Below are positions 1 to 55,364 of a stretch of 55,364 bases of DNA, piece by piece. The translations under genes were made by a program, and so were the position numbers. The notes under the pieces are model-generated. The model saw only the letters and a list, made by a program, of their open reading frames with translations. It did not search any database and was not told the origin of the DNA. The stretch is from the NCBI GenBank assembly GCA_007378955.1, contig VMGY01000004.1, forward strand, positions 1 through 55,364, given 5' to 3'. The stretch comes from Parcubacteria group bacterium Athens0714_12. Its GTDB lineage: Bacteria > Patescibacteriota > Patescibacteriia > UBA2591 > VMGY01. Position 1 is the stretch's first letter; every line of letters starts with the position of its first letter.

Positions 1-240
1 AAAAAAGAGGAAGTAGAGGAAGCTTTTGTCGTCAGAGTGCCGGACGCTTATCCGATTTATCATCTTGATTACAAAAAAGATTTGAGTTTTGTTTTATCAG
101 AAATTGAAAGTTTGGGGAAAATTTACTGCATTGGCCGGACGGGGAGGTTTAAATATAACAATATGGACGATTCCGTGGAGCAAGGCATTAAAATCGCAGA
201 AAAAATATTAAGAGATGGTTACAAAACTCTTTCGTTGTGA
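1..240 (+). CDS. 3' end of an FAD/NAD(P)-dependent oxidoreductase (amine-oxidase / UDP-galactopyranose-mutase-like); the 5' part lies upstream of the window
   Basis: Frame 1 is open from base 1 (KKEEVEEAFVVRVPDAYPIYHLDY...) and stops at 238-240. The C-terminal GRTGRFKYNNMDDSVEQG resembles the C-terminal FAD-contact motif of this superfamily. Confidence 0.45.
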   Translation, partial: KKEEVEEAFVVRVPDAYPIYHLDYKKDLSFVLSEIESLGKIYCIGRTGRFKYNNMDDSVEQGIKIAEKILRDGYKTLSL

Positions 241-420
241 AATTTAGATAGTTTCAGTCAAGGCGAGGAAAACAAGTAAAATGATTTGAGTCGTAGTAGA
301 ATTACGGCGAAAATCATTTTGCGCCGTTTGACGAAGCATTGACTGAAAATAGCAAATTGCAGCAGAAACGAGTTTTGTAACCATTTTCAAAATCGCGGTT
401 GGCAAAGAGAAGAGAAAGAT

Positions 421-1011
421 TTGGATTTCAAACACAAGGCCGCCGTTGAATTGATTGAAAAAGGGCCGATTTTAGATATTGGATGCGGCGGCGGGCTTTT
501 TTTGCAGTATTTAAAAAACAGGGGAATTGAGGGTTGTGGTTTGGATATTTCTGACAAAGCGATTGAATTAGCTAAAAATAGAGGAATAGACTGCCAAATT
601 TTTGATGTCAGCGAAAAATTGCCTTTTGAAGATAATGCTTTTGAGGGCGTAACTTTAATTGATGTTTTGGAGCATTTATTTATGCCCGAAGAAATTCTTA
701 AAGAAGCTCATCGGGTAGCGAAAAAATATTTAATTTTTAGCGCGCCGAATTTTGTTTCTTTGGCGGCCCGTTTGCAGGTATTGTTTGGCCGAGTGCCGGA
801 AAATAACACCATGAGAAAAGCTCATATTCTTTGGGCAACCAGAAAAGTGCTTCATCAGCTTTTGGCAGATGCCGGCTTTGAAGTGGAAAAAGAAATAGAT
901 GATTTTTTTTACGCCGATAAGCTGATTTTAGGCAGGATTTTTAAATTTTTAGCCAAATTAAGGCCGGAAATTTTCGCTCTCTCCTTTATTATTAAAGCAA
1001 AAAAAGTATGA
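421..1011 (+). CDS. class I SAM-dependent methyltransferase (MetW-like)
   Basis: Motif I ILDIGCGGGLF, an acidic loop GLDIS and motif LIDVLEHL. Overall layout is like MetW-type small methyltransferases. TTG start; stop overlaps the next ATG (ATGA). Confidence 0.7.
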   Translation: MDFKHKAAVELIEKGPILDIGCGGGLFLQYLKNRGIEGCGLDISDKAIELAKNRGIDCQIFDVSEKLPFEDNAFEGVTLIDVLEHLFMPEEILKEAHRVAKKYLIFSAPNFVSLAARLQVLFGRVPENNTMRKAHILWATRKVLHQLLADAGFEVEKEIDDFFYADKLILGRIFKFLAKLRPEIFALSFIIKAKKV

Positions 1012-2666
1012 GTAAAAAAGAAAAAATTGTTCTCGCTGTAGTTTTAATTTTAGCTTTTTACTTGAGAATTTGGGGCATAAATTACGGTTTGCCCAATTTT
1101 TTTATTGGCGATGAACAATCCATTGTCGGCGGCGCTTTGAAAATGGGTGAATTAAAAATTTTAATTCCCGCTCTTTATCCGGAAGAATTCAGGTCCCTTT
1201 ATTACCCGCCTTTTATTTCTTATCTTTATCTGATTTTTTTAACGCCTTTTATTTTAATAAAATATTTATTCGGAGGTTTTCTTGATTTTGCGGAATTTAG
1301 GCAAGAGCTGTCTTTAAATTACGGTTTTGTCTGGTTTTGGGCGAGATTTTTTACCGCTTTAATAGGAAGCGCTACGATATATTTAGTTTATTTAATCGGC
1401 AAGAAATTTTTTAACAAGAAAACGGCTTTTTTCGCCAGCTTATTTTTTTCCTTGAGTTTTTTTCATTTGCAATTATCTCACTTTGCCCGCCACTGGGCGC
1501 CGATTGTTTTTTTCTTTTGTTTGGCGGTTTTAATTTCTTGTTTTATTTATAAAAGTTTTTGTAAAAAATATTATTTTTTGGCCGGGTTGGTTTCGGGCTT
1601 GGCTTTTGGAATTAGTTATATAGGCGCTTTGTCGCTTTTATTTATTTTGACGATTCATTTTTTAAAACCCAATGTTTCTCTTAAAGAAAAAATAATTAAT
1701 AAAAATTTATGGCTGATGGTTTTGATTTTTTTTGTTTTCGCGTCCTTGGCTGTCGCTCTGCATCCGCAAGAATTTTTGAGAATAACGGTAGGCGAGGATA
1801 CGGGGATGACAGCGAGTAAAAGTTTCGCGGAATACTTAAATAGTTTTTATTATTATTTTAAAGCTTTGCTTTTTTTGGAACCAATTTTGCTTTTATTTTC
1901 TTTAGCCGGATTTATTGTTTTATATTTTAAAGACAAGAAAATATTTTTTATTTTTTCCTTTTTTATTTTTTCCTATATCAGCATTTTATATTTATTTTTT
2001 CATCACGAGCCAAGGTATATTATTTTTGTTTTGCCGCTTTTATGCCTGACAGCCGGCTTTGCTTTGTTTTTTGTTTTTAATAAAGCCAAATTTTCAGCTT
2101 TACTATTTTTAATCCCCGCGATCTTTCTTTATCCTTTTTTAATAGGATTAAAATATGATTTTTTGCTTAATCAAAAAGACACTCGCGTCATAGCCAAAGA
2201 ATGGATTGAAGAAAATTTAGATTCCGAAGCCAAAATTATCTCCGCTTTGCGGGACATTAAATTAACTCCCGTTAAAGAAGCGATAGAGGAGCAAGTGTCT
2301 ATTGACCAAGAGAGCTTGAGAAGCTTAGAGAAAATTTTATTGGAAACAAAAGACGATAAATATCCCCAGCCGTCTTTTTATGTTTTTCATTCTCATTTCG
2401 TCAGCAGAACCAAATTGTCTGATTTAAAGCGATACGCCGAAGAAAATAATTATCAGTATTTCGTTGTCAGTTATTGGGACAGCGCTCAAATAGAGGCAAG
2501 AGAAAAAGAAATAATAAACTCGGCTGAATTAGAAAAAACTTTTTCCGGCAACGGCGAAGGAATTACCTATGACCTTAACGCCAATTTAGATCTGCCGATT
2601 AATTATTTATTTTCCTTGGATAGATTAGGCCCGATAGTAGAAATTTATAAATTACCCTTGCGATAA
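1008..2666 (+). CDS. GT-C fold membrane glycosyltransferase (GT39 / ArnT-PMT-like)
   Basis: 552 aa with many hydrophobic segments and an N-terminal LRIWGINYGLPNFFIGDE loop typical of ArnT/PMT_2-like proteins. A soluble C-terminal domain follows. A polyprenyl-P GT2 is encoded nearby. Confidence 0.5.
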   Translation: MSKKEKIVLAVVLILAFYLRIWGINYGLPNFFIGDEQSIVGGALKMGELKILIPALYPEEFRSLYYPPFISYLYLIFLTPFILIKYLFGGFLDFAEFRQELSLNYGFVWFWARFFTALIGSATIYLVYLIGKKFFNKKTAFFASLFFSLSFFHLQLSHFARHWAPIVFFFCLAVLISCFIYKSFCKKYYFLAGLVSGLAFGISYIGALSLLFILTIHFLKPNVSLKEKIINKNLWLMVLIFFVFASLAVALHPQEFLRITVGEDTGMTASKSFAEYLNSFYYYFKALLFLEPILLLFSLAGFIVLYFKDKKIFFIFSFFIFSYISILYLFFHHEPRYIIFVLPLLCLTAGFALFFVFNKAKFSALLFLIPAIFLYPFLIGLKYDFLLNQKDTRVIAKEWIEENLDSEAKIISALRDIKLTPVKEAIEEQVSIDQESLRSLEKILLETKDDKYPQPSFYVFHSHFVSRTKLSDLKRYAEENNYQYFVVSYWDSAQIEAREKEIINSAELEKTFSGNGEGITYDLNANLDLPINYLFSLDRLGPIVEIYKLPLR

Positions 2667-2724
2667 GAAAGTCTTAATTTTTCAACGGCCGTCGAAAAAT
2701 CAAGACCTTTAAAATTAAAAATTT

Positions 2725-4014
2725 ATGAAAATTATTTACCTTGCGGACATTAGAATTCCTACCGAAAAAGCGCATGGAATCCAGATTATGAAAATGTGCG
2801 AAGCATTGCGCGATGCTAATATACCCCGCACCTTTTCCAAAAACGAATATTTATCGGAAAAAATTTCTGGCTCGGGATCGCTTTCGGCTTCATTCCGTCA
2901 AAAAGCTTATTTTTTTATAGAAAAGATGCGGGGCAAGCGAATACATACGAATGATACGAATAAAATAGAAATCGAATTAATTGTTCCGAAACGGTTCAAT
3001 TTTATCAAAGAAGATCCTTTTGAATATTATAGCGTTAAAAAAATTTTTAAAATTAAAAAAATATTCTGCTTTGATTTAACTTTTTTTGGGCCAGTTTTAA
3101 AAAGCTTTGCTTTTCGCTGGAGTTCTTTTTGGTTTGGTTTTTTTTCTTCTTGGCACGCGATTTTTCATCAAGCGGATATTATTTACAGCCGCGATTTTCC
3201 GCCGATGTTTTTTTTAAGTTTTTTTAAGAATAATTTGGTTTATGAAATGCATACTTTTTCGCGCAATCCTTTTTTCTATAAAATAATATTTACTAAAACA
3301 AAAAAAATTATTGTGATTACACATAAGATCAAAGAATTTTTAATTAAAGAAGGGGTTGAAAAAAATAAAATTTTAGTCGCGCCAGATGGAGTTGATTTGA
3401 AAGAATTTGAAATACAAGCAACTAGGGAAGAATGCCGCAAAAAATTAAATTTGCCATTAGATAAAAAAATTATTCTTTATACCGGCCATCTTTTTGAATG
3501 GAAAGGAGCGGCCGTGCTGCTTGAAGCAGCGCGGAAATTCGAAATCCTAAATCCTAAATCCGAAACCTTATTTGTGTTCGTTGGCGGAACAGAAAAAGAT
3601 ATTAATAATTTTAAATTGCAAATTGCAAATTTAAAATTAAATAACATTCTGATGATTGGTCATCGACCACATATTGAAATCCCTTATTGGCTGAAAGCGG
3701 CTGATGTTTTGATTTTGCCGAATTCAGCTAAGGAAAAGATTTCGCAGTTTTATACCTCGCCGATGAAGATGTTTGAATATATGGCCAGCCAAAAACCGAT
3801 TATAGCTTCAGAGTTGCCATCAATCAAAGAGGTTTTAAACGAAAATAACGCTATTTTGGTGGAATCTGATAATTTTAAAGCTTTAGCCCGAGGCATTGAA
3901 AAAGCCTTGAAAGATAATGAATTAAGTGATAAAATTAGTCAAAGAGCTTATTCAGATGTTCAGGATTATACTTGGCAAAAAAGAGCGGAAAATATTTTAA
4001 ATTTTTTTAAATAA
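2725..4014 (+). CDS. GT4 family glycosyltransferase carrying an extra ~50-aa insert in the N-terminal domain
   Basis: N-terminal IRIPTEKAHGIQIMKMCEAL. The C-terminal GT1/GT4 core reads LYTGHLFEWKGAAVLLEAA ... ILPNSAKE ... SPMKMFEYMASQKPIIAS (EX7E-like). Confidence 0.8.
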   Translation: MKIIYLADIRIPTEKAHGIQIMKMCEALRDANIPRTFSKNEYLSEKISGSGSLSASFRQKAYFFIEKMRGKRIHTNDTNKIEIELIVPKRFNFIKEDPFEYYSVKKIFKIKKIFCFDLTFFGPVLKSFAFRWSSFWFGFFSSWHAIFHQADIIYSRDFPPMFFLSFFKNNLVYEMHTFSRNPFFYKIIFTKTKKIIVITHKIKEFLIKEGVEKNKILVAPDGVDLKEFEIQATREECRKKLNLPLDKKIILYTGHLFEWKGAAVLLEAARKFEILNPKSETLFVFVGGTEKDINNFKLQIANLKLNNILMIGHRPHIEIPYWLKAADVLILPNSAKEKISQFYTSPMKMFEYMASQKPIIASELPSIKEVLNENNAILVESDNFKALARGIEKALKDNELSDKISQRAYSDVQDYTWQKRAENILNFFK

Positions 4015-4018
4015 GCTT

Positions 4019-4219
4019 GGATTCTAACTTCTAACGCAACAGCGTTGCCATTCGGAAAGCAGGCAAGATTTTCGCTTACGCTCAGCCACCCAGCGAGCGG
4101 CTTCGCTGGCCTCCTTGCTCGCTCTGCCGCCCGGAGCGGCAACCATGCCCGCTCGCTTCGTCGAGCCCGCTCAAATTCTTGCCCGCTTTCCAAATATTGT
4201 TGCGTTAGATTCTAGAATC
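4019..4219 (+). repeat. GC-rich nested-palindrome element, copy 1 (longest; has extra outer arms)
   Basis: Outer arms GATTCTAACTTCTAACGCAACA / TGTTGCGTTAGATTCTAGAATC. Inner arms GCAGGCAAGATTTT / AAATTCTTGCCCGC. Conserved core CCAGCGAGCGGCTTCGCTGG ... ACCATGCCCGCTCGCTTCG is shared with 5586-5740, 30904-31038 and 32166-32304. Confidence 0.85.
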
Positions 4220-4237
4220 AAACTAAATTATAAAAAT

Positions 4238-4615
4238 ATGAAAGTATTAATCACGGGTATCACTGGTTTTGTAGGCAGTCATTTGGCTGATTATATTTTA
4301 AACGAGCATCCGGAAGCGGAGATACATGGCATAAAGAGATGGCGAAGCATTTCAGATAATGTCAAACACTTGGGAAATAAAGTGATTTTTCATGATTGCG
4401 ATATTAAAGACGCCCACAATGTTTATGAAATTATTGAAAGAGTAAAGCCGGAAAAAATTTTTCATTTGGCGGCGCAAAGAATACGGCCTTCAGACGTGCA
4501 AATTTTAATCGGCGATAATACAAAGTTTGTTGAAGCAACAGGTTGGCGGCCGGAAATATCTTTTTTGGGTCAAACCTTAAATGATTTATTGAATTATTGG
4601 CGGGAGAAAGTATAA
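4238..4615 (+). pseudogene. internally deleted NAD-dependent epimerase/dehydratase (GDP-mannose 4,6-dehydratase/reductase-like) remnant, 125 aa
   Basis: The N-terminal Rossmann part (MKVLITGITGFVGSHLADY ... KIFHLAAQ) joins directly to a C-terminal tail (RPSDVQILIGDNTKFVEATGWRPEISFLGQTLNDLLNYWRE). The ~190-aa middle that carries the catalytic Ser/Thr-Tyr-Lys region is absent. Confidence 0.7.
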
Positions 4616-4621
4616 AATCAT

Positions 4622-5572
4622 ATGAATATTTATTTATCAATTATTATTCCAGTTTATAATGAAGAAGAAAGTCTTAATCGTTTAGCTAAAAAGTTAAAAT
4701 CCATTTTGGAAAATTTGAATAAATCATGGGAGATTATTTTTATTGACGATGGTTCAAACGATAAGGGGTTTGAGATTGTCAGTAATTTAGCCAAAGAAGA
4801 CCATAGGATAAAGGTGATTAAATTCAGAAAAAATTTTGGCCAAACCGCGGCTTTGTCAGCTGGTTTTAATTGCGCGCAGGGAGAGATAATTATTCCCATG
4901 GACGCTGATTTGGAAAACGACCCGAATGATATTCCGCGCTTATTAGAAAAAATTAATCAAGGATATGATCTTGTTTCCGGCTGGCGAAAGAAAAGATGGA
5001 AAGATAATCCATTGACTAAAAGAATGACTTCCCTGTCGGCTAATTGGCTGATTTCTAAAGTTACCGGCGTAAAACTCCATGATTACGGCTGCACGATGAA
5101 AGCTTACCGAAAAGAGATAATTAAAAGCGTTAAACTTTATGGCGAAATGCATCGTTTTATTCCCGCCTTGGCTTCGTGGCAAGGGGCGAAAATAGGGGAA
5201 ATAGAAGTAAAATATCAGCCGCGCGAATTCGGCAAGTCAAAATATGGCCTTGAAAGAATCGGTAAAGTTATACTTGATTTGATTACGGTAAAATTTTTAA
5301 GCGGCTACGCCACCAAGCCGATTTATTTTTTCGGCAAGCTGGGCTTTATTTCTTTTTTTATTGGAATTTTTGCTTTTTTTTTGGCGACTTATTACAAATT
5401 AACGGGGCAGAAAGATTATATCCAAACTCCTTTGCCGATTTTCACCGCTTTATTTTTGATAGCAGGCATTCTTTTAATTTTAATCGGCCTTTTAGCGGAA
5501 ATGATTATGCGGAATTATCACGAAAGTCAGAATAAACAAATTTATTCCATCAAAGAAAAAATAAATTTTTAA
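4622..5572 (+). CDS. GT2 polyprenyl-phosphate glycosyltransferase (GtrB/ArnC/DPM1-like)
   Basis: SIIIPVYNEEESL, IFIDDGSND, PMDADLENDP (DXD) and two C-terminal TM helices. This is the classic GtrB/ArnC architecture. Confidence 0.85.
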   Translation: MNIYLSIIIPVYNEEESLNRLAKKLKSILENLNKSWEIIFIDDGSNDKGFEIVSNLAKEDHRIKVIKFRKNFGQTAALSAGFNCAQGEIIIPMDADLENDPNDIPRLLEKINQGYDLVSGWRKKRWKDNPLTKRMTSLSANWLISKVTGVKLHDYGCTMKAYRKEIIKSVKLYGEMHRFIPALASWQGAKIGEIEVKYQPREFGKSKYGLERIGKVILDLITVKFLSGYATKPIYFFGKLGFISFFIGIFAFFLATYYKLTGQKDYIQTPLPIFTALFLIAGILLILIGLLAEMIMRNYHESQNKQIYSIKEKINF

Positions 5573-5585
5573 TAATTGAAAAGAG

Positions 5586-5740
5586 AAAATTTTTCAGACT
5601 TGCCGCACGAAAAGACGCGGTCAATCGCCCCTGCGTGGCGACTGCCGCTCGGCGCTCACCCCCGCTCTCTCGCTTTCAGCGAGAACCATGCCCGCTCGGG
5701 TTGCGCGACGCTTTTCTTAGTAACAAGTCAGAAAAATTTT
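5586..5740 (+). repeat. GC-rich nested-palindrome element, copy 2 (most divergent)
   Basis: Terminal arms AAAATTTTTCAGACTTG / CAAGTCAGAAAAATTTT. It has an internal hairpin TCTCGC-TTTCA-GCGAGA followed by the family core ACCATGCCCGCTCG. Confidence 0.75.
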
Positions 5741-5777
5741 AATAAGATTGTTTTGAATTTTTAATTTATAAATAATT

Positions 5778-7646
5778 ATGTGCGGAATTACGGGTTTTGT
5801 TGGCTATGGAAATGAAGAGATATTAAAAAAAATGACAGCAACCTTAGAGCATCGCGGACCAGACGATGCTGGTTTTTATTTTAATGGGGAAATGGGCTTG
5901 GGGCACAGAAGATTAAGTATTATTGATTTGGCGACCGGCCATCAACCGGTTTTTAATGAAGATAAGACCGTCGCAGTTATTTTTAACGGCGAAATTTATA
6001 ATTTTTTAGATTTGAAAAAAGAATTAGAAAAAAGGCATCAATTTAAAACTAAATCAGACACAGAAGTGATTATCCATTTATACGAAGAAAAAGGAGAAAG
6101 TTTTTTAGCAGATTTAAATGGAATGTTTGCTTTGGCGCTTTGGGACGAGAAAAAAAAGAAATTAATTTTAGGCCGTGACAGAATGGGCCAAAAACCTTTG
6201 TATTATAGTTTGTTAAATCAGACTTTAATTTTCGGTTCGGAATTAAAAGCGATTTTATCCCATCCTTTGGCAAAGAGAGAAATAGATTTCTCTTCTTTAG
6301 CTAAATATCTAACCTTTGAATATATCCCCAGTCCAAAAAGTATTTTTAAAAATATTAATAAATTAAAAGCAGGCGAGTACTTGGTTTATCAAAGCAGCAA
6401 GTTAGAAATTAAAAGTTATTGGGATATTAATTTCAAATTCCAAATTCCAAATTCCAAATTCCAAAATTGTCTTCAAGAACTGGATAAAAAATTGGAAGAA
6501 GCGGTAAAAATCAGGTTGATGAGCGATGTGCCCTTGGGGATTTTTTTGAGCGGCGGCATTGATTCCAGCGCGATTGCTTATTACGCCCAGAAAAATTCCA
6601 GCCAGAAAATAAAAACTTTTTCCATCGGCTTTGAAGAAAAATCTTTTGATGAATCTAAGTACGCGCGCCAGATAGCTGAATTTTTAAATACCGAACATTA
6701 TGAAAAAATTTTTAACAGTAAAGATGTTTTGGATTTAGTTCCCAAAGTAATGGATTTTTTGGACGAGCCCTTGGCTGATACTTCCATTCTTCCTACTTAT
6801 TTGCTTTCTAAATTTACCAGAGAAAAAGTAAAAGTCGCTTTAGGCGGCGATGGCGGCGATGAGCTTTTTATGGGCTATCAAACTTTTCAAGCCCATAAAA
6901 TAAATCAAGTTTATCAAAAATTTCCCCGCTTCTTCAAAAAAATTGCCGAGAAATTGATTTATAATCTGCCGCTTTCTCTGGATAATATCAGTTTTGATTT
7001 TCAATTGAAAAAATTTTTAAGCGGCGCTGATTTTCCGATTCAGCGCAGAGATATTATTTGGCTCGGCTCGTTTTTGCCGGCGCAATTAAGCGAGCTTTTT
7101 AAACCGGAAATTTTAGCCAGGGCAAATTTAGAAAATCAATTTGAAGAAGCGGATAATTATTATCAAAAAATCAAAGGCCATAATTTTTACAATCAAATTA
7201 TTTATTTATACCAAAAATTTTATCTGCAGGATGATATTTTAACTAAAGTTGACCGGGCAAGCATGGCTAATGGTTTAGAGGCGAGAGCGCCATTTTTAGA
7301 TTATCATTTGGTAGAATTTATTAATTCTATTAAATGGCAATATAAGCTCAAGGGCTTTGAAATGAAATATATTTTTAAAAAGTTGATGGAAAATAAATTG
7401 CCTAAAAATATCATTAATCGTCCCAAAAAAGGTTTCGGCATTCCCATGGCTAAATGGATTAATAATGAATTAAAGGAGTTTACTTTGAACTTATTAAGTA
7501 AAGAAAAAATAGACAGAGAAGGATTTTTTAATTATTCTTTTATTGTTCAAATATTAAAAGAACATTTTTCTCGCAAAAAAGATAATCGCAAATTGATTTG
7601 GACTTTATTGGTTTTTGAAATGTGGCTTGAAAAATGGGAGAGATAA
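5778..7646 (+). CDS. asnB: asparagine synthase (glutamine-hydrolysing) family amidotransferase
   Basis: N-terminal MCGI nucleophile Cys, HRRLSIIDL, the PP-loop LSGGIDSS and a C-terminal synthetase domain. Contains a heptanucleotide repeat at 6434-6468. Confidence 0.9.
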   Translation: MCGITGFVGYGNEEILKKMTATLEHRGPDDAGFYFNGEMGLGHRRLSIIDLATGHQPVFNEDKTVAVIFNGEIYNFLDLKKELEKRHQFKTKSDTEVIIHLYEEKGESFLADLNGMFALALWDEKKKKLILGRDRMGQKPLYYSLLNQTLIFGSELKAILSHPLAKREIDFSSLAKYLTFEYIPSPKSIFKNINKLKAGEYLVYQSSKLEIKSYWDINFKFQIPNSKFQNCLQELDKKLEEAVKIRLMSDVPLGIFLSGGIDSSAIAYYAQKNSSQKIKTFSIGFEEKSFDESKYARQIAEFLNTEHYEKIFNSKDVLDLVPKVMDFLDEPLADTSILPTYLLSKFTREKVKVALGGDGGDELFMGYQTFQAHKINQVYQKFPRFFKKIAEKLIYNLPLSLDNISFDFQLKKFLSGADFPIQRRDIIWLGSFLPAQLSELFKPEILARANLENQFEEADNYYQKIKGHNFYNQIIYLYQKFYLQDDILTKVDRASMANGLEARAPFLDYHLVEFINSIKWQYKLKGFEMKYIFKKLMENKLPKNIINRPKKGFGIPMAKWINNELKEFTLNLLSKEKIDREGFFNYSFIVQILKEHFSRKKDNRKLIWTLLVFEMWLEKWER

Positions 7647-7736
7647 AAAAGGTAATTAAAATTTAAATCCAGTTGCAAAAATAATTAAATTAGTTCAAAT
7701 TATTTTAATAATTAATGTAATTAAAAAAGAAATTAT

Positions 7737-8501
7737 ATGGCCTCAGAAAAACGATTTGGCTATGAATGGCAAAAATATCATCAAATGGATTCCAATTATG
7801 AAATTCAGTTTAAAAAATGGATTTCGCCTTTCAGCCAAGAAGTTTTTAAAGATAAAAAAGTTTTAGACGCTGGCTGTGGCATGGGCAGGAACAGTTATTG
7901 GCTGTTGAAATATGGCGCTAAAGAAGTTGTTGGTTTTGATTTTGACCAAAGGAGCATCGCCGCGGCGCGAAAAAATTTATCGTCTTTCTCTAACGTGAAA
8001 ATAGAATTTAGAAGCATTTATAATTTACCGCTGGAAAATGAATTTGATATCGCTTTTTGCATTGGCGTGATTCATCATTTGGAAAATCCCCAATTGGCGA
8101 TTAAAAATCTTATTAAAGCAGTCAGGCCGGGCGGTTTAATTTTGATTTGGGTTTACGGTCATGAAAGCAATGAAGGGATAGTTAAGTGGATTAATCCTTT
8201 GAGGATTCATTTAACCAGCAAACTGCCATTGCCAATTCTTCATTTATTAACTTATTGTTTTAGTTTGCCCTTTTGGATTTTTCTCAAATTATTTCCCCAA
8301 AAATCTCCTTATTTGAAGCAAGTTTCTCGATTTAAATTTTTTCACCTTCATTCCATAATTTTTGATCAATTATTGCCAAAAATCGCTAATTATTATAAAA
8401 AAGACGAAGCTTGCCATCTTTTGGCTGAACAAGGATTAAAAAATGTCGGCATTTTTCACTGTAATCAAAATAGTTGGACTGTTTATGGCTATAAAATTTA
8501 A
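7737..8501 (+). CDS. class I SAM-dependent methyltransferase (intact copy)
   Basis: Motif I VLDAGCGMGRNS, GFDFD and CIGVIHHLENP. A paralogue lies at 9996-10715. Confidence 0.8.
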   Translation: MASEKRFGYEWQKYHQMDSNYEIQFKKWISPFSQEVFKDKKVLDAGCGMGRNSYWLLKYGAKEVVGFDFDQRSIAAARKNLSSFSNVKIEFRSIYNLPLENEFDIAFCIGVIHHLENPQLAIKNLIKAVRPGGLILIWVYGHESNEGIVKWINPLRIHLTSKLPLPILHLLTYCFSLPFWIFLKLFPQKSPYLKQVSRFKFFHLHSIIFDQLLPKIANYYKKDEACHLLAEQGLKNVGIFHCNQNSWTVYGYKI

Positions 8502-8552
8502 ACTATTTAAATGATTAAAATAATAAAATTATTAGTTTAAATATTTTAAAAT

Positions 8553-10136
8553 ATGAAATTATTGCCATCTGACATTGTTTTAATTTTACCGCCGCGGCGC
8601 TGGAAAGAACGCCGTTATTCATTAGGATTATTATTTATTTCCGGCTATTTAAGGAGCAATGGCTATGATAATATTATTTTAGAAAGAAAATTATTGGCTG
8701 GCCGCGAGTATGATAATAGCCTTGCCAGAGAATTGCTTTTAAAAAAAATAGAAGAATTAAAGCCAAAAATTATTGCTTTTACCGGCACCATTCTTGAAAC
8801 TAATGAAATAATAGAACTGAATAATAAAATAAAAGAAAAGATAGAAGTTTTTAGCATTGTCGGCGGTCCTCAAGCCAGTGTTTGCCCGGAAGAATTCGTT
8901 AAAAATAATTTTGACGCCGCGGCAATAGGGGAAGGGGAAGAGACGATTTTAGAATTGGTTAGGGCGATAGAAAACAATGATTCCGATCTGGGAAAAATAA
9001 AAGGTATTGCTTATAAAGATAAAGAAGGAAATATCCGCGTTAATCCGCGGCGCGAACTGATGGATATTTCTTTTTTGCCTTTGCCTGCTTATGATAAAAT
9101 TGACATGGCTTACCATACCGCAATTACTAATGAAGTGGTCAGAGGCATTCCGGTCAAGCCGGCAATGGTGATGTCCAGCCGCGGCTGCCCGTTTCTTTGC
9201 AGTTTTTGCTCTACTTATAAAGTTTTTGGCCGAAAAGTAAGATACCGCAACCCGGAAAGCGTGAAAAAAGAAATTGAATTTTTGAAAAATAATTACGGCG
9301 TGGAAAGCATCTGGTTTTCCGATGATACGATGACTATTAACAAAGAACATCTTTTAAAAATTTGCCGTATAATGAAAAACTTGGAATTATTTTGGACAGC
9401 CCAAGCAAGAGTTGATTTAGTTGATGAAGATGTTGTTAAGGAAATGAAAGAAAGCGGCTGCCTGCAATTGGAATTTGGCATAGAATCCGGCTGTCCGCGC
9501 CTTTTGAATGAGATTATTATTAAACAGATTAATTTAGAGCAGGTTAAAAAAGCGGTTGCTTTATGCCGAAAATATAAAATCAGGGTTTTAGCCAATTTTA
9601 TGATGGGCTTTCCCACAGAAACAAAAAAAGAAATGGAGGCGACTTTTAATTTAGCCAAATCACTAAAGGCCAATATTTATTCCTTTTCCATTCTAACTCC
9701 ATTGCCCGGCACTGATATTTTTAACAGATTTTTTAAAGATGAAATCATCATGAATGATTACAAGGATTTAAGTTTTTTTATCGGCAAGAAAAAATTCAAT
9801 AAATCAGAAGTAGATGATTTAAAAAAATTAAATGACATCTGGCGCAAAAAATTATGGCTGCAAGTGCGCATTAGAAATCTTACCCACCCTTTTTTGTTTA
9901 TAAAAATATTTTTTAAGCTTAGCCATAAAAAAGAAAGAATAAAATTTGTATTTAATAAAATCAAAAAATTAATAAAATTTAATAAGCATAAAAGCATGGG
10001 CTCGGAAAAAAGATTTGGTTACGAGTGGGGGAAATACCATCAGATGGATTCCAATTACGAAATCCAGTTTAAAAAATGGATTTCGCCTTTCAGCCAAGAA
10101 ATTTTTAAAGATAAAAAAGTTTTAGACGCTGGCTAA
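8553..10136 (+). CDS. cobalamin-binding-domain (class B) radical SAM enzyme #1; the reading frame runs on into the 5' end of a duplicated methyltransferase
   Basis: N-terminal Rossmann-like domain (IVGGPQAS ... IGEGEETILELV), then SRGCPFLCSFC (CX3CX2C). From codon 482 (ATG 9996) the sequence is MGSEKRFGYEW..., the start of the methyltransferase duplicate, ending at TAA 10134-10136. Confidence 0.8.
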   Translation: MKLLPSDIVLILPPRRWKERRYSLGLLFISGYLRSNGYDNIILERKLLAGREYDNSLARELLLKKIEELKPKIIAFTGTILETNEIIELNNKIKEKIEVFSIVGGPQASVCPEEFVKNNFDAAAIGEGEETILELVRAIENNDSDLGKIKGIAYKDKEGNIRVNPRRELMDISFLPLPAYDKIDMAYHTAITNEVVRGIPVKPAMVMSSRGCPFLCSFCSTYKVFGRKVRYRNPESVKKEIEFLKNNYGVESIWFSDDTMTINKEHLLKICRIMKNLELFWTAQARVDLVDEDVVKEMKESGCLQLEFGIESGCPRLLNEIIIKQINLEQVKKAVALCRKYKIRVLANFMMGFPTETKKEMEATFNLAKSLKANIYSFSILTPLPGTDIFNRFFKDEIIMNDYKDLSFFIGKKKFNKSEVDDLKKLNDIWRKKLWLQVRIRNLTHPFLFIKIFFKLSHKKERIKFVFNKIKKLIKFNKHKSMGSEKRFGYEWGKYHQMDSNYEIQFKKWISPFSQEIFKDKKVLDAG

Positions 10137-10715
10137 GAGTTAGTCGCTTTTGATTTTGACCAACGGAGCGTGGGAGCGGCAAAAAAAAATTTATCGCCTT
10201 ATCCTAACGCGAAAATAGAATTTAAAAGCATTTACGATTTGCCGCGGGAAAATGAATTTGATATCGCTTTTTGCATTGGCGTGATTCATCATTTGGAAAA
10301 TCCGGATTTGGCGATTAAAAATTTGATTCGCGCCGTTAAGCCCGGAGGAATAATTTTAATTTGGGTTTACGGCCATGAAAGCAATGAATGGATAGTTAAG
10401 TGGATTAATCCTTTAAGGATTCATTTAACCAGCAAACTGCCATTGCCAATTCTCCATTTACTCACTTATTGTTTTAGTTCGCTTTTCTGGATTTTTCTCA
10501 AATTATTTCCCCAAAAATCTTCTTATTTGAAGCAAGTTTCTCAATTTAAATTTTTTCATCTTCATTCCATAATTTTTGACCAATTATTGCCAAAAATCGC
10601 TCGTTATTATAAAAAAGATGAAGCTGAACAGCTTTTAATAAAACAAGGATTAAAAAATGTCGGCATTTCCCATCCTAATGAAAATAGCTGGACAGTTTAC
10701 GGTTATAAAAGTTAA
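9996..10715 (+). pseudogene. duplicated SAM methyltransferase disrupted by a 45-nt deletion that creates an in-frame TAA and removes SAM-binding motif I
   Basis: Collinear with 7737-8501 and roughly 85-90% identical at protein level by eye. The 45 nt corresponding to 7876-7920 (encoding CGMGRNSYWLLKYGA) are missing, and the junction reads GGC TAA GAG at 10131-10139. Confidence 0.75.
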
Positions 10716-10819
10716 GATATTTAAAAATAGACACAAATTTTTAAAATTTAAAAAATTAGGCAATGTTAATTTATTTATCTTACCTGGTTTGTTTTAATAG
10801 GGCGGCATTATACAAAAAT

Positions 10820-10847
10820 TTGACATAGATATTGAGTTTAGTATTAT
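10820..10847 (+). promoter_or_regulatory. candidate sigma70-type promoter
   Basis: TTGACA (10820-10825), 16-nt spacer, TATTAT (10842-10847), inside a 279-nt AT-rich gap. Confidence 0.35.
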
Positions 10848-10902
10848 AAAGAAAGGTCGTGATTTTTTTTAAACCGCTTTATAATATACAGACATATGTG
10901 GT

Positions 10903-10931
10903 TTGACATGGAAAAAGTAATTATATATGAT
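10903..10931 (+). promoter_or_regulatory. candidate sigma70-type promoter
   Basis: TTGACA (10903-10908), 17-nt spacer, TATGAT (10926-10931), about 65 nt upstream of the NUDIX gene start. Confidence 0.4.
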
Positions 10932-10994
10932 GATTCAAAACCAAATGATAGATAAAAAATAATTTTTAAAAAAATAAATTAAAATAATAATTTT

Positions 10995-11489
10995 ATGAAT
11001 ATTGCAGAGGCTATAAAAGTTCTCAAAAAAAAAGTTTCAAATCCATCATTAGGTTTACCTGATGATCTATTTTATTATGTTACTACAATAACCCCAATGA
11101 TTAATGTTGACCTTTTAATTAAAGATGAAAAAGGGCGGACATTGTTATCATGGCGCAATGATCAGTATGCAGGGAAAGGATGGCATTTGCCCGGCGGAAT
11201 TATTAGATTTAAAGAGACCATGGAAACAAGGATTCAAAAGGTAGCGGAAACTGAAATAGGAGTGAAAGTGGATTATGACCCGAATCCCTTAGCGATAAAT
11301 GAAATAATAAATAATGAGCGAGAAATCAGAGGGCATTTCATTTCAGTGTTATATAGATGTTCGCTGTCATCTGATTTTGTCCCAAAAAATAAAGGGATAT
11401 CCAAAACAGAGCCGGGATATCTTATGTGGCACGACCAATGCCCCGATAATCTATTGAAATGGCATGATATTTATAGAAAGTATATATAG
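10995..11489 (+). CDS. NUDIX hydrolase (GDP-mannose mannosyl hydrolase / WcaH-like)
   Basis: Nudix box GGIIRFKETMETRIQKVAETEIG. Its size and its position in a sugar-nucleotide cluster resemble NudD/WcaH. Confidence 0.65.
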   Translation: MNIAEAIKVLKKKVSNPSLGLPDDLFYYVTTITPMINVDLLIKDEKGRTLLSWRNDQYAGKGWHLPGGIIRFKETMETRIQKVAETEIGVKVDYDPNPLAINEIINNEREIRGHFISVLYRCSLSSDFVPKNKGISKTEPGYLMWHDQCPDNLLKWHDIYRKYI

Positions 11490-11508
11490 AAATTTAATTT
11501 AAACGATT

Positions 11509-13311
11509 ATGAGAGTAGCTGATTATATTTTTAAATATTTGGCCGATTACGGAATTAAGCATGTTTTTTTGGTTTCCGGCGGCGGAGCGATGCATTTGAA
11601 TGACGCTTTAAAAAAAGAGAAGCGGATTAAATACGTCTGTTATCACCACGAACAGGGAGCGGCGATTGCCGCCGAAGGCTATTCCAGAACTAATGGAGAA
11701 TTGGCGGTTGTTAATGTGACCTCGGGACCCGGAGGAACTAACGCGTTAACAGGTGTTATCGGGCAGTGGCTTGATTCTATCCCTGTTTTATATTTATCAG
11801 GCCAGGTAAAATTTGAGACGACAATCGCGTCCGTTCCTGGAAGTTGTTTGCGCCAGCTTGGCGATCAAGAGATAAATATAATTGATATAGTCAAGCCGAT
11901 CACCAAATACGCGAAGATGATTACTGAACCTGAGACTATAAAAGCTGAACTGGAAAAAGCCGTTAAAATTGCCACCTCGGGAAGGCCCGGGCCGGTATGG
12001 TTGGATATTCCTTTGAATGTTCAAGGAGCATTGATTGATGAGCAAAAACTTAAAAGCGAGAATATAGATAATACTCAATTGGCGGTGGATGATAAGATTA
12101 TCTCGGCAGTTGCTGAAGAATTGCAAAAAGCCGAGAGGCCGGTGCTTATTGCCGGGCATGGCATCAGGATCGCTAAGGCGCGGAATCAGTTTTTGGAATT
12201 AGTTGATTCTTTAAATATTCCGGTGGTAACGACTTTTAATGGATTTGATTTAATTCCTTCTGAATCCAATAATTTTATCGGCAGGATCGGGACACTGGGC
12301 AGTCGCGCGGGAAATTTTGCTTTACAAAACGCGGATTTTGTCCTTTGTCTCGGGACAAGGAATAATATAAGACAAATCAGTTATAACTGGACCTGTTTTG
12401 CCAGGAACGCGAAAAAGATTATTGTTGATATTGACGAAGCGGAGTTAAATAAAAAAACAGCGAAAGCTGATATTTTAGTTCATCTGGACGCGAAAGTTTT
12501 TATTAATGAACTATTAAAAAAAATACCTAAAGATTTTCGTATCGATAAGGCGTGGTTGGAATGGTGTCTCGCGCGGAAGAAAAAATACCCCGTTGTATTA
12601 GATGAGTATAAAGCGCGGAATGAAAATTGTCTGCACCCATATTTGTTCATTGAAAAATTAACAGACAAATTAGATGATGACGCTATTATAGTAGCGGGAA
12701 ATGGGACCGCCTGCGTGGCTTTGTTTCAGGCCGGTATTGTAAAACCCGGACAACGTATTTTTTGGAATTCAGGCTGCGCGGCAATGGGGTACGCGTTGCC
12801 CGCTTCTATAGGCGCGGCTTTCACGGGAAATCAGGAAGTGATTTGTATTGAAGGAGATGGCAGTATTCAGATGAATATTCAGGAATTGCAAACTATTAAA
12901 CATAATAATTTGCCGGTAAAAATATTTATACTGAATAATCAAGGCTACCGGTCAATAGAACAAACCCAAGCAACATTTTTCAAAGGCGACTTTATCGGCT
13001 GCAACAAAGAATCAGGGGTGTCTTTTCCGGATAATTCAAAATTAGCCGATTTATATGGTATGGAGTTCTTTAAAATCAATTCAACTGACAATATGGAGCA
13101 ACAAATTGATAATGTTTTAGCTTATAAAGGGGCGGCAATATGTGAAGTTGTTTTGGACCGTAATTATATATTCTCGCCCAAATTATCATCCGAAAGAAAA
13201 GCTGACGGAAGCATGGTGTCAAAACCATTAGAAGATCTTTGTCCTTTTCTTGAACGCGAAGAATTTTATTCAAATATGATTGTTAATGATGAGGAGGTGG
13301 AAAATGTCTGA
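11509..13311 (+). CDS. thiamine-diphosphate-dependent enzyme, acetolactate-synthase-like (candidate YerE-type sugar branching enzyme)
   Basis: N-terminal GGGAMHL ... YHHEQGAAIAAEGY ... VTSGPGGTN. The ThDP motif GDGSIQMN...NN has exactly 24 residues between GDG and NN. Confidence 0.8.
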   Translation: MRVADYIFKYLADYGIKHVFLVSGGGAMHLNDALKKEKRIKYVCYHHEQGAAIAAEGYSRTNGELAVVNVTSGPGGTNALTGVIGQWLDSIPVLYLSGQVKFETTIASVPGSCLRQLGDQEINIIDIVKPITKYAKMITEPETIKAELEKAVKIATSGRPGPVWLDIPLNVQGALIDEQKLKSENIDNTQLAVDDKIISAVAEELQKAERPVLIAGHGIRIAKARNQFLELVDSLNIPVVTTFNGFDLIPSESNNFIGRIGTLGSRAGNFALQNADFVLCLGTRNNIRQISYNWTCFARNAKKIIVDIDEAELNKKTAKADILVHLDAKVFINELLKKIPKDFRIDKAWLEWCLARKKKYPVVLDEYKARNENCLHPYLFIEKLTDKLDDDAIIVAGNGTACVALFQAGIVKPGQRIFWNSGCAAMGYALPASIGAAFTGNQEVICIEGDGSIQMNIQELQTIKHNNLPVKIFILNNQGYRSIEQTQATFFKGDFIGCNKESGVSFPDNSKLADLYGMEFFKINSTDNMEQQIDNVLAYKGAAICEVVLDRNYIFSPKLSSERKADGSMVSKPLEDLCPFLEREEFYSNMIVNDEEVENV

Positions 13312-14080
13312 ACTTAATGAAAAAATAAAACTTTTTGCTTTTGATTTAGACGGGATTTTATATATCGGGGATAACGCAATGCCAGGCGCGGTTGAATTGG
13401 TAAATCATTTGAGGGAAAAATATCAGGTTGTTTTTTTCACCAATAATTCTTCAAAAACATCACGCCAGGTGCATGAGAAGTTAAATAAGCTGCGGATAGA
13501 ATGCGCGTTAAATGAAGTGTATACTTCTTCTTCCGCCACTGCCGATTATTTAAAGGAATCCGGTATTGATGATGTATATGTTGTTGGTTCAAAAGGTTTT
13601 CGCGAGGAAATTCGCGGTCACGGAATTAGGATAGTTGATGATGATTCGGCGAAAAATCTTGTTGTTGGGCTTGACTTTGATTTCAGTTATGATAAAATAG
13701 CGATAGCGTTATCGATATTGCTCAAAGGAGGGAAGTTTATTGTATGTAATAAAGACCGTTCTTTTCACGCAGGAGAAAATAAATTTCTGCCGGGGTGCGG
13801 GGCAATAGTAGGCGCAATTTCTGCCGCAGCAGACAAGAAGCCCGATTTTATCGTAGGTAAACCGAATACCTATATTTTATCAAAAATTTCTAAAGATTTT
13901 AATGTTGAGCATGATGAAATTGTTGTAGTCGGCGATTCTTATGAAAGTGATATTAAAATGGCCTTAAATTATAAAAGTAAATCAATTTTAATCAATAATA
14001 ATGATTATATTGCCCATGAGGATATTATTGTATTTAAAGACCTTAAGGAATTGTTAAACTATAGAAGGAGGGAGAAATGA
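13304..14080 (+). CDS. HAD-IIA family hydrolase/phosphatase (NagD-like)
   Basis: Start chosen at ATG 13304, preceded by GAGGAGGTGG (13291-13300). Motif I FAFDLDG, FFTNNSSKT and motif IV VVGDSYESD. There is an 8-nt overlap with the upstream stop. Confidence 0.7.
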   Translation: MSELNEKIKLFAFDLDGILYIGDNAMPGAVELVNHLREKYQVVFFTNNSSKTSRQVHEKLNKLRIECALNEVYTSSSATADYLKESGIDDVYVVGSKGFREEIRGHGIRIVDDDSAKNLVVGLDFDFSYDKIAIALSILLKGGKFIVCNKDRSFHAGENKFLPGCGAIVGAISAAADKKPDFIVGKPNTYILSKISKDFNVEHDEIVVVGDSYESDIKMALNYKSKSILINNNDYIAHEDIIVFKDLKELLNYRRREK

Positions 14081-14859
14081 ATATTTTAGAATATGAGATG
14101 ATTGATTTATTAAGGAAATTAAAAGATGAGTATGGTGTTTTTGAGATCAAGGCCGAATATGAAAATGAAGGCAGTAGGCAGGTGGAGTTGATGCGCTTAA
14201 AAGATGTTGCCGATCAGGTAGGGTTGCCGGTAATCTTAAAAATCGGCGGAGTAGAAGCAATAACAGATATTTATGAAGCGCTCTCGTTAGGGGCAAAAGG
14301 GATCATCGCTCCTATGGCAGAAACAGGCTTTGCCGCAAGCAAATTCTTAAATGCCATTGATACATTCGTGCCGGAAGACAATCAAAAGGATATTGAATTC
14401 GCCATAAATATTGAAACGATTACTGCTTATAATAATATTGATGAAATACTGGGGCAGGATAAGATCAACCTCTTAGGCAGTATCACGGTTGGCAGGGTTG
14501 ATTTTACCGCTTCCATAGGTGCTGACAGAAGTTTCGTCAACAGTGATAAAATGTTGAAATATTGCGCGGATATTTTCAAAAAAGCAAAAGCAAAAGGATT
14601 AAGAACCGCTCTTGGCGGAGCAATATCTAATGATTCAATATCGTTTATTAAAGATCTTGCGTCAAAGGATCTCATAGATAAATATGAGACGCGCAAGTTG
14701 GTGTTTCGAAAAGACGCGGTCAAAAATATTTCAGCAGGACTTGGGGAAGGAATAAAATTTGAACTCCTCTGGCTGAAGAGCAAAAGACGCTATTATCATC
14801 GCATTCGCAATGAAGATGAAAAAAGAATTGCCATGCTTGAAGCAAGAGTTTTTAAATAA
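14077..14859 (+). CDS. HpcH/HpaI aldolase / citrate-lyase-beta-like TIM-barrel protein
   Basis: GAKGIIAPMAETGFAA and ITVGRVDFTASIG resemble the PMVE and G..D motifs of the HpcH/HpaI family. ATGA overlap with the HAD gene. Confidence 0.45.
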   Translation: MNILEYEMIDLLRKLKDEYGVFEIKAEYENEGSRQVELMRLKDVADQVGLPVILKIGGVEAITDIYEALSLGAKGIIAPMAETGFAASKFLNAIDTFVPEDNQKDIEFAINIETITAYNNIDEILGQDKINLLGSITVGRVDFTASIGADRSFVNSDKMLKYCADIFKKAKAKGLRTALGGAISNDSISFIKDLASKDLIDKYETRKLVFRKDAVKNISAGLGEGIKFELLWLKSKRRYYHRIRNEDEKRIAMLEARVFK

Positions 14860-14872
14860 AATCTTTTATAAA

Positions 14873-14903
14873 AAAACCGTTTGTTAAAATCAAACGGTTT
14901 TTA
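14873..14903 (+). terminator. rho-independent terminator
   Basis: AAACCGTTTG - TTAAAAT - CAAACGGTTT followed by a T run, 14 nt after the stop. Confidence 0.6.
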
Positions 14904-14950
14904 CTTGCTTAAATTCATTTAATCTATTAAATTTAAATAGAGGATATATT

Positions 14951-16087
14951 ATGAATTTCCGAAATTGCCATTTATGTAATAAGGAACTTTCCCCTGAGCC
15001 AGTCCTTGAATTAAAAGGGATGCCTAAGGCTGCCCAATATTATCCGGAAAAGAATGAGTTTGCGGATGATAAAGGAATAACCTTGATAATATGCCAATGT
15101 TCAAATTGCGGTTTGGTACAACATCGTATGAGGCCGGTGGAATATTTTAAAGAAGTAATCACCGCCGCGTCCTTATCGGAAAAATCCAGATTATCCCGGT
15201 TGAATCAGATGAAGGAGCTTGCCCAGCGGTTTGGACTTCATGGCAAGAAGGTTTTAGATATTGGCACTGGCAAGGGAGAAATGCTGGATGTTCTGGAAGA
15301 AGCGGGATTTAAAGCCGCGGGAATTGAGGCTTCACCGGAATCAGTAGAGATAGGAAAATCTAGCGGGCGAAAAATGATTAAAGGATATATCGGGGATGCG
15401 GACAAGATAGAGGGTGGTCTCTTTGACGCGTTTATATCATTAAATTATCTTGAACATTTGCCCGAACCGGGGCGTATTATCAGAAACATATACAAGAATT
15501 TAACTGCCAAGGGGGTAGGATTTGTCACGGTTCCGAATCTTGAGTATTTATTAAAGACAAAATGTTTTTACGAATTCGTTGCCGACCACCTTTCGTATTT
15601 CACTAAAAAAACCTTAACCTATGCTTTTGAGGCAAATGGTTTTGATGTTTTAGAATGCTATCCCATTAATGAAGACAACGATATCGCGGCAATAGTAAAA
15701 AAGAAAACCGCGTTAGATATTTCCAAGCAATACAATGAGACAGAAGCTCTGATAAAAGACCTGCAAAAAATTATCGCTGAATACAAATCAAAAAATAAAA
15801 AAGTGGCAGTTTGGGGCGCAGGCCACAGGACGCTGGCACTGCTGGCATTAAGCAAGGCAAATGACATTGAATATATCATTGATTCGGCAAAGTTTAAACA
15901 AGGGAAATTTTCACCCATTACGCATTCAATAATTATGCCCCCTGAATATTTAAATGAAAAAAAAGTAGATTTAGTGATCGTTATGGTGCCGGGGCTTTAC
16001 CCGGGTGAAGTTTTGAAATCGCTCAATAATATGAAGTTAGGCATTGATACCGCGGTGTTGCGTGATAACAAAATTAAGTTTATTTAA
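14951..16087 (+). CDS. NDP-hexose C-methyltransferase (TylCIII-like)
   Basis: N-terminal zinc-ribbon CHLC...CSNCGLVQ, motif I VLDIGTGKGEM, and a C-terminal Rossmann-like domain (VAVWGAGHRT) typical of sugar 3-C-methyltransferases. Confidence 0.6.
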   Translation: MNFRNCHLCNKELSPEPVLELKGMPKAAQYYPEKNEFADDKGITLIICQCSNCGLVQHRMRPVEYFKEVITAASLSEKSRLSRLNQMKELAQRFGLHGKKVLDIGTGKGEMLDVLEEAGFKAAGIEASPESVEIGKSSGRKMIKGYIGDADKIEGGLFDAFISLNYLEHLPEPGRIIRNIYKNLTAKGVGFVTVPNLEYLLKTKCFYEFVADHLSYFTKKTLTYAFEANGFDVLECYPINEDNDIAAIVKKKTALDISKQYNETEALIKDLQKIIAEYKSKNKKVAVWGAGHRTLALLALSKANDIEYIIDSAKFKQGKFSPITHSIIMPPEYLNEKKVDLVIVMVPGLYPGEVLKSLNNMKLGIDTAVLRDNKIKFI

Positions 16088-16112
16088 AGCTTATAAAAAT
16101 AATAATAAAAAA

Positions 16113-17168
16113 ATGCAAAGAACAAAGATAGAAAATAAAAACAGAAGCAGATTACAGGACAAAAAACCATTAGCATATGAAAAGATAATTAAACATCCGG
16201 AAAAGATTAAAAATAAAGAATGCGTCGCTTTAATTCAGCTGCAATATAAATATGCTTGCAATTTCAAGTGCAAGCATTGCGCCATTGAGAGATTTAAGCA
16301 AAAAGATGGCAGACTTTTATCTGTTTCAGACGTTAAACGAATTGCGGATCAGGCCGATGCAATGGGTTTGGCAAGCATTTGTATTTCCGGGGGCGAACCG
16401 CTGATTTTTCCAGAGCTAAAGGATATTATTGACGCAATAGGTCCTGATAGATTTGTTATTAGTATGGATACAAATGGATGGCTCCTAACAGAAGAAAAGA
16501 TAAAATGGTTAGTGGAAATAGGAGTTGATAGAGTTCATTTAAGTATTGATGGTCTTGAATCCAATCATGATATGTTTAGAAATGCAAAAGGGTCATGGAA
16601 AAGATGCATTGAAGCTATAGATTATTGCAAAAAACATGGCCTTGGCGTTATTATCAATATTGTTGCTACGAAAAGCTTGATTGCTTCCGGCGAATTGATT
16701 AAGCAATTGGATTTCATAACTCAATTTGGACAACATGCCAGTATAATTTTTGCGAAACCTACCGGAGCTTTTGAGGAATATAAGGATGAAATATTAGATA
16801 CAAAAGATATCGCGTACATCCAATCGTTACATCAGTCGTCAAATGGAAAATATAATACTTCAACCCATCTATCCCCAAATTGCGGATATGAATTCGGTTG
16901 TATGTGCTTTAAAAGACATCTTTCAATCACCGCTCATGGCGATATATTGCCATGCCCATGGATTCCAATATCAGTTGGCAATATTTTTAATGAAGATTTG
17001 GAAACTGTGATCAAGCGTGGCTTGGGCATAAAGTGGTTTTCTTATGATTGTAAATATAGTTGCTTGAGCGGCAACAGAGATATGTTATTCTATAAAAATA
17101 TTATGCCTCAAATAGAACAATCAGATGCTTACCCCGTTGACTGGAAAAAAATTAAATGGGGGGATTAA
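16113..17168 (+). CDS. radical SAM enzyme with Cys-rich SPASM/twitch-like C-terminal domain
   Basis: CNFKCKHC (CX3CX2C), GGEPL, and a C-terminal CGYEFGCMC ... GDILPCPW ... CKYSC. Start chosen at ATG 16113; the longer ORF from 16044 overlaps the upstream gene. Confidence 0.75.
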   Translation: MQRTKIENKNRSRLQDKKPLAYEKIIKHPEKIKNKECVALIQLQYKYACNFKCKHCAIERFKQKDGRLLSVSDVKRIADQADAMGLASICISGGEPLIFPELKDIIDAIGPDRFVISMDTNGWLLTEEKIKWLVEIGVDRVHLSIDGLESNHDMFRNAKGSWKRCIEAIDYCKKHGLGVIINIVATKSLIASGELIKQLDFITQFGQHASIIFAKPTGAFEEYKDEILDTKDIAYIQSLHQSSNGKYNTSTHLSPNCGYEFGCMCFKRHLSITAHGDILPCPWIPISVGNIFNEDLETVIKRGLGIKWFSYDCKYSCLSGNRDMLFYKNIMPQIEQSDAYPVDWKKIKWGD

Positions 17169-17184
17169 GGTTTAAAGAATCACC

Positions 17185-17259
17185 TTGGACAACATGAATT
17201 TTGGAGTTGATAAAGCAATGCTTCGTGATAATAAGATAGAATTTATGAAAAGTCTATAA
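17185..17259 (+). pseudogene. ghost 3' fragment of a second C-methyltransferase paralogue
   Basis: Translates to LDNMNFGVDKAMLRDNKIEFMKSL*. The C-terminus of the 14951-16087 product is LNNMKLGIDTAVLRDNKIKFI*. Confidence 0.5.
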
Positions 17260-17273
17260 AAAAGGCTAAATAT

Positions 17274-18923
17274 ATGGAAAAAATATTGTTTGTAATTCCG
17301 CCCAATATGGATTATAATAGATTTGTTAATCCTGGTTTTAACGAGCGTGTTACTGTAAAAAAATCTGGAAGATACGGAAGCCCTATTACAGATATGCCTT
17401 TGGGTATAATTTCATTGAGCGCGTATTTAAAAAAGCACGCCGAGGCAGAGATAAAACTGATAGACTTTAATATTCTGCTTAATAAACTGGAAAGCTTCAA
17501 TTATAATTCTTTTGTTTCATTGTATCGTGATTTTCTTACTGCAAATAATTTGCATGGATATGCCCCGGATATTATAGGAATATCTGCACTATTTACAACG
17601 GGATACTATAATATGATTGATATTGCTAATGTGGCGCGGGATTTATTTCCTAAGTCCCTGATTATTGCCGGCGGAGGAGTGCCAACTAACCTATTTAAAA
17701 GAATTTTTACCGAGTGCAAATCATTTGACGCCCTTTGTTTTGGCGAAGGTGAAAAACCTTTGTTAGAGCTTGTAAAGGCAGATGACAAAATGGAACTTTT
17801 AAAAAATCATAAAGCATGGATTACGAAAGAAAAAATTGAATCTCAGGATTCACCTAAATATGACTTTATTCATGATCTTGATGAAATACCGTTTTATGAT
17901 TATAGTATTTTAGATTTAGAAGCTTATAGATTAAGCCCAACTGTAACAAATTATGCTACTTTTAAATCAAACAGTAGTCTTTTCCATTATATGACTTCGA
18001 GAGGATGTCCGTATTGTTGTTGTTTTTGTGCTTCACATACGGTTCATGGCAGGAAGATGCGTTACCATGGCATTAATCGAGTAAAAGAGGATTTTATCCG
18101 CTTAAAGGATGAATTTAAGGCGACGATAATTAATTTTCAAGATGATCATCTTATGGCGGATAAAAAAAGAGTTCATGAGATTATAAATATAGCTAAGGAA
18201 GTAGGGTTGCAACTCTATTTCCAAAATGGTATAACAATGCGTTCCCTTGATAGGAAAATGCTGGAATCCATGAAGAGCGCCGGGGTTACCGATCTTGTAT
18301 TGCCTATTGAATCAGGCAGTAATAGGGTATTGCGTGATATTATGCATAAACCTATTGATTTGTCTATTGTAAAACAGGTAGTTAATGATTGTCGGCAATT
18401 AGGCATAGATACTGATGCCAATATCCTAATAGGACTTCCGGGAGAAACAAAACAGGATATTGAAGATACGCGAGTATTTTTAAAATCATTGGATGCAAAC
18501 TGGTTTAGGATTGTTGTGGCGACACCGCTTGTTGGCAGCGAGATGTTTAAAATTTGTATAGAAAAAAATTATTTAAGCAGTGATGATGTTGTCTGTGATT
18601 TTAAAAAAGCAATTGTTAGTACTGAAGATTTCACAGCAGAATATATAGAACAGACAGCTTATTCGTTAAACATTGAAATTAATTTCGTGGAAAATAGTGA
18701 TTTCAGATTAGGGAATTATAAAAAAGCACTCGAGAGATTCAAAAATACTATTAAAGTAAAAAACGATCACGCATTTGCATACTATTTTGCCGCGAAATGT
18801 TATAAAAAGATAGGGTTAGATAGTGAGTATCAAGTTTATAAACAAAAGTATCAGGAGTTAATAGAAAAATCTGTTTTTTGGCAAAACTATGCAACTCAAT
18901 TTAATATTTTTCCGCTGAGCTGA
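17274..18923 (+). CDS. class B (cobalamin-domain) radical SAM enzyme #2 with TPR-like C-terminus
   Basis: IAGGGVPT ... FGEGEKPLLELV, SRGCPYCCCFC, and a helical C-terminal repeat region (GNYKKALERFKNTIK ... AKCYKKIG). Confidence 0.8.
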   Translation: MEKILFVIPPNMDYNRFVNPGFNERVTVKKSGRYGSPITDMPLGIISLSAYLKKHAEAEIKLIDFNILLNKLESFNYNSFVSLYRDFLTANNLHGYAPDIIGISALFTTGYYNMIDIANVARDLFPKSLIIAGGGVPTNLFKRIFTECKSFDALCFGEGEKPLLELVKADDKMELLKNHKAWITKEKIESQDSPKYDFIHDLDEIPFYDYSILDLEAYRLSPTVTNYATFKSNSSLFHYMTSRGCPYCCCFCASHTVHGRKMRYHGINRVKEDFIRLKDEFKATIINFQDDHLMADKKRVHEIINIAKEVGLQLYFQNGITMRSLDRKMLESMKSAGVTDLVLPIESGSNRVLRDIMHKPIDLSIVKQVVNDCRQLGIDTDANILIGLPGETKQDIEDTRVFLKSLDANWFRIVVATPLVGSEMFKICIEKNYLSSDDVVCDFKKAIVSTEDFTAEYIEQTAYSLNIEINFVENSDFRLGNYKKALERFKNTIKVKNDHAFAYYFAAKCYKKIGLDSEYQVYKQKYQELIEKSVFWQNYATQFNIFPLS

Positions 18924-19068
18924 CTTTTTGGTTGATAGGAAATAGACGATGTAATAGTTATTGTGGGATAAATCGTCTATAATTTAAAAACAGTACAAAT
19001 ATAACACGAAGAAGCAATAGCTGATTTACACATGTATTATCTGGAAAGAAAAAACATTTTAGATGTAG

Positions 19069-20208
19069 ATGCCGTCAAAAAAGATACCTATTTGGGCTAT
19101 ACAAAAAAATTGTATGCGGAAAATTTTAAAAAATAATATGAGAAATAGTATAATCGAGTCGGATTTACATTATATCACTAATGAAAACCTGCCGTGGGAA
19201 ATGTTCAACGGCAAAACTGTTCTGGTTTCCGGCGCGTCAGGGTTTTTGCCGGCATATATGGTTGAGACTTTTCTTTATCTTAATGAGACAAGGCAATCAA
19301 ACATAAAGGTTATCGGTCTAGTTCGAAATATTAAAAAAGCCCGGGAAAGGTTTATTTTTTACAAGGGCAATAAAAACCTGAAATTGATTATTCAAGATGT
19401 ATGCGAAGAGATTAAAATAAATGAAAATATTGACTACATAATACACGCGGCCAGTCTGGCAACGCCCAAGGTTTTTCAGGAAAATCCTGTTGGCGTACTC
19501 TCCCCGAATGTAATAGGAACAGCCAACCTGCTGAAATTAGCCGTAGAAAAAAAAGTTAAGAATTTTTTGTTTTTCAGCACCAGCGGCGTGTATGGTTATG
19601 TAGATCAATCAAGCTACCCGTTAAAAGAAGATTGTTTCGGGTCTTTAAATCCGGCAGATATTGCTTCATGTTATCTTGAGAGTAAAAGAATGGGCGAGAA
19701 TATGTGCATCGCATGGATGCATCAATACGGCGTTCCGGTGAAAATCGTGCGTCCGGCAATAACTTACGGGCCGGGAGTAATGCTCAATGATGGCCGTTCT
19801 TTCGCTGATTTTATTTCCAACATTGTTAACAAGCAGGATGTCGCGCTTTTTAGCGACGGCAAAGCAATCAGAAACTTTTGTTATATAGCAGATGCCACCT
19901 TGGGATTTTTTATTGTTATACTCAAGGGCGAAGTTGGGCAGGCATATAATGTTGCTACTGATTATGAAATCTCTATTATTGACCTGGTGAAAACATTGGT
20001 AGAAAAAGTATTTCCGGAACGCAAGTTAAAGGTGGTGATGAAAGCGGATGATTCAAAAAAATATTTAAGAATGGATTTTCCTCGGACAACCGTTGATATT
20101 ACAAAGCTGAAAGCGCTGGGCTGGAAACTTAATTTTCCCATAGAAGAAGGTTTTAAAAGAACGGTTAAAAGTATAGAAGAAAGCAATAATATACGAAAGG
20201 AGAGTTAA
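19069..20208 (+). CDS. NAD-dependent epimerase/dehydratase (extended SDR)
   Basis: VLVSGASGFLPAY (glycine-rich loop) and YLESK (YXXXK). The true start may be an internal ATG, for example 19138. Confidence 0.7.
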   Translation: MPSKKIPIWAIQKNCMRKILKNNMRNSIIESDLHYITNENLPWEMFNGKTVLVSGASGFLPAYMVETFLYLNETRQSNIKVIGLVRNIKKARERFIFYKGNKNLKLIIQDVCEEIKINENIDYIIHAASLATPKVFQENPVGVLSPNVIGTANLLKLAVEKKVKNFLFFSTSGVYGYVDQSSYPLKEDCFGSLNPADIASCYLESKRMGENMCIAWMHQYGVPVKIVRPAITYGPGVMLNDGRSFADFISNIVNKQDVALFSDGKAIRNFCYIADATLGFFIVILKGEVGQAYNVATDYEISIIDLVKTLVEKVFPERKLKVVMKADDSKKYLRMDFPRTTVDITKLKALGWKLNFPIEEGFKRTVKSIEESNNIRKES

Positions 20209-20213
20209 AAATA

Positions 20214-21176
20214 ATGTTATTAGATAAAAAAAATAGTTACCTCAATGGCGGGATACACGGAGTAGAGGAAAAATACAAATACACGAATGAAATGTTTAAA
20301 ATACATAAACATTTATTTGAATATTCCGAACTGATAAAAAAATCGCCGATTAAAAAGATCGAAATTAACAACGAAGAAGTGGTCTTTACAATCAATAGCG
20401 AAGGTATGGATATACTGATCGCCTGCGATAAAAGGGACGCCAATTCTCTTCCAATGATGTGCCTTAATTTCGCGGCCTATAATGAAAATGAAGAGATGGA
20501 TATGATTTTGAAACTTGTAAGGCCGGGAGACGTTGTATTTGATATTGGAGCAAATATAGGATGGCATACAATAAATATTTTACTTAAACATAAGGGGGTA
20601 GTGGTCTATTCTTTTGAGCCGATAAAATCATCATATCGCTATCTGATAAAAAATCTTAAACTGAATAATTTAGATGCTGATAAAACGTATAATATTGGTT
20701 TATCCGATGAGAATAAAAGAGAAAAATTTTATTTTGATGTTGAATGCGCCATGGCTTCATCAATGTCGAATTTAAGGGAAAGTAAAAATACGGTAATGGA
20801 GGAATGCGAGATAAAAAGATTGGATGATTTTATCTCAACAATGCCGTTGGTGGAAAAACTTGATTTCATTAAATGCGATGTGGAAGGAGCCGAGCTTCTG
20901 GTTTTTAAGGGGGCGATACAGACAATAAAGAAATATAAGCCCATAGTATTTTCCGAGATATTAAGAAAATGGTCCAAAAAATTCGGGTATCATCCAAACG
21001 ATCTTATTGAATTATTTCGAAGCATGGATTATGAATGCTATGTTATTCATGATAAAAAGCTAAAAAAATTCAGCAAAGTAGATGACAAGACGATAGAGAC
21101 GAATTACTTATTTTTTCATAAAGAGAAACATCTGGATATAGCGCGAAGTTTAGAAAATACCGAAACAAAATATTAG
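20214..21176 (+). CDS. FkbM family methyltransferase
   Basis: VFDIGANIGWHT ... FEP ... IKCDVEGAELLVFKG is the typical FkbM signature. Confidence 0.65.
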   Translation: MLLDKKNSYLNGGIHGVEEKYKYTNEMFKIHKHLFEYSELIKKSPIKKIEINNEEVVFTINSEGMDILIACDKRDANSLPMMCLNFAAYNENEEMDMILKLVRPGDVVFDIGANIGWHTINILLKHKGVVVYSFEPIKSSYRYLIKNLKLNNLDADKTYNIGLSDENKREKFYFDVECAMASSMSNLRESKNTVMEECEIKRLDDFISTMPLVEKLDFIKCDVEGAELLVFKGAIQTIKKYKPIVFSEILRKWSKKFGYHPNDLIELFRSMDYECYVIHDKKLKKFSKVDDKTIETNYLFFHKEKHLDIARSLENTETKY

Positions 21177-21238
21177 ACAAAAAGCAATAAATGTAATAAT
21201 ATTTTAACATTCTCATTTATCGGAAAATATAACTATGT

Positions 21239-23176
21239 ATGAAAACAGTCATTTTGTGCGGGGGCAAGGGGACGCGTCTCCGCGAAGAAACAGAATATAA
21301 GCCAAAGCCCTTGGTTTTAATAGGTGATAAGCCTATTTTGTGGCATATTATGAAAATTTATAGCCATTATGGCCATAAAGATTTTATTTTGTGTTTGGGA
21401 TATAAGGGCGAGATGATTAAAGATTATTTTTTGCGCTTGGCGGAAATGTCCAATGATTTTACCTTAAAACGCGATTCAAATGACTTGCATTCTATCCAAC
21501 ATCATCAGAATAATTTAGAGGATTGGAATATCACTTTTGTTGATACCGGGCTGGATAATATGACTGGCAGTAGAGTCGCTCAAATAAAAGAATATATAGG
21601 CGATGATGAAGATTTTTTTCTGACTTACGGCGATGGCGTGGCTAATATTAACATTAATAGTTTATATAATTTTCATAAGCTTAAAGGAAAAATCGCTACT
21701 ACCACAATTGTTAGTCCTATTTCTTATTATGGCGTCGTTGAGGTAGAAGACGGATTAATCAAAAGTTTCCAGGAAAAGCCCAGATTGGAAAGACGAGTAT
21801 CAGGCGGATTTTTTGTTTGCAATAAAAAGATATTTGATTATCTTAATTCCGGCAAAAATTGTATTTTAGAAAACGAAGCATTAAAAGTTTTGGCCGAACA
21901 AAAGCAATTATCCGCTTACGAACATAATGGTTTTTGGTTTGGAATGGATACTTACAAGCATCAGGAAAGATTGAATAAAATATGGGAGACAGGCAGAGCT
22001 CCTTGGAAAATTTGGCAGGACAACAACCAATCCGAACAGAAAAAAGATGATTTAATTTTTAATAAGCAGGATTCAGATTTTAATGGAGATAAGCTTTTAT
22101 CAACCCCCACCCGTTTTGACCTTCCCGATGTTCCTAAAAATTCCAACAGATTTGTTAAAAGAGACGAGCCGCGAAAAAAAGAAATTGGAAATAGTAATCA
22201 ATATTGGCAAAATAAAAATGTTTTTGTCACCGGCTGCACCGGTTTATTGGGTTCATGGATGGTTAAATATTTGGTAGACAGGGGAGCGAGGGTGACGGGG
22301 TTGGTCCGGGATTTTGTTCCTGATTCTAATTTATACAGGAATGATTATTTTTCTAAAATTAACGCGGCCAAGGGCCAGCTTGAAGATATTTATTTTTTGG
22401 AAAGAGTTTTGGGCGAATACGAAATTGACACGGTTTTTCATTTAGGGGCTCAAACAATTGTCGGCATTGCTAATCGTAATCCTGTCTCAACTTTTGAATC
22501 AAATATCAGAGGAAGTTATAATTTATTGGAAGCCTGCCGGCGCAGTCCTTTGATAAAAAGAATAGTCGTTGCTTCCAGCGACAAGGCTTATGGCGACCAA
22601 AAAGATTTGCCTTACGCCGAGACTATGCCGCTTCAGGGCAGGCATCCTTATGATGTTTCAAAGACCTGCGTTGATTTATTGTCGCAAGCGTATTTTAAAA
22701 CTTATAATCTGCCGGTTTGCGTTACTCGTTGCGGCAATTTTTTTGGCGGCGGCGATTTGAATTTTAATCGCATTGTCCCGGATACAATCAGGGCGATATT
22801 GCAAAACAGGGCGCCAATCATCAGAAGCGACGGCACTTTAATCCGCGATTATTTTTATATTGAGGATGCGGTGGAAGCGTATTTATTATTGGCGGAAAAA
22901 ATGGAGCGAATAAATATTTACGGACAGGCGTTTAATTTCAGCAATGAAAATCAAATAACCGTTTTAGAATTGGTAAAAAAAATTATTAATTTAATGGGCG
23001 GCGGTTTGGAACCGAAAATATTAAATCAAGCTCCCAATGAAATAAAACATCAATATTTGTCCGCGCGAAAATCCAGAGAATTGCTTGGCTGGTCGCCGAA
23101 ATATTCATTTGAAGAAGGATTGGAAAAGACGATTGATTGGTACAAGAATTTTTTTGAAAATTACGCGAATAAATAA
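21239..23176 (+). CDS. fused glucose-1-phosphate cytidylyltransferase / CDP-glucose 4,6-dehydratase
   Basis: N-terminal [26 protein letters not shown] ... GRAPWKIW (RfbF-like). After a ~60-aa polar linker comes [13 protein letters not shown] ... YDVSK ... (RfbG-like). It is a single uninterrupted ORF. Confidence 0.8.
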
Positions 23177-23239
23177 TTTATTTTCAAGCGCCGATACGTC
23201 GCCATTTTTTAAAATTTAATTTTTTTTGATAAGAATTAT

Positions 23240-24184
23240 ATGAAAAAATTAATCAGCGTCATTACGCCCTGCTATAATGAGGAACTTAACGTGAAAATTT
23301 GTTACGAAACAGTAAAAAAAATTTTTGAGGAAAAACTTCCCGATTATGATTATGAGCATATTTTTTGCGATAATTCTTCCGCTGACAGCACGGTTCAAAT
23401 TCTGAAAGAAATAGCCGGCGTTGACAAAAGGGTCAAAATTATCGTCAATTCCAGAAACTTCGGCGCTTTCCATTCGGTTTTTAACGGGATTTTAAGCGCC
23501 AAAGGAGACGCTGTTTTGGCAATGCTGGCCGCTGATTTGCAAGACCCGCCGGAAATGATTTTGGATTTCATAAAAAAATGGAAAGAGGGTTATCAGATTA
23601 TTTACGGCGTAAAAGAGAAAAGGCAGGAAAATTTTATTATGTCTTCCATCAGAAAATTTTATTATCGTTTGCTTAATAATCTGGCCAATATCCCTATTCC
23701 GCTTGATGCCAGCGAATTCCAATTTATAGACAAAGTAGTGGTTAATGCTCTAAGAAAGTTTGATGATTATTATCCTTATGTAAGGGGAATGATTGCCAGC
23801 TGCGGCTTTAAATCAACAGGCATAGGATATGTCTGGAAAACCAGAAAAAGGGGTGTTTCCAAAAGCAAATTTTACGATCTGATTGACAATGGATTAAACG
23901 GACTAATTTCTTTCACCAATATTCCTTTGAGGATTTGCATGTTTTTTGGATTTTTTCTTTCAGCAACAAGTATTTTATACGCTTTCTTTCAGTTGATTAT
24001 GACTTTGCTTTGGCGCAATGAATTTGTTCCCTTTGGCATTGCTACGCTCACGGTGGCTTTGTTTTTTTTCGCGGGCATTCAGTTGTTTTTTCTCGGCGTT
24101 TTGGGAGAATATATCGGAGCGATTCATTTTCAGGTGCGAAAAAAGCCATTAGTGATTGAAAAAGAAAGAATAAATTTTGAATAA
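23240..24184 (+). CDS. GT2 polyprenyl-phosphate glycosyltransferase (GtrB/CsbB-like), second copy
   Basis: SVITPCYNEELN, FCDNSSADST, AADLQDPP and two C-terminal TM helices. Confidence 0.8.
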   Translation: MKKLISVITPCYNEELNVKICYETVKKIFEEKLPDYDYEHIFCDNSSADSTVQILKEIAGVDKRVKIIVNSRNFGAFHSVFNGILSAKGDAVLAMLAADLQDPPEMILDFIKKWKEGYQIIYGVKEKRQENFIMSSIRKFYYRLLNNLANIPIPLDASEFQFIDKVVVNALRKFDDYYPYVRGMIASCGFKSTGIGYVWKTRKRGVSKSKFYDLIDNGLNGLISFTNIPLRICMFFGFFLSATSILYAFFQLIMTLLWRNEFVPFGIATLTVALFFFAGIQLFFLGVLGEYIGAIHFQVRKKPLVIEKERINFE

Positions 24185-24189
24185 TAAAA

Positions 24190-25512
24190 ATGAAGGAAAC
24201 CATCAGAAAAAAAATTTTTGACGCCGCCAAAGAATTTTATGAATTTAAAAAAAGCCAAGAATCTTTTATTCCCGAGAAAACATTTGTGCCTGTTTCCGGG
24301 AAAGTATTTGACGAGCGGGAATTAAATAAAATGATTGAGGCGGTTTTGGACGGCTGGTGGACGGAGGGGAGATTTTCCAATGAATTCTCAAATAAATTAG
24401 CCCAAAAAATCGGCGTAAAATTTTGCCTGCCGACCAATTCAGGCTCATCAGCCAATTTATTGGCGATTTCCGCCCTTTGTTCCTATAAGTTAGCTGATAA
24501 AAAATTAAAAGCAGGCGACGAAGTGGTTACTTTGGCGGCCGGTTTTCCTACTACCATCAGCCCGATTGTTATAAATAATTTAATCCCTGTTTTCGTGGAT
24601 TTGGATTTAGGGACATATAATATAAATACAGAAAAATTAGAAAAGGCAGTCAGTGAAAAAACTAAAGCTGTTTTTATCGCCCATACCTTAGGCAATCCAT
24701 TTGACATTGAAAAAATTTTAGCGATTTGCCACAAATACGATTTGTTTTTAATTGAGGATAATTGCGATGCCTTAGGTTCAAAATATAACGATAAATACAC
24801 GGGAAGTTTCGGCCATTTGGCGACTTTAAGTTTTTATCCGGCGCATCATATCACTTCCGGAGAAGGTGGCGCGGTTTTGACAAACGACCCGTTACTGGCA
24901 AAAATTGTCGGGGCTTTAAGGGATTGGGGCAGGGATTGCTCTTGCTCCACTGGTCGCGATAATAGTTGCGGAGAGCGATTTTCCCAGCAGCATGGCAATT
25001 TGCCATTTGGCTATGACCATAAATATGTTTATTCCGAGCTTGGCTATAATTTAAAATGGACGGATATGCAGGCGGCCTTGGCTTTGGCGCAATTGGAAAA
25101 ACTTGATGATTTTATTTCAAGACGGCGGGAAAATTTTAATTATTTATTAGAAAATTTAAAAAAATTTGATAAATATTTTTCTTTTTTCCATCAAGAAGAG
25201 AATAGTCGGCCCTCGTGGTTTGGCTTTATAATAACATTGAAAAAAAATTGCCCTTTCAGCAGGGAGGAAATATTAAAATACTTGAATGAAAATAAAATCG
25301 GCACCAGATTATTATTCGCCGGTAATATTATTAATCAACCCTGTTTCACGAACCAAAAAATTAATTACCGGATTTCAGAAGATTTAAACAATAGCGATTA
25401 TGTGATGAAAAATACCTTTTGGATTGGCTGTTATCCCGGCTTAAATAAAGAAAAATTAGATTATGTAATCGGCAAGATGGGACATTTTTTAGAAAAATAC
25501 AATGGATTATAA
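24190..25512 (+). CDS. rfbH: CDP-6-deoxy-L-threo-D-glycero-4-hexulose 3-dehydrase (E1, RfbH/DdhC-like)
   Basis: DegT/EryC1 fold. YPAHHITSGEGG has His where aminotransferases carry the Schiff-base Lys. The Cys pattern C-X57-C-X1-C-X7-C (NCDALG ... DCSCSTGRDNSC) was counted directly. Confidence 0.8.
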   Translation: MKETIRKKIFDAAKEFYEFKKSQESFIPEKTFVPVSGKVFDERELNKMIEAVLDGWWTEGRFSNEFSNKLAQKIGVKFCLPTNSGSSANLLAISALCSYKLADKKLKAGDEVVTLAAGFPTTISPIVINNLIPVFVDLDLGTYNINTEKLEKAVSEKTKAVFIAHTLGNPFDIEKILAICHKYDLFLIEDNCDALGSKYNDKYTGSFGHLATLSFYPAHHITSGEGGAVLTNDPLLAKIVGALRDWGRDCSCSTGRDNSCGERFSQQHGNLPFGYDHKYVYSELGYNLKWTDMQAALALAQLEKLDDFISRRRENFNYLLENLKKFDKYFSFFHQEENSRPSWFGFIITLKKNCPFSREEILKYLNENKIGTRLLFAGNIINQPCFTNQKINYRISEDLNNSDYVMKNTFWIGCYPGLNKEKLDYVIGKMGHFLEKYNGL

Positions 25513-27919
25513 AATTTTTTTAGAAAATACGCGCAAATTTTTAGACAATAAATTCGGCCAGTTGGTTTTTCTGGCGGTTTTAGTTTTTATCGTTTTTATT
25601 CCATTTTTTTTAGGCGGCAAAATATTTTACCACAGCGATATGAACTGGGGTTACGCCGACCTTTATTTTTCTTCGCAAGCGATTAAGACCGGCGCGAGTT
25701 TTTGGTGGAATCCTTATATTCTTTCCGGTTTTCCCACTTTTTTGAGCGGCGGAAACTGCCTCTCTTTTATTTTTTACGCCTTTTTTAAATTTTTCAATTT
25801 TCTTTCCGCTTATCATTGGCTGCTTTTTTTAAATTTGGTTTTAGCCGCTTATTTAATGGCCAGACTTCTGGTTCATTTTAAGATTTCTTCCATCCCGGCT
25901 TTAATCGCCGGCATTTCTTATATTTCCCGGCCAATGGTTATGGGAAGCGATTTGTCTTTAATCGGCTATCTATTGTTTTTACCCGCTTTAATTTGGTGTT
26001 TGATTATTTGTTATGAAAAAAACGCCAAATGGACGATTTTTGCCGGCGCTTTATTGGTTTATCTTTCTTTGGTTTCAGTTCATCCCAATTGGTTTTTTAT
26101 TATTTTAGTCAGCGGTTTTATTTTCGCCTTATTTTATCCTTGGATTAAAGAGGAGCAAAACGGCGGAAAATATTTTACTTTGTTCGCTAAATATTCGTCG
26201 ATGGTTTTTTTTGGTTTTTTATTGGGGCTTGTTTTTATTATTCCTTTGCTTAATAATTTGTCTTATTTTTTCCGTAGCAGGGGATTAAGCTATTCATGGG
26301 CGGTTGCCAGCAGTTCGGCGCAATTTCTCGATTTTTTTAATTTTTTTCTGCCTTATTTCAGCGTGCCTCAATTTACTTCCGGCGCTCAATTTTATTTCGG
26401 CGTCCTGCCGCTATTTTTCGCCATTCTTGCTTTTGTTTTATACAGGAAACAAAGACTGGTTAAATTTTTTTCTTTGGTTTTTATTGTTGTCATTATAATA
26501 ACCATTAAATATTCGCCGCTTTTTTGGCTGATGCAAAAATTGCCGGTTTTTAATTTTTTTCGCGCGCCTGACAGATGGCTGGCTTTGGGTTTGTTTGCCG
26601 GTTCAATTTTAGCCGGCGTTGGCGCGGAAAATTTTTTCCAGCCGGATTTTAAAAAATTCAGGGACAAGCTGATTAAAATATTCAAATGGTCAGTGGCGCT
26701 GATTATTATATTCGCTTTAATTTTTAATCTGATCAGTTATTTTTTCGGCGATCAAATCATCGGCGCGGCGAAGAAATATTTTGAAGAAAATCTTTACAGC
26801 CAGACAACCGGCCTGCCTTTGGCGCATTACCATTCGGCGATTGAGCAGATATATTATCATTTTGTTTATTTATACAGTTTTGTTAATCCCAAATTTATTT
26901 TTCCTTTATTGATATTGTTGATAAGTTATCTGGCAATCAAATTTTTCAGCGAAAAAGAGCGGCAACGTAATTATTTTTACCTCAGCGCTTTAGGAATAAC
27001 CGCCCTTAATTTTCTTTTGATTATGCCTTATAGCTATTTGACGATTTACCGCCAATCGTTTAATTACCAGCCAAAAATCGCCCAACGTATTTTGGAGGAG
27101 CCCGGCAAAGTTTTCTCTTTTTTGCCCGGCTTCAGCGAATTCAATGAATTAAGCACGCCTTACCAGCCGGACCTTGAACAGGTTTTTGTTTTTCAGTCGG
27201 AATTTTTGGTTCCCAACCTCGGGACGCTTTACGGCATCAAAAGCGCCGACGGCTATAACAGCTTAATGCCCAAGAGGTATTCGGAAATTCTGGCGCTGAT
27301 TGGTTCAGACAGGGCGGTTACCGGCGAAAAATTGTCAGCGCTTGAAATTCCTTTGGCGGAAAAAATCGTCTTGTTTAAGGAGCGCTTGAATTTAGTTGAT
27401 TTATTGGGAATAAAATATATAATTTCCACTTATCAGATGGAAGATGAAAATCTGGAAGAAATTTTTCAGACCGAAGCGACTGATTATAAGATTCCCATTT
27501 ATCTTTATCAAAACAAAAAAAATCTGCCGGAAATTTATTTCGCCGAATCGGTTGAATTTTTGGCGCCGGGGCGAGAAGAAGAAAATTTGCCGCTTATCAT
27601 AAAAAAAGAAAATGATTTCAGCCAAAAAACTTTTATTGAATGCGCCGGCTGTTCAAAGATAAAAGAGCCGCTGAATCAAACAGTCCAAATCATTGAGGAA
27701 AAAAGCGGCTATTCAAAAATTGAAACTTCAAACGAAAACGCCGGCTGGCTGGTTTTCAGCCAAAGCGATTTGCCGGGCTGGCAGGTAGAAATTGACGCCG
27801 CCAAAACGGAAATTTACAACGCCGATTACATATTTCAGGCGGTTCTTGTCCCCGCCGGCGACCACAGGGTAATATTCAAATACAATCCTTTTGATGTGAG
27901 TGAAATTTTAAAGTTGTAG
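25502..27919 (+). CDS. YfhO-like polytopic membrane glycosyltransferase (GT-C-like)
   Basis: 805 aa with more than 10 hydrophobic segments and a C-terminal extracytoplasmic domain. The N-terminal FYHSDMNWGYADLYF...WWNPYILSGFP resembles the YfhO family. Confidence 0.55.
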   Translation: MDYKIFLENTRKFLDNKFGQLVFLAVLVFIVFIPFFLGGKIFYHSDMNWGYADLYFSSQAIKTGASFWWNPYILSGFPTFLSGGNCLSFIFYAFFKFFNFLSAYHWLLFLNLVLAAYLMARLLVHFKISSIPALIAGISYISRPMVMGSDLSLIGYLLFLPALIWCLIICYEKNAKWTIFAGALLVYLSLVSVHPNWFFIILVSGFIFALFYPWIKEEQNGGKYFTLFAKYSSMVFFGFLLGLVFIIPLLNNLSYFFRSRGLSYSWAVASSSAQFLDFFNFFLPYFSVPQFTSGAQFYFGVLPLFFAILAFVLYRKQRLVKFFSLVFIVVIIITIKYSPLFWLMQKLPVFNFFRAPDRWLALGLFAGSILAGVGAENFFQPDFKKFRDKLIKIFKWSVALIIIFALIFNLISYFFGDQIIGAAKKYFEENLYSQTTGLPLAHYHSAIEQIYYHFVYLYSFVNPKFIFPLLILLISYLAIKFFSEKERQRNYFYLSALGITALNFLLIMPYSYLTIYRQSFNYQPKIAQRILEEPGKVFSFLPGFSEFNELSTPYQPDLEQVFVFQSEFLVPNLGTLYGIKSADGYNSLMPKRYSEILALIGSDRAVTGEKLSALEIPLAEKIVLFKERLNLVDLLGIKYIISTYQMEDENLEEIFQTEATDYKIPIYLYQNKKNLPEIYFAESVEFLAPGREEENLPLIIKKENDFSQKTFIECAGCSKIKEPLNQTVQIIEEKSGYSKIETSNENAGWLVFSQSDLPGWQVEIDAAKTEIYNADYIFQAVLVPAGDHRVIFKYNPFDVSEILKL

Positions 27920-27975
27920 AGGATAACAATTATAGAGGTTTAACCCTTATTTGTTTTTGAGTATATTTAATTTTT

Positions 27976-28010
27976 CCGCGCCGGCTTGCGCCGAGGCGCG
28001 GTTTTTATTT
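27976..28010 (+). terminator. rho-independent terminator
   Basis: CCGCGCC - loop - GGCGCGG followed by TTTTTATTTT, about 57 nt after the YfhO-like stop. Confidence 0.65.
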
Positions 28011-28092
28011 TCGGAAAATAGCAGTTTTGAAAACATCCAAGGCGACTTAGAGATTTCCAAAGTTAAAAGAGCTGCAAAAATAATATTAATAA

Positions 28093-28121
28093 TTGCTAAA
28101 AGGCTTATTTTTATTTATAAT
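28093..28121 (+). promoter_or_regulatory. candidate sigma70-type promoter
   Basis: TTGCTA (28093-28098), 17-nt spacer, TATAAT (28116-28121), upstream of the tandem radical SAM genes. Confidence 0.4.
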
Positions 28122-28201
28122 TAAACGAATAAAGGATGTGATACTTCTTTATTAAAAATCGCGCTTTGGGCGCGTTGGAATAAATTTAACAAAGAAAAAA
28201 A

Positions 28202-29587
28202 GTGCGAGTTTTATTAATTTTACCCCAAATCAATTCTCCTTGCCTCTGGCATCCCGGCTTGGCTTATATTTCAGCTGTTTTGAAAGAAAATAACCATCAG
28301 GCGGAGCTTTTTGAAATGGATGATTACGACCGCCAGATAGGCGGGCTTTTGGGTAAAATAAAAGAATTTTCGCCGGGGATAATCGGCATTTCTTCCAATT
28401 CCCACCAATTTTCGCATACTAAAAAAATTGCTCAAGAAATCAAGAAAAATTATTCTTTGCCTGTTTTCGCGGGAGGCGCGCACACAACGCTCAGGCCAGA
28501 GGTGATAAAAGAAGAAAAAAGTTTTGACGGCGTTATTATCGGGGAAGGGGAAAGGGCTTTTTTGTCTTTGGTTAATAAAATTGAAAGCAAAGAAGATTAT
28601 TCAGCCGTTGATAATTGCTGGTTCAGAAAAGGCGGGCAAATCATTAAAAACAAGCTGGCGCCTTTAATAGAAGATTTAAACACCCTTCCTTTTCCCGACC
28701 GTTCAATTTTCAGATATTTTTACGAAAACAAGGAAAAGAGGACGCCGAGATTTATTTTTTCCCGCGGCTGCCCGTTTGAATGCACTTATTGCTGCAATCA
28801 TATTTTTAAAAAAATCTATCATAATTTGGGAAGATACGTGAGGTGGCGGAGCGTTGATTCAGCGCTTCGGGAAATAGAATTAACGAGAGAAAAATATTAT
28901 TTTAATTATTTTAAAGTTGACGACGACATTTTTTCTTTGAACAAGCAATGGCTTCTGGAATTTTGCGGAAAATTCCAAGAAAAATTTAAAGATTTAACCT
29001 ATGAATGCAATGTTAGGCCCGGGGCGATAGACGAGGAAGGATTGGTTAATTTAAAAAAGAGCGGTTGCCGCTTGATTAAAATCGGCATTGAAACCGGCAA
29101 TGAAGATTTGCGGAAAAAAGTTTTGAACAGGAATTTTTCCAATCAGGATATTATTGATACTTTTTCAAGGGCAAAAAAAATCGGCTTAAAAACTTTTTCT
29201 TTCAATATGGTTGGCATTCCCGGAGAAACGAGGGAAACTATAAGGGAGACGATGGAATTAAATAAAATTATCAAGCCGGCTTTTATGCAGGTGACGGTTT
29301 TTTATCCTTATCCGAACACCGCGCTGGGAGAAATTTGTTCAAAAAATGGCTACATGGAAAGAGATTTTGAAAATTCATATATGGAAAAGACGATTTTAAA
29401 ATTGCCGACTATTTCAAAAAAGGAAATTGAAAAAGCGGCGAGAGATTTTAAATTTAATGTTTATTGGAGCTATGACAAAAAGAAAGCTTTGGCGGAAAAA
29501 AAGCGGCGAATTAAAAAATTTATCATTGCTCGGCCATTGTTGCATTTTTTGGCCAAATTTTTTAAAAAATTTATAAAAATAAAATGA
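28202..29587 (+). CDS. class B radical SAM enzyme #3
   Basis: FAGGAHTT ... IGEGERAFLSLV, SRGCPFECTYC. GTG start. Confidence 0.8.
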   Translation: MRVLLILPQINSPCLWHPGLAYISAVLKENNHQAELFEMDDYDRQIGGLLGKIKEFSPGIIGISSNSHQFSHTKKIAQEIKKNYSLPVFAGGAHTTLRPEVIKEEKSFDGVIIGEGERAFLSLVNKIESKEDYSAVDNCWFRKGGQIIKNKLAPLIEDLNTLPFPDRSIFRYFYENKEKRTPRFIFSRGCPFECTYCCNHIFKKIYHNLGRYVRWRSVDSALREIELTREKYYFNYFKVDDDIFSLNKQWLLEFCGKFQEKFKDLTYECNVRPGAIDEEGLVNLKKSGCRLIKIGIETGNEDLRKKVLNRNFSNQDIIDTFSRAKKIGLKTFSFNMVGIPGETRETIRETMELNKIIKPAFMQVTVFYPYPNTALGEICSKNGYMERDFENSYMEKTILKLPTISKKEIEKAARDFKFNVYWSYDKKKALAEKKRRIKKFIIARPLLHFLAKFFKKFIKIK

Positions 29588-30879
29588 AAATTCTTATTTT
29601 GAATCCGTTGATTTACGGCAAGAAAAAATCTTTAATGAACACGCGCAAGAGGCAGCCGTTAAGTTTGGCTTATATCGCCAGTTTGTTGAGAGCCAAGCAT
29701 CAAATTATTTTTTTGGACGCCAATGCTTTGGATTATGGCGCGGAACAGACCGTGGCGCGAATTAAAAATAATCAGCCGGATATTTTAATTTTAACTTCCA
29801 CGCCTGTTGACCGATGGGAATGCCCTAATTCCCAAATTGATTCGATTTTTCAAATTATTAATCAAGTCAAGATAGAAAACACCATTTTGACCGGTTCGCA
29901 CGGCACCGTAACACCTGATTGGATTTTTGAAAAATGCGAAGTTAAATATATTGTCAGGGGCGAGCCGGAATTAACAGTTTTAAATTTAGTTGAAGCTCTA
30001 TCGAATAATCAAAAGGTAAAAAATGTCAAAGGAATTTCTTTTAAAATTAAAGGGGAGATTGTCCATAACGAAGCGGCTTCCCGGATTGAAAATTTGGACC
30101 AATTGCCTTTGCCGGCTTATGATTTACTGCCGATGGAAAAATATAAATATTCTTTTGATGATTTGCCTCAGCCGTTCAGTATTATGCTGACATCGCGCGG
30201 TTGTCCTTTTAATTGTATTTATTGCCTTAAAGCAATGTTAGAAGGGAGATATATCGCCAGAAGCCCGGAATCAGTTATCACTGAAATTAAATATTTGACT
30301 GAAAATTTCGGTATTAAATCAATATTTTTTCAGGACTGGGAATTTACGATTATAAAAGAGAGGGCGGAAAAAATATGCGATTTGATTTTAGAAAATAAAT
30401 TAAAATTCAAATGGGGATGTAATAGCCGCGCCAATGACATTTCCACCAAATTGGCGGAAAAAATGAAGCAAGCTGGATGCGTCCGCGTAAATATCGGCTT
30501 TGAATCCGCCAACCAGAAAATTCTGGATAATTTGAAAAAAGGAATAAAAACCGAAGATTTAACCAAGGCAGTGGAAATTTGCCGCGGCGAGGGGATAAAA
30601 ATCGGCCTGTATGGATTTTTGAACGCGCCTGGCGAGAACAGGAAAACTATCAAAGAAACAGTTGATTTTTTGAATAAGCATAAAATAAAGAGCGTTTATT
30701 TGAATTTGCCTATTCCGTATTTTAGCACGGAATTATTTGAGCGGCTTAAAAAACAGAAAAAAGCCGATTTCAGCTGGGATAATATTGAAAAATACGCGGG
30801 CAAAGTCAATGTCAGATGCCATCCTTATTTAGCCAAATTTTGGCAGCAATATTATAAATTTATTTGTAAGAAATTTTAA
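29584..30879 (+). CDS. class B radical SAM enzyme #4
   Basis: LTGSHGT ... VRGEPELTVLNLV, SRGCPFNCIYC. ATGA overlap with #3. Confidence 0.8.
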   Translation: MKILILNPLIYGKKKSLMNTRKRQPLSLAYIASLLRAKHQIIFLDANALDYGAEQTVARIKNNQPDILILTSTPVDRWECPNSQIDSIFQIINQVKIENTILTGSHGTVTPDWIFEKCEVKYIVRGEPELTVLNLVEALSNNQKVKNVKGISFKIKGEIVHNEAASRIENLDQLPLPAYDLLPMEKYKYSFDDLPQPFSIMLTSRGCPFNCIYCLKAMLEGRYIARSPESVITEIKYLTENFGIKSIFFQDWEFTIIKERAEKICDLILENKLKFKWGCNSRANDISTKLAEKMKQAGCVRVNIGFESANQKILDNLKKGIKTEDLTKAVEICRGEGIKIGLYGFLNAPGENRKTIKETVDFLNKHKIKSVYLNLPIPYFSTELFERLKKQKKADFSWDNIEKYAGKVNVRCHPYLAKFWQQYYKFICKKF

Positions 30880-30903
30880 CTTTGTTTGCATTTACTAGTA
30901 TGG

Positions 30904-31038
30904 TCCCGCAAACAGGACTTTCGTTTACGCTCGGTCGCCCAGCGAGCGGCCTCGCTGCGCGGCTCACTCGCTCGTCCGCCTTTGGTGGACACCATGCCCG
31001 CTCGCTTCGCCGACGCCGCGAAAATCCTGTTCTCAGAA
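30904..31038 (+). repeat. GC-rich nested-palindrome element, copy 3
   Basis: About 90% identical to copy 4 (about 14 mismatches over about 135 nt by manual alignment). It ends 10 nt before the GT4 start codon. Confidence 0.85.
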
Positions 31039-31048
31039 ATGAAAAAAT

Positions 31049-32167
31049 ATGAAAACTATTTTATTAATCGCCAAAACACTTTCCTTGGACGATGGCCAGG
31101 GCAGGTACGCCCACGGTCTGATCAGGGAGTTGTCAAAAAAATACAAATTAATTATTCTATCCGGCTGTCTGGAAGGCGCGGAAGTATTGGATAATTCCAA
31201 TCTTGAAATACATAAAATTCCCGACCTTTATGTTTTAAACAGTTTTGCCGGTCCGTTCATATATTTTTTTAAAACTTTAAAATTTTATTTTAAAGCCGAT
31301 TTTGTCCATATTCTGACTGATTTGCCTTATTATATTTTATTTTCTCCGGCAGTATGGTTTAAAATTAAGCCGCTTTTTATCACTTTCCACGGCACTTACG
31401 GCGTTGAACATCTGGAAAAAGGATGGAAAAAAAATATTTTAAAAGCCGCTTGCCGCAAAGCCGAAAAAATAATCTGCGTCAGTAATTTTACCAAAAACGA
31501 GATTTTAAAAAGAGCTGATTTAAAAAATCTGATGGTGATTAATAATGGCGTTGATTATCATAAATGGCAGATTGATTATAAAACAGCCAAGCCAAGCCAA
31601 AAAATAATTTTAGGCGTGGGTGCCTTAAAATCAAGAAAAGGATACCATATTTCTATTCCGGCAGTGGCTAAAGCCAAGGAAAAATATCCGGATTTAAAAT
31701 ATTATATCGTGGGAAATCAGGGAGATAAAAATTATTTCCAAAAATTGAAAAATTTGATTAAGCAAAACCAGCTGGAAAACAATGTTATTTTTCTGGAAAA
31801 AATCTTTGACAAAGACCTGATTTTGCTCTATTATCAAACTGATTTATTCTTATTAACTTCCGTGAATATAGGCAGTAAATTTGAAGGATTTGGCCTGGTT
31901 TATTTGGAGGCGGGAGCTTGCGGCAAACCGGTTATCGGCGCTTATGGTTGCGGAGCCGAGGACGCGATAAGAGATAATTACAACGGATTATTAGTTCCGC
32001 AAAATGACATTGAAAAAACGGCCGAAGCTATTTTGAAGATTTTGGATAATCAAAATTTGGCGGAAAAAATGGGGGAAAATGGCCGGCAGAGAGCCCAAGA
32101 AATGGATTGGTCTAATTTAATCAAGGAATATATCAAAACTTATTCATCAAGCGTATTTCAGAAATAA
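31049..32167 (+). CDS. GT4 family glycosyltransferase, bracketed by repeat copies 3 and 4
   Basis: GVGALKSRKGYH ... FLLTSVNIGSKFEGFGLVYLEAGACGKPVIG (EX7E). Confidence 0.85.
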   Translation: MKTILLIAKTLSLDDGQGRYAHGLIRELSKKYKLIILSGCLEGAEVLDNSNLEIHKIPDLYVLNSFAGPFIYFFKTLKFYFKADFVHILTDLPYYILFSPAVWFKIKPLFITFHGTYGVEHLEKGWKKNILKAACRKAEKIICVSNFTKNEILKRADLKNLMVINNGVDYHKWQIDYKTAKPSQKIILGVGALKSRKGYHISIPAVAKAKEKYPDLKYYIVGNQGDKNYFQKLKNLIKQNQLENNVIFLEKIFDKDLILLYYQTDLFLLTSVNIGSKFEGFGLVYLEAGACGKPVIGAYGCGAEDAIRDNYNGLLVPQNDIEKTAEAILKILDNQNLAEKMGENGRQRAQEMDWSNLIKEYIKTYSSSVFQK

Positions 32168-32304
32168 TTCCGCAAACAGAATTTTCGCTTACGCTCAGCC
32201 GCCCAGCGAGCGGCTTCGCTGCGCGGCTCGCTCGCTCGTCCGCCTTTGGTGGACACCATGCCCACTCACTTCGCCGACGCCGCGAAAATTCTGTTTGCGG
32301 AATT
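32166..32304 (+). repeat. GC-rich nested-palindrome element, copy 4
   Basis: It has a perfect 23-nt closing stem AATTCCGCAAACAGAATTTTCGC / GCGAAAATTCTGTTTGCGGAATT. It starts inside the TAA stop of the GT4 gene. Confidence 0.9.
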
Positions 32305-32344
32305 GTAAACAGCGCTAATTTTTAAATAGTTAATTTTTAAAGAA

Positions 32345-35098
32345 ATGAAATGGTTTTTCAAGAAAAATAGTTTATTAAGAAAATTTTTTTTTAGAGGAGT
32401 AATTTTAATTTTATTGGCGATTTTTTGCGCCGGCCTTTTTGTTTTTGAGTGGAAAGGTTATGGCGCCAGAATCAGGGATAGTCATCCTCTTTTATCCAAA
32501 ATGCCGAAACTTTTAGATATTTTTTATTTGCCTTATCAATTTAAAAAGTCCGAACTTCCAGTTTACGATTTGATTATTTCTACAAAAAATTTGCAAAAAT
32601 TAAACCAAAGCATGCCCGGCGACGATTTTGATATGTCTTCTGAGGGCGGGGAAGATGTGTCGGCTGATTTTATTTATAATAACCAAGAATACAAAGTGGA
32701 CATCAGATATCAGGGCGACCTTTACAATCTTTGGAAATACGAAAAGAAATCATGGCGGATAGAATTCCCTAAATCAGATTTATTTGAGGGCAAAAGAAAA
32801 ATCAGCCTTTATACGCCCGAAGACAGGAGTTTTCTTTTGGAACATTTAAGCAATTACCGCGCCAAAAAATTAGGCCTGATTGTTCCGGAAAGCCGGATGG
32901 TGGTTTTAAGGATAAATAACCAGAAAGCGGGAGTTTATTACGAGACAGAAAGCTGGAGTGCGGAATTTTTAGAAAAAAACAAGCAAGTAGGGGAATCAAA
33001 TTTTTACGGCGAGTACAACCCCTTGGCTTACAGCGGATACGAGCATGACCTTTTTGAATCAGTGGCTTATTGGAAAAAAAGCGTTAACGAAACAAGCGAT
33101 GGTTTGGACAATTTTGCGGATTTAGGCCAGCTGGTTGATTTAATGAAAAACAGTTCAGATAAAGAGTTTTTTCAGAAAATTCCCAATATCTTGGATATGG
33201 ATAATTTTTACCGATGGCAAGCACATACTGTTTTAATGGGAAGTTTGCATCAGGATTTTGTCCATAATATCAGGATTTATTTTGACAAGACTATCGGCAA
33301 ATTCAAATTTATTCCTTGGGATTTAAGGCAAGGCGATTGGGATGAATACACGGATTTATATTACAGCGAATTAGTCACCCGTTTATTAAAAAATCCTGAA
33401 TTTCTACATGAACGCAATAAAATTCTTTGGGATTATGTCAAAAATGATAAAAATTTAGAGGACGATTTTGAATTTTATAACCAGACTTATCAGGAAGTTA
33501 AAACAGCTTTTTATAAAGACAGAATCAAATCGTTTTCCAATTTTTATTTTGACCGCAAGATAAAGAGCGGAAAAGAAATGATGACAAAACAATACCGCAA
33601 TATCCAAAATATGCTTAAAAAGGACCAGACGATCGCGGTGGCGAGAATTTTTCCCCAATGGGTAAGAATAGATTTAACCACCCAGGGATTCTGCGACCTT
33701 ACATTGCGCCAAAATTCTGAAATGATTTTTTATTACGATGAAAATCAAAATCAAATTTTTGATTCATCTGATTTAAAATTTGACAATGATTTTCAGATGC
33801 GCAGCCAAAGGGAAACGCCGGAAGAATGGTTTGCTCCGATTAAAATTTTGCCCACTAATTACAGTTTTTTTGTCAAACGCGAGCAATTTGACGCGGATAA
33901 TTTCCAGCTTCATTTAACCAATGCTGTTACGGGATTTGAAATTGAGCCAGTGGTTCGTTTTGTTGACAGCCAGACTTTCAGTTATTTTGACAAAATCAAT
34001 CAGAGTTTAGAAGATTTTTTGAAAGAATATCCTATTTTCAAAAAAAATCCTTCCCTGAATAATTCAGTTGTTCTTTACAGAGGAAGTTATAATATTAATA
34101 AAAATATTATTATTCCCAAAGATTTGTCTTTGCGCGTGGAAGCGGGGAGTGAACTCAAATTCGCTCCGGAAGTTTCTTTAATAAGTTATGGCCGAGTGGA
34201 GGCCATTGGCAATTTAAACCAACCGATTATATTTTCCAGCCAGAATAAAAATAAATTTTGGGGAGTTTTTGGTTTGGTAGATTCAAATACTAATAATAGC
34301 AAATTTGAATATTGTTATTTTGAACGGGGCGGCCAGGCTTATATCAACGGCGTTTTTTTCTCCGGAATGCTGGCAATCCATCACGCGGATGTCCAGATCA
34401 GCCATTGCCGTTTTAGCGGCGCTTCCGGCGACGACAGTTTGAATATTAAATACAGCGAGAACAGTTTGGTGGAAAAAAGCGAATTTATTGATAATCAATT
34501 TGATGCCATAGATTCTGATTATTCAGACTTGGTGATAGATAATAACCGTTTTATTAATAACGGCAATGACGCGATAGATATTTCTGGCAGCAAACCAGTG
34601 ATTAAAAATAATTTTATAAAAAAATCCGGAGACAAGTGCATTAGCTTGGGAGAGGATACCAAGGCCGTAATTTTTAACAATATTTTATTGGTATGCGACA
34701 CGGGCATTGCCGTCAAGGACCTTTCCGAGCCATTGATAGCCAATAATCTTATTTCCGGCAACAAAAAAGGGATTGACATTTACCAGAAAAAACAAATTTT
34801 TGGCGGCGGATTTCCAAAAATTTATAATACTATTATTTGGGACAATCAAGAGCAAATTGTTTTGGATGAAAAATCAGCGATAGAAATTTTTCACAGCGAT
34901 ATCCAAGGGGGATATAAAGGAGCTGATAACTTTGAGCAAAAGCCGGTTTTTCAAAATCCGGAACAAGAAAATTATTTACTTGCCGAGAGCCAAGAAAATG
35001 AGAATTTGCTAAAAAATGGAGACTCGGAGATTTTAAGACTTTTAATTAAAAAAGATATCAAGGTCGCGCCTATCGGCCTTTTTGAATTATTTGATTAA
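32345..35098 (+). CDS. cotH: membrane-anchored CotH-family kinase-like protein fused to a right-handed parallel beta-helix domain
   Basis: N-terminal TM anchor. The CotH-like region reads KKSWRIEFPK ... KISLYTPEDRSFLLEHLSNYRAKKLG ... VLRINNQKAGVYYETE. The C-terminal repeats (NNRFINNGNDAIDISGS, IKNNFIKKSGDKCISLG, IANNLISGNKKGIDI) are typical of pectin-lyase-fold beta-helices. Confidence 0.65.
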   Translation: MKWFFKKNSLLRKFFFRGVILILLAIFCAGLFVFEWKGYGARIRDSHPLLSKMPKLLDIFYLPYQFKKSELPVYDLIISTKNLQKLNQSMPGDDFDMSSEGGEDVSADFIYNNQEYKVDIRYQGDLYNLWKYEKKSWRIEFPKSDLFEGKRKISLYTPEDRSFLLEHLSNYRAKKLGLIVPESRMVVLRINNQKAGVYYETESWSAEFLEKNKQVGESNFYGEYNPLAYSGYEHDLFESVAYWKKSVNETSDGLDNFADLGQLVDLMKNSSDKEFFQKIPNILDMDNFYRWQAHTVLMGSLHQDFVHNIRIYFDKTIGKFKFIPWDLRQGDWDEYTDLYYSELVTRLLKNPEFLHERNKILWDYVKNDKNLEDDFEFYNQTYQEVKTAFYKDRIKSFSNFYFDRKIKSGKEMMTKQYRNIQNMLKKDQTIAVARIFPQWVRIDLTTQGFCDLTLRQNSEMIFYYDENQNQIFDSSDLKFDNDFQMRSQRETPEEWFAPIKILPTNYSFFVKREQFDADNFQLHLTNAVTGFEIEPVVRFVDSQTFSYFDKINQSLEDFLKEYPIFKKNPSLNNSVVLYRGSYNINKNIIIPKDLSLRVEAGSELKFAPEVSLISYGRVEAIGNLNQPIIFSSQNKNKFWGVFGLVDSNTNNSKFEYCYFERGGQAYINGVFFSGMLAIHHADVQISHCRFSGASGDDSLNIKYSENSLVEKSEFIDNQFDAIDSDYSDLVIDNNRFINNGNDAIDISGSKPVIKNNFIKKSGDKCISLGEDTKAVIFNNILLVCDTGIAVKDLSEPLIANNLISGNKKGIDIYQKKQIFGGGFPKIYNTIIWDNQEQIVLDEKSAIEIFHSDIQGGYKGADNFEQKPVFQNPEQENYLLAESQENENLLKNGDSEILRLLIKKDIKVAPIGLFELFD

Positions 35099-35102
35099 AT
35101 TT

Positions 35103-35843
35103 ATGCTGCATCCGATTAAATTGCATTCGCGCAGATTTGAATTAAAATATGTTATCTCGCCTTTTTTGGTTGATAAGATTATCGCTGATTTAATGAAGTA
35201 TATGGATTGGGACCCTTTTATCGCCGGCCAAAAAGACAAATTTTACCCTGTCAGCAGTTTATATTTTGATTCTATCGGCTACGGGTGTTATAATGAAAAA
35301 CTATATGGTCTTAAAGTCCGGAGAAAAGTTCGTTTAAGGAGTTATTCCCGCGATTTTCGGGAGGACGATAAAATATTTTTAGAAATTAAAAGAAAAGACG
35401 ATATCGTAGTTCTGAAAGACAGGGTAATTATTAATAAAGCGGACTGCCGAGATTTTTTGGAGAAAAAAATAAATCCTCTGCCGCTGAAAAATTTTTCTTT
35501 GTCCGAACAAAAGGTTTTAAAAGAAATTTTTTGGTTCAAAGATTATAATTGTCTTTTGCCTCAAACTATGATAATCTATAATAGGCAGGCGTTGGAAGAT
35601 AAATTAAATCAGGGCGTAAGAGTGACTTTTGACAGCCAGATTAAAGCTTATCCGAATAAAACTTCCATTCTTTCCAAGAAAGGAGTGGATATTTTTCCCG
35701 GCAAAATAGTTTTGGAATTAAAATGCAACAACACCATACCTTGGTGGCTGCATAGAATAATCCAAAAATACCAATTAAACAGAACTACTTATTCAAAATA
35801 TTGCTGGGGCTTATATTTTTTAAAAAAACAAAATTATGTTTAA
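35103..35843 (+). CDS. VTC-domain (polyphosphate-polymerase / triphosphate-tunnel-like) protein
   Basis: RRFELKYVIS ... VSSLYFDS ... RRKVRLRSY ... LEIKRK matches the VTC/CYTH-like tunnel pattern. Start chosen at ATG 35103. Confidence 0.6.
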   Translation: MLHPIKLHSRRFELKYVISPFLVDKIIADLMKYMDWDPFIAGQKDKFYPVSSLYFDSIGYGCYNEKLYGLKVRRKVRLRSYSRDFREDDKIFLEIKRKDDIVVLKDRVIINKADCRDFLEKKINPLPLKNFSLSEQKVLKEIFWFKDYNCLLPQTMIIYNRQALEDKLNQGVRVTFDSQIKAYPNKTSILSKKGVDIFPGKIVLELKCNNTIPWWLHRIIQKYQLNRTTYSKYCWGLYFLKKQNYV

Positions 35844-36504
35844 TTCATTTTTTCAAAACACGGAAGTTTTAACCACAATTTTTAACCTTACTTTTTCTTT
35901 CGCTTTGGCTTTTGTTATTGCTTTTACTTATCAAAAAACCCATAAGGGTTTATCTTATTCGCAGGGATTTGTTTTAACCATCATCGTCCTTTGCGTTTTG
36001 GCCGCGGCGATTATGATGATTATCGGCTCCAGCGTGGCGCGCGCTTTCGCCATGTTGGGCGCTTTTACCATTATTCGCTTCAGGACAGCGGTTAAAGACA
36101 CTAAAGACACGGCTTTTATCCTTTTTGGCTTAATTGTGGGCATGGCCGTGGGTATTAATAATTATTCCGTCGCTCTTACAACCACAATTTTTGTTTCCCT
36201 GCTCCTTTATTTTTTAGACAAATTTAATTTTGGTTCTGTCAAAAAATACGATTACATCCTTAGTTTTTCCGTGGACAAGGAAAAAAATCCTAATAACGGC
36301 TACGAGGAAATTTTGAAAGACCATCTGAAAAATTATGATTTATTGAATATCAGCACGCGCGATGACGGAAAAATTATTGATATTAATTTCAGCATCCGTT
36401 TTCTGGCCGGCATTAATCCCAATAAATTGATTGAAATTTTAAGCAATTTGTCCGGAATTGAAAATATTCATTTGATTATGGCCAAAGATGATATTGAGTA
36501 TTAA
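35836..36504 (+). CDS. DUF4956-like membrane protein
   Basis: Four hydrophobic helices and the conserved-looking FTIIRFRTAVKDTKDTAF. 8-nt overlap with the VTC gene. This family commonly accompanies VTC and CotH genes. Confidence 0.5.
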   Translation: MFNSFFQNTEVLTTIFNLTFSFALAFVIAFTYQKTHKGLSYSQGFVLTIIVLCVLAAAIMMIIGSSVARAFAMLGAFTIIRFRTAVKDTKDTAFILFGLIVGMAVGINNYSVALTTTIFVSLLLYFLDKFNFGSVKKYDYILSFSVDKEKNPNNGYEEILKDHLKNYDLLNISTRDDGKIIDINFSIRFLAGINPNKLIEILSNLSGIENIHLIMAKDDIEY

Positions 36505-36534
36505 TAATAATTATTAATTTTTGACCGTATATTT

Positions 36535-36570
36535 ATTCCTTCGTTTTTAATAAGGCGAAGGAATATTATT
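36535..36570 (+). terminator. candidate terminator hairpin
   Basis: TTCCTTCG - 12-nt loop - CGAAGGAA followed by TATTATT. Confidence 0.4.
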
Positions 36571-36604
36571 AATTGATAAAAATTAAAATTTTATTACAAC
36601 CAAA

Positions 36605-37933
36605 ATGAATCAATTAATAGAAAAAATAAAAAGGCTTTGGAAGAAAGCTTTTATCCGCGATGTCGCTGTTTTACAGACCCAGGCAATCGCTTCCACTCTC
36701 TTGTCCATTGTCGCGTCGGTGGTTTTCGCCCGCGTCTTGGGCCCGGAAAAATACGGAGCTTATTCCTTGATTTTCGCTTTTGCCGGCTTGCTGGGAATTT
36801 TTATAAATGTCGGCATCAGCCAAGCGTCTTTGACTTTACTGCCTGAAGCTTATGCCAAAAAAGATAAGGAAGAAATAAAAAACATCTCAACTTATTTTTT
36901 TAAAATCGGTTTTTTAATGGCCGGCACTGTCGGTTTAATCAGCATTATTTTTGCCCCTTTGATTTCTGATTTTTTTTACCATGACAGCCAGATAGGCAGC
37001 TTAGCGCGTTGGATTTTGCTGGCTAATATTATAACGCTCTCTTTTGTTTTTTTATGCACTTGCCTTCAGGCAATCCGTAAAATTAAATATTTGGCCGCGG
37101 TGGAAGTAATCAATAATTCTTCCCAGAAAATTCTGCCGATTATTTTTGTTGTTTTTGGATTTGGCTTGGCGGGCTTGGTTTGGGGTTATTTCTTGAACGC
37201 TTTACTATTTTTAATTTTTTCCGTTTTTGCTTATTCTATTTTAGCTAAGGGAAATAGTTGTCTGGCCGGCTTTAAAGAAATAATAGGCAATTTTGAAAAA
37301 ATAAAGCTGAAAAAATATTTTAATTTCGGCTTTTTAATCGCCGTAGACAAAAATTTAGGCAGTCTTATGAGTTTATTGCCAATTTTTCTTTTGGGTGTTT
37401 TCGCTCCCGCCCAAGAGGTGGGTTTTTTTAAGATAGCTCTGGCCTATATCACAATACCCAATTTTTTATTGGGCCCGATTTCACGAATATTGAATGTTCA
37501 ACTTCCCAAATCAAAAACTTGCGGTTTTGATTTGCTGAAAAAACATTTTTTTCAGACTTCTTTATACGGTGGCTTGATTTCCGCTTTTTTAGTCATTCCT
37601 TTCATCATTTTGGCCCCTTGGCTGATTAAATTATTTTACGGTTCCGCTTACCAAGCAAGCGTTAATTTAGTTTATTATTTGGCAATTTTATCCGTTTGTT
37701 CCGGCTTCGGCATCGGTCTCGGTTCTTTATATATGACTTTAAATAAAATGAAAATATCCATTATTTTGAATATTTGCCAGACAATTTCAATGGCTTTATT
37801 AATATTGTTTTTGGTTAAAATTTACAGCCCGCTAATAACTGTTGTCTGGGTTTTGATTATCAGCGGAATTTTATTTTTGGCGTTAAATTTTTATATATTA
37901 AAAAATATTCTTAAAAAATATGAAAAAGGTTAA
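36605..37933 (+). CDS. Wzx-like oligosaccharide flippase (MOP superfamily)
   Basis: 442 aa with about 12 to 14 predicted TM helices and the typical N-terminal region of polysaccharide biosynthesis proteins (IRDVAVLQTQAIASTLLSIVASVVFARVLGPEKYGAY). Confidence 0.6.
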   Translation: MNQLIEKIKRLWKKAFIRDVAVLQTQAIASTLLSIVASVVFARVLGPEKYGAYSLIFAFAGLLGIFINVGISQASLTLLPEAYAKKDKEEIKNISTYFFKIGFLMAGTVGLISIIFAPLISDFFYHDSQIGSLARWILLANIITLSFVFLCTCLQAIRKIKYLAAVEVINNSSQKILPIIFVVFGFGLAGLVWGYFLNALLFLIFSVFAYSILAKGNSCLAGFKEIIGNFEKIKLKKYFNFGFLIAVDKNLGSLMSLLPIFLLGVFAPAQEVGFFKIALAYITIPNFLLGPISRILNVQLPKSKTCGFDLLKKHFFQTSLYGGLISAFLVIPFIILAPWLIKLFYGSAYQASVNLVYYLAILSVCSGFGIGLGSLYMTLNKMKISIILNICQTISMALLILFLVKIYSPLITVVWVLIISGILFLALNFYILKNILKKYEKG

Positions 37934-39023
37934 AGTCGCCTTTGTTTTATCGGGATTGGGGCATATTCAAAGAGGAACAGAAACATTTTTTACAGAAGTA
38001 ATGAAAAAATTATCCTATAAAGAAGATTTAGAAATTTTTGCTTTTGGTGGAGGAAAAGATTTTAATCTTAAAAATGTTAATTATAGCAGAGTCCCTTGTT
38101 TTAAAAGACAGTTATTTAATCATTTTCCTAAAATTAAACGGCTTCATTTGACTCACGGCCATGATTACGAAGGATTGTTTTTCGCCATTTCTTTAATTCC
38201 AAAATTACTAACAAAAAAATTTGATTTAATATTTTTTAGTTCTTTTCCTTATGAATTATTGACTTATAAGATATATAAGCTTTTTGTAAATAAAAAAGTA
38301 AAAATAGTTTTTTCTTCCGGCGGGGGAAGTTGCTGGTTTTATTCAAGGTTCTTTTTTGCTGATTGCGTGCAAAGCACAGACCCAATGTCCCAAAAGTTTT
38401 TTTCTAAGCGGTTTTATTCAGTTTGCATTCCCGCTGGAACGAATAGTAATATTTTTTATCCGCAGAAAGTTTCCCGAGCCACGCTTGATTTGCCTGACGA
38501 TAAATTTATTATTTTTTCTTCCAGCGCTTTTGAGAAAGTCAAAAGAATAGATTTTTTAATCAAAGCGGCCAGTCAAATAAAAAATGCTTATTTATTATTA
38601 ACTAGTGCCGGTCCGGAAGAGAAGAATATAAAAGAATTGGGGTATAAATTAATGGGAAATAATATTAAATTTTTAGGAATGGTTGACCAGCAAACCTTAG
38701 TCAAATGTTATTCTTTGGCCGATGTTTTTTGTTTGCCTTCTAAAACCGAGCCATTCGGACTTGTTTTAATTGAATCAATGGCTTGCGGAACCCCAGTAGT
38801 GACTAATAACACGGAAATACAAAAATGGATTGTTAATGGCGGCGGTACCTGCGTCGATGTTACTAATATGAATTCGTTAATTGAAGCTTTGGAAAAATAT
38901 AAAGATAAAAAATTAATTTCACAAATAGGAGAAGAAGCAAGAAAAAATGTTTTAAAAAGATTTACTTGGGATATTGCCGCAGAAAAATATTATCAGCTTT
39001 TCAAAGAGTTAGTAAATAAATAA
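37920..39023 (+). CDS. GT4 family glycosyltransferase
   Basis: C-terminal core CLPSKTEPFGLVLIESMACGTPVV (EX7E). Confidence 0.75.
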   Translation: MKKVKVAFVLSGLGHIQRGTETFFTEVMKKLSYKEDLEIFAFGGGKDFNLKNVNYSRVPCFKRQLFNHFPKIKRLHLTHGHDYEGLFFAISLIPKLLTKKFDLIFFSSFPYELLTYKIYKLFVNKKVKIVFSSGGGSCWFYSRFFFADCVQSTDPMSQKFFSKRFYSVCIPAGTNSNIFYPQKVSRATLDLPDDKFIIFSSSAFEKVKRIDFLIKAASQIKNAYLLLTSAGPEEKNIKELGYKLMGNNIKFLGMVDQQTLVKCYSLADVFCLPSKTEPFGLVLIESMACGTPVVTNNTEIQKWIVNGGGTCVDVTNMNSLIEALEKYKDKKLISQIGEEARKNVLKRFTWDIAAEKYYQLFKELVNK

Positions 39024-39038
39024 AATAATTTTAATAAT

Positions 39039-40067
39039 GTGAAGACCAAAATTTTAATTATTAAGCTTGGAGCATTAGGAGATGTTTTAAGAACCACTTG
39101 TATTTTACCGGCCCTAAAAAAGAAGCACAAAAAAAGCTCTATTATTTGGTTAATTAAAAAGGAAGCCATTCCTTTATTAGAAAATAATCCTTTTTTAGAT
39201 AAGATTTATTATTTTGATTTTAATAGAATAAAAAATATCAACAAAGAAAAATTTGATTTAATTGTTAATCTAGACGAAAATATAGAAGCTTGCCGGATAG
39301 CTAACCCAATAAAAACGAAAGTAATTGGAGCTTATTTAGAGGGAAATCAAATAAAATATACAGATGATGCCGAAGAATGGTTTAATATGAGTTTGATTTC
39401 TAAATTTGGCAAAGAAAAAGCCGACCAATTAAAAAAGGAAAATAATAAATCTTATCCTAAAATATTGGTAAATATGTTGGGTTTGGATTTTGACAATAAT
39501 AGAGATAAGCCGCAGTTAATTTTGAGTGAAGAAGAAAAAAAATTTGCTTTTGATTTTTTGAAAAAAAATTATATCTCTAAAGATAAATTGCTTATCGGTT
39601 TAAATACTGACGCTGGAGATAGATGGGAAGCAAAGAAAATGAGCAAAACAAAAACAATTCAATTGGCGGAAGATTTAGCTAAAGAATTTGATACTCAGAT
39701 AATATCATTAAGCGAAAGTTGGAAAAAAAGAAGTCAAGAAATAATTAAAAATTCCAAAATTAAAATTATTGATTCGGGCAATAATGATTTAAGAAAATTT
39801 TCTTCAATAATTAATATTTGCGATTTGATTATTACTTCCGACTCCCTTGTTTTACATTTAGCTGTTGCTTTAAATAAAAAGCATATTAGTTTTTTCGGTC
39901 CTACTTCAGCCGTGGAAATAGAAAATTATGATTTAGGTGAAAAAATTATTTCTTCAGCAAGGTGCGATTTTTGTTATAGGCATAAATGTCAATTTGAAAA
40001 AAGTTGTCTTGAAAAACTTAGCAACAAATTATTTATAGAAGCCGCAAAAAAGATTTTGAAAATATGA
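39039..40067 (+). CDS. GT9 family glycosyltransferase (heptosyltransferase-like)
   Basis: ILIIKLGALGDVLRTTCILPALKKKH is the hallmark GT9 N-terminus. GTG start. Confidence 0.7.
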   Translation: MKTKILIIKLGALGDVLRTTCILPALKKKHKKSSIIWLIKKEAIPLLENNPFLDKIYYFDFNRIKNINKEKFDLIVNLDENIEACRIANPIKTKVIGAYLEGNQIKYTDDAEEWFNMSLISKFGKEKADQLKKENNKSYPKILVNMLGLDFDNNRDKPQLILSEEEKKFAFDFLKKNYISKDKLLIGLNTDAGDRWEAKKMSKTKTIQLAEDLAKEFDTQIISLSESWKKRSQEIIKNSKIKIIDSGNNDLRKFSSIINICDLIITSDSLVLHLAVALNKKHISFFGPTSAVEIENYDLGEKIISSARCDFCYRHKCQFEKSCLEKLSNKLFIEAAKKILKI

Positions 40068-41341
40068 AATTTTTATTTATTACTAAGCCGATGAAGTATG
40101 AATTTTTGGGATTGATGTATCTATCCCAAATTTTAAAAGACAATGGAGTAATAGTAAGACTGCATACTATCGGCCATGATTTAAAACAGGTACTTGAATG
40201 GCAGCCTGATTTTATTGGTTGCGGCGTAATGACCGGTTCTCAAAATGATTATCTTAATTATTTTAGAATGCTCAAAGAGAAAATGAATTTTATTTCTGTG
40301 TTTGGCGGTCCTCATCCCACTTATTTTCCAAAAATTATAGAAGAAAATTGTGTTGACTATGTTTGTCGAGGAGAAGGCGAGAGAGCTATTTTGAAAATTT
40401 TACAAAAACCAAAGGAGAAAATTATTTTAGAACCATTGATTGAAGACCTTGATAAAATTCCTTTTCCCGATAGAGAACTTTTATATCAAGATAAAAAACA
40501 TCGCAATAATCCAATTAAGCATTTTATTGCCAGCCGAGGATGCCCCTATAACTGCCCCTATTGTTACAACAACACCAATATGAAATTATATCAAGGGCAA
40601 AAATGGACTCGTTTCAGGTCTTCTGAAAATGTTATTCGCGAGGTTAAAGAAGTAATTAATAAATACCCGACAAAATTTGTATATTTTCAAGATGATACTT
40701 TTATTATGAATAAAGAGTGGATTCTTAAATTTTGCAAATTATATCAAAAAGAAGTGAAAATGCCCTTTCATTGTATCGTCAGATTAGATTTATTAGATGA
40801 AGAACTTGCTTTAAATCTTAGTCAGGCGGGTTGTATTTGCGTTCGTTGCGCCGTGGAAAGTGGCAATGATTATATCCGACAAAATATTTTAAAAAGAGGG
40901 ATGACGAAAGAACAGATAAAAAAGGGGACGGAGCTTTTGCGCAAATATGGTATTGCTTTTGTTCTCCAAAATATTTTAGGATTGCCTCAAGGGGGATTAA
41001 AAGAAGATTTAGAAACTTTAGATTTAAATATTGCTTGTAAACCTACCTTGGGTTGGTCTAGTATTTTTCAGCCTTACCCAGGTACAGAATTAGGCGATAT
41101 GTTCCCGGAAGTTTCCATTGACGATATTAACGATAATTTTTATGATGATTCCATTTTAAATATTTCAGAAAAAGAACAAAGGCTACGTTTGCAAAAATTA
41201 TTTGGTTTAATTTGTCATTTTCCTATTTTGCGCGTATTTTTGCCAATATTGCTTAATTTAAAGTTTGATAAATTATATAAAAAATTATGGAGATGGAATA
41301 ATAAGAGGGCGGATAAAATATTATATAAAGGAACATTATAA
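40064..41341 (+). CDS. class B radical SAM enzyme #5
   Basis: VFGGPHPTYF ... CRGEGERAILKIL, SRGCPYNCPYC. ATGA overlap with the GT9 gene. Confidence 0.75.
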   Translation: MKFLFITKPMKYEFLGLMYLSQILKDNGVIVRLHTIGHDLKQVLEWQPDFIGCGVMTGSQNDYLNYFRMLKEKMNFISVFGGPHPTYFPKIIEENCVDYVCRGEGERAILKILQKPKEKIILEPLIEDLDKIPFPDRELLYQDKKHRNNPIKHFIASRGCPYNCPYCYNNTNMKLYQGQKWTRFRSSENVIREVKEVINKYPTKFVYFQDDTFIMNKEWILKFCKLYQKEVKMPFHCIVRLDLLDEELALNLSQAGCICVRCAVESGNDYIRQNILKRGMTKEQIKKGTELLRKYGIAFVLQNILGLPQGGLKEDLETLDLNIACKPTLGWSSIFQPYPGTELGDMFPEVSIDDINDNFYDDSILNISEKEQRLRLQKLFGLICHFPILRVFLPILLNLKFDKLYKKLWRWNNKRADKILYKGTL

Positions 41342-41347
41342 ATCAAA

Positions 41348-42811
41348 ATGAATAATAAAATGTTAGACAATTATGGCATGATGTTCGGCGATTTATCTGC
41401 GGTAAGCCAGAGAGAATTTTATATTAAAAGCGACAAGGTATATGTAAATGAGAAAATAATAAACCAACAGATAAGATTAGCCAGGAAACAAAAAAGTTGG
41501 GTGCTTTTATTTGTCATAGGCACCAAGCCATGCTTTTATAAATTTTACGGCTCAATCATGGAAGCCAAGAAACAGAACTTGCCTTATATAATTATTGATT
41601 CAAATCAGCATTATGACAAAGAGCTTACTTTCGGTAAAGAGGAATTCGGCTATAAAAATGAAGTTGGCATACATTTATCCATCAAAGGCGACTTAGTCCA
41701 AAAGGCGGCAGAACTTTTATTAAAGTTTAAATGGATTTCAGATTTTTTAAATAAAAAAGATTCCAAAATAAACTATGTGCCGGTTGTTTTAGGGGATACG
41801 ATTATGACCAGTATTGTGCCCATGGCTTGGATGTTTTCTCGCAATCAAAAAGTTATTCAAAATGAAGCAGGCTTGCGGTCAATGTACCCCTTGGTTCTAA
41901 AGGAATACAATAAAATTTCAATCCCCGAATTTATTAATAAGCAATTTTATGGCAAGTGGGAATTATGCACCAATGAACCATTTCCGGAACAATGGGATAC
42001 TTTTGTTTCAGCGGCTGGCTCACAATATCTTTTTGTTCCTACTAAAATTAATAAAGAACATCTGATTAGAGAAGGTTATAATCCCGATCGTATTTTTATT
42101 ACCGGCGGGGTGGTAATCGATGCTTTAAATAAAAAATTAGCCGAAAAACCGTCACGAAGCATTTTTGATGTTTATCCCCAATTAAAATTCGGCCAGTGGA
42201 TTCGCGCTGATATTCACCGCCGAGGCAATTTAACTGAAAGAAGATTTTTGAATATTATTAATTGCCTTGAATTGTTAATAAAAAATGGTTATAATATAAA
42301 CTTTATAGAAATGAACGCGACAAAATTTGCCATTAATAAATATGGCCTGAGAAACAGATTGATAAAATTGGCCAGGGAGAATAAAAATAATTTTTTATTT
42401 ACGCCGATTTGGAGGGAATACGCCCAAGCGATAGAATTTTATAAATCCTCGCATTGTCTGGCGGCCTTAACCGACAGTGGTGGCATTCAGGAAGAAATGA
42501 ATTTATTGAATAAAATTTGTTTGACTTGTAGATTTAGCACTGAAAGGCCGGAAACAGTCAATGACGCTCATTCAAACATTATAGTTCCGCCGGTTGACGG
42601 CGAATTTATGTTTAGATTAGTTGATTATATACTTAATAATCAAAAACTTAAGGAAAAAATGCAAAATAGCAAAAAAGTATACGGGAAAAATGTAGCTAAA
42701 AAATTTATTAATATTATTAGCGAATTATCAAAAAATAAAAATAGTTTATTTAACTGGACTCATGAAGAAATAGGATTATGGAGAGAGAAAGACAAGGGGG
42801 TGTTTCTTTAA
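41348..42811 (+). CDS. UDP-N-acetylglucosamine 2-epimerase family protein with N-terminal extension
   Basis: ALTDSGGIQEEMNLL matches the DSGG(I/V)QEE signature of WecB/MnaA-type epimerases. Confidence 0.55.
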   Translation: MNNKMLDNYGMMFGDLSAVSQREFYIKSDKVYVNEKIINQQIRLARKQKSWVLLFVIGTKPCFYKFYGSIMEAKKQNLPYIIIDSNQHYDKELTFGKEEFGYKNEVGIHLSIKGDLVQKAAELLLKFKWISDFLNKKDSKINYVPVVLGDTIMTSIVPMAWMFSRNQKVIQNEAGLRSMYPLVLKEYNKISIPEFINKQFYGKWELCTNEPFPEQWDTFVSAAGSQYLFVPTKINKEHLIREGYNPDRIFITGGVVIDALNKKLAEKPSRSIFDVYPQLKFGQWIRADIHRRGNLTERRFLNIINCLELLIKNGYNINFIEMNATKFAINKYGLRNRLIKLARENKNNFLFTPIWREYAQAIEFYKSSHCLAALTDSGGIQEEMNLLNKICLTCRFSTERPETVNDAHSNIIVPPVDGEFMFRLVDYILNNQKLKEKMQNSKKVYGKNVAKKFINIISELSKNKNSLFNWTHEEIGLWREKDKGVFL

Positions 42812-42827
42812 TTTTAAAATTAGGATT

Positions 42828-43650
42828 ATGGATATATTTGACAAAAAAAGATTATTAGAAAAAATAAAGGAAAAATTAAAATTAATCTTGCCTGCTTTTG
42901 TCTTTGATATTATTCTTATGCTTTTCCGAAAAATTAAATTGGGATTAAGGCGGATTACGCCAGAATTTATTTTTCGGATAATCGGCAAAATTAAAAGAAG
43001 AATAATCTGCGAATTTATCACTTTTAGATATAAAAATTATTCAGAGGATAAAACAACAGAATTATATAGAAAAAATTATCATGCCGTTTATGGACATCTA
43101 ATTGATAATCCAGAAGAAGTTGAACTTAAGAAATGGCAGGCTATTGCCATACAGAGAGCGATTCCAGAATTAAAAAAAATTTTTAGTGGCTGGTTGTTCA
43201 GGAGGAGAATTGATTCGAGCGTTAAGAAATATAGGAATTGAAGCGTATGGCTTTGATATCTCGCCAGATTTAGATGAAATAATCGCGGATGATGTTCGCC
43301 CATATATTAAAAAAGGCAGTATTTTAAACATTCCTTTTTCGTCAAGCGATAATTTTGACGCATTTATCGCCGTGGATGTGTTTGAACACATCCCAATGGG
43401 TCAGATAAAAAGGATGGTGGAAGAAATTGCCGGAATTAACGCAAAATATATGATCGCCGTAATAAACCATTTTGATTTTCAATTTGCTGGCCATATAACA
43501 ATGAAACCCTTGCCTTGGTGGCAGAAGAAATTCAGCGATTATTACAAAATAGATAAAAATATAGATTTTTTTAAAAAAAACATTCCGCCTCTTTATTCGC
43601 TTGATAATAACCCGGAGCATAAATTTACTTTTTGGAAAAAATTGAAATGA
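42828..43650 (+). pseudogene. SAM-dependent methyltransferase split by a frameshift at an A8 tract (inactive, phase-variable, or an assembly error)
   Basis: ORFs 42828-43241 and 43186-43650 overlap. Removing one A from A8 (43172-43179) gives the continuous sequence ...AIPELKKFLVAGCSGGELIRALRNIGIEAYGFDISPD..., a textbook motif I plus acidic loop. Confidence 0.65.
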
Positions 43651-44462
43651 CAAAAATAAATAAAGAAAAACTTTTTGAATTTTATAATCAAAACGAAAAT
43701 TATTTTAAGTTAGCCGAACAGGGCAATGTTGAGGGCGCGATTTTTCCCATTCATAAAGAAATTTTGGATAAATGCAAAAAAAGAAAAGGGCTGATTGTTG
43801 ACTTAGGGTGTGGAACGGGTTTAAATGTTTTGGCTATGGCCGGGCAAAATAATTTTTGTTTGGGCTTGGATATTTCCCAATTAGCCGTTAACCAGGCTTT
43901 AAAAAAAGCAGAAGGCAAAAAAAATATAAATTTTAAACAAGCTAATTTAGAACAGTTGCCCATGAAAGACAATTCCGCGGAAGTTATCACTTCTTTTTTT
44001 GTTTTTGAACATTTATTGAATTTGGAAAAAGTTTTACAAGAAATAGACAGAGTTTTGAAGCCAGGCGGGGAAATATTTTTGCTTTGCCCGAATTTTGCCA
44101 GCCCGTTCCGTTCAGCCCCGCCATTGGGCGGCGTTAGAAAAATAAAAATGCTCAGAAAGGCGTTATTTTTAATTTGGAGAATGATGGAAGTTTATATTTT
44201 CAGAAAGAAAAATTTTTATTTAAAAAAAATTGATTTATCTCTTTTACGTTTAGATAGCCGAAAATCGGACAGCGACGCGGTTAATGAGCCATGGTCGTTT
44301 GAATTGCGGAATTATTTTAAAAGAAAAGGATATTTTATTGAAGTTAAAACCTGGGTTTCTGATATTAAAACCAAGATAGAGCAGCTCTTTTCTCATTTTT
44401 ATTTTATGCCTATAATAAAACATTGGGGGCCTATTTGTTATTTATATGCCAGAAAAAAATAA
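43632..44462 (+). CDS. class I SAM-dependent methyltransferase
   Basis: IVDLGCGTGLNVL, GLDIS, VFEHLLN, LKPGGEIF. Confidence 0.8.
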   Translation: MEKIEMTKINKEKLFEFYNQNENYFKLAEQGNVEGAIFPIHKEILDKCKKRKGLIVDLGCGTGLNVLAMAGQNNFCLGLDISQLAVNQALKKAEGKKNINFKQANLEQLPMKDNSAEVITSFFVFEHLLNLEKVLQEIDRVLKPGGEIFLLCPNFASPFRSAPPLGGVRKIKMLRKALFLIWRMMEVYIFRKKNFYLKKIDLSLLRLDSRKSDSDAVNEPWSFELRNYFKRKGYFIEVKTWVSDIKTKIEQLFSHFYFMPIIKHWGPICYLYARKK

Positions 44463-45690
44463 AAAACAATTAAAAATTCTTGTTTTAACGCATTTATTTT
44501 CTGATATTGCTGTTGGCGGAGAGGCCAGGGCTGTTTGGGGATTCACTAACGCTTTAGCGGAGATAGGTCTTGATGTTTACGTGGTTTCATCTTTTGTTGA
44601 AACGGTTGAAAGAAATTATCATCCCAAAATAAAGGTTTATCAGGTGCCTTTCCCAAAAAGAAGAACTAATTTTTGCCAATTAGATATGTTTAAAACTTTT
44701 TTATATGCTTTGCCGATTATTTTTTTAAAAAAAATAGATATTATTCATTTAATGCCCACTCAAGGGCCGCATCCATATGCTTATTTTAAGATTAGGCCTT
44801 TTGTTTCCACGGTTGATGTTAATTGGAATTACGAAGATACTAAGTTTAGGGATGACTTAATTTATGATCGCCGGCAAAAGAGAGAAGAATTAGGCCTTTT
44901 AGAAAAAGAATATGATTTTTTTGATAAAGTTATCGGCAAATTAGCTTATTATTTTTTTAAAATTTTTAGAATGAACCAAGAATTGCCTAAATCAGTAGAT
45001 CTTTGCGCTTACCGACACATTAAATTATTAGATTGGTTTAAAAAGGAAAAATATCCTTCTCAATTTGTTTATATTCCAGTGGGCGTGGATACTAACATGT
45101 TTTCTCCTGTGGTTAAGACCATTTTTTCTAAAAAAGAAAATCTCACTTTTTTATTTATTGGTTCGGTGGCCAAGAGAAAAGGAGTTGAATATTTACTTAG
45201 AGCTTTTAATATTCTTAGCCAAAAATATACGAACATTGAATTATTGATTGTTGGTCCTGGCGCTCCGGCAACAATAGATTTTTTTAAGAAAGTAATTGAA
45301 CCAACCGCTAAAGTAAAATTTCTTGGACAAGCAACTGGTTATAATTTAGTTCGTTATTATAATTGTGCCGATGTTTTTGTATCGCCGTCCGTGGGGATAG
45401 ATTTAGGAATTAATAAATCAGTTGTTGAAGCTATGGCTTGCGCTAAGCCAGTAATAGTTTCTCGCGCCCATGATACAGGAGTAATTGATAATAAGGGCGG
45501 TTTTAGCTTTGAGCCGGGAAATATAAACCAATTAGCTGAAGTAATGGAAAAATTTATTAAAAACCCCGCCTTGATTGAATCTATGGGTAAAACAGCCAGA
45601 GAATATGTTTTAAAAAATCATGATTGGATAATTTTAGCTCAAAGAATGAAGGATGCTTATCAAAAGCTCTTGATAAATTATTTAAAATAG
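44446..45690 (+). CDS. GT4 family glycosyltransferase
   Basis: FIGSVAKRKGVEYLL ... FVSPSVGIDLGINKSVVEAMACAKPVI. Confidence 0.75.
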   Translation: MPEKNKKQLKILVLTHLFSDIAVGGEARAVWGFTNALAEIGLDVYVVSSFVETVERNYHPKIKVYQVPFPKRRTNFCQLDMFKTFLYALPIIFLKKIDIIHLMPTQGPHPYAYFKIRPFVSTVDVNWNYEDTKFRDDLIYDRRQKREELGLLEKEYDFFDKVIGKLAYYFFKIFRMNQELPKSVDLCAYRHIKLLDWFKKEKYPSQFVYIPVGVDTNMFSPVVKTIFSKKENLTFLFIGSVAKRKGVEYLLRAFNILSQKYTNIELLIVGPGAPATIDFFKKVIEPTAKVKFLGQATGYNLVRYYNCADVFVSPSVGIDLGINKSVVEAMACAKPVIVSRAHDTGVIDNKGGFSFEPGNINQLAEVMEKFIKNPALIESMGKTAREYVLKNHDWIILAQRMKDAYQKLLINYLK

Positions 45691-45787
45691 ATTAAACTAA
45701 TTTTAGTTTATTTAAACCATATGGTTCTTTGAAATATTAATAATTGCTTCATATTTTTTGAAGATAAACTTTGAAAGGAGAATAAAA

Positions 45788-47002
45788 ATGAAACAAATGC
45801 CAAGTATTTTATTGATTAATCCAAGAAGCGCTTTTTTAGATTCAGATAGGGTTTTCCCGCCTTTGGGAATTTTGTATCTTAAGAGCTTTTTGGAAAAAGA
45901 GGGGATATATGTTAAATTAGAGGATGATTTTGATTTCAAAAATATTAATAAATACAAAGAATTCCATTACATTGGAATTTCTTGCACGACTCCACAAAGC
46001 AGAGAAGCTGAAATAATATTTAGAGAGATTAAAAAAAATTTTTCTTTAAAAAAAGTAATCATCGGCGGAGCTCATGCTAGTTTTTACACCGAAGAATGCA
46101 TTAAGGCCGGATATGATCATATTGTTCTTGGCGATGGCGAAAAATCACTTTTGGACATTTTAAATGGATGCAATGAAAAAATTTTAAAAAATCCAATTGA
46201 TAGTTCGAAAATGAATTCTCTGCCTTTACCGTTTAGGGATGCTGGTTTTTTATCTAATTATCATTATAAATTAGATAGTTTAAAAACTACTACCGCTATT
46301 ACTTCAAGAGGTTGCCCTTTTAATTGCGCTTTCTGCGAACATGCCAAAACAAAACCAAGATATTATAATTCAGAAAGAATCAAGCAAGAACTATCTGAGA
46401 TCTCCGCGTTAGGATATGAAGCTGTTATGTTTTTTGATGATCTTTTTGCCGTCAACCAGCGGAGAGTGGAGGAACTTTGCGATATAATTAAAGATTTCAA
46501 AATTAAATTCAGATGTTTTGGCCATGTTAAGTGTATGACGCCAAAAATGGCAGAAACTTTAGCTGAAGCAGGATGCGTTGAGACCGGCGTTGGCATGGAA
46601 AGCGGCTCCCAAGAGATATTAAATATAGTTAAATTACCCACCTCAACAGTAAAGGAGAGTTATGAATATATTAAAATTTGCCATCAGTTTGGCATTAGAG
46701 TAAAAGCTTTCTTTATGATTGGATTGCCGGGGGAAACATGTGAAACAATTAAAGAAACGGAAGAATTTATCGCAACTTCCGGCATTGATGATTTTGATTT
46801 AGTTGTTTATTATCCATATAAAGGAACTAGGATAAGAGATCATATCAAAGAATATGATATTTCCTTAATCAATGATGCCGACACTATTGGCTATTACAAG
46901 GGGAGAAAAGGAGGTACTGAAATATCGATTAGAACATCGTTTTTATCTGGGGAAGAAATTAAAAACGAAAGTGACAGAATTTTTAAAAAATACAAAAAAT
47001 AA
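45788..47002 (+). CDS. class B radical SAM enzyme #6
   Basis: Start chosen at ATG 45788 behind AAAGGAG (45774-45780). IIGGAHASFY ... LGDGEKSLLDIL, SRGCPFNCAFC. Confidence 0.8.
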   Translation: MKQMPSILLINPRSAFLDSDRVFPPLGILYLKSFLEKEGIYVKLEDDFDFKNINKYKEFHYIGISCTTPQSREAEIIFREIKKNFSLKKVIIGGAHASFYTEECIKAGYDHIVLGDGEKSLLDILNGCNEKILKNPIDSSKMNSLPLPFRDAGFLSNYHYKLDSLKTTTAITSRGCPFNCAFCEHAKTKPRYYNSERIKQELSEISALGYEAVMFFDDLFAVNQRRVEELCDIIKDFKIKFRCFGHVKCMTPKMAETLAEAGCVETGVGMESGSQEILNIVKLPTSTVKESYEYIKICHQFGIRVKAFFMIGLPGETCETIKETEEFIATSGIDDFDLVVYYPYKGTRIRDHIKEYDISLINDADTIGYYKGRKGGTEISIRTSFLSGEEIKNESDRIFKKYKK

Positions 47003-47011
47003 AAATAAATT

Positions 47012-47044
47012 ATGCCCTATGGTCTTAAACCATAGGGCATTTTA
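47012..47044 (+). terminator. rho-independent terminator
   Basis: ATGCCCTATGG - TCTTAAA - CCATAGGGCAT followed by TTT, 10 nt after the stop. Confidence 0.6.
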
Positions 47045-47132
47045 AATGATTTATGAGTAAATTCATAAGCAGTAATAAATTAGACAAAGACTGCAAAATA
47101 TTATATCTTTAAAGAAGAATAATATATAAATA

Positions 47133-47894
47133 ATGAAAAAAATTATTGTAACAAACAGTTGGGATGATAACCACCCCAAAAATTTGCGTTTACTCGAGCT
47201 TTTAAATAAATATAATTTAAAAGCTACTTTTTATTTAAATAAAAATCATCTTTATAAACATTCAGAAAGTGAAATTAAAAAAATCGCCCAAAATCAGGAA
47301 ATCGGCGCTCATACCTTAACTCATCCAGATTTGGATAAAATCAGCCCAGAGAATGCTTGGCAGGAAATAAAGGGCTCAAAAGATTATTTTGAAAATATTT
47401 TAGGGCAGCAAGTAAAAATGTTTGCTTATCCTCGAGGATTTTTTAATCAGGATTTAAAAAATATTGTCGCTAAAGCGGGATTTTTAGGCGCGCGGACCGT
47501 TAAAACATTTTGTCTTGAGCCGCCGAAAGATTTTTTTGAATTTGGCGCCACCCTTCATTTATATCCTTTTCCTTTCCGGAAACGGGACGCGCGCAATTAT
47601 CATTTAACAAGATTTTTATTTCAGCCGTTGCAAAGGTCGTTCAAAGGAATAATAAAATTAAAATTGCCGCTTGATAGTTTTTTTTCCTGGCAAAATTTGG
47701 CCAAAAATCTTTTTGATTATGTTTATAGAAATGGCGGCATCTGGCATTTATGGGGTCATGGCTTTGAAATTGAAAAATATGACATGTGGGGAGAATTAGA
47801 AGATATTTTCAAATATATTTCCCATAAGCCGGAAATAAAATATTTATCCAATAGCGAAGTTTTAGAAAATGAAAATTCTAATTTTATCCGATAA
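47133..47894 (+). CDS. polysaccharide deacetylase (CE4 family)
   Basis: NSWDDN (motif 1 variant), IGAHTLTHPDL (H-x-x-x-H motif 2), AYPRG. Confidence 0.65.
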   Translation: MKKIIVTNSWDDNHPKNLRLLELLNKYNLKATFYLNKNHLYKHSESEIKKIAQNQEIGAHTLTHPDLDKISPENAWQEIKGSKDYFENILGQQVKMFAYPRGFFNQDLKNIVAKAGFLGARTVKTFCLEPPKDFFEFGATLHLYPFPFRKRDARNYHLTRFLFQPLQRSFKGIIKLKLPLDSFFSWQNLAKNLFDYVYRNGGIWHLWGHGFEIEKYDMWGELEDIFKYISHKPEIKYLSNSEVLENENSNFIR

Positions 47895-49134
47895 TTTTTA
47901 TCCTTATAATAAAGGCGGCGTGGAAGTTGTTTCTTATCGTTTAGCCGAACAATATTTAAAAGAAGGGAATGAAGTCGTGGTAATTTGCGCCACCGGCAGA
48001 AAAGAATCAATTGGAAAGGAAATTTTAAACGGCCTGGCGATTGAACGCTTTTACAGTCGGGATTATCCGCGTTTTCGGGCTTATGCCGGTTTGTTTAATT
48101 TTTTCAGCGCCCAAAAAGTCAAAAAAATTTTATTGCGGGAAAAACCAGATATTATCCACGCGCACAATCTTCATCAAAATATTTCTTTTTACGCGTTAAA
48201 ATTGATAAAAAAATTAAAATTTTCTTTAGTTTTGACCCTTCATGACTGCACTTCTTTTTGCTATAAAAAATTTGATTGCTATTTAAATCCTGATAATTTG
48301 TCTTTGGCGCCAAAATATTCTTACCAGCACAATCCATGGAAATGCTTACTTTGCCAAAAAAGGCGCTATTTTCCTTTGAGAAATTTTTTAATCAGGTATT
48401 TTTTGAAATTTCCCGACAAAATTTTCGCTGTTTCCGAAGAGCACCAGAAAGTTTTGCAAGCTAATAAAGTCAGGTGCGATGATTTTATTTATAACGGCAT
48501 AAACAATGAAAGTTTTAATTGTTCGGGAGAGCGGCAAAAGATATTTTTGAAAAAATTTAATCTTGAAAATAAAAAAATTATTTTAGGCGCCGGCAGATTG
48601 CATCCGGCCAAAGGATTTGAATGCGCGATTAAGGCATTGCCAAATGTTTGCAAAAAGGATAAAAATATTGTTTTTGTTTTGGCGAGCCAAAAAAATAATT
48701 ACGCGGATTATCTTTTAAAACTTGCCGCGCAAATGGGTGTTAAGGATAATTTTTTGATTACCGGCTGGCTTGAGGGTGATGATTTGAAATCCGCCTTTTG
48801 CGCCAGCTTGCTGGTTGTTTATCCGTCCCTTTGCTTTGACACTTTCGGCCTGGTGAATTTAGAAGCGATGGCCGCCAAAAAACCGGTGATTGCCACTTGC
48901 TTCGGCGGTTCAAAAGAAGTGGTTTTAGACGGAATTACCGGCTATGTAATTAATCCTTATAACACGGATGATTTCTCGGAAAAAATATTGAAAATTTTAA
49001 AAGATGAAAAATTAGCCAAAGAAATGGGCCAAAAAGGATATCAAAGAGTGAAAGAAAAATTTACGATTGAACAGAGCGCGAGCAAGTATTTAGAAAATTT
49101 CAAGATTTTAATAAATAATAAATCCAATGGCTAA
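47869..49134 (+). CDS. GT4 family glycosyltransferase
   Basis: MKILILSDNFYPYNKGGVEVV ... VYPSLCFDTFGLVNLEAMAAKKPVIA. Confidence 0.8.
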   Translation: MKILILSDNFYPYNKGGVEVVSYRLAEQYLKEGNEVVVICATGRKESIGKEILNGLAIERFYSRDYPRFRAYAGLFNFFSAQKVKKILLREKPDIIHAHNLHQNISFYALKLIKKLKFSLVLTLHDCTSFCYKKFDCYLNPDNLSLAPKYSYQHNPWKCLLCQKRRYFPLRNFLIRYFLKFPDKIFAVSEEHQKVLQANKVRCDDFIYNGINNESFNCSGERQKIFLKKFNLENKKIILGAGRLHPAKGFECAIKALPNVCKKDKNIVFVLASQKNNYADYLLKLAAQMGVKDNFLITGWLEGDDLKSAFCASLLVVYPSLCFDTFGLVNLEAMAAKKPVIATCFGGSKEVVLDGITGYVINPYNTDDFSEKILKILKDEKLAKEMGQKGYQRVKEKFTIEQSASKYLENFKILINNKSNG

Positions 49135-50620
49135 AGTCGTTTTGTTTTATCCGAAATTAGAAGAAAATATAGAGGAAGGGCAAAGAATTTTATTGCCGAT
49201 GAGTATTTTGACGGTTGCCGCTCCTTTAGCGGCTGAAAGCGTTGAGGTTAAAATAATCGACCAGCGAGTGACTGACAATTGGCAAAATGTATTAATGGAA
49301 GAATTAAAAAAAGAGCCCTTGATTGTCGGCTTTTCCGTTTTAACCGGCAAGCAAATTCTTTACGCTTTGGAAGCTTCAAAAATAGTCAAAGAAAATTCAA
49401 AAGCTTTTGTTGTTTGGGGCGGGGTGCATCCCAGTTTGCTGCCGGAACAAACTTTGAAAAACGAAATGATTGATTATTTGATAATCAGGGAAGGTGAAAA
49501 ATCTTTTTTAGAACTTTTCAGATCACTTGCCAATAAAGAAGATATTTCAAAAATCAAAGGAATCGCTTGGAAAGACGAAAATAAAAATATTTATATCAAC
49601 GCCCCGCGGGATTTTATTTGTCTGGATGATTTGCCGGATATCCCATATCATTTAGTGGAGATGGAAAAATATATCGCCGAAAAAACTTATTCATCGGGCA
49701 AAGCCGGCCGGGAAATCGCTTTTTACACCAGCCGCGGCTGCCCGCATAATTGCGCTTTTTGTTATAATCAAAATTTTAATTCAAGAAAATGGAGAGGCGA
49801 GTCGGCGGGAAGAGTTGTCGCCAGAATGGAAGAATTGATAAAAAAATTCGGGATCACTTCTTTTAATATTCAGGATGATGAATTTTTTGTGGATATTAAT
49901 AGAGCTAAAAAAATTTGCCAATTAATAAAAGAAAAAAATATTAAGATTGAAATCGCTTCCTCCTGCCGGGTTGATTATATTTATTATCGGATGGACGACA
50001 TTTTTTTAAAATTATTATTTGAAGCCGGATTTAAGACTTTATTTTTAGGAGTTGAATCTGGTTCTCCAAGAATTCAGAAAATGATTCATAAAAATATAAC
50101 AAATAAGCAAGTTCTAATAGTGGCTGAAAAACTTCAAAGGGCTAAAATTAACGCTAAACTTTTTTTTATGGTTGGATTTCCCACGGAAACAGTAGATGAC
50201 ATATACAAAACGACGGATTCAATTTGGCAGATTAAAAAGCAAAATCCTTACATCAGAATTCCGCCTTGGCGGGTGTTTGTGCCATATCCAGGCACGGATC
50301 TTTATCAGCTTAGTATTAATAAGGGATTTAAAGCGCCTTACTCCTTGGAAGAATGGGCTAAATATGATTTTAATACAGTTCAATTGCCTTGGATTGCCAG
50401 AAAAGAAAAAATTATTATTAATAATGTTATTTTTTTTGTGCGTTACTTGAACATAAGAGCTAAAAAATTAAAACCAAGTTTTAAGCATTTATTATTGAAT
50501 ATTTACAGCGCTTCAGTTGATTTTCGTTGGAGATACCGTCTTTTTTTATTTTGTCCAGAGAAAGTAATAATTAAATTATTTCATAAAATATTTGATTTAG
50601 CTAAATCTTTATTTATATAA
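49127..50620 (+). CDS. class B radical SAM enzyme #7
   Basis: VWGGVHPSLL ... IREGEKSFLELF, SRGCPHNCAFC. 8-nt overlap with the GT4 gene. Confidence 0.8.
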   Translation: MAKVVLFYPKLEENIEEGQRILLPMSILTVAAPLAAESVEVKIIDQRVTDNWQNVLMEELKKEPLIVGFSVLTGKQILYALEASKIVKENSKAFVVWGGVHPSLLPEQTLKNEMIDYLIIREGEKSFLELFRSLANKEDISKIKGIAWKDENKNIYINAPRDFICLDDLPDIPYHLVEMEKYIAEKTYSSGKAGREIAFYTSRGCPHNCAFCYNQNFNSRKWRGESAGRVVARMEELIKKFGITSFNIQDDEFFVDINRAKKICQLIKEKNIKIEIASSCRVDYIYYRMDDIFLKLLFEAGFKTLFLGVESGSPRIQKMIHKNITNKQVLIVAEKLQRAKINAKLFFMVGFPTETVDDIYKTTDSIWQIKKQNPYIRIPPWRVFVPYPGTDLYQLSINKGFKAPYSLEEWAKYDFNTVQLPWIARKEKIIINNVIFFVRYLNIRAKKLKPSFKHLLLNIYSASVDFRWRYRLFLFCPEKVIIKLFHKIFDLAKSLFI

Positions 50621-50658
50621 TTGCTCAAATTATTAATTCATGCTATTTTATTTATTAT

Positions 50659-53118
50659 ATGCCTCAAGAAAAATTGACTAAAATTTTGGTTAATATAATT
50701 AAGATAGGAGTTTTGATTATCTTATTCCTGCCCCTGGTTATTTCCGCCAATTTCTTTTTTCCTTTCGTGGTTTTAAGAAATTTTTTATTTAGAACCATCG
50801 CCGAGATAATTTTTGTTTTGTATTTAATTTTGGCCGTTTATAATCCCGCTTATCGGCCAAAATTTAAAAATAAGATAGTTTTGGCGGTAATTATTTTTTT
50901 TATCGTTCTATTTCTGGCTTGTTTATTCGGCGCGGATTTTAAAAACAGCATTTGGGGGAATTATGAGAGAATGAACGGCTTGTTTCATTCTTTGCATTTA
51001 GTCCTTTATTTTTTTGTTTTGGTTAATGTTTTTAAAAATAAAAAAGACTGGCAAGATTTTTTTACTTTTTCTATTTTTACCAGCTTGCTGATGAGCTTTA
51101 TCTGCTTGGCGCAGTATTTTCAAGTTCCTTTTTTAATGAAGTCTTCCGGCGGCGACCGCTTGACGGGCACTTTGGGAAACGCCACTTATTTAGCCGCTTA
51201 TTATATTTTTCATTTATTTTTGATTTATTATTTTTTCGCCAAGGAAAAACTTTTTTCTCTCAAGTTTTTCATCTATAGCGTTTTAACCTTTGATTTAATT
51301 TTAATTATTAATGAAATTTATCTCCGCCTCTCCGTTAAATCGCCGGGGATTATCACGCAGGTTTTTCAATATTCCAAACTATTTATCCCATTTTTGATTT
51401 TACAAATTTTTATTTTTTCTTTTTTCTTTTTTAAGTCCAGGCAAAAACTTTTGCTTAAAATATTTTTAGCCTCGCTTTTTATTTTTGAATTTTTTATCTT
51501 TTTTGGCGCCCAGACCAGAGGCGCCGTTCTCGGGCTATTGGCCGGAATTTTATTTTATATTTTTTTCGTTGTTTATTCCGGCCAAAAAAAACAGAAAATT
51601 TTCGCTTCCTCTTTCCTTATTTTGATTATTGTTTTCAGCTTATTTATTTATTCAAATAAAGATTCAAAATGGCTCGGGGAAAAGGCGCCTGTTCTTCTTC
51701 GGCTGACCACTATCTCGCCAAAAAGCATTACCGGCGAATCTCGCTTGCTGACTTGGGAGGCGAGTTGGAAGGGTTGGCTGGAAAGGCCGTTGCTTGGATA
51801 CGGATTGGAGAATTACAATGTCGTTTTTAATAAATATTTTCCCGCGGCGATTTTTAGGGACCAGGGTTCCCAAATTTGGTTTGACAAAGCGCACAATATT
51901 ATTTTTGACATCGGCGCGACTTCCGGCTTTATCGGTCTGTTCAGTTATTTAGCTATTTTTATTTTCGCTTTCTTTTATTTAAAAAAAGTTTACCGAAAAA
52001 ATAAAGATTTTAATGAAAGCGTCTTATTCGGCTCTTTATTGATTGCTTATTTCGGCCAGAATTTTTTTGTTTTTGATACTTTAAACACGGAAATTTTATT
52101 TTATTTAATTTTAGGTTTTATTGTTTTTCAAAGCGAATCCAATAACGCGCCTATTGATATTTCAGAACAAGAAAAGTTGAAAAAAGAAGCGAATTTTGAT
52201 TTTTTAACACCAGCAATTTTATTAATTCTTTTTCTTTTTTCTTTTTATAATTTTAATTATAAGCCGCTCAAAGGCAATTATTATTTGGCGAAAGCGCTTC
52301 TTTTGAAAACAATAAAAGAGCAAAAAGGGGAATCGGCTTATGACGAGGAAGTGATTAATAATTTTAAGAAAGCTCTTACTTATAGCAAAAATACTTTCGG
52401 CAGATTTGAAACAAGACAGCAATTAACTAATTATACAATGGACTTGTCCAGGGATGAGTCAATAGACCAGAACAAATTAAAAGAATTGATTGAATTTGCC
52501 GTTAATGAAATGGAAAAAAGCGTTAAAGAAAGCCCTTTAAATGTCAGAGAGCATCTTTATTTGGCTACTTTGTATGATGCCGCGGCTAAATTTAATTTTG
52601 ATTATTTAAATAAATCAATTAATGTTTTAACCAAAGCGATTCCCTTAAGCCCGACGCGTCCCCAGCTTTATTTTGAAAGAGGCCAGGCGAAGATTTTTCA
52701 GGGCAAATTTGAAGAGGCGATAAGCGATTTTAAAAAAGGCGCGGACTTGAGCCCTACGGTGGTGGAATCCCATTGGAATTTAGCCGCCGCTTATATTTTA
52801 TCAGGGCAAGAAGATAAAGCGGAAGAAGAATTTAAAAAAGCCGAAGAATTAGGTTTTAATTTTCAGACTGTTCAAAATTACCAAAGATTAATCCAAGTTT
52901 ATATAAATAAGGGAGATTACGCGAAGATGGCGGAATTATACAAGAAAATGATTGAATTAGAGCCCAATGTCGCGAGTCATTACGCTAAATTAGCTTGGGT
53001 TTATATGCAAATGGGTGAAAAGGAAAAAGCTAAAGAAGCGACGGAAAAAGCGGTTGAAATAGATCCCAGTTTAAGAGCGCAGGCAGATTTGTTTTTAGAA
53101 GAACTAAAAAAGAAATAA
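50659..53118 (+). CDS. O-antigen ligase/polymerase-like (Wzy_C) membrane protein with C-terminal TPR repeats
   Basis: More than 10 TM helices, a loop reading GAQTRGAVLGLLAG and WKGWLERPLLGYGLENY. The C-terminal ~250 aa hold TPR-like repeats (YFERGQAKIFQGKFEEAISDFKKGADLSP, ...). Confidence 0.7.
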   Translation: MPQEKLTKILVNIIKIGVLIILFLPLVISANFFFPFVVLRNFLFRTIAEIIFVLYLILAVYNPAYRPKFKNKIVLAVIIFFIVLFLACLFGADFKNSIWGNYERMNGLFHSLHLVLYFFVLVNVFKNKKDWQDFFTFSIFTSLLMSFICLAQYFQVPFLMKSSGGDRLTGTLGNATYLAAYYIFHLFLIYYFFAKEKLFSLKFFIYSVLTFDLILIINEIYLRLSVKSPGIITQVFQYSKLFIPFLILQIFIFSFFFFKSRQKLLLKIFLASLFIFEFFIFFGAQTRGAVLGLLAGILFYIFFVVYSGQKKQKIFASSFLILIIVFSLFIYSNKDSKWLGEKAPVLLRLTTISPKSITGESRLLTWEASWKGWLERPLLGYGLENYNVVFNKYFPAAIFRDQGSQIWFDKAHNIIFDIGATSGFIGLFSYLAIFIFAFFYLKKVYRKNKDFNESVLFGSLLIAYFGQNFFVFDTLNTEILFYLILGFIVFQSESNNAPIDISEQEKLKKEANFDFLTPAILLILFLFSFYNFNYKPLKGNYYLAKALLLKTIKEQKGESAYDEEVINNFKKALTYSKNTFGRFETRQQLTNYTMDLSRDESIDQNKLKELIEFAVNEMEKSVKESPLNVREHLYLATLYDAAAKFNFDYLNKSINVLTKAIPLSPTRPQLYFERGQAKIFQGKFEEAISDFKKGADLSPTVVESHWNLAAAYILSGQEDKAEEEFKKAEELGFNFQTVQNYQRLIQVYINKGDYAKMAELYKKMIELEPNVASHYAKLAWVYMQMGEKEKAKEATEKAVEIDPSLRAQADLFLEELKKK

Positions 53119-53244
53119 TTTTCAATTTTCAATGACCAATTTTCAATGAATTATCAATTTTCCAATTTTCAAACAATCAAAAGCAGGAATTAATTGATAA
53201 TTGAATAATTGGAGTTTGATTGAAAATTGAGAATTGAAAATTAA
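53117..53244. terminator. long AT-rich imperfect palindrome between convergent genes (candidate bidirectional terminator)
   Basis: TAATTTTCAATTTTCAAT (53117-53134) pairs with ATTGAGAATTGAAAATTA (53227-53244). Inner arms CCAATTTTCAATGAATTATCAATT / AATTGATAATTGAATAATTGG. Confidence 0.5.
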
Positions 53245-54579
53245 TCATCGTCCTTCTCTCTGTATAATAATTTTTATCGTTCTAAGAGCAATATCCAAAT
53301 CTAAAATAAAAGAGCGGTTTTTTAAATAATAAAGCTCGTATTGAAGTTTTTCCAGCGCGTCTTCAACGCTCGCTCCGTAAGGAAAATTTATTTGCGCCCA
53401 GCCGGTTAATCCCGGTTTGATTAAGTGCCTTATTTGATAGTAAGGTATTTTTTTTTCTAATTCTTGAACGAACTCGGGCCTTTCCGGCCGCGGACCGATA
53501 AAACTCATTTCTCCTTTGAGTATATTCAAAAGTTGGGGCAGTTCGTCTAATCGAGCTTTTCTTAAAAAGCGCCCTGCTTTTGTGATGCGCGGGTCTCCCA
53601 TCTTCGCCCATTGAGGGCCGGATTTTTCCGCGTTAGAAAACATCGAGCGAAATTTTAAAGCAAGAAATAATTTGCCGTTTTTGCCGACTCTGATTTGCTT
53701 AAATAAAATAGGCCCTTCGCTGTCTATTTTAATAAGCAAAGCGATAAAAGGAGTTAAAAATAAAGCGATAATTCCCAATAAAAAAGCCAACAAGATATCT
53801 AATAATTTTTTTAACCCTTGATAAGTGTCTTTTTTGCTCTCCATTAAATTTTCTAAAAACCAAATTTCTTTAATTAAAGAAATAGGTATCTTATTTGTCG
53901 TTTCTTCGTAGAAAGTGGCTAAATCTATAAAATTAATTTTTAAAGGCAGGCATTGATAAAGAGTTTGGACTAAATTTTCATCCTGATGATAAGAAGGATT
54001 GCCGATTACAATAGTATTGATATTATTTTTTTTTAACAATTCTTTGAAGCAGGAAATGTTTTGTAAAATTTCCGGTTTTACGATATCTATAATTGTATAA
54101 CCCAATTGAGGATTATTTTTAATTTTTTCCGCTAATTGCTCAGCTTCTTTATCTTCGCCGATAATTAAAACATTATTCAAAAGAATTCGCGATTTGATAA
54201 AATAATTAAAAAGCTGCCGCCAGAGGGTGAAAAAAACAGCGAATAAAATCAGATTTATAAAAAGATTTGTTTTAGGATTAATGCCGAAGTATGGAATAAG
54301 ATAAAAGAAAGTCGCCGACAAAAGTCCGACAATAAGCAATGTTTTGGAAAGAAGATTGAAAAAAACTAAATTATTGCGGGCTAAATTTAAATCATATAGA
54401 TTGGCAATATGGAAAATAAGCAGCCAAAAAATATAGATAACAGTAAAAGGAAATAAATGCTGCTGCCATTTTTCAGCCGTTGCCGCGTGGTAACGTATAA
54501 GCAGGGTCAGATAGAGAGACAGATATAAAACAGAAATATCGCCTGCCAATAAAATAATTTTTTTAAGTTGTTTAGTCAT
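53245..54579 (-). CDS. polyprenyl-phosphate sugar-1-phosphate transferase (WbaP / bacterial sugar transferase family), the initiating enzyme
   Basis: N-terminal TM helices, a central Rossmann-like domain and C-terminal ...RITKAGRFLRKARLDELPQLLNILKGEMSFIGPRPERPEF. ATG at 54579 was preferred; a TTG at 54621 is the longest-ORF alternative. Confidence 0.85.
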   Translation of the reverse strand: MTKQLKKIILLAGDISVLYLSLYLTLLIRYHAATAEKWQQHLFPFTVIYIFWLLIFHIANLYDLNLARNNLVFFNLLSKTLLIVGLLSATFFYLIPYFGINPKTNLFINLILFAVFFTLWRQLFNYFIKSRILLNNVLIIGEDKEAEQLAEKIKNNPQLGYTIIDIVKPEILQNISCFKELLKKNNINTIVIGNPSYHQDENLVQTLYQCLPLKINFIDLATFYEETTNKIPISLIKEIWFLENLMESKKDTYQGLKKLLDILLAFLLGIIALFLTPFIALLIKIDSEGPILFKQIRVGKNGKLFLALKFRSMFSNAEKSGPQWAKMGDPRITKAGRFLRKARLDELPQLLNILKGEMSFIGPRPERPEFVQELEKKIPYYQIRHLIKPGLTGWAQINFPYGASVEDALEKLQYELYYLKNRSFILDLDIALRTIKIIIQREGR

Positions 54580-54821
54580 ACCCGGTAGTACAACTTTGAG
54601 ATTATTTTTATTAAGTCCCAAAGTTATTTTTAAATATAATATCTTATTGCTCCGATAGCCAAACTGTCAAAGTTGTCCTACCGGGCATAAGGTTAAGTAT
54701 AGTAAAAAGAGAGAAAAATACAAGTAAAAATGATAAAATTTTGGTTTAAAAAAATATTAAACGACCAAATGCTAAAAAATAAAGAATCAAGCATTTTAAT
54801 GTTTAGGATTTTTTTAAGTGT

Positions 54822-54850
54822 TTTACTTATAGTTTGTTTTGAGATATAAT
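54822..54850 (+). promoter_or_regulatory. candidate promoter placed for a leaderless or near-leaderless transcript
   Basis: TTTACT (54822-54827), 17-nt spacer, TATAAT (54845-54850). The ATG at 54859 begins 8 nt after the -10 box. Confidence 0.35.
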
Positions 54851-54907
54851 ATCTTATTATGATTAAAAAGTTTATATTCTTAATGGTTTTTTCGCTTATT
54901 TTTCTTA

Positions 54908-55364
54908 ATGGTTTTTTCGCTTATTTTATTCAATTTTAGCCCTATTTTAGCCTATTTGCCCAATGACCCTAAGTTTAGCGAACAAAAGGCATTAAATGAC
55001 ATAAAAATCACCCAGGCTTGGGATATGACCCGCGGCAGCAAAGATGTGGTAATTGCCGTCCTTGATTCAGGGGTTGATATTGCTCATCTTGATTTGAAAA
55101 ATAATATCTGGATTAATAAAGGTGAAATTCCAAATGATGGCATTGATAATGACAAGAATGGCTATGTTGACGATGTAAATGGCTGGGATTTTGTTGATGA
55201 GAATAACGACCCCAACCCTAAATTTTCTTTGAATTTTACAGAAGTCGGCTTAAATCACGGAACAATTATTAGCGGCCTAATCGCTGCCCAGGGAGATAAT
55301 GGCGAGGGGATGACAGGGGTTTGCCCTAATTGTAAAATTATGCCTTTAAGAGTTTTGGATAATC
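54908..55364 (+). CDS. subtilisin-like serine protease (S8 family), 3'-truncated by the window edge; the 5' end is disturbed by a 25-nt tandem duplication
   Basis: My own translation (not in the ORF track): MVFSLILFNFSPILAYLPNDPKFSEQKALNDIKITQAWDMTRGSKDVVIAVLDSGVD ... GLNHGTIISG ... CPNCKIMPLRVLD. The catalytic Asp and His motifs are present. Confidence 0.75.
   Translation, partial: MVFSLILFNFSPILAYLPNDPKFSEQKALNDIKITQAWDMTRGSKDVVIAVLDSGVDIAHLDLKNNIWINKGEIPNDGIDNDKNGYVDDVNGWDFVDENNDPNPKFSLNFTEVGLNHGTIISGLIAAQGDNGEGMTGVCPNCKIMPLRVLDN

Follow-up and report, generated by a model that had tools for sequence, protein, structure and literature searches.

What are the four GC-rich islands that punctuate a 53-kb glycosylation/radical-SAM operon of Parcubacteria group bacterium Athens0714_12? 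A preliminary description of the window (the whole stretch of DNA analysed here, 55,364 nt long) had grouped them into one family of nested palindromes and had offered a structured RNA, a REP/BIME-like element or a MITE as candidate identities. Among these options, the MITE/REP-like mobile reading proved the best supported, by target duplications and inverted ends in a sister branch, by sites that are empty in relatives and by identical cores at unrelated loci, and the four islands are in our judgement probably copies of a non-autonomous element of this kind. The genomes of Patescibacteria (CPR), tiny and streamlined, are generally held to be poor in mobile elements, and the occurrence of a structured repeat several times in one CPR operon, as well as inside essential operons, contrasts with that view.

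Four GC-rich hairpin elements in one operon

All four islands are real and lie on the + strand where they had been described (Table 1). Their padded intervals have GC contents of 55%, 52%, 61% and 57% (copies 1 to 4) compared to 34.6% for the whole window. Only two 150-nt bins in the 55 kb reach a GC fraction of at least 0.60 (0.607 and 0.600), and these cover copies 1 and 3, whereas copy 2 and copy 4 fall in bins with values of 0.51 and 0.47. Folding showed that a long terminal stem closes each of the four copies, all of which occupy intergenic spacers, as had been proposed, and a covariance-model search of the window returned these four copies and no others.

Copy 1 consists of a copy-4-type inner element plus additional outer arms of ~40 nt, a feature of the preliminary description that was borne out by the fold of positions 4020-4219, and its C-rich strand is the + strand of the window. 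Copies 3 and 4 are 89% identical over 140 nt (family D2), with the right outer arm of copy 3 being shorter than that of copy 4. Alignment to the other copies placed copy 2 in a subfamily different from that of copies 1, 3 and 4; of the four, it is the most canonical representative of the family. Outer arms are shared within the window by copies 3 and 4 only; those of copies 1 and 2, and of most CPR copies, are copy-specific. The outer stem of copy 4 is a perfect stem of 25 bp. On the reverse strand, copy 1 folds to -102.8 and copy 4 to -85.3 (z -10.19).

Two sequence motifs had been described as a core common to all copies. The second, ACCATGCCCGCTCG, is indeed found in each, with three exact occurrences and one, in copy 4, that carries two mismatches (~1.3 occurrences expected even when three mismatches are allowed), but the first, CCAGCGAGCGGCTTCGCTG, occurs only in copies 1, 3 and 4 (expected 0.01) and is replaced by CCCCTGCGTGG in copy 2. 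The elements had been said to begin 0-25 nt after a stop codon; the upstream stop codon lies 5, 13 and 31 nt away for copies 1 to 3, and copy 4 overlaps the stop codon of its upstream GT4 gene (31049-32167). The open reading frames that cross the elements are by-products of the repeat, as had been suspected, with the recurrent TMPAR(F/V) peptide being encoded by ACC ATG CCC GCT CG. The real gene remnant in ORF 4115-4615 starts at ATG 4238, and ORF 30886-31194 extends, in a different frame, into the first part of the GT4 gene.

Table 1. Positions of the four elements, their cores and motifs, and the spurious reading frames that cross them.
Feature	Positions	Strand	Evidence
Copy 1, full hairpin element	4020-4219	+	MFE -90 kcal/mol, z -7.66
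Copy 1, conserved core (three-way junction)	4075-4167	+	covariance-model match, 65.3 bits, E 6e-10
Copy 1, core motifs	P2 loop motif 4090-4108; ACCATGCCCGCTCG 4142-4155	+	motif scans
Spurious upstream part of ORF 4115-4615, running through copy 1 (…ATMPARF…)	4115-4237	+	ORF list, translation
Copy 2, full hairpin element	5586-5740	+	MFE -57.8, z -3.29
Copy 2, conserved core	5615-5710	+	covariance-model match, 79.6 bits, E 1e-12
Copy 2, core motifs	P2 loop CCTGCGT 5630-5636; ACCATGCCCGCTCG 5685-5698	+	motif scan
Spurious 102-aa ORF across copy 3 (…DTMPARF…)	30886-31194	+	ORF list, translation
Copy 3, hairpin element	30911-31031	+	MFE -55.9, z -2.48
Copy 3, conserved core	30924-31014	+	covariance-model match, 63.3 bits
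Copy 3, core motifs	30939-30957; 30991-31004	+	motif scans
Copy 4, hairpin element	32164-32306	+	MFE -73, z -8.14
Copy 4, conserved core	32188-32278	+	covariance-model match, 59.5 bits
Copy 4, core motifs	32203-32221; 32255-32268 (2 mismatches)	+	motif scans
Copy 4, P4 hairpin TCCGCC-TTT-GGTGGA	32239-32253	+	

A widespread family with a covarying core

A wider search for copies, which the preliminary description had called for, was performed with pattern scans and a covariance model and uncovered a large family of more than 160 relatives in MAGs of Patescibacteria, Omnitrophota, Planctomycetia and Margulisiibacteriota and in many metagenomes, with several copies per MAG or contig. Species-representative genomes contributed 37 matches, which divide by record title into 16 Patescibacteria/CPR, 8 Omnitrophota, 3 Planctomycetia, 1 Margulisiibacteriota, 1 Gammaproteobacteria-labelled and 8 unclassified entries. 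At least 120 metagenome contigs carry the family pattern, and the covariance model gave 115 + 57 matches. Host genomes with the conserved core range from 35% to 59% GC and span at least four phyla. Inverted doublets of the element were seen at two loci (L011 and L061). No family match was found in viral contigs, plasmids or phages. Rfam 15, a search also called for earlier, gave no match to any RNA family, EAR, HDV-like, twister-sister, T-box and tmRNA included, at the gathering threshold, either for the window or for seven loci, in agreement with the initial failure to recognise a known family; at E values up to 10 (window, canonical members and MITE branch), only far sub-threshold chance matches appeared. 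Full-text literature searches on MITEs, REPs and structured RNAs of CPR, Omnitrophota and Planctomycetes found no description of the element.

Each unit combines a core of ~95-115 nt with a long outer stem. The core forms a single-stranded three-way junction comprising a P2 hairpin and a rod, P3-P4. The P2 loop reads CCAGCGN, with CCAGCG being invariant, and the rod carries an invariant, unpaired 7-nt bulge, ACCATGC. Internal loops of the form C-UC-G/C-UC-G recur, which on the complementary strand become tandem G.A mismatches of the C-GA-G type, and TC/TC tandem mismatches are 8 times as frequent as the next commonest tandem type. Conservation is concentrated in loops and bulges while the stems covary freely, such that the apex of the element is conserved and the base variable. 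Because the search patterns behind the collection fix CGCTC, ACCATGCCC and CTC, conservation at these positions is partly an ascertainment effect; matches found by the model only have CGCTC…CCGCTC swapped for fully complementary arms and keep ACCATGC and CCAGCG.

The pairing itself is strongly supported by covariation, which had been proposed as a check on the structure. Across 107 sequences, 83.7% of cells are paired compared to 61.2% in shuffles, and double-sided changes occupy 618 cells where 204 are expected. The covariation score is 0.52 versus 0.16 in shuffles, with 0 of 500 shuffles scoring as high and slid controls reaching 0.07-0.14. The strand on which the elements had been described turned out not to be the best folder: in 146 of 151 copies, the better fold is that of the G-rich complementary strand (mean -68.2 versus -56.9 kcal/mol), which also has the lower z-score after shuffling in 32 of 45. 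On the C-rich strand, A.C/C.A mismatches outnumber G.T/T.G mismatches by 196 to 100, indicating that more wobble pairs form on the G-rich strand.

A conserved fold of this kind could belong to a free-standing functional RNA (a small ncRNA, a ribozyme, or a ligand- or protein-binding RNA) that is made from the G-rich strand and multiplied as the cargo of mobile hairpins. Such an RNA would agree with the covarying three-way junction, the unpaired motifs that are invariant across phyla, the better fold and more numerous wobble pairs of the G-rich strand, and the tandem G.A pairs in a C-GA-G context. It would also fit the presence of a second, different GC-rich cargo, at L062:2832-3010, in the IS66-like shell that surrounds one branch of the family. 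However, no conserved promoter was found, with the promoter-like matches by copies 2 and 4 being at background level for AT-rich DNA, and the many copies per genome, lying in either orientation in operons, are unlike known trans-acting RNAs. In addition, the P4 hairpins are mostly capped by triloops (113 of 153), 68 of which are GNA loops closed by C-G; such triloops are typical of stable single-stranded DNA and seldom cap functional RNAs. With no relative in Rfam either, we consider a functional RNA of this type unlikely, although its chance is not negligible.

Resemblances to individual known motifs were also considered. A K-turn beside the 3-nt bulge was rejected by eye on both strands, with the G.A pairs lying 4 bp from the bulge. 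GGCAUGGU and CUCGCUGG resemble HDV sequence but occupy other structural positions, and an HDV-like ribozyme, which also has no Rfam match here, was discarded. A pseudoknot between the P2 loop (AGCGA) and CTCGCT is unsupported, its fifth pair showing no covariation. What we take to be resemblances to a T-box-like UGGN bulge and to an ssoA CS-6 (TAGCGT)-like loop were not adopted.

Genomic context and traces of insertion

In the wider family, the rule that an element lies immediately 3' of a gene and in the same orientation breaks down. For 164 copies, flanking genes are on the same strand in 116 cases and on the opposite strand in 82, and there are 14 divergent and 5 convergent contexts. Orientation is uniform within local clusters (4/4 in the window, 3/3 at L024, and 2/2 at each of L100, L013 and L075), and shows a bias with respect to GC skew (65 versus 33, p 0.0016). 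Copies sit in housekeeping operons, including before rpsM, in the atpD/atpC spacer and after alaS; the essential operons concerned include the ribosomal protein/rpoA cluster, ATP synthase and alaS.

The arrangement in the window, where all four copies point in the direction of the operon and start 0-31 nt past stop codons, would be expected of a cis-acting mRNA element that tunes the expression of flanking genes, for example by stabilising 3' ends, by serving as an RNase III processing site, by termination or attenuation, or as a processive-antitermination RNA. The uniform orientation of clusters and the modest excess of co-oriented genes are also consistent with such a role, but gene-relative orientation is near random over the family as a whole, and the clusters at L100 and L075 are antisense to genes. 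Moreover, neighbours are unrelated between loci, the strand in sense is the weaker folder, and the same junctions are element-free in close relatives. No window copy forms a U-tract terminator: intrinsic-terminator calls (GC stem plus U tract) span none of the elements and are limited to small sub-hairpins at background frequency. A cis-acting function as the reason for the family therefore has, in our estimate, only a slim chance of being correct.

Mobility is indicated by several lines of evidence. In many pairs of copies the cores are at least 94% identical and the flanks unrelated, and two loci (L004 and L011) have an identical ~115-nt core within different outer stems. One branch, from sediment and lake, lies within 200-227 bp MITEs with IS66-like inverted ends (GTAAGCATCCnnATTTCCGTGAT, ~32 loci). 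The ends of this branch read G(T/G)AAGCATCC…, with paired ends GTAAGCATCC…ATTTCCGTGAT, and over its first 10 nt, GTAAGCATCC, the inverted end agrees with that of the IS66-family element ISPsko1, GTAAGCGTCC, at 9 of 10 positions (PMC12888890). Direct repeats of 9 bp with at least 7 of 9 positions matching flank 8 of 16 elements in this branch, and are perfect in 5, compared to 0 of 16 controls. For copies without inverted ends, an automated search for target duplications was negative, with 8 of 122 scoring versus 4 in controls. Neither the window copies nor any of the inspected CPR, Omnitrophota and Planctomycetia copies have IS66-like ends, and no IS66 transposase was found in the loci. A solitary inverted-end match at L062 was dismissed as a chance match within a coding region. 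The window copies have no target duplication (5-7 of 9 positions matching, no different from controls) and their stems are common within a subfamily (copies 3 and 4), so that their mode of arrival is not directly visible.

Comparisons with relatives provided empty sites. Syntenic relatives of the window GT4 gene (61-68% amino-acid identity) have element-free copy-3 and copy-4 junctions, with the genes overlapping or tightly adjacent, and relatives at 83-92% AlaRS identity lack elements that are present at L004 and L024. For these empty sites, loss instead of gain is formally conceivable. Since GT4 exists without elements in relatives, we abandoned a reading of the copy 1/2 and copy 3/4 pairs as gene cassettes. 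The single clean case of an inverted-duplication signature is L004, in which removal of a 126-nt insert restores the empty site L166 across the junction. The insert comprises a 110-nt core unit and a 16-nt exact reverse complement of the following 16 nt, and the empty site has one arm only and no pre-existing palindrome. This composition suggests that locus-specific outer stems are made at insertion. The junction between AlaRS and a 364-aa gene product is ambiguous, falling in a TC-rich run, and the comparison of filled and empty atpD/atpC sites is weak (15/23 versus 11/23).

No protein gene appears to travel with the element, as all-against-all clustering of 941 ORFs from ~160 loci yielded no family in more than 5 loci. 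Likewise, no transposase, integrase or reverse transcriptase is among the 25 commonest Pfam families of the window, and ~1.1 Mb of loci contained no autonomous IS with the same ends.

These data also bear on whether the elements are remnants of a REP/RAYT or IS200/IS605-type (PATE) single-strand DNA transposon, moved by cut and paste by an HUH (Y1) transposase that recognises the folded strand together with a flanking tetranucleotide, CTCG / CGAG, and preferentially targets pre-existing hairpin loops or centres of palindromes. Both arms are enriched in CTCG, read on one and the same strand, and the termini GCTCGG…CCTCGC occur in 11 of 118 cases versus 2 in controls, but only a part of the family, to which the window copies do not belong, has this signature. 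In L004/L011 and L105/L135 the core unit begins and ends at YTCR motifs, the conserved motifs are of a kind that would suit stable single-stranded DNA, and the lack of target duplication in copies with non-inverted ends as well as the GC-skew bias would be in keeping with this mode of transposition. However, the clean empty site offers one arm and no palindrome as a target, the junctions in relatives of the window are overlapping genes without a hairpin, and no Y1 transposase was seen in any locus examined. Furthermore, it is the apex that is conserved and not the stem, which is the conserved part in REPs. We accordingly regard this origin as improbable.

A mobile-element interpretation and known systems

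Returning to the MITE/REP-like mobile element that we favour, the L004 insertion allows a mechanism to be sketched. A core unit of ~110 nt would be copied into an intergenic site, and its new 3' end would snap back on its own strand, by template switch or fold-back synthesis. Snapping back would append the flank in inverted form and thereby create a locus-specific, initially perfect outer stem. Complete hairpins could later be duplicated as units, as may have happened for copies 3 and 4 in the window. We put this copying-plus-snap-back origin of new copies forward as a tentative proposal. Somewhat more doubtful is its extension, that a structured ~110-nt core, copied into a nick or a nascent 3' end through target-primed or template-switch synthesis before it snaps back, constitutes a new kind of mobile element with an inverted target duplication, in which the core (CCAGCG loop and ACCATGC bulge) might act as a recognition, priming or catalytic module, in the form of either RNA or single-stranded DNA.

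Most likely the core is conserved for the propagation of the element itself, as a module that a trans-acting enzyme recognises or uses as a template. Within the window, the copies would be passengers of the operon, and very stable hairpins in the polycistronic transcript are their likely local effect. Covariation of the core across such a range of GC contents and phyla implies that something conserved must read it, and the exact conservation of unpaired motifs between phyla exceeds the needs of a plain MITE and points to a further function. The partner of the core, once found, would lead to a new mobilisation system or to a new function of RNA or single-stranded DNA. If general, the inverted flank duplication would be an insertion signature not described for bacterial repeats and would explain the origin of long, perfect, unique intergenic hairpins. 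The family matches no described one among those searched, and its insertion mechanism is possibly new. On the practical side, the elements create spurious TMPARF ORFs and can break assemblies and bins, while also providing a marker for strain-level population genetics of uncultivated lineages, and the covariance model could seed an Rfam or Dfam entry.

Several known systems share part of these properties. Yeast mitochondrial GC clusters are likewise short, mobile, GC-rich palindromic islands in the intergenic regions of a very AT-rich genome, but they belong to another domain of life, are much shorter and lack a branched conserved core. Integron attC sites are structured imperfect palindromes that lie 3' of genes and act as a folded single strand, and, like the window copies, they have one orientation per array and bracket single genes (copies 1/2 and 3/4). 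In attC, however, conservation lies at the stem base (R''/R' boxes) and variation at the apex, the reverse of what is seen here. The boxes R''(RYYYAAC)…R'(GTTRRRY) are not present, with a GTTAGAT-like end noted by eye in copy 1 only, and, in contrast to cassettes, the neighbouring GT4 gene occurs without elements in relatives and no integrase is among the top 25 Pfam families of the window.

Templated quasi-palindrome mutation, fold-back synthesis and the hairpin steps of target-primed reverse transcription resemble the L004 insertion in that an inverted adjacent copy perfects a palindrome. All of these are known as mutational or side reactions and are not known to be the standard way in which a bacterial repeat family inserts, whereas we propose that such a step may be a regular part of insertion. 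REP, BIME and REPIN elements, mobilised by RAYT, are extragenic palindromes that are frequent just past stop codons, occur as singlets and inverted doublets, are non-autonomous and, like this family, are thought to act as folded single strands. REPs are palindromes of 20-40 nt with a conserved stem and a 5' GTAG-like tetranucleotide, whereas here conservation rests with loops and bulges while the stems vary, and the branched unit is 3-6 times longer; no RAYT gene was seen in the loci examined. The sediment and lake branch resembles the IS66 family in the ISPsko1-like end (9/10) and in its short direct repeats, although IS66 target duplications are 8 bp compared to 9 bp in this branch.

Finally, hairpin MITEs such as Correia/NEMIS of Neisseria, ERIC/IRU, BOX, RUP and bcr1 of the Bacillus cereus group are, like this family, 120-260 bp long, non-coding, multi-copy and intergenic, form long imperfect palindromes and are often co-transcribed with their neighbours. 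The window hairpins (121-200 nt, non-coding and dispersed, with more than 160 copies elsewhere) are in keeping with MITEs in size and copy number, and one branch of the family also has the inverted ends and 9-bp target duplications of these elements, unlike the window and CPR-type copies. What sets the family apart from hairpin MITEs is its apical three-way-junction core, which covaries across phyla while the ends and stems are mostly copy-specific.

Four copies of a branched element

The four GC-rich islands lay on the + strand at the positions of the preliminary description, with a GC content of 52-61% in the padded intervals vs 34.6% across the window; in a 150-nt scan of the entire 55 kb, 0.60 GC was reached only by bins on copies 1 and 3. 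One of the two core motifs described as shared, ACCATGCCCGCTCG, was exact in copies 1-3 and matched copy 4 with two mismatches (chance would give about 1.3 matches with three mismatches tolerated), while the other, CCAGCGAGCGGCTTCGCTG, was present in copies 1, 3 and 4 and missing from copy 2. Every copy was closed by the long stem originally seen, with shuffle-based folding z-scores of -2.5 to -8.1. Copies 3 and 4 were 89% identical, copy 1, which does carry extra outer arms, was a remoter relative, and copy 2 belonged to a different subfamily from the other three. A family covariance model built from 36 sequences matched the window exactly four times. The 'TMPARF' ORFs were indeed by-products, as the peptide is translated from ACC ATG CCC GCT CG.

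Coordinates and anatomy of the elements and neighbouring features (L numbers, fetched genome or metagenome loci; other positions, window)
Feature	Position	Strand	Description
Copy 1	4020-4219	+	stem-closed element, from fold
Copy 2	5586-5740	+	stem-closed element, from fold
Copy 3	30911-31031	+	stem-closed element, from fold
Copy 4	32164-32306	+	stem-closed element, from fold
P1			long outer stem
P2			hairpin, 7-nt loop CCAGCGN
Rod			P3a, 3-nt bulge, P3b (often GGCC/GGCC), UC/UC mismatch, GC/GC, P4 hairpin
Bulge			ACCATGC(CC), unpaired, 3' side of P4
125-aa ORF	4238-4615		N-terminal GxxGxxG Rossmann part (NAD-epimerase/GDP-mannose-dehydratase-like), short C-terminal tail; between copy 1 and GT2 gene
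Direct duplication	7737-8220, 9996-10434		~440 nt, 86-90% identity; spans start of ORF 7737-8501 and surroundings of ORF 10170-10715
AT-rich inverted repeat	53124-53242		54-nt arms, 76% complementary, 11-nt spacer, AATTTTCAAT-like units; between convergent genes 50659-53118 (+) and 53245-54621 (-)
Tandem duplication	54877-54926		25-nt unit TTCTTAATGGTTTTTTCGCTTATTT, perfect
Tail-to-tail doublet	L011:1206-1299, 1376-1466	+, -	
Tail-to-tail doublet	L061:117-206, 266-359	+, -	
Second MITE	L062:2832-3010, L100:1560-1745		IS66-like ends
FMN riboswitch	L067:1260-1410		108 bits; ~150 nt from MITE-type copy
GC-rich structured stretch	L164:10640-10850		spacer equivalent to L011 (+) copy; P4-like hairpin CCCGCC-GTTC-GGCGGG, then GGACTGGTTCGGCG; not recognised by model

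All copies share a three-way junction; its description follows the C-rich strand, the + strand of the window. Across 107 model-aligned sequences, standard pairs filled 83.7% of cells vs 61.2% after shuffling, 618 cells were changed on both sides vs 204 expected, and the covariation score was 0.52 vs 0.16, with 0/500 shuffles as high, in an alignment that is model-fitted and has some columns fixed by the search pattern. Sliding the partners by 1-3 columns gave scores of 0.07-0.14, and covariation was also tested on a MAFFT alignment. The informative pairs were P2, P3b and the outer half of P4, each altered on both sides repeatedly. In matches found only by the model, CGCTC…CCGCTC was swapped for perfectly complementary arms such as GGCAA/TTGCC, indicating that ACCATGC and CCAGCG are the truly invariant unpaired motifs. 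In P1, tandem TC/TC mismatches occurred 56 times, eightfold more than any other tandem mismatch (at most 7), and were concentrated at about 0-10 and 14-26 nt from the junction.

The copies lie within a 53-kb co-directional cluster that takes up nearly the whole window (1-53118) and encodes eight radical-SAM proteins (seven with B12-binding domains), six methyltransferases, several GT1/GT4 and GT2 glycosyltransferases, AsnB and DegT; a CotH/VTC/DUF4956 insertion is missing from syntenic relatives (L161-L163). The 125-aa ORF looks like a gene remnant with an internal deletion, and the AT-rich inverted repeat, itself a long palindrome, lacks the GC-rich core.

Spread of the family and evidence for mobility

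A pattern drawn from the most conserved stretch yielded 37 sites in species-representative genomes, two to four of them in several MAGs. By record title, with taxon labels as given in public records, these comprised 16 Patescibacteria/CPR, 8 Omnitrophota, 3 Planctomycetia, 1 Margulisiibacteriota, 1 labelled Gammaproteobacteria and 8 unclassified MAGs. A looser pattern matched at least 120 metagenome contigs and no viral contigs, and no family match was found in plasmid and phage collections. The collection patterns fix part of the core. The covariance model, whose E-values are rough owing to shortened calibration, gave 115 + 57 matches in the fetched loci, some outside both patterns.

Dozens of pairs had cores 94-100% identical in unrelated far flanks. 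In one branch, from sediment and lake metagenomes, the core is central in 200-227 bp elements with conserved ends G(T/G)AAGCATCCnnATTTCCGTGAT, and this branch fits a MITE in its size, ends and target duplications. Among the 16 such elements with both ends located, flanking direct repeats matched at 7/9 or more positions in 8 and perfectly in 5, vs 0/16 in controls. The first ten bases of the end match the IS66-family end, GTAAGCGTCC, at 9/10 positions (PMC12888890). A second MITE with the same IS66-like ends has a 9-bp target duplication, GCATTTTCT, and different GC-rich cargo containing CCACCATGGGCTTCGGATGG that had no Rfam match. The FMN riboswitch beside one MITE-type copy confirms a bacterial host for the branch.

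Comparison of related loci revealed sites with and without elements. The nearest relatives found for the window GT4 (61-68% amino acid identity) keep the order YfhO - radical SAM - GT4 - flippase and have no element there (all model scores below 12 bits), the junction genes overlapping or abutting; copies 3 and 4 thus sit at junctions that are empty elsewhere. Likewise, L164-L167 (83-92% AlaRS identity) lack the copies found up- and downstream of alaS in L004 and L024. In an orthologous spacer of L011 and L024 the flanks were 97% identical and the elements wholly different, outer stems included, while a neighbouring inverted copy was common to L164 (~85% identity), indicating fast, site-specific turnover. 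This shared copy is the older, (-) member of the L011 doublet; this doublet and that in L061 are reminiscent of REP doublets (REPINs). The GC-rich stretch in L164 may, judging from its sequence, be a divergent relative.

Outer stems and the favoured folding strand

In L004/L011 and L105/L135, the members of each pair have one core unit in common, bounded by YTCR motifs and enclosed in different stems, all of which pair from end to end; the L004 stem is 14 bp and perfect, and that of L011 is broken by a small loop. The clearest filled/empty pair lies upstream of alaS: the empty site in L166 reads …CATTATAACACAG|AAAAAAACCGTAATCCTCC… and the filled site in L004 …CATTATAGCACAA|GGAGATTCTGGTTTTT-TTCTCAAAC…core…GTTTGATTC|AAAAACCAGAATCTCC…. 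With 126 nt removed, L004 aligned with L166 across the junction (41 identical of 49 columns), and the insert opens with 16 nt that are exactly reverse-complementary to the 16 nt directly after the insert, which indicates that at this site one stem arm is old flank and the other a new inverted copy. Two further comparisons were less clear: the junction downstream of alaS was compatible with this reading but ambiguous within a TC-rich run, and an atpD|atpC comparison was no more than suggestive (15/23 vs 11/23). We infer that a core unit of about 110 nt would be copied into a site and that synthesis would then fold back along the same strand, creating the inverted flank copy. Such a route would account for stems that are perfect and specific to each copy, for identical cores sitting in different stems and for the finding of no direct flank duplications outside the IS66-like branch. 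Complete hairpins have evidently also been duplicated as units, as in window copies 3/4, L015/L021 and the MITE branch.

Single-strand mobilisation of the IS200/IS605 type is possible for part of the family, given that CTCG is enriched on both P1 arms of the same strand, but the clean empty site is free of palindromes, which argues against it as the general mechanism. Under copy-in with fold-back, were the primed end the nascent lagging strand, the moderate orientation bias relative to local GC skew (65 vs 33, p 0.0016) would also be explained.

The G-rich complementary strand, antisense to the operon in the window, was predicted to be the stabler in 146/151 copies (mean -68.2 vs -56.9 kcal/mol; -102.8, -67.3, -66.0 and -84.5 kcal/mol for copies 1-4) and had the lower z-score in 32/45 copies in a composition control. 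Read on this strand, the TC/TC loops are tandem G.A mismatches of the form C-GA-G, and the 196 A.C/C.A vs 100 G.T/T.G mismatches of the C-rich strand amount to an excess of wobble pairs. Triloops cap P4 in 113 of 153 distinct copies, 68 of them GNA and 91 RNA (R, purine), nearly all C-G closed. C(GNA)G triloops, and tandem sheared G.A set between a pyrimidine and a purine, are hallmarks of exceptionally stable single-stranded DNA; RNA tolerates them too. Together, these features and energies favour the G-rich strand as the one that folds, as RNA or DNA alike.

Genomic context and comparison with known systems

Same-orientation placement 3' of genes did not extend to the family: with genes taken as simple ORF calls, flanking genes were on the same strand in 116 cases and opposite in 82, a weak bias. 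Copies lay between same-strand tandem genes (24), opposite-strand tandem genes (17), divergent genes (14) and convergent genes (5). Some sit inside housekeeping operons: ahead of rpsM-rpsK-rpsD-rpoA, between atpD and atpC, after alaS and after a penicillin-binding protein gene. Orientation was uniform inside local clusters (window 4/4, L024 3/3, L100, L013 and L075 2/2 each). In three Moranbacteria-like contigs (L168-L170) the gap between atpG and atpD is unusually long (about 560-690 nt) and contains a small antisense ORF call; the element model matched none of these spacers. The weak orientation bias, the varied neighbours (no recurring protein family among neighbouring ORFs of the fetched loci), and, at the window copies, promoter-like matches at background level and no canonical terminator argue against a dedicated cis-regulatory role. 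We regard the four window copies as passengers in the operon.

Membership criteria led us to reject attC sites and REPs, and intrinsic terminators were likewise rejected. Rfam 15 held no counterpart on either strand, and full-text literature on MITEs, REPs and structured RNAs in CPR, Omnitrophota and Planctomycetes yielded no description of the family, in line with the first impression that it matched nothing recognised. We conclude that the family is a genuine mobile repeat, structured and widespread; of the structured RNA, REP or MITE initially proposed, a MITE/REP-type non-autonomous repeat describes how it works, REP itself does not. Unlike described families, it spans several phyla, may use inverted rather than direct flank duplication, and reverses the pattern of conservation, the branched apex being conserved and the stems free.
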